Shown: positions 1 to 64,000 of the stretch, in pieces
Layout of the letters: each line of letters starts with the position of its first letter
Position numbering within the stretch: position 1 is the stretch's first letter
Position numbers and translations under genes: made by a program
Assembly (NCBI RefSeq): GCF_003334785.1
Contig: NZ_QOWV01000006.1
Direction: 5' to 3' (one strand)
DNA length: 64,000 nt
DNA from: Escherichia coli
GTDB lineage: Bacteria > Pseudomonadota > Gammaproteobacteria > Enterobacterales > Enterobacteriaceae
Notes under the pieces: generated by a model
The model's database searches: none
Told to the model about the DNA's origin: nothing
What the model saw: only the letters and a program-made list of their open reading frames with translations

Positions 1-11069: not shown

Positions 11070-13004
11070 TTAAGACGATTTACGTACGCGCAAATACCAT
11101 TCGCACAGTAAACGCACCTGTTTACGGGTGTAGCCTTTTTCCATCATACGGTCGACAAAGTCGTCGTGTTTCTTCTGCTCGTCGGTTGACGTTTTGGCGT
11201 TAAACGAGATAACCGGCAACAGCTCCTCGGTATTGGAGAACATTTTCTTCTCGATGACCGTGCGCAGTTTTTCATAGCTGGTCCAGTTCGGATTGCGTCC
11301 GCTGTTATTCGCTCTGGCGCGCAGTACGAAGTTAACAATCTCGTTGCGGAAATCTTTTGGATTACTGATCCCCGCCGGTTTCTCGATTTTCTCCAGCTCG
11401 GCGTTAAGAGACTCGCGGTCAAACAGCTGCCCGGTATCCGGATCGCGATACTCCTGATCCTGAATCCAGAAATCCGCGTAGGTAACATAACGGTCGAAAA
11501 TGTTTTGCCCATATTCGGAATAGGATTCAAGGTAGGCCGTCTGGATCTCTTTGCCGATAAACTCGGCATATTTCGGGATCAGATAACCTTTCAGGAACTC
11601 CAGATAGCGTTCTGCCTGCTCTTGTGGGAACTGCTCGCGCTCAATCTGCTGTTCCAGGACGTAGAACAGATGGACCGGGTTTGCTGCCACTTCTACATGA
11701 TCGAAGTTGAACACGCGGGAGAGGATCTTAAACGCAAAACGCGTCGACAGACCGTTCATCCCTTCATCGACACCGGCGTAGTCACGATATTCCTGATACG
11801 ACTTGGCTTTGGGATCGGTGTCTTTCAGACTTTCGCCATCATAAACCCGCATCTTTGAATAAATGCTGGAGTTTTCTGGCTCTTTCAGGCGCGAAAGAAT
11901 GGAAAAACGTGACAGTGTTTCGAGCGTGCCAGGGGCGCATGGGGCGTGAGTCAATTCACTGTGATTAAGCAATTTCTCGTAGATTTTGATCTCTTCGGAA
12001 ATGCGCAAGCAATACGGCACCTTCACGATGTAAACACGATCGAGGAAGGCTTCGTTGTTTTTGTTATTACGGAAAGTGACCCATTCGGACTCGTTCGAGT
12101 GTGCGAGAATAATCCCGTTGAACGGCAGGGCGGAGATACCTTCCGTCCCGTTGTAGTTACCTTCCTGAGTGGCGGTTAACAAGGGATGCAGCACTTTAAT
12201 CGGTGCTTTAAACATCTCAACGAATTCCATGATCCCCTGATTGGCGCGGCACAGCGCACCGGAATAGCCGTAGGCGTCCGGGTCATTCTGCGCGTAGTGT
12301 TCGAGTTTACGAATATCGACTTTCCCAACCAGCGCGGAGATGTCCTGGTTGTTCTCATCGCCGGGTTCCGTTTTGGCGATAGCAATTTGTTGCAGAATTG
12401 ACGGCCAGACCTTCACTACCCGGAACTTAGTGATATCGCCACCAAATTCATGCAGGCGTTTTGCCGCCCACGGCGACATGATGGTGCCGAGATAACGGCG
12501 AGGAATGCCATACTCTTTTTCCAGAATCTGCGCATCTTCCTGCGGATTGAAAAGACAGAACGGATGATCGTTGACCGGGCTACGCTCACCGTTCGCGCTC
12601 AATACATAAATCGGTACGAGCTGCATTAATGATTTCAGTCGCTCAGCAAGCGATGATTTACCCCCACCCACAGGCCCCAGCAGATACAGGATTTGTTTCT
12701 TCTCTTCCAGCCCCTGAGCCGCGTGTTTCAGATAAGAGACAATCTGTTCAATCGCGTCTTCCATGCCGTAAAACTCTTCAAACGCCGGATAACGTGCAAT
12801 GACCCGGTTAGAAAAGAGTCGAGAAAGTCTGGGTTCCTGGGCTGTATCGACCATGACAGGCTCACCGATAGCCATCAATAGCCGCTCAGCCGCGTTGGCA
12901 TAAGCACTGCGATCTTGCCGACAAGTGGTAAGAAACTCCTGCAGTGTGAACTCTTCGTCCTTGGCAGCTTCATATCGCTGGCGATAGTGATCGAATATAT
13001 TCAT
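11070..13004 (-). CDS. yeaG: PrkA-family serine protein kinase YeaG, 644 aa
   Basis: Track ORF; Walker A GPVGGGKSS near N-terminus. Confidence 0.9.
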   Translation of the reverse strand: MNIFDHYRQRYEAAKDEEFTLQEFLTTCRQDRSAYANAAERLLMAIGEPVMVDTAQEPRLSRLFSNRVIARYPAFEEFYGMEDAIEQIVSYLKHAAQGLEEKKQILYLLGPVGGGKSSLAERLKSLMQLVPIYVLSANGERSPVNDHPFCLFNPQEDAQILEKEYGIPRRYLGTIMSPWAAKRLHEFGGDITKFRVVKVWPSILQQIAIAKTEPGDENNQDISALVGKVDIRKLEHYAQNDPDAYGYSGALCRANQGIMEFVEMFKAPIKVLHPLLTATQEGNYNGTEGISALPFNGIILAHSNESEWVTFRNNKNNEAFLDRVYIVKVPYCLRISEEIKIYEKLLNHSELTHAPCAPGTLETLSRFSILSRLKEPENSSIYSKMRVYDGESLKDTDPKAKSYQEYRDYAGVDEGMNGLSTRFAFKILSRVFNFDHVEVAANPVHLFYVLEQQIEREQFPQEQAERYLEFLKGYLIPKYAEFIGKEIQTAYLESYSEYGQNIFDRYVTYADFWIQDQEYRDPDTGQLFDRESLNAELEKIEKPAGISNPKDFRNEIVNFVLRARANNSGRNPNWTSYEKLRTVIEKKMFSNTEELLPVISFNAKTSTDEQKKHDDFVDRMMEKGYTRKQVRLLCEWYLRVRKSS

Positions 13005-13439
13005 GGTATGCCGTCCTTTCGTTTTTTAGCACAGGTTAAGAGCCGTTCATATGAATAGTAGAGGCTCCCGGAAGAGGTAAACTGAACGACGTCTCTTGCT
13101 AAAACACAGCAACTCTCATGCCATTTTATCGACGATGAGAACAACGTGCCCGGTGATACACCTTCAAAATTAAGCGTAGATGGCAAATGGAAAACTTGCC
13201 TGCACGGCTTTCTTAATTTCAATGGCATATCAACAACTCATCCATAAATTTTGCATAATTAATGTAAAGACCAGGCTCGCCAGTAACGCTAAATTCATTT
13301 GGCTGTAAGCGCGGTGTCATCCGCGTCAGGAAAATTAAACAGTTACTTTAAAAAATGAAAACGTAAAAAGGTTGGGTTTCGATGTATTGACGGGTAAACT
13401 TTGTCGCCCGCTAAACATTTGTTTAAGGAATGATTAATT

Positions 13440-14186
13440 GTGACCAAACTCAAACTTCTGGCACTTGGAGTGCTTATCGCAACGTCTGCAGGCGTAGCGC
13501 ACGCTGAAGGTAAATTTTCCCTGGGCGCAGGCGTAGGTGTCGTTGAACACCCATATAAAGATTACGATACCGATGTTTACCCAGTACCGGTAATCAACTA
13601 TGAAGGCGATAACTTCTGGTTCCGTGGCTTAGGTGGTGGTTACTACCTGTGGAATGACGCAACGGATAAACTTTCAATTACCGCTTACTGGTCGCCGCTT
13701 TACTTCAAAGCGAAAGACAGTGGCGATCACCAAATGCGTCACCTGGATGACCGTAAGAGCACCATGATGGCTGGTCTGTCTTATGCTCACTTTACCCAGT
13801 ACGGTTACCTGCGTACCACCCTGGCTGGCGATACCCTGGATAACAGCAACGGCATCGTCTGGGATATGGCCTGGTTGTATCGTTACACCAACGGTGGCCT
13901 GACCGTGACTCCGGGTATTGGTGTGCAGTGGAACAGCGAAAACCAGAACGAATACTATTATGGCGTATCGCGCAAAGAGTCCGCTCGCAGCGGTCTGCGT
14001 GGCTATAACCCGAACGACAGCTGGAGCCCTTACCTGGAGCTGAGCGCCAGCTACAACTTCCTCGGCGACTGGAGTGTTTACGGTACCGCACGCTACACCC
14101 GTCTGTCTGATGAAGTTACTGACAGCCCGATGGTGGATAAATCCTGGACTGGCCTGATTTCTACCGGGATCACCTACAAATTCTGA
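13440..14186 (+). CDS. mipA: MltA-interacting outer-membrane protein MipA, 248 aa (GTG start)
   Basis: Track ORF; signal peptide; C-terminal aromatic residue typical of OM beta-barrel proteins. Confidence 0.85.
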   Translation: MTKLKLLALGVLIATSAGVAHAEGKFSLGAGVGVVEHPYKDYDTDVYPVPVINYEGDNFWFRGLGGGYYLWNDATDKLSITAYWSPLYFKAKDSGDHQMRHLDDRKSTMMAGLSYAHFTQYGYLRTTLAGDTLDNSNGIVWDMAWLYRYTNGGLTVTPGIGVQWNSENQNEYYYGVSRKESARSGLRGYNPNDSWSPYLELSASYNFLGDWSVYGTARYTRLSDEVTDSPMVDKSWTGLISTGITYKF

Positions 14187-14218
14187 TAATGCATCTTTCC
14201 AGGGCATTTTGTGCATAA

Positions 14219-14243
14219 AAACAGGGCGTCACGCCCTGTTTTG
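14219..14243 (+). terminator. Bidirectional Rho-independent terminator after mipA (cagggcg/cgccctg flanked by A-run and T-run)
   Basis: aaaaacagggcgtcacgccctgttttgc. Confidence 0.7.
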
Positions 14244-14275
14244 CATTACGGTGGTGCAATACCTGGGAGGAAACA

Positions 14276-15130
14276 ATGCAACAAAAAATGATTCAATTTA
14301 GTGGCGATGTCTCACTGCCAGCCGTAGGGCAGGGAACATGGTATATGGGCGAAGATGCCAGTCAGCGCAAAACAGAAGTTGCTGCACTACGCGCGGGCAT
14401 TGAACTCGGTTTAACCCTCATTGATACCGCCGAAATGTATGCCGATGGCGGTGCCGAAAAGGTGGTTGGGGAAGCATTAACCGGTCTGCGAGAGAAGGTC
14501 TTTCTCGTCTCTAAAGTCTATCCGTGGAATGCTGGCGGGCAAAAAGCGATAAATGCATGCGAAGCCAGTTTACGCCGTCTCAATACTGATTATCTCGATC
14601 TTTACTTATTACACTGGTCTGGCAGTTTCGCTTTTGAAGAGACTGTCGCAGCGATGGAAAAATTGATCGCCCAGGGAAAAATCCGCCGCTGGGGCGTTTC
14701 TAACCTTGATTATGCTGATATGCAGGAACTCTGGCAGCTGCCGGGGGGAAATCAGTGTGCCACTAATCAGGTGCTTTACCATCTCGGTTCACGAGGAATT
14801 GAGTACGATCTACTCCCCTGGTGCCAGCAACAGCAGATGCCGGTGATGGCTTACAGTCCGTTAGCCCAGGCCGGGCGGTTGCGCAATGGACTGTTAAAAA
14901 ACGCGGTAGTCAACGAAATTGCACATGCTCACAATATCAGCGCGGCACAAGTATTGTTGGCGTGGGTGATCAGTCATCAGGGTGTGATGGCGATTCCAAA
15001 AGCGGCCACGATTGCCCATGTCCAACAAAATGCGGCTGTGCTTGAGGTCGAACTTTCTTCAGCGGAATTAGCTATGCTGGATAAGGCATATCCGGCACCA
15101 AAAGGAAAAACTGCGCTGGATATGGTGTGA
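14276..15130 (+). CDS. yeaE: Aldo-keto reductase YeaE, 284 aa
   Basis: Track ORF; AKR-family sequence. Confidence 0.85.
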   Translation: MQQKMIQFSGDVSLPAVGQGTWYMGEDASQRKTEVAALRAGIELGLTLIDTAEMYADGGAEKVVGEALTGLREKVFLVSKVYPWNAGGQKAINACEASLRRLNTDYLDLYLLHWSGSFAFEETVAAMEKLIAQGKIRRWGVSNLDYADMQELWQLPGGNQCATNQVLYHLGSRGIEYDLLPWCQQQQMPVMAYSPLAQAGRLRNGLLKNAVVNEIAHAHNISAAQVLLAWVISHQGVMAIPKAATIAHVQQNAAVLEVELSSAELAMLDKAYPAPKGKTALDMV

Positions 15131-15167
15131 TGTTGTGTGCCGGATGCATTGCACCCGGCACACAACA
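15131..15167. terminator. 13-bp-stem hairpin between convergent yeaE and yeaD (tgttgtgtgccgg/ccggcacacaaca); likely shared terminator
   Basis: Perfect inverted repeat 15131-15143/15155-15167; no long U-tract. Confidence 0.5.
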
Positions 15168-15177
15168 TTAACGTAAA

Positions 15178-16062
15178 TTAACGTTTCGCAACGCGAATGG
15201 ATTGCGCCAGATGTGCAGGTTTCTCTTTGGTCACTTTTTGCGTTTCTGAAGCGTAAGCCGTTTCTACACAAACAAATGTTTTGTAGCCATCATCCGGCAT
15301 ATCGCCCATGCTAATTGAAAGCGCCGGTCCCGGGTTCCAGCCGACAACGTTCAGATGATGCTGGTGGCCTACGGCGATAATACGATTCAGCGCTTCATCA
15401 TTAATCACGCTGCAATCTTGTGGATTCAGATACACGCGATCGGTACGGTCAGGGAAGGTCTGAATACCATCGGTCAGTACATTTTCTTTCGCGTCATTCA
15501 CTTTATCAATGAAGCGATCGCCCAGCCCACTGACGCTTACCTTAGCGATATCACCCACGTTAAAGTAGGTATGCAGGGCAGAGGTGGTTTCAAATTCGCC
15601 ATGTGATTCAAGATCGATTTCACAAGTTTTACCCACGCGGAAATGCGCTAACAGCGTAAAGTCGTGCGGCCAGAATTTTTTCGTCTCTTCGCTTTGCGTC
15701 AATTCAAAAGTCAGCGCTACGCCATCAGCATCTTCATGATGTGATTTCAGCGTCCACGGCAGGTTGCGGGCAAAACCGTGCGCAGGCAGACCTTGTTGTG
15801 CCGCCGGACCAAACCACGGCCAGCAAACCGGTACGCCACCGCGAATAGCGACGCCATTTTTGAACGGTGTGTTGTTGCTCAACCACAGAACTTCTTCTTC
15901 ACCCGCAGGTTTCCACGAGAGAAGGTGTGCGCCCTGTAATGCAAAAGAGGCTTTTACCTGGGGATGATCGACCACAATGAGGTCCAGTTCATCCAGTTTA
16001 CGACGGGAGAGGACAGGGGAGATTTGTTCGATGACCGGAAGGGCAAAAATTTTCTTAATCAT
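15178..16062 (-). CDS. yeaD: YeaD, putative glucose-6-phosphate 1-epimerase (aldose-1-epimerase family), 294 aa
   Basis: Track ORF 15178..16083 trimmed to ATG at 16060-16062 (MIKKIFALPV). Confidence 0.85.
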   Translation of the reverse strand: MIKKIFALPVIEQISPVLSRRKLDELDLIVVDHPQVKASFALQGAHLLSWKPAGEEEVLWLSNNTPFKNGVAIRGGVPVCWPWFGPAAQQGLPAHGFARNLPWTLKSHHEDADGVALTFELTQSEETKKFWPHDFTLLAHFRVGKTCEIDLESHGEFETTSALHTYFNVGDIAKVSVSGLGDRFIDKVNDAKENVLTDGIQTFPDRTDRVYLNPQDCSVINDEALNRIIAVGHQHHLNVVGWNPGPALSISMGDMPDDGYKTFVCVETAYASETQKVTKEKPAHLAQSIRVAKR

Positions 16063-16093
16063 GACGCAGTCCTTTAACTTCATTTTATCAGGT

Positions 16094-16124
16094 AAAAAAA
16101 AGAGCGACCGAAGTCGCTCTTTTT
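16094..16124 (-). terminator. Rho-independent terminator of gapA (agagcgac/gtcgctct with flanking A and T runs)
   Basis: aaaaaaagagcgaccgaagtcgctcttttt, 22 nt after gapA stop. Confidence 0.75.
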
Positions 16125-16145
16125 AGATCACAGTGTCATCTCAAC

Positions 16146-17153
<1,008 letters not shown>

Positions 17154-17343
17154 CTATTTGTTAGTGAATAAAAGGTTGCCTGTAAAATTACAAAAACCTT
17201 ACGCAGCGTCAAGCGGAATCGTGTCAATCATTGCGACAAATCAATCCTGTGCCTAAGCATTACGCGACTGACTCGCCTCACTCTTCCTTTGGGCTTGAGA
17301 CCACATGGGGTCGGCGCCCCGAATTTTAAAGGGCAATTACGAT

Positions 17344-17369
17344 AAAAATGTGATTTTCATCACGATTTA
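17344..17369. promoter_or_regulatory. Candidate CRP site TGTGA-N6-TCACG in the gapA/msrB divergent region
   Basis: tgtgattttcatcacg at 17349-17364. Confidence 0.4.
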
Positions 17370-17482
17370 GGTGCAGCCATTTCGTCGAGATCAAGTTTAG
17401 GACAAAATTTTGCCAGTTGGTGTTAATGTTTTGTTAGAATCAGTCACGTAATGTGAGCACGATTAAAGTGAGATGTGAGCAA

Positions 17483-17896
17483 ATGGCTAATAAACCTTCG
17501 GCAGAAGAACTGAAAAAAAATTTGTCCGAGATGCAGTTTTACGTGACGCAGAATCATGGGACAGAGCCGCCATTTACGGGTCGTTTACTGCATAACAAGC
17601 GTGACGGCGTATATCACTGTTTGATCTGCGATGCCCCGCTGTTTCATTCCCAAACCAAGTATGATTCCGGCTGTGGCTGGCCCAGTTTCTACGAACCGGT
17701 AAGTGAAGAATCCATTCGTTATATCAAAGACTTGTCACATGGAATGCAGCGCATAGAAATTCGTTGCGGTAACTGTGATGCCCATCTGGGGCATGTCTTC
17801 CCCGACGGGCCGCAGCCAACGGGCGAACGTTATTGTGTTAACTCTGCCTCTTTACGCTTTACCGATGGCGAAAACGGCGAAGAAATCAACGGTTGA
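17483..17896 (+). CDS. msrB: Peptide methionine-R-sulfoxide reductase MsrB, 137 aa
   Basis: Track ORF trimmed to [10 protein letters not shown]; CxxC zinc-site pairs present. Confidence 0.9.
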
Positions 17897-17937
17897 AAAA
17901 ACGATTCAGCAACTTATTCCACAGGAGCGGAAAAATT

Positions 17938-18210
17938 ATGAATCTTGATGACATTATCAACAGCATGATGCCTGAGGTATACCAGCGTTTGTCGACCGCC
18001 GTTGAACTGGGGAAATGGCCTGATGGCGTTGCGTTGACCGAGGAACAAAAAGAGAACTGCCTGCAACTGGTGATGCTGTGGCAAGCCCGCCATAATATCG
18101 AAGCACAGCATATGACAATTGACACAAATGGTCAGATGGTCATGAAGAGCAAACAGCAGTTAAAAGAAGATTTTGGTATCTCAGCAAAGCCTATTGCCAT
18201 GTTTAAGTAA
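17938..18210 (+). CDS. yeaC: YeaC, DUF1315 protein, 90 aa
   Basis: Track ORF trimmed to ATG at 17938 preceded by GGAG. Confidence 0.8.
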   Translation: MNLDDIINSMMPEVYQRLSTAVELGKWPDGVALTEEQKENCLQLVMLWQARHNIEAQHMTIDTNGQMVMKSKQQLKEDFGISAKPIAMFK

Positions 18211-18469
18211 GTGGTTCATCCCCTTTTTGCCTCGGCTATGAAGGGGATAGCCAACAATGACCCCACGACTCATCTCAATTATCTCGCCATGACCTGGCTA
18301 AGTCCCAGTCCGATCTCTTGCCGTCCCGTTCACACCTGAATGACTTCTCCTGAACTTAAGTCTCAGACCTATTTGGCCGGTAATCCCTCTCGAATTTGCT
18401 CTTTTTGCGCCCCGCCTTCCATCAACCTGTAACAGACCCAGCCATTTTCTGCGTAATTGTGATCTGAGT

Positions 18470-18501
18470 TGTAAAACGCAGATTATTATCTGTGTTTTAC
18501 A
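18470..18501. promoter_or_regulatory. Inverted repeat TGTAAAAC-N16-GTTTTACA upstream of ydjL; candidate operator
   Basis: Arms at 18470-18477 and 18494-18501; TTGACC -35-like hexamer at 18511-18516. Confidence 0.35.
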
Positions 18502-18579
18502 GATTTAATGTTGACCTCAAAAATCATGTGGGTAAGTATGATGGCCATCTAAGCAAAACTAAACACAGAGGATGACGCA

Positions 18580-19656
18580 ATGAAAGCACTGGCTCGGTTT
18601 GGCAAGGCCTTTGGCGGCTACAAGATGATTGATGTCCCACAACCCATGTGTGGCCCGGAAGATGTAGTGATTGAAATTAAAGCCGCGGCAATCTGCGGCG
18701 CAGACATGAAGCACTACAATGTCGATAGCGGTTCTGATGAGTTTAACTCTATCCGCGGCCATGAGTTCGCAGGTTGTATTGCGCAGGTTGGTGAAAAAGT
18801 CAAAGACTGGAAAGTGGGGCAACGCGTCGTATCGGATAACAGCGGTCACGTTTGCGGTGTTTGTCCGGCCTGTGAACAAGGTGATTTTCTGTGTTGTACA
18901 GAAAAAGTAAACCTTGGTCTGGATAATAATACCTGGGGCGGTGGTTTTTCCAAATATTGTCTGGTTCCTGGTGAAATTCTCAAAATTCATCGTCATGCGT
19001 TGTGGGAAATCCCTGATGGTGTTGATTATGAGGACGCAGCCGTACTTGACCCTATCTGTAATGCCTACAAATCCATCGCGCAGCAATCGAAATTCCTTCC
19101 TGGTCAGGATGTGGTCGTCATCGGCACTGGCCCACTCGGGCTGTTCTCCGTACAAATGGCGCGAATTATGGGGGCGGTAAATATCGTCGTCGTTGGTCTG
19201 CAAGAAGATGTGGCGGTCCGCTTCCCGGTTGCAAAAGAACTGGGTGCGACGGCAGTAGTAAATGGTTCTACCGAAGATGTGGTGGCGCGCTGCCAGCAAA
19301 TTTGTGGCAAAGACAATCTGGGACTGGTGATTGAATGCTCCGGTGCCAATATCGCACTGAAACAAGCCATCGAAATGCTCCGCCCGAACGGGGAAGTGGT
19401 ACGCGTTGGAATGGGCTTCAAACCTCTTGATTTCTCGATTAATGACATTACCGCCTGGAACAAAAGCATCATTGGGCATATGGCCTATGACTCCACCTCA
19501 TGGCGTAACGCTATCAGGCTATTAGCCAGCGGCGCTATCAAAGTCAAACCGATGATCACGCATCGTATCGGCCTGTCGCAATGGCGCGAAGGGTTTGATG
19601 CGATGGTCGATAAAACCGCAATCAAAGTGATCATGACTTACGACTTTGATGAATAA
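18580..19656 (+). CDS. ydjL: Zn-dependent alcohol/polyol dehydrogenase YdjL (MDR family), 358 aa
   Basis: Track ORF; GHEFAG motif and GxGxxG NAD-binding fold. Confidence 0.85.
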   Translation: MKALARFGKAFGGYKMIDVPQPMCGPEDVVIEIKAAAICGADMKHYNVDSGSDEFNSIRGHEFAGCIAQVGEKVKDWKVGQRVVSDNSGHVCGVCPACEQGDFLCCTEKVNLGLDNNTWGGGFSKYCLVPGEILKIHRHALWEIPDGVDYEDAAVLDPICNAYKSIAQQSKFLPGQDVVVIGTGPLGLFSVQMARIMGAVNIVVVGLQEDVAVRFPVAKELGATAVVNGSTEDVVARCQQICGKDNLGLVIECSGANIALKQAIEMLRPNGEVVRVGMGFKPLDFSINDITAWNKSIIGHMAYDSTSWRNAIRLLASGAIKVKPMITHRIGLSQWREGFDAMVDKTAIKVIMTYDFDE

Positions 19657-19682
19657 CCACTCTCCTGAAGGAACGTTATCGC

Positions 19683-21062
19683 ATGGAACAGATAACAAAA
19701 CCGCATTGTGGTGCACGGCTGGATCGCTTACCGGATTGCCGCTGGCATTCATCAATGTTTGCCATCGTCGCGTTTGGCTTGCTTGTCTGCTGGAGTAATG
19801 CCGTTGGTGGCTTGATCCTCGCGCAGCTGAAAGCGTTGGGCTGGACAGATAATTCCACCACAGCCACATTCTCAGCAATCACGACCGCCGGAATGTTTCT
19901 CGGTGCGCTGGTGGGCGGCATCATTGGCGACAAAACCGGTCGCAGAAATGCGTTCATCCTCTATGAGGCCATTCATATTGCCTCGATGGTTGTCGGTGCT
20001 TTCTCACCGAATATGGATTTCCTTATTGCCTGCCGTTTTGTGATGGGAGTTGGGCTGGGAGCTTTACTGGTTACGCTGTTTGCTGGTTTCACCGAATATA
20101 TGCCCGGTAGAAATCGTGGAACGTGGTCAAGTCGGGTTTCCTTTATTGGCAACTGGTCATATCCGCTCTGTTCATTGATAGCGATGGGACTCACGCCGCT
20201 GATTAGTGCAGAGTGGAACTGGCGGGTACAACTGCTTATCCCTGCAATATTGTCGCTTATCGCTACGGCGCTGGCCTGGCGCTACTTTCCTGAATCCCCG
20301 CGCTGGCTGGAATCGCGCGGACGGTATCAGGAAGCCGAGAAAGTCATGCGGAGTATAGAAGAAGGCGTCATACGCCAGACGGGTAAACCTTTGCCGCCTG
20401 TGGTTATTGCTGATGACGGTAAAGCGCCACAAGCGGTGCCGTATTCAGCCTTACTGACAGGAGTATTACTGAAACGCGTGATATTAGGCTCTTGTGTGCT
20501 GATTGCCATGAACGTTGTGCAGTACACACTAATTAACTGGTTGCCAACAATATTCATGACCCAGGGGATTAATTTAAAAGACTCGATTGTTTTAAATACC
20601 ATGAGTATGTTTGGCGCGCCATTTGGTATTTTTATTGCCATGCTGGTGATGGATAAAATTCCGCGTAAAACAATGGGTGTGGGGCTATTAATCCTGATTG
20701 CGGTGCTCGGATATATCTATTCACTGCAAACCAGTATGTTGCTCATAACGTTGATTGGTTTCTTCCTGATTACTTTCGTCTATATGTACGTTTGCTATGC
20801 CTCGGCAGTGTATGTCCCTGAAATCTGGCCGACAGAGGCCAAACTCCGTGGCTCCGGTCTGGCGAATGCGGTAGGGCGAATCAGTGGTATTGCCGCACCT
20901 TATGCCGTTGCAGTGCTGCTCAGTAGTTATGGCGTTACGGGAGTCTTTATTCTTCTGGGGGCGGTTTCAATTATTGTCGCAATTGCTATCGCCACCATTG
21001 GAATCGAAACCAAAGGTGTCTCCGTTGAAAGTTTAAGTATTGATGCAGTAGCCAATAAATAA
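19683..21062 (+). CDS. ydjK: MFS transporter YdjK, 459 aa
   Basis: Track ORF; 12-TM MFS-like. Confidence 0.85.
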   Translation: MEQITKPHCGARLDRLPDCRWHSSMFAIVAFGLLVCWSNAVGGLILAQLKALGWTDNSTTATFSAITTAGMFLGALVGGIIGDKTGRRNAFILYEAIHIASMVVGAFSPNMDFLIACRFVMGVGLGALLVTLFAGFTEYMPGRNRGTWSSRVSFIGNWSYPLCSLIAMGLTPLISAEWNWRVQLLIPAILSLIATALAWRYFPESPRWLESRGRYQEAEKVMRSIEEGVIRQTGKPLPPVVIADDGKAPQAVPYSALLTGVLLKRVILGSCVLIAMNVVQYTLINWLPTIFMTQGINLKDSIVLNTMSMFGAPFGIFIAMLVMDKIPRKTMGVGLLILIAVLGYIYSLQTSMLLITLIGFFLITFVYMYVCYASAVYVPEIWPTEAKLRGSGLANAVGRISGIAAPYAVAVLLSSYGVTGVFILLGAVSIIVAIAIATIGIETKGVSVESLSIDAVANK

Positions 21063-21078
21063 TACGGGTGGATTCAAA

Positions 21079-22122
21079 ATGAAAAATTCAAAAGCAATAT
21101 TGCAGGTGCCGGGCACAATGAAAATTATTTCAGCAGAAATACCAGTGCCTAAAGAAGATGAAGTTTTGATTAAAGTAGAATATGTCGGTATTTGTGGTTC
21201 AGATGTACATGGTTTTGAATCAGGCCCGTTTATTCCGCCTAAAGACCCAAATCAAGAAATTGGCCTGGGTCATGAATGCGCCGGGACGGTTGTGGCTGTG
21301 GGAAGCCGCGTGCGCAAATTTAAACCGGGGGATCGGGTAAATATCGAACCTGGCGTTCCTTGCGGTCACTGTCGTTACTGTCTGGAAGGCAAATATAACA
21401 TCTGCCCGGACGTTGATTTTATGGCGACACAACCCAACTACCGCGGCGCATTAACGCACTATCTGTGTCATCCGGAGAGCTTTACTTACAAACTGCCCGA
21501 CAATATGGACACGATGGAAGGGGCGCTGGTGGAGGCTGCCGCAGTCGGGATGCATGCCGCGATGCTGGCAGATGTTAAACCGGGTAAGAAGATAATTATT
21601 CTGGGAGCAGGTTGTATTGGTTTGATGACGTTGCAAGCGTGCAAATGCCTGGGAGCAACGGAAATTGCCGTCGTTGATGTGCTGGAAAAACGTCTGGCAA
21701 TGGCGGAACAGCTTGGTGCGACAGTGGTTATTAACGGCGCAAAAGAAGACACTATTGCACGCTGTCAGCAATTTACCGAAGACATGGGCGCAGATATTGT
21801 TTTCGAAACAGCGGGTTCTGCGGTCACCGTTAAACAGGCACCTTATCTGGTAATGCGCGGCGGTAAAATTATGATTGTTGGTACTGTACCCGGCGATTCG
21901 GCAATCAATTTCCTCAAAATCAATCGCGAAGTCACTATCCAGACGGTATTCCGCTATGCCAATCGTTATCCGGTCACGATTGAAGCTATTTCTTCAGGGC
22001 GATTCGATGTGAAATCGATGGTGACGCATATTTACGATTATCGGGATGTACAACAGGCATTTGAAGAGTCAGTTAACAACAAACGCGACATTATTAAAGG
22101 CGTTATTAAAATTAGCGATTAA
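21079..22122 (+). CDS. ydjJ: Zn-dependent dehydrogenase YdjJ (MDR family), 347 aa
   Basis: Track ORF; GHECAG motif. Confidence 0.85.
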   Translation: MKNSKAILQVPGTMKIISAEIPVPKEDEVLIKVEYVGICGSDVHGFESGPFIPPKDPNQEIGLGHECAGTVVAVGSRVRKFKPGDRVNIEPGVPCGHCRYCLEGKYNICPDVDFMATQPNYRGALTHYLCHPESFTYKLPDNMDTMEGALVEAAAVGMHAAMLADVKPGKKIIILGAGCIGLMTLQACKCLGATEIAVVDVLEKRLAMAEQLGATVVINGAKEDTIARCQQFTEDMGADIVFETAGSAVTVKQAPYLVMRGGKIMIVGTVPGDSAINFLKINREVTIQTVFRYANRYPVTIEAISSGRFDVKSMVTHIYDYRDVQQAFEESVNNKRDIIKGVIKISD

Positions 22123-22142
22123 TTAATACGGGAGAACAGAAC

Positions 22143-43848: not shown

Positions 43849-44397
43849 TTAAGAACGTTTTTCAGGAATACGGCACAGCCCCTGAGCGGGAATGTCCATG
43901 GCAGAATTAAAACGGGCTGACAGATTTTGCAGGCCGATCAATGCCGTCAGTTCGGTGAGCGCCTGAGCGTCAAAATGCGCAGCCAGTCGGGTACGCAGGG
44001 CATCATCGACCGTTGGCGGCGTTACGCTTGCGGCTTCGGCGTACTCCAGCGCCAGCCGTTCTTCATCGCTAAAGAGCGGGCTTTGCCGCCAGTCAGCCAC
44101 TGCCAGCAGTTTATCGCTGCTGCCGGTGCGCTCGGCGACTTTCATACTGGTGATATCCACACAAAACTCACACAGGCACATTTGCGCAATGCGCGCGCTG
44201 ACAAGCGATCGTACTACCGGATCGAGCGGTGAGCGTTTGCGCTCCAGCCAGCCAACAAACATCGACACCAGATAAAAGATAAACGGGATCCGCCCCCACC
44301 AGCGAATGGGGCTTAGCACCTCGCCGTAATGGCGACGATGCAGCCACGCCTGTGGACGTAAAATTAAAGGAATTTTGCTAAGCGGCGGTAAACCCAT
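43849..44397 (-). CDS. ynjA: YnjA, AhpD-like / carboxymuconolactone-decarboxylase-family protein, 182 aa
   Basis: Track ORF; Cys cluster CLCEFC. Confidence 0.8.
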   Translation of the reverse strand: MGLPPLSKIPLILRPQAWLHRRHYGEVLSPIRWWGRIPFIFYLVSMFVGWLERKRSPLDPVVRSLVSARIAQMCLCEFCVDITSMKVAERTGSSDKLLAVADWRQSPLFSDEERLALEYAEAASVTPPTVDDALRTRLAAHFDAQALTELTALIGLQNLSARFNSAMDIPAQGLCRIPEKRS

Positions 44398-45104
44398 CAG
44401 GCATTCCTCTTCTGGCGTTCAAGCCATATTTTCTTCGCCATAAAAATCACCACGGTCAGGGCAAACAGAATAAACAGTCCGGTGACAAACCAGAAAGTAC
44501 CGCCTGTTAACATGCTGCCCGCCCAGGAATAAACAATAGTTGCCGGTAACTGACCAAGCCCGGTGGCGATAAAAAACGAGCGAAAACGTATTGAAGTCAA
44601 ACCGGCAGCATAGCTGATTGGATCGAAAGGGACAAAAGGCAATAACCGACAGACCAGAATGGTGTGTTTGCCGTAGCGAGTGAAAAAGCCGTCCATACTG
44701 TCAAGCACGGTTTTGCCGGTTAATTTTTCCACCACTTCGCGGCCCATCACTCTGGCGATAAAAAAGCACAGCGCCGCGCCGGCCATCGAACTGGTCCACG
44801 ACAGCAAGCCGCCCCAGAACGCGCCAAACAGCGACGCATTGGCAAAGGTGATCAAAAACGCAGGTAGCGGTGCAGCAATGGCCTGCAAAATCATCAACAA
44901 GAACGAGACAACTGCCGCCAGTGCGCCGTAAGACTGAATAAAGCGTTCTATACCCTGTTGGTCCACGGCGGCAAACGCCGCAACGCTGCGATTGATAAAC
45001 TCATGGACGCCGGGAAGCAGCGCCCATGCCAGCAGCATAGCGAACAACAGGATGATGAGGGTTATACGGTAGTACCAGATTTTTCGCGATTGCATCATCA
45101 TCAT
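44397..45104 (-). CDS. ydjZ: YdjZ, DedA/TVP38-family inner-membrane protein, 235 aa
   Basis: Track ORF; polytopic membrane protein. Confidence 0.8.
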   Translation of the reverse strand: MMMMQSRKIWYYRITLIILLFAMLLAWALLPGVHEFINRSVAAFAAVDQQGIERFIQSYGALAAVVSFLLMILQAIAAPLPAFLITFANASLFGAFWGGLLSWTSSMAGAALCFFIARVMGREVVEKLTGKTVLDSMDGFFTRYGKHTILVCRLLPFVPFDPISYAAGLTSIRFRSFFIATGLGQLPATIVYSWAGSMLTGGTFWFVTGLFILFALTVVIFMAKKIWLERQKRNA

Positions 45105-45118
45105 CCTTTATCCTGGCT

Positions 45119-45796
45119 TTATTCGGCGATTTTAAAGGTAACCGTTGCCAGCGTGTTATCCGCCGGGAGAACTGAGGCATTGCCTTTGAATTTAACTTCA
45201 CCACGTTTTTCAACCGCACCATAAGTGTATGTTGCATTGCTGACGATGCCGACCGGGCAGCTATCCAGACACACCAGGCAACCCGTTTTCTTCTCTTCTG
45301 CTGCCGTTAAATTACCGCCAAAGCGCATGTCCAGTTTCTTGCCATTACTGTCAACAATCACTTCATCGAAGGAATACGCTTTTGCCGCCCCTTGCCAGTT
45401 GACCGAAATATCCAGTTTGCTGCCTGTGACATGAGTCGTTTCTTTATTATCCATCGTCATGTTTTCGCCCGGCGTACCACCTGCCTCTTTCAGGGCTTCA
45501 TAAAATGCTTTCGGGGTCGCATAACCCATAAACAGCGATTTATGTCCGTTGGAGCCATCTTTAAACACAATACCGTGACGAGTGTCGTCGGTGAGGAAAC
45601 GACCATTAATTTGCACCAGCATGGTTACCGTATGGTTATTGGCATCGACACGCAGCGGTTGGCTGTTCGAAAGTCCGTCGTATTCCACTTTTGCCGCCGC
45701 ATTCTCTTGTTGATCGCAGCCGCTAAGCCCAGCAACAGCCAGTAAACAGAGTGCAGCCAGTCCTTTTTTCCATGACACTGAATAATGTTGCAACAT
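45119..45796 (-). CDS. ydjY: YdjY, lipoprotein with C-terminal CxxCxxxC motif, 225 aa
   Basis: Track ORF 45119..45958 trimmed to MLQHYSVSW; lipobox LSGC; CLVCLDSC motif. Confidence 0.8.
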   Translation of the reverse strand: MLQHYSVSWKKGLAALCLLAVAGLSGCDQQENAAAKVEYDGLSNSQPLRVDANNHTVTMLVQINGRFLTDDTRHGIVFKDGSNGHKSLFMGYATPKAFYEALKEAGGTPGENMTMDNKETTHVTGSKLDISVNWQGAAKAYSFDEVIVDSNGKKLDMRFGGNLTAAEEKKTGCLVCLDSCPVGIVSNATYTYGAVEKRGEVKFKGNASVLPADNTLATVTFKIAE

Positions 45797-45800
45797 CGTT

Positions 45801-46511
45801 CTATCCTTCATTTTTTGGGTGAGTAAGTGGGCTGCGGCGCGAAGCAGACAGATCCACATGTTTGTGTCGGGCGTAGAGTTTTGCGAGCTGGACGAGAATA
45901 AACAGCGCCAGGCCCGCCAGACAGAGTTGTAAAATAAAGCGCAGCGTAATGCCTTCATTGGCGAGATCGCTTGCCATCACGGTATAAATAACAATACCGG
46001 GTAGGGTCGTGAGTGCCGAAATAAGGGTATAAGGCCAGAAGGCGATTGTGGTTAATCCGTAAGCGTAATTTTGAATATTGTAAGGAAACAACGGGATTAA
46101 GCGGGTCAGAATAAGAAAATCAATACCGTTACGCGCAATGCCTTTTTCAATGGCCTGGAAGGTATTGCTATGGCCAACGTATTTCAGCAGTAAATCACGT
46201 CCCAGCCAGCGCGCCAGCAGGAATGAGCACGAGGAGGCCAGCGTGGCGGCAATTAATGAGAGTAGTGTCCCTAAGAGCGGGCCAAAAACTATTCCTCCCG
46301 CGATCACCAGTATGCTTCCTGGTAACAGCAAGAGGGTGGCAATGATGAATAACAGAATATAGAGGCTATAGCCGAAAAATCCGCTCTGGCGGATGAGTGT
46401 CTGTAAGTGGGGTAAATCGGTGAGCAGATCGAATAAACCGAAAGCGTGGATAGCGTAAATGACCAGCGCAAAAATAAGACAGGCAAAAAGAAATTTACGC
46501 TCAGCGTTCAT
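45801..46511 (-). CDS. ydjX: YdjX, DedA/TVP38-family inner-membrane protein, 236 aa
   Basis: Track ORF 45801..46559 trimmed to MNAERKFL. Confidence 0.8.
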   Translation of the reverse strand: MNAERKFLFACLIFALVIYAIHAFGLFDLLTDLPHLQTLIRQSGFFGYSLYILLFIIATLLLLPGSILVIAGGIVFGPLLGTLLSLIAATLASSCSFLLARWLGRDLLLKYVGHSNTFQAIEKGIARNGIDFLILTRLIPLFPYNIQNYAYGLTTIAFWPYTLISALTTLPGIVIYTVMASDLANEGITLRFILQLCLAGLALFILVQLAKLYARHKHVDLSASRRSPLTHPKNEG

Positions 46512-46677
46512 CGTGGAGTTTCCTATATCAAACTTGATAATAGAGAAGTGGTCAGACAACTAAAAACGCAGAGACGGTATAACAAAGGACGGCAGGCAAC
46601 AAATCATTACTGACAGTTTGTTGATTTTTCTCAAGGTTAATTCTCCTGACCCAGTTTGAGCCAGGAGAGCTGCTAAA

Positions 46678-47484
46678 TTAGCGGCGGAAGGTCGCCCAGA
46701 CGGGGGCGTGATCGGACGGTTTTTCCATGCTGCGGATTTCATAGTCGATGCCGGTTTCTACGCAACATTCTGCCAGCGGTTGGCTGGCGAGCAGCAGGTC
46801 GATGCGCAGACCACGGTTATCGTCAAAACCTTTTGAGCGGTAATCAAACCATGAGAAACGATCTGCTGTTTGCGGATTCGCATGGCGGAAGGTATCGACC
46901 AACCCCCAGCTCATCAGCCTGTCCATCCATTCGCGCTCTTCCGGCAGGAAAGAGCATTTACCGGTACGCAGCCAGCGCTTACGGTTTTCTTCGCCAATGC
47001 CGATATCCAGATCAGTAGGGCTGATATTCATATCGCCCATAATCAGTACCGGATTATCACGTTTGAGTTCGGTTTCCAGGTAGTTTTGCAGATTCTGATA
47101 AAACTGCGCTTTTGCCGGGAATTTTATCGGATGGTCGCGGCTTTCACCCTGCGGGAAGTAACCGTTGATCACGGTGACATTACCCAGCAGTGAGGGGATT
47201 TCCGCCATAATAATCCGCCGCTGCGCCTCTTCGTCGTCACCGGGAAAGCCGCGACGCACGGCAATCGGCGTCTCTTTGGTCAGCAGCGCCACGCCATAAT
47301 GGCCTTTCTGCCCGTGATAAAACACGTTGTAGCCGAGCTTCGCCACCTCTTCGAGCGGAAACATATCGTCATGAACTTTTGTCTCCTGCAGGCCAATCAC
47401 ATCCGGTTGGTGCTTTTCGACGATGGCTTCAAGCTGGTGAGGTCTGGCGCGCAGGCCGTTGATATTAAAAGAGACAAATTTCAT
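46678..47484 (-). CDS. xthA: Exodeoxyribonuclease III (AP endonuclease VI) XthA, 268 aa
   Basis: Track ORF trimmed to [19 protein letters not shown]. Confidence 0.9.
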
Positions 47485-47841
47485 AGTCGCTGCCATTTAT
47501 TCAGATAAAGAGTGCGTGGATGGTAGCAGAATTTCGCGTTGCTTACCGCCTGTTGTTAAGTGATTTGATCGATGGTTGTTAATGATGTCAACGATGGCGC
47601 AAAAAATGCCCGCTTTTAGTGCGCGCTGCGTCAGAATGGCGCAGTAATTTCCAGTAAATTTCGTCAATGATCACAATTCCAGAATTATATTTTACTTCTG
47701 CATAACATTGCGTTTTTTATTCTTTTTATTCACCCACATCGCAAACGTATTCACTTTATATGCACTTTAAATGCATATGGTTTGGTTATAACTCCTTGAT
47801 TTCCAGTTAGCCTCCGCCGTTTATGCACTTTTATCACTGGC

Positions 47842-47858
47842 TGGCACGAACCCTGCAA
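47842..47858 (+). promoter_or_regulatory. Sigma54 (-24/-12) promoter TGGCAC-N5-CTGCA upstream of astC
   Basis: GG at 47843-47844 and GC at 47855-47856 separated by exactly 10 nt, about 75 nt upstream of astC ATG. Confidence 0.7.
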
Positions 47859-47893
47859 TCTACATTTACAGCGCAAACATTACTTATTATTAA

Positions 47894-53957
<6,064 letters not shown>

Positions 53958-53961
53958 TACT

Positions 53962-54000
53962 TACCCGCAGAAATCATTCTGCGGGTATTAAGTTGCTTTC
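53962..54000 (+). terminator. Rho-independent terminator after astE (tacccgcaga/tctgcgggta then T-rich tract)
   Basis: 10-bp perfect stem 53962-53971/53978-53987. Confidence 0.65.
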
Positions 54001-54202
54001 TTATAAATTAATACAGATTAATCCTGGTTATTTGCTTTATTTATCACCAGTCATCCGGTATAGTTCTTCATAATCTCTGCAAAATCATCGTGTTGTAATA
54101 TTCTCTCATCACTCTCCATCAAATTTTCTTTTTTTCTCCATAATTGGCGCAAAAGTGTTTTTTACACTTTCATTGTTTTACCGTTGCTCTGATTAATTGA
54201 CG

Positions 54203-54217
54203 CTAAAGTCAGTAAAG
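54203..54217 (+). promoter_or_regulatory. CpxR-type tandem box CTAAA-N5-GTAAA in the spy promoter region
   Basis: ctaaagtcagtaaag about 70 nt upstream of spy ATG, next to TTGACG at 54197-54202. Confidence 0.5.
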
Positions 54218-54286
54218 TTAATCTCGTCAACACGGCACGCTACTTAAGAAAGCCGTAATAAATAACTGAAAGGAAGGATATAGAAT

Positions 54287-54772
54287 ATGCGTAAATTAAC
54301 TGCACTGTTTGTTGCCTCTACCCTGGCTCTTGGCGCGGCTAACCTGGCCCATGCCGCAGACACCACTACCGCAGCACCGGCTGACGCGAAGCCGATGATG
54401 CACCACAAAGGCAAGTTCGGTCCGCATCAGGACATGATGTTCAAAGACCTGAACCTGACCGACGCGCAGAAACAGCAGATCCGCGAAATCATGAAAGGCC
54501 AGCGTGACCAGATGAAACGTCCGCCGCTGGAAGAACGCCGCGCAATGCATGACATCATTGCCAGCGATACCTTCGATAAAGTAAAAGCTGAAGCGCAGAT
54601 CGCAAAAATGGAAGAACAGCGCAAAGCTAACATGCTGGCGCACATGGAAACCCAGAACAAAATTTACAACATCCTGACGCCGGAACAGAAAAAGCAATTT
54701 AATGCTAATTTTGAGAAGCGTCTGACAGAACGTCCAGCGGCAAAAGGTAAAATGCCTGCAACTGCTGAATAA
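54287..54772 (+). CDS. spy: Periplasmic chaperone Spy, 161 aa
   Basis: Track ORF; signal peptide; Lys/Glu-rich helical sequence. Confidence 0.9.
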   Translation: MRKLTALFVASTLALGAANLAHAADTTTAAPADAKPMMHHKGKFGPHQDMMFKDLNLTDAQKQQIREIMKGQRDQMKRPPLEERRAMHDIIASDTFDKVKAEAQIAKMEEQRKANMLAHMETQNKIYNILTPEQKKQFNANFEKRLTERPAAKGKMPATAE

Positions 54773-54794
54773 TCTTTCAGCCAAAAAACTTAAG

Positions 54795-54860
54795 ACCGCC
54801 GGTCTTGTCCACTACCTTGCAGTAATGCGGTGGACAGGATCGGCGGTTTTCTTTTCTCTT
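54795..54860 (+). terminator. Rho-independent terminator of spy (long imperfect hairpin then TTTTCTTTTCTCTTCTC)
   Basis: accgccg/cggcggt and tgtccac/gtggaca arms followed by T-run. Confidence 0.6.
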
Positions 54861-54896
54861 CTCAAACAGTTGTAAAAAAAGCCTGATCACCACTAA

Positions 54897-56397
<1,501 letters not shown>

Positions 56398-56410
56398 TGT
56401 TGACTCCGAA

Positions 56411-56430
56411 TGCTGGTTATCTATCCAGTG
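56411..56430 (-). promoter_or_regulatory. Non-canonical LexA (SOS) box CTGG-N8-CCAG upstream of cho
   Basis: Minus-strand cactggatagataaccagca, 14-33 nt upstream of cho ATG. Confidence 0.6.
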
Positions 56431-56483
56431 TAACAGGCGGGAAGCGATTAAAAAAGAGGCGGGTCGATGACAAAGGTTACACC

Positions 56484-56590
56484 GTCTGACGTGCTACGCC
56501 TGTCAGGCCTATTCGACTCCTGCAATGTATTGAATTTGCATAGTTTTATAGGTCGAATAAGGCGTTCACGCCGCATCCGGCGTGAACAAA
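56484..56590. repeat. BIME/REP cluster between cho and nadE
   Basis: cctgtcaggcct ... ctgcaatgtattgaatttgcatagttttataggtcg ... gttcacgccgcatccggcgtgaac. Confidence 0.65.
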
Positions 56591-56626
56591 TTACTCTTTT
56601 TCGCACAATCCAATATGTGCAAATTA

Positions 56627-57454
56627 TTACTTTTTCCAGAAATCATCGAAAACGGTAATTGGCGGACGGCGTTTATGTTCGGTTTTCAGATACCAGTTCT
56701 CTATTGTTCTGGCGACCTGTTGAGGTACGTTTTTCCCTTCCAGATAGTCGTCGATATTGTCATAGGTCACGCCGAGTGCCACTTCATCTGGCAGAGAAGG
56801 GCGATCATCTTCCAGATCGGCCGTTGGCGCTTTCTTATAAAGGTGTTCCGGGCAAGCTAATGCCGCCAGTAACTGTTTACCCTGACGTTTGTTGAGACGA
56901 TACAGCGGATTAATGTCCGTACCGCCGTCACCATATTTAGTGAAGAATCCGGTAATGGCTTCTGCTGCATGATCGGTGCCCACCACGACACCGCTGGTCA
57001 TACCCGCAATGCTATATTGTGCTTTCATCCGCTCACGCGCTTTTTCATTGCCACGGACAAAATCGCTCAGTTCAATGCCTGCTTCCCGCAATGCCTGTTC
57101 GCTGGCCAATACCGCGCCCTTGATATTAACGGTTAATACGCGATCCGGTTGAATAAAGGCAATGGCATCCTGGCAATCTTGTTCGTCGGCCTGAACACCA
57201 TAGGGCAGGCGTACGGCAATAAATTGCAGTGATTCGTTGCCGGTTTCCAGGCGCAGCTCATTAATCGCCATCTGGCACAGCTTTCCGGCAAGCGTGGAGT
57301 CCTGACCGCCGCTGATCCCGAGCACCAGTGATTTAATGAACGGATAAGTTTGCAGGTAGCTTTTCAGAAAATCGACACTACGACGAATTTCCTCTTCAGC
57401 ATTAATCTGCGGTTTTGCGCCCAGCGCCTTTATTATTTGTTGTTGCAATGTCAT
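56627..57454 (-). CDS. nadE: NH3-dependent NAD+ synthetase NadE, 275 aa
   Basis: Track ORF; SGGQDS PP-loop motif. Confidence 0.9.
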
Positions 57455-57655
57455 TGAACCCCTCCAGACAGAAAAGACAAAACTTCCTTAAAGCTAACCC
57501 GTTGCTACTGAAACGACAAGCGACAGCGGGCTGAATGGTGGTTAAAACGTCATACAGGAATCCTCTGAAAGCGGAGCCGTTTCGTTCACGGGCTTGAAAA
57601 AGCGCCCAATGTATTCCAGGCTTATCTAACACGCTGATAAACAAGAGGACGGAAT

Positions 57656-57994
57656 ATGAACAAGAATATGGCAGGAATTCTGAGTGCAGCGGCGGTATTA
57701 ACCATGCTGGCGGGTTGTACGGCTTATGATCGTACCAAAGACCAGTTTGTACAGCCTGTGGTGAAAGACGTCAAAAAAGGCATGAGCCGGGCGCAGGTTG
57801 CACAAATTGCGGGTAAACCTTCGTCTGAAGTGAGCATGATCCATGCTCGCGGTACTTGCCAGACCTACATCCTGGGTCAACGTGATGGTAAAGCAGAAAC
57901 CTACTTTGTCGCGTTAGATGATACCGGACATGTCATCAACTCCGGTTATCAGACCTGTGCTGAATACGACACTGATCCACAGGCTGCGAAGTAA
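57656..57994 (+). CDS. osmE: Osmotically inducible lipoprotein OsmE, 112 aa
   Basis: Track ORF; lipobox LAGC. Confidence 0.85.
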
Positions 57995-58025
57995 TCAATT
58001 CGTCTGAAAGCTTGAGTAACAACGG

Positions 58026-58052
58026 AAACCGGCCATTGCGCCGGTTTTTTTT
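58026..58052 (+). terminator. Rho-independent terminator of osmE (aaaccggc/gccggttt then T8)
   Basis: aaaccggccattgcgccggtttttttt. Confidence 0.75.
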
Positions 58053-58092
58053 GGCCTGAGTTCTTAATTATCTTCGCGAATTATTTGCCCGA

Positions 58093-58114
58093 AATGTGAA
58101 GAGGGTCATAACCA
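58093..58114. promoter_or_regulatory. Candidate CRP site TGTGA-N6-TCATA upstream of chbB
   Basis: aatgtgaagagggtcataacca. Confidence 0.4.
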
Positions 58115-58292
58115 CAGGTCAAGGAGAAACAATTTATAAGGTCAAAGAAATACTATTGCTCAGGTCTATACCGTATACTCCTTTCAGCCACAAAAAAAGT
58201 CATGTTGGTTTCGCAAGTTACCCAGAGCATGGAAGCAGGTTAAGGCTTGCGGAGTGTCTGGCTGACAGATAATCGTCGATGAGGGCAGTTTT

Positions 58293-58613
58293 ATGGAAAA
58301 GAAACACATTTATCTGTTTTGTTCTGCGGGCATGTCTACCTCTTTACTGGTATCAAAAATGCGCGCACAGGCAGAAAAATATGAAGTTCCGGTCATTATT
58401 GAAGCATTTCCGGAAACACTGGCTGGTGAAAAAGGTCAGAATGCCGATGTCGTGTTATTAGGGCCGCAGATTGCTTATATGTTGCCCGAAATCCAGCGTT
58501 TGTTACCCAACAAACCGGTTGAAGTAATTGACTCGCTGCTTTATGGCAAAGTCGATGGTTTAGGCGTGCTTAAGGCTGCGGTTGCAGCGATTAAAAAAGC
58601 CGCAGCAAATTAA
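58293..58613 (+). CDS. chbB: PTS chitobiose-specific EIIB, 106 aa
   Basis: Track ORF; active-site Cys in [10 protein letters not shown]. Confidence 0.9.
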
Positions 58614-58697
58614 TTTATTTTAAATTTTCCCGTCAAAGAGTTATTTCATAAATCAATACCGCAATATTTAAATTGCGGTTTTTAAGGGTATTTTTCT

Positions 58698-60056
58698 ATG
58701 AGTAATGTTATTGCATCGCTTGAAAAGGTACTCCTCCCTTTTGCAGTTAAAATAGGAAAGCAGCCACACGTTAATGCAATCAAAAATGGCTTTATTCGCT
58801 TAATGCCGTTAACCCTTGCGGGGGCCATGTTTGTATTAATTAACAACGTTTTTCTAAGCTTTGGGGAGGGGTCGTTTTTTTATTCCTTAGGTATTCGCCT
58901 CGACGCCTCAACCATTGAAACACTTAATGGTCTGAAAGGTATTGGCGGCAACGTATATAACGGAACATTAGGAATAATGTCTTTAATGGCACCGTTCTTT
59001 ATTGGCATGGCGCTGGCAGAAGAGCGTAAAGTCGATGCGCTGGCGGCTGGGTTGTTATCCGTTGCAGCATTTATGACCGTCACCCCATATAGTGTCGGTG
59101 AGGCCTATGCGGTTGGTGCAAACTGGTTAGGTGGGGCGAATATCATCTCCGGGATTATTATTGGCCTGGTGGTGGCAGAAATGTTTACCTTTATTGTCCG
59201 CCGCAATTGGGTCATTAAACTGCCCGACAGCGTACCTGCTTCAGTATCGCGTTCCTTCTCGGCATTAATTCCCGGCTTTATTATTCTTTCCGTGATGGGG
59301 ATTATTGCCTGGGCGTTGAATACCTGGGGCACCAACTTCCATCAGATCATTATGGATACCATCTCAACCCCACTGGCATCGTTGGGTAGCGTGGTGGGCT
59401 GGGCCTATGTGATCTTTGTTCCACTGCTCTGGTTCTTCGGTATTCATGGCGCGCTGGCGCTGACCGCACTGGACAACGGCATTATGACGCCGTGGGCACT
59501 GGAAAATATCGCGACCTATCAGCAATATGGTTCCGTCGAAGCGGCGCTGGCAGCCGGTAAGACCTTCCATATCTGGGCCAAGCCGATGCTGGACTCCTTT
59601 ATTTTCCTTGGGGGCAGTGGTGCGACTTTAGGCCTGATCCTGGCTATCTTTATCGCCTCTCGCCGTGCTGATTATCGTCAGGTGGCAAAACTGGCGCTGC
59701 CGTCCGGCATCTTCCAGATTAACGAACCGATTCTGTTTGGTCTGCCAATTATCATGAACCCGGTGATGTTTATCCCGTTTGTACTGGTACAACCGATTCT
59801 GGCGGCAATCACCCTCGCAGCGTACTACATGGGCATTATTCCTCCGGTGACCAATATTGCACCGTGGACCATGCCAACCGGTCTGGGAGCCTTCTTTAAC
59901 ACCAACGGTAGCGTCGCCGCATTGCTGGTCGCACTCTTCAACCTTGGCATCGCAACGTTAATTTATCTGCCCTTTGTTGTGGTGGCTAACAAAGCACAAA
60001 ATGCGATTGATAAAGAAGAGAGCGAAGAAGATATCGCTAACGCCCTGAAATTTTAA
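58698..60056 (+). CDS. chbC: PTS chitobiose-specific EIIC permease, 452 aa
   Basis: Track ORF; polytopic. Confidence 0.9.
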
Positions 60057-60106
60057 TCGATGCCGGTACGGGTAATCGTGCCGGTAAGAAAAGAGAGGAA
60101 CGATGT

Positions 60107-60457
60107 ATGATGGATCTCGATAACATTCCCGATACGCAAACGGAAGCTGAAGAGCTGGAAGAAGTGGTGATGGGGCTGATCATCAACTCCGGGCAAGCGC
60201 GCAGCCTGGCGTATGCGGCACTGAAACAGGCGAAGCAGGGCGATTTTGCCGCAGCAAAAGCCATGATGGATCAGTCACGGATGGCATTGAATGAAGCGCA
60301 TCTGGTACAGACGAAACTGATTGAAGGCGATGCGGGCGAAGGTAAGATGAAAGTGAGTCTGGTGCTGGTCCACGCTCAGGATCATTTAATGACGTCCATG
60401 CTTGCGCGTGAACTGATTACTGAATTAATTGAGCTTCATGAAAAACTGAAGGCATAA
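60107..60457 (+). CDS. chbA: PTS chitobiose-specific EIIA, 116 aa
   Basis: Track ORF; length and sequence match remembered ChbA. Confidence 0.9.
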
Positions 60458-60464
60458 GGAGTCG

Positions 60465-61307
60465 ATGATGCAGCCAGTGATTAACGCGCCGGAAATTGCC
60501 ACTGCCCGAGAACAGCAGTTGTTTAATGGCAAAAACTTCCATGTGTTTATCTATAACAAAACTGAGAGTATCAGCGGACTGCATCAGCACGACTATTATG
60601 AATTTACTCTGGTATTAACCGGGCGTTATTTCCAGGAGATTAACGGTAAGCGCGTGTTACTGGAACGGGGCGATTTTGTTTTTATTCCGTTAGGTTCGCA
60701 CCATCAAAGTTTTTATGAGTTTGGTGCCACGCGCATATTGAACGTTGGGATCAGTAAACGCTTTTTTGAGCAGCATTACCTGCCATTGTTGCCTTATTGC
60801 TTTGTCGCTTCGCAGGTATACCGGACCAATAACGCTTTTCTCACCTATGTGGAAACAGTGATTTCTTCATTGAATTTCCGCGAAACAGGGCTGGAAGAGT
60901 TTGTTGAGATGGTTACTTTTTATGTCATTAACCGTTTACGTCATTACCGCGAAGAACAGGTGATTGATGATGTACCGCAGTGGCTGAAAAGTACGGTAGA
61001 AAAGATGCATGATAAAGAGCAGTTTAGTGAATCGGCGCTGGAGAATATGGTGGCGTTGTCAGCCAAATCACAGGAATATTTGACGCGAGCGACTCAACGA
61101 TATTATGGCAAAACGCCAATGCAGATTATTAATGAAATCCGTATTAATTTTGCCAAAAAACAACTGGAAATGACCAACTATTCAGTGACGGATATTGCGT
61201 TTGAGGCCGGTTATAGTAGCCCGAGTTTGTTTATTAAAACGTTTAAGAAATTAACGTCCTTTACGCCTAAGAGCTATCGTAAGAAATTGACTGAATTTAA
61301 TCAGTAA
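60465..61307 (+). CDS. chbR: AraC-family dual regulator ChbR, 280 aa
   Basis: Track ORF; C-terminal AraC HTH. Confidence 0.9.
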
Positions 61308-61411
61308 GTCGTTATACCTGACAATTCACATATCTGTCCTGTTGCTGGATTATTTATGTCCGGGGGGGCAGATATGCCAGATATCAGTATTCTGTACTGA
61401 AGGGAGAAATT

Positions 61412-64000: not shown

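Follow-up and report, generated by a model that had tools for sequence, protein, structure and literature searches.

The LexA operator of cho (ydjQ) has been described before. Its motif was printed as the 25-mer TACACTGGATAGATAACCAGCATTC among those of UV-induced genes (Thomassen et al. 2010, PMC3009722 Table 4), and a 2019 review places 'cho (ydjQ)' under 'Known SOS box' (PMC6590174), with Fernandez de Henestrosa 2000 and Courcelle 2001 as its sources. With a heterology index (HI) of 7.5, the cho box stands next to those of lexA (7.4) and ruvA (7.6) and is better than those of uvrD, dinG, ftsK, dinB and polB (PNAS 2024, PMC11228462), and it falls under the usual HI limit of 15 (PMC11002266, PMC11228462). 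The consensus-like boxes of umuD (HI 2.1) and recN (HI 3.5) are tighter than that of cho (PMC11228462).

Expression of the gene under damage has also been reported. When cells were treated with AZT and analysed by RNA-seq, cho expression was 5.1-fold lexA-dependent, yet AZT did not itself induce the gene (0.77-fold; PMC11228462). In a ciprofloxacin time course, the log2 fold change of cho was 0.92 at 10 min and reached a peak of 1.59 (PMC11002266), and UV induction measured by qPCR was 2.4-fold in exponential phase versus 36.6-fold in stationary phase (2026 preprint). The Salmonella homologue, ydjQ, was 3.33-fold up with nalidixic acid and has a box with an HI of 6.69; the fluorescence of a ydjQ-gfp fusion was undetectable (PMC8072944).

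The DNA analysed here is a 64-kb stretch of Escherichia coli sequence (hereafter, the window), in which cho occupies positions 55510..56397 on the minus strand, begins with GTG and encodes a 295-amino-acid protein homologous to UvrC. The gene was identified from the list of open reading frames and from its RefSeq annotation ('excinuclease Cho'), together with a match of the protein to the NCBIfam equivalog NF007833 at 579.7 bits (cut-off 367) that covers residues 1-287; UvrC models scored below their own cut-offs on the same protein. Its 5' neighbour on the same strand is nadE (56627..57454, minus strand; open reading frame list and RefSeq annotation), and the order of genes in this part of the E. 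coli chromosome is astE-spy-ves-cho-nadE-osmE-chb (chbB in the RefSeq annotation). Every one of the 5,426 complete E. coli genomes had a match to a 2.1-kb stretch round the site, and in 1,813 the identity was at least 99%. At the other end of the gene, ves (plus strand) and cho (minus strand) converge, and their 3' ends share 41 bp (55510-55550).

The operator lies inside the 229-bp nadE-cho spacer. Read directly on the minus strand, positions 56430..56411 give CACTGGATAGATAACCAGCA; within this 20-mer the core dyad CTGG-N8-CCAG spans 56428..56413, and the whole is identical to the cho box printed in Table 4 of PMC3009722. It is separated by 13 nt from the GTG start codon at 56397, and the Shine-Dalgarno sequence GGAG (56404..56407, minus strand) lies 6 nt 5' of the same codon. 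Both CTG and CAG are intact in the 20-mer and are separated by the 10-bp spacer GATAGATAAC, which has 7 A/T; it is the fourth base of each half-site that departs from CTGT/ACAG. An earlier note on this DNA, made from the letters alone, had put a non-canonical SOS box ahead of cho at 56411-56430 on the minus strand, 14-33 nt upstream of the gene and with two deviant half-sites. Its 20-mer and coordinates proved exact, the distance matches the annotated start, both deviations were found at the fourth base, and the box it proposed is the one printed in PMC3009722 and listed as known in PMC6590174. The 20-mer is, in short, the already published LexA operator of cho, and there is nothing new in its identity. 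A Dcm site (CCWGG) has been described in the lexA promoter (PMC9210283); such a site within the cho operator was ruled out and the idea dropped, because the 20-mer contains neither CCAGG nor CCTGG.

To place the box on a scale of motif strength, we derived a symmetrised LexA weight matrix from 17 boxes of Thomassen et al. 2010 Table 4 (PMC3009722), with cho excluded. On this matrix the cho 20-mer scored 19.3-19.4 bits. When each published box was scored with a leave-one-out matrix, cho ranked 11th of 18, between sulA and lexA, and outscored ruvA, ftsK, uvrD, dinG, dinB and polB. Of the same 18 boxes, 15 have T and 3 have G as the left fourth base; for its right partner, 11 have A and 7 have C, and both deviations occur together in two, ruvA and cho. 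On these counts CCAG is a common variant and CTGG a rarer one, and the double deviation is not unique to cho, because ruvA likewise carries CTGG-N8-CCAG.

Species-representative genomes were then scanned with the Cho protein, yielding 80 Enterobacteriaceae loci, 79 of which include upstream DNA, and the best match to the LexA matrix was sought at each locus within 200 nt 5' of the start codon. In every one of the 79 species a CTG-N10-CAG box was found 11-16 nt before the cho start, with scores from 13.1 to 24.9 bits. The start codon itself is almost always GTG at these loci, and the GGAG Shine-Dalgarno sequence is kept in nearly all of the upstream regions. When the 79 sequences were aligned on the dyad, CTG and CAG were essentially invariant and the spacer between them AT-rich and variable; DNA farther upstream was unconserved, save for two blocks. 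Within Escherichia, the 20-mer was unchanged in six of seven aligned sequences, across divergent lineages whose flanks differ.

A few observations on individual genomes can be added. In one E. coli isolate (538, NZ_OW967795.1; locus L084) CTGG has become CTTG, a change that aligns to 56426, the invariant G of CTG; this variant would be expected to bind LexA more weakly and to raise the basal expression of cho. A 66-mer covering 56395-56460 lacked a match in 11 of 5,426 E. coli genomes; among the 5,415 genomes that did match, four fell within the 90-95% identity band and two of the matches were on plasmid-labelled records.

The fourth bases behave differently from the CTG and CAG that flank the spacer. 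Among the 79 orthologous boxes, 48 have G and 31 have T as the left fourth base; on the right, 50 have A, 28 have C and one has T. The G/C pairing seen here is present in 24 species, mostly Escherichia, Salmonella and Citrobacter, alongside T/A in 26 and G/A in 24. Judged by these alignments, the site is strongly constrained while the two 'deviant' bases are free to vary, and this free variation argues that CTGG/CCAG is not a tuned feature but reflects drift within what the LexA motif tolerates. That the box is universal among the Enterobacteriaceae examined, while its 'non-canonical' bases vary, is a small comparative addition to the published record.

Conservation also bears on the promoter. 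The bases CTG(C/T)TA(C/T)ACT are near-invariant in the 79 species, and this holds also for their TG and TA, which fall outside the LexA 20-mer. We infer from this that the conserved TGnTAYACT is an extended -10 element overlapping the box; in the window it would be TGtTACACT (56427..56435, minus strand), with the TG at 56435-56434 and the hexamer TACACT at 56432-56427, and the last four bases of this sequence are the first four of the 20-mer. Most species read G-C-TAYACT ahead of the box (56427-56436), with C at -13, where E. coli has T. A scan of 56300-56750 for sigma-70 promoters (at a threshold of 9 of 12) and for terminators found neither.

Farther upstream, per-column conservation across the 79 species picked out GCCTCTTTTTTAA (56448..56460, minus strand), which is the 3' arm, with the T-tract, of the intrinsic terminator of nadE, because in several genera, and at loci such as L017, L019 and L022, a clean GC hairpin immediately 3' of nadE ends in it. 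In E. coli this hairpin is disrupted and degenerate, with a REP element upstream. Since GCCTCTTTTTTAA also stands at the position expected for the cho -35 element, the promoter of cho seems to use some of the same DNA as the terminator of nadE. A REP-type palindromic unit, GCCGGATGCGGCGTGAACGCCTTAT, is present in two identical copies on the minus strand, at 56557-56581, inside the nadE-cho spacer, and at 63703-63727. The 191-nt nadE-cho spacer RNA folds far better than shuffled sequences (z = -4.9).

Taken as a whole, the 20-mer is almost certainly the LexA operator of cho, acting by classical SOS repression, probably through promoter overlap, with intermediate strength and modest induction. 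The sequence, position, motif score and conservation on which this reading draws were computed here, and the SOS-box listing, the lexA dependence and the induction are taken from the literature. In an undamaged cell, a LexA dimer would sit on the CTG-N10-CAG dyad, which probably overlaps both the -10 element of the cho promoter and its likely transcription start. Bound LexA would thereby occlude RNA polymerase; this overlap and occlusion we infer. Upon DNA damage, RecA-stimulated self-cleavage of LexA would free the operator and allow cho to be transcribed, and an operator of intermediate strength would be expected to give an induction that is modest in amplitude and not delayed. On this reading the LexA motif would tolerate G and C as fourth half-site bases, which would drift from one species to another and not be a dedicated tuning device. 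Against the reading as a whole count the lack of cho induction by AZT, although expression in that study did depend on lexA, the undetectable fluorescence of the Salmonella ydjQ-gfp fusion and the negative sigma-70 scan.

A different role for the same two bases can be drawn from the promoter. A G two bases after the putative -10 hexamer (TACACT-GG) would, as a discriminator base, make a favourable contact with sigma region 1.2, and a C at -13 before the -10 element (G-C-TAYACT) resembles the sigma-S type of -10 consensus; the discriminator and sigma-S rules are said to go back to Haugen in 2006, Becker and Hengge-Aronis in 2001 and Weber in 2005. The non-canonical bases might accordingly serve the promoter, as a discriminator G beside a sigma-S-like -10 element, and make the response of cho to SOS depend on growth phase. 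If this were true, the operator would double as promoter DNA and the G/C deviations would not be neutral. The conserved TGnTAYACT does overlap the box, 48 of the 79 species have a fourth-position G, most species have C at -13, and the preprint's values for cho after UV, 36.6-fold in stationary phase against 2.4-fold in exponential phase, point the same way. However, the -10 element is itself putative, E. coli carries T and not C at -13, and the fourth-position G cannot be required, because T stands there in 31 of the 79 species. Nor is the stationary-phase effect specific to cho, because the same preprint shows uvrA, uvrB and umuDC to be more strongly induced in that phase too. We therefore consider a promoter duty for these bases unlikely.

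The LexA-operator reading must also be set against a proposal about timing. The earlier note had expected the deviant half-sites to mean weaker LexA binding and, with it, induction of this backup excinuclease late or after severe damage; as a rival explanation, CTGG/CCAG would have been selected to weaken LexA so that the nuclease is induced only under those circumstances. The first half of this expectation stands in a restricted sense: cho deviates at both fourth positions, and its HI of 7.5 is worse than those of umuD and recN (PMC11228462), so binding may well be weaker than at consensus-like boxes, but the box is mid-regulon by HI and 11th of 18 by matrix score. The failure of AZT, a mild replication inhibitor, to induce cho (PMC11228462) would suit a requirement for severe damage. 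The second half found no support. With ciprofloxacin, cho was already up at 10 min, as were most SOS genes, albeit at low amplitude, and the authors of that time course concluded that HI tracks amplitude and not timing (PMC11002266). The step from a weak box to late induction also reverses the classical SOS model, because there it is the tight, low-HI operators such as umuDC that are tied to late expression, a link quoted from Goodman 2016 and Lima-Noronha 2022. ruvA, which shares CTGG-N8-CCAG, belongs in a review's order of induction to a group that follows the uvr genes and precedes the polymerases. Finally, the G/C pairing is present in just 24 of the 79 species, and operator strength is not fixed at one weak value, because the orthologous boxes span 13.1-24.9 bits. 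Selection for weakness as a delaying device is, on this evidence, very improbable.

The remaining question is whether so short a palindrome needs an explanation at all. The bare CTGG-N8-CCAG, with its eight specified bases, has three copies in the window where 0.65 would be expected, and two of 100 shuffles reach three; this count is unremarkable and uninformative alone. The whole 20-mer is far beyond chance. It is the top match in the 64-kb window, the runner-up reaching 11.4 bits, and none of 200 first-order Markov simulations attained the cho score, the null maximum having a mean of 11.9 bits and a standard deviation of 2.2. To the idea that the palindrome is a chance occurrence with no regulatory role we give next to no credence: the bare dyad, found thrice, is not significant by itself, but the full 20-mer stands 8 bits over any other site in the window and over all 200 nulls, its position is kept in 79 of 79 species, and damage induction and lexA dependence are already in print, so that conservation and expression data effectively refute this reading.

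Two further matrix matches in the window were considered as additional SOS boxes. The second-best match, GACTGGTGATAAATAAAGCA, lies at 54033-54052, about 235 nt upstream of spy, and scores 11.4 bits, and the next, at 62295-62314, scores 10.5 bits. Both were rejected, since the null maximum reaches the same level.

As the almost certain LexA operator of cho, the site points to the standard SOS-regulated cho promoter in the window and carries little importance beyond annotation. Set against the catalogued cho/ydjQ operator (Fernandez de Henestrosa 2000, Courcelle 2001), it is the same site, ahead of the same gene in the same organism, with no difference. Its closest relative within the regulon is the LexA box of ruvAB, CGCTGGATATCTATCCAGCA, which shares with it both the CTGG-N8-CCAG double deviation and a GCA 3' end and is of near-equal strength (HI 7.6 versus 7.5 for cho; 18.6 versus 19.3-19.4 bits on the leave-one-out matrix); the two boxes differ in the gene they serve, in spacer sequence and in promoter context. 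With the consensus TACTG(TA)5CAGTA, as represented by umuDC, sbmC and recN, the cho box has in common the CTG-N10-CAG framework, an AT-rich spacer and a 20-bp extent. Relative to that consensus, T is replaced by C at positions 1 and 19 and by G at position 6, A is replaced by C at position 15, and spacer position 10 also departs in being a G. The cho box scores about 8 bits under boxes of the consensus type, whose published fold-induction is likewise higher than that of cho.
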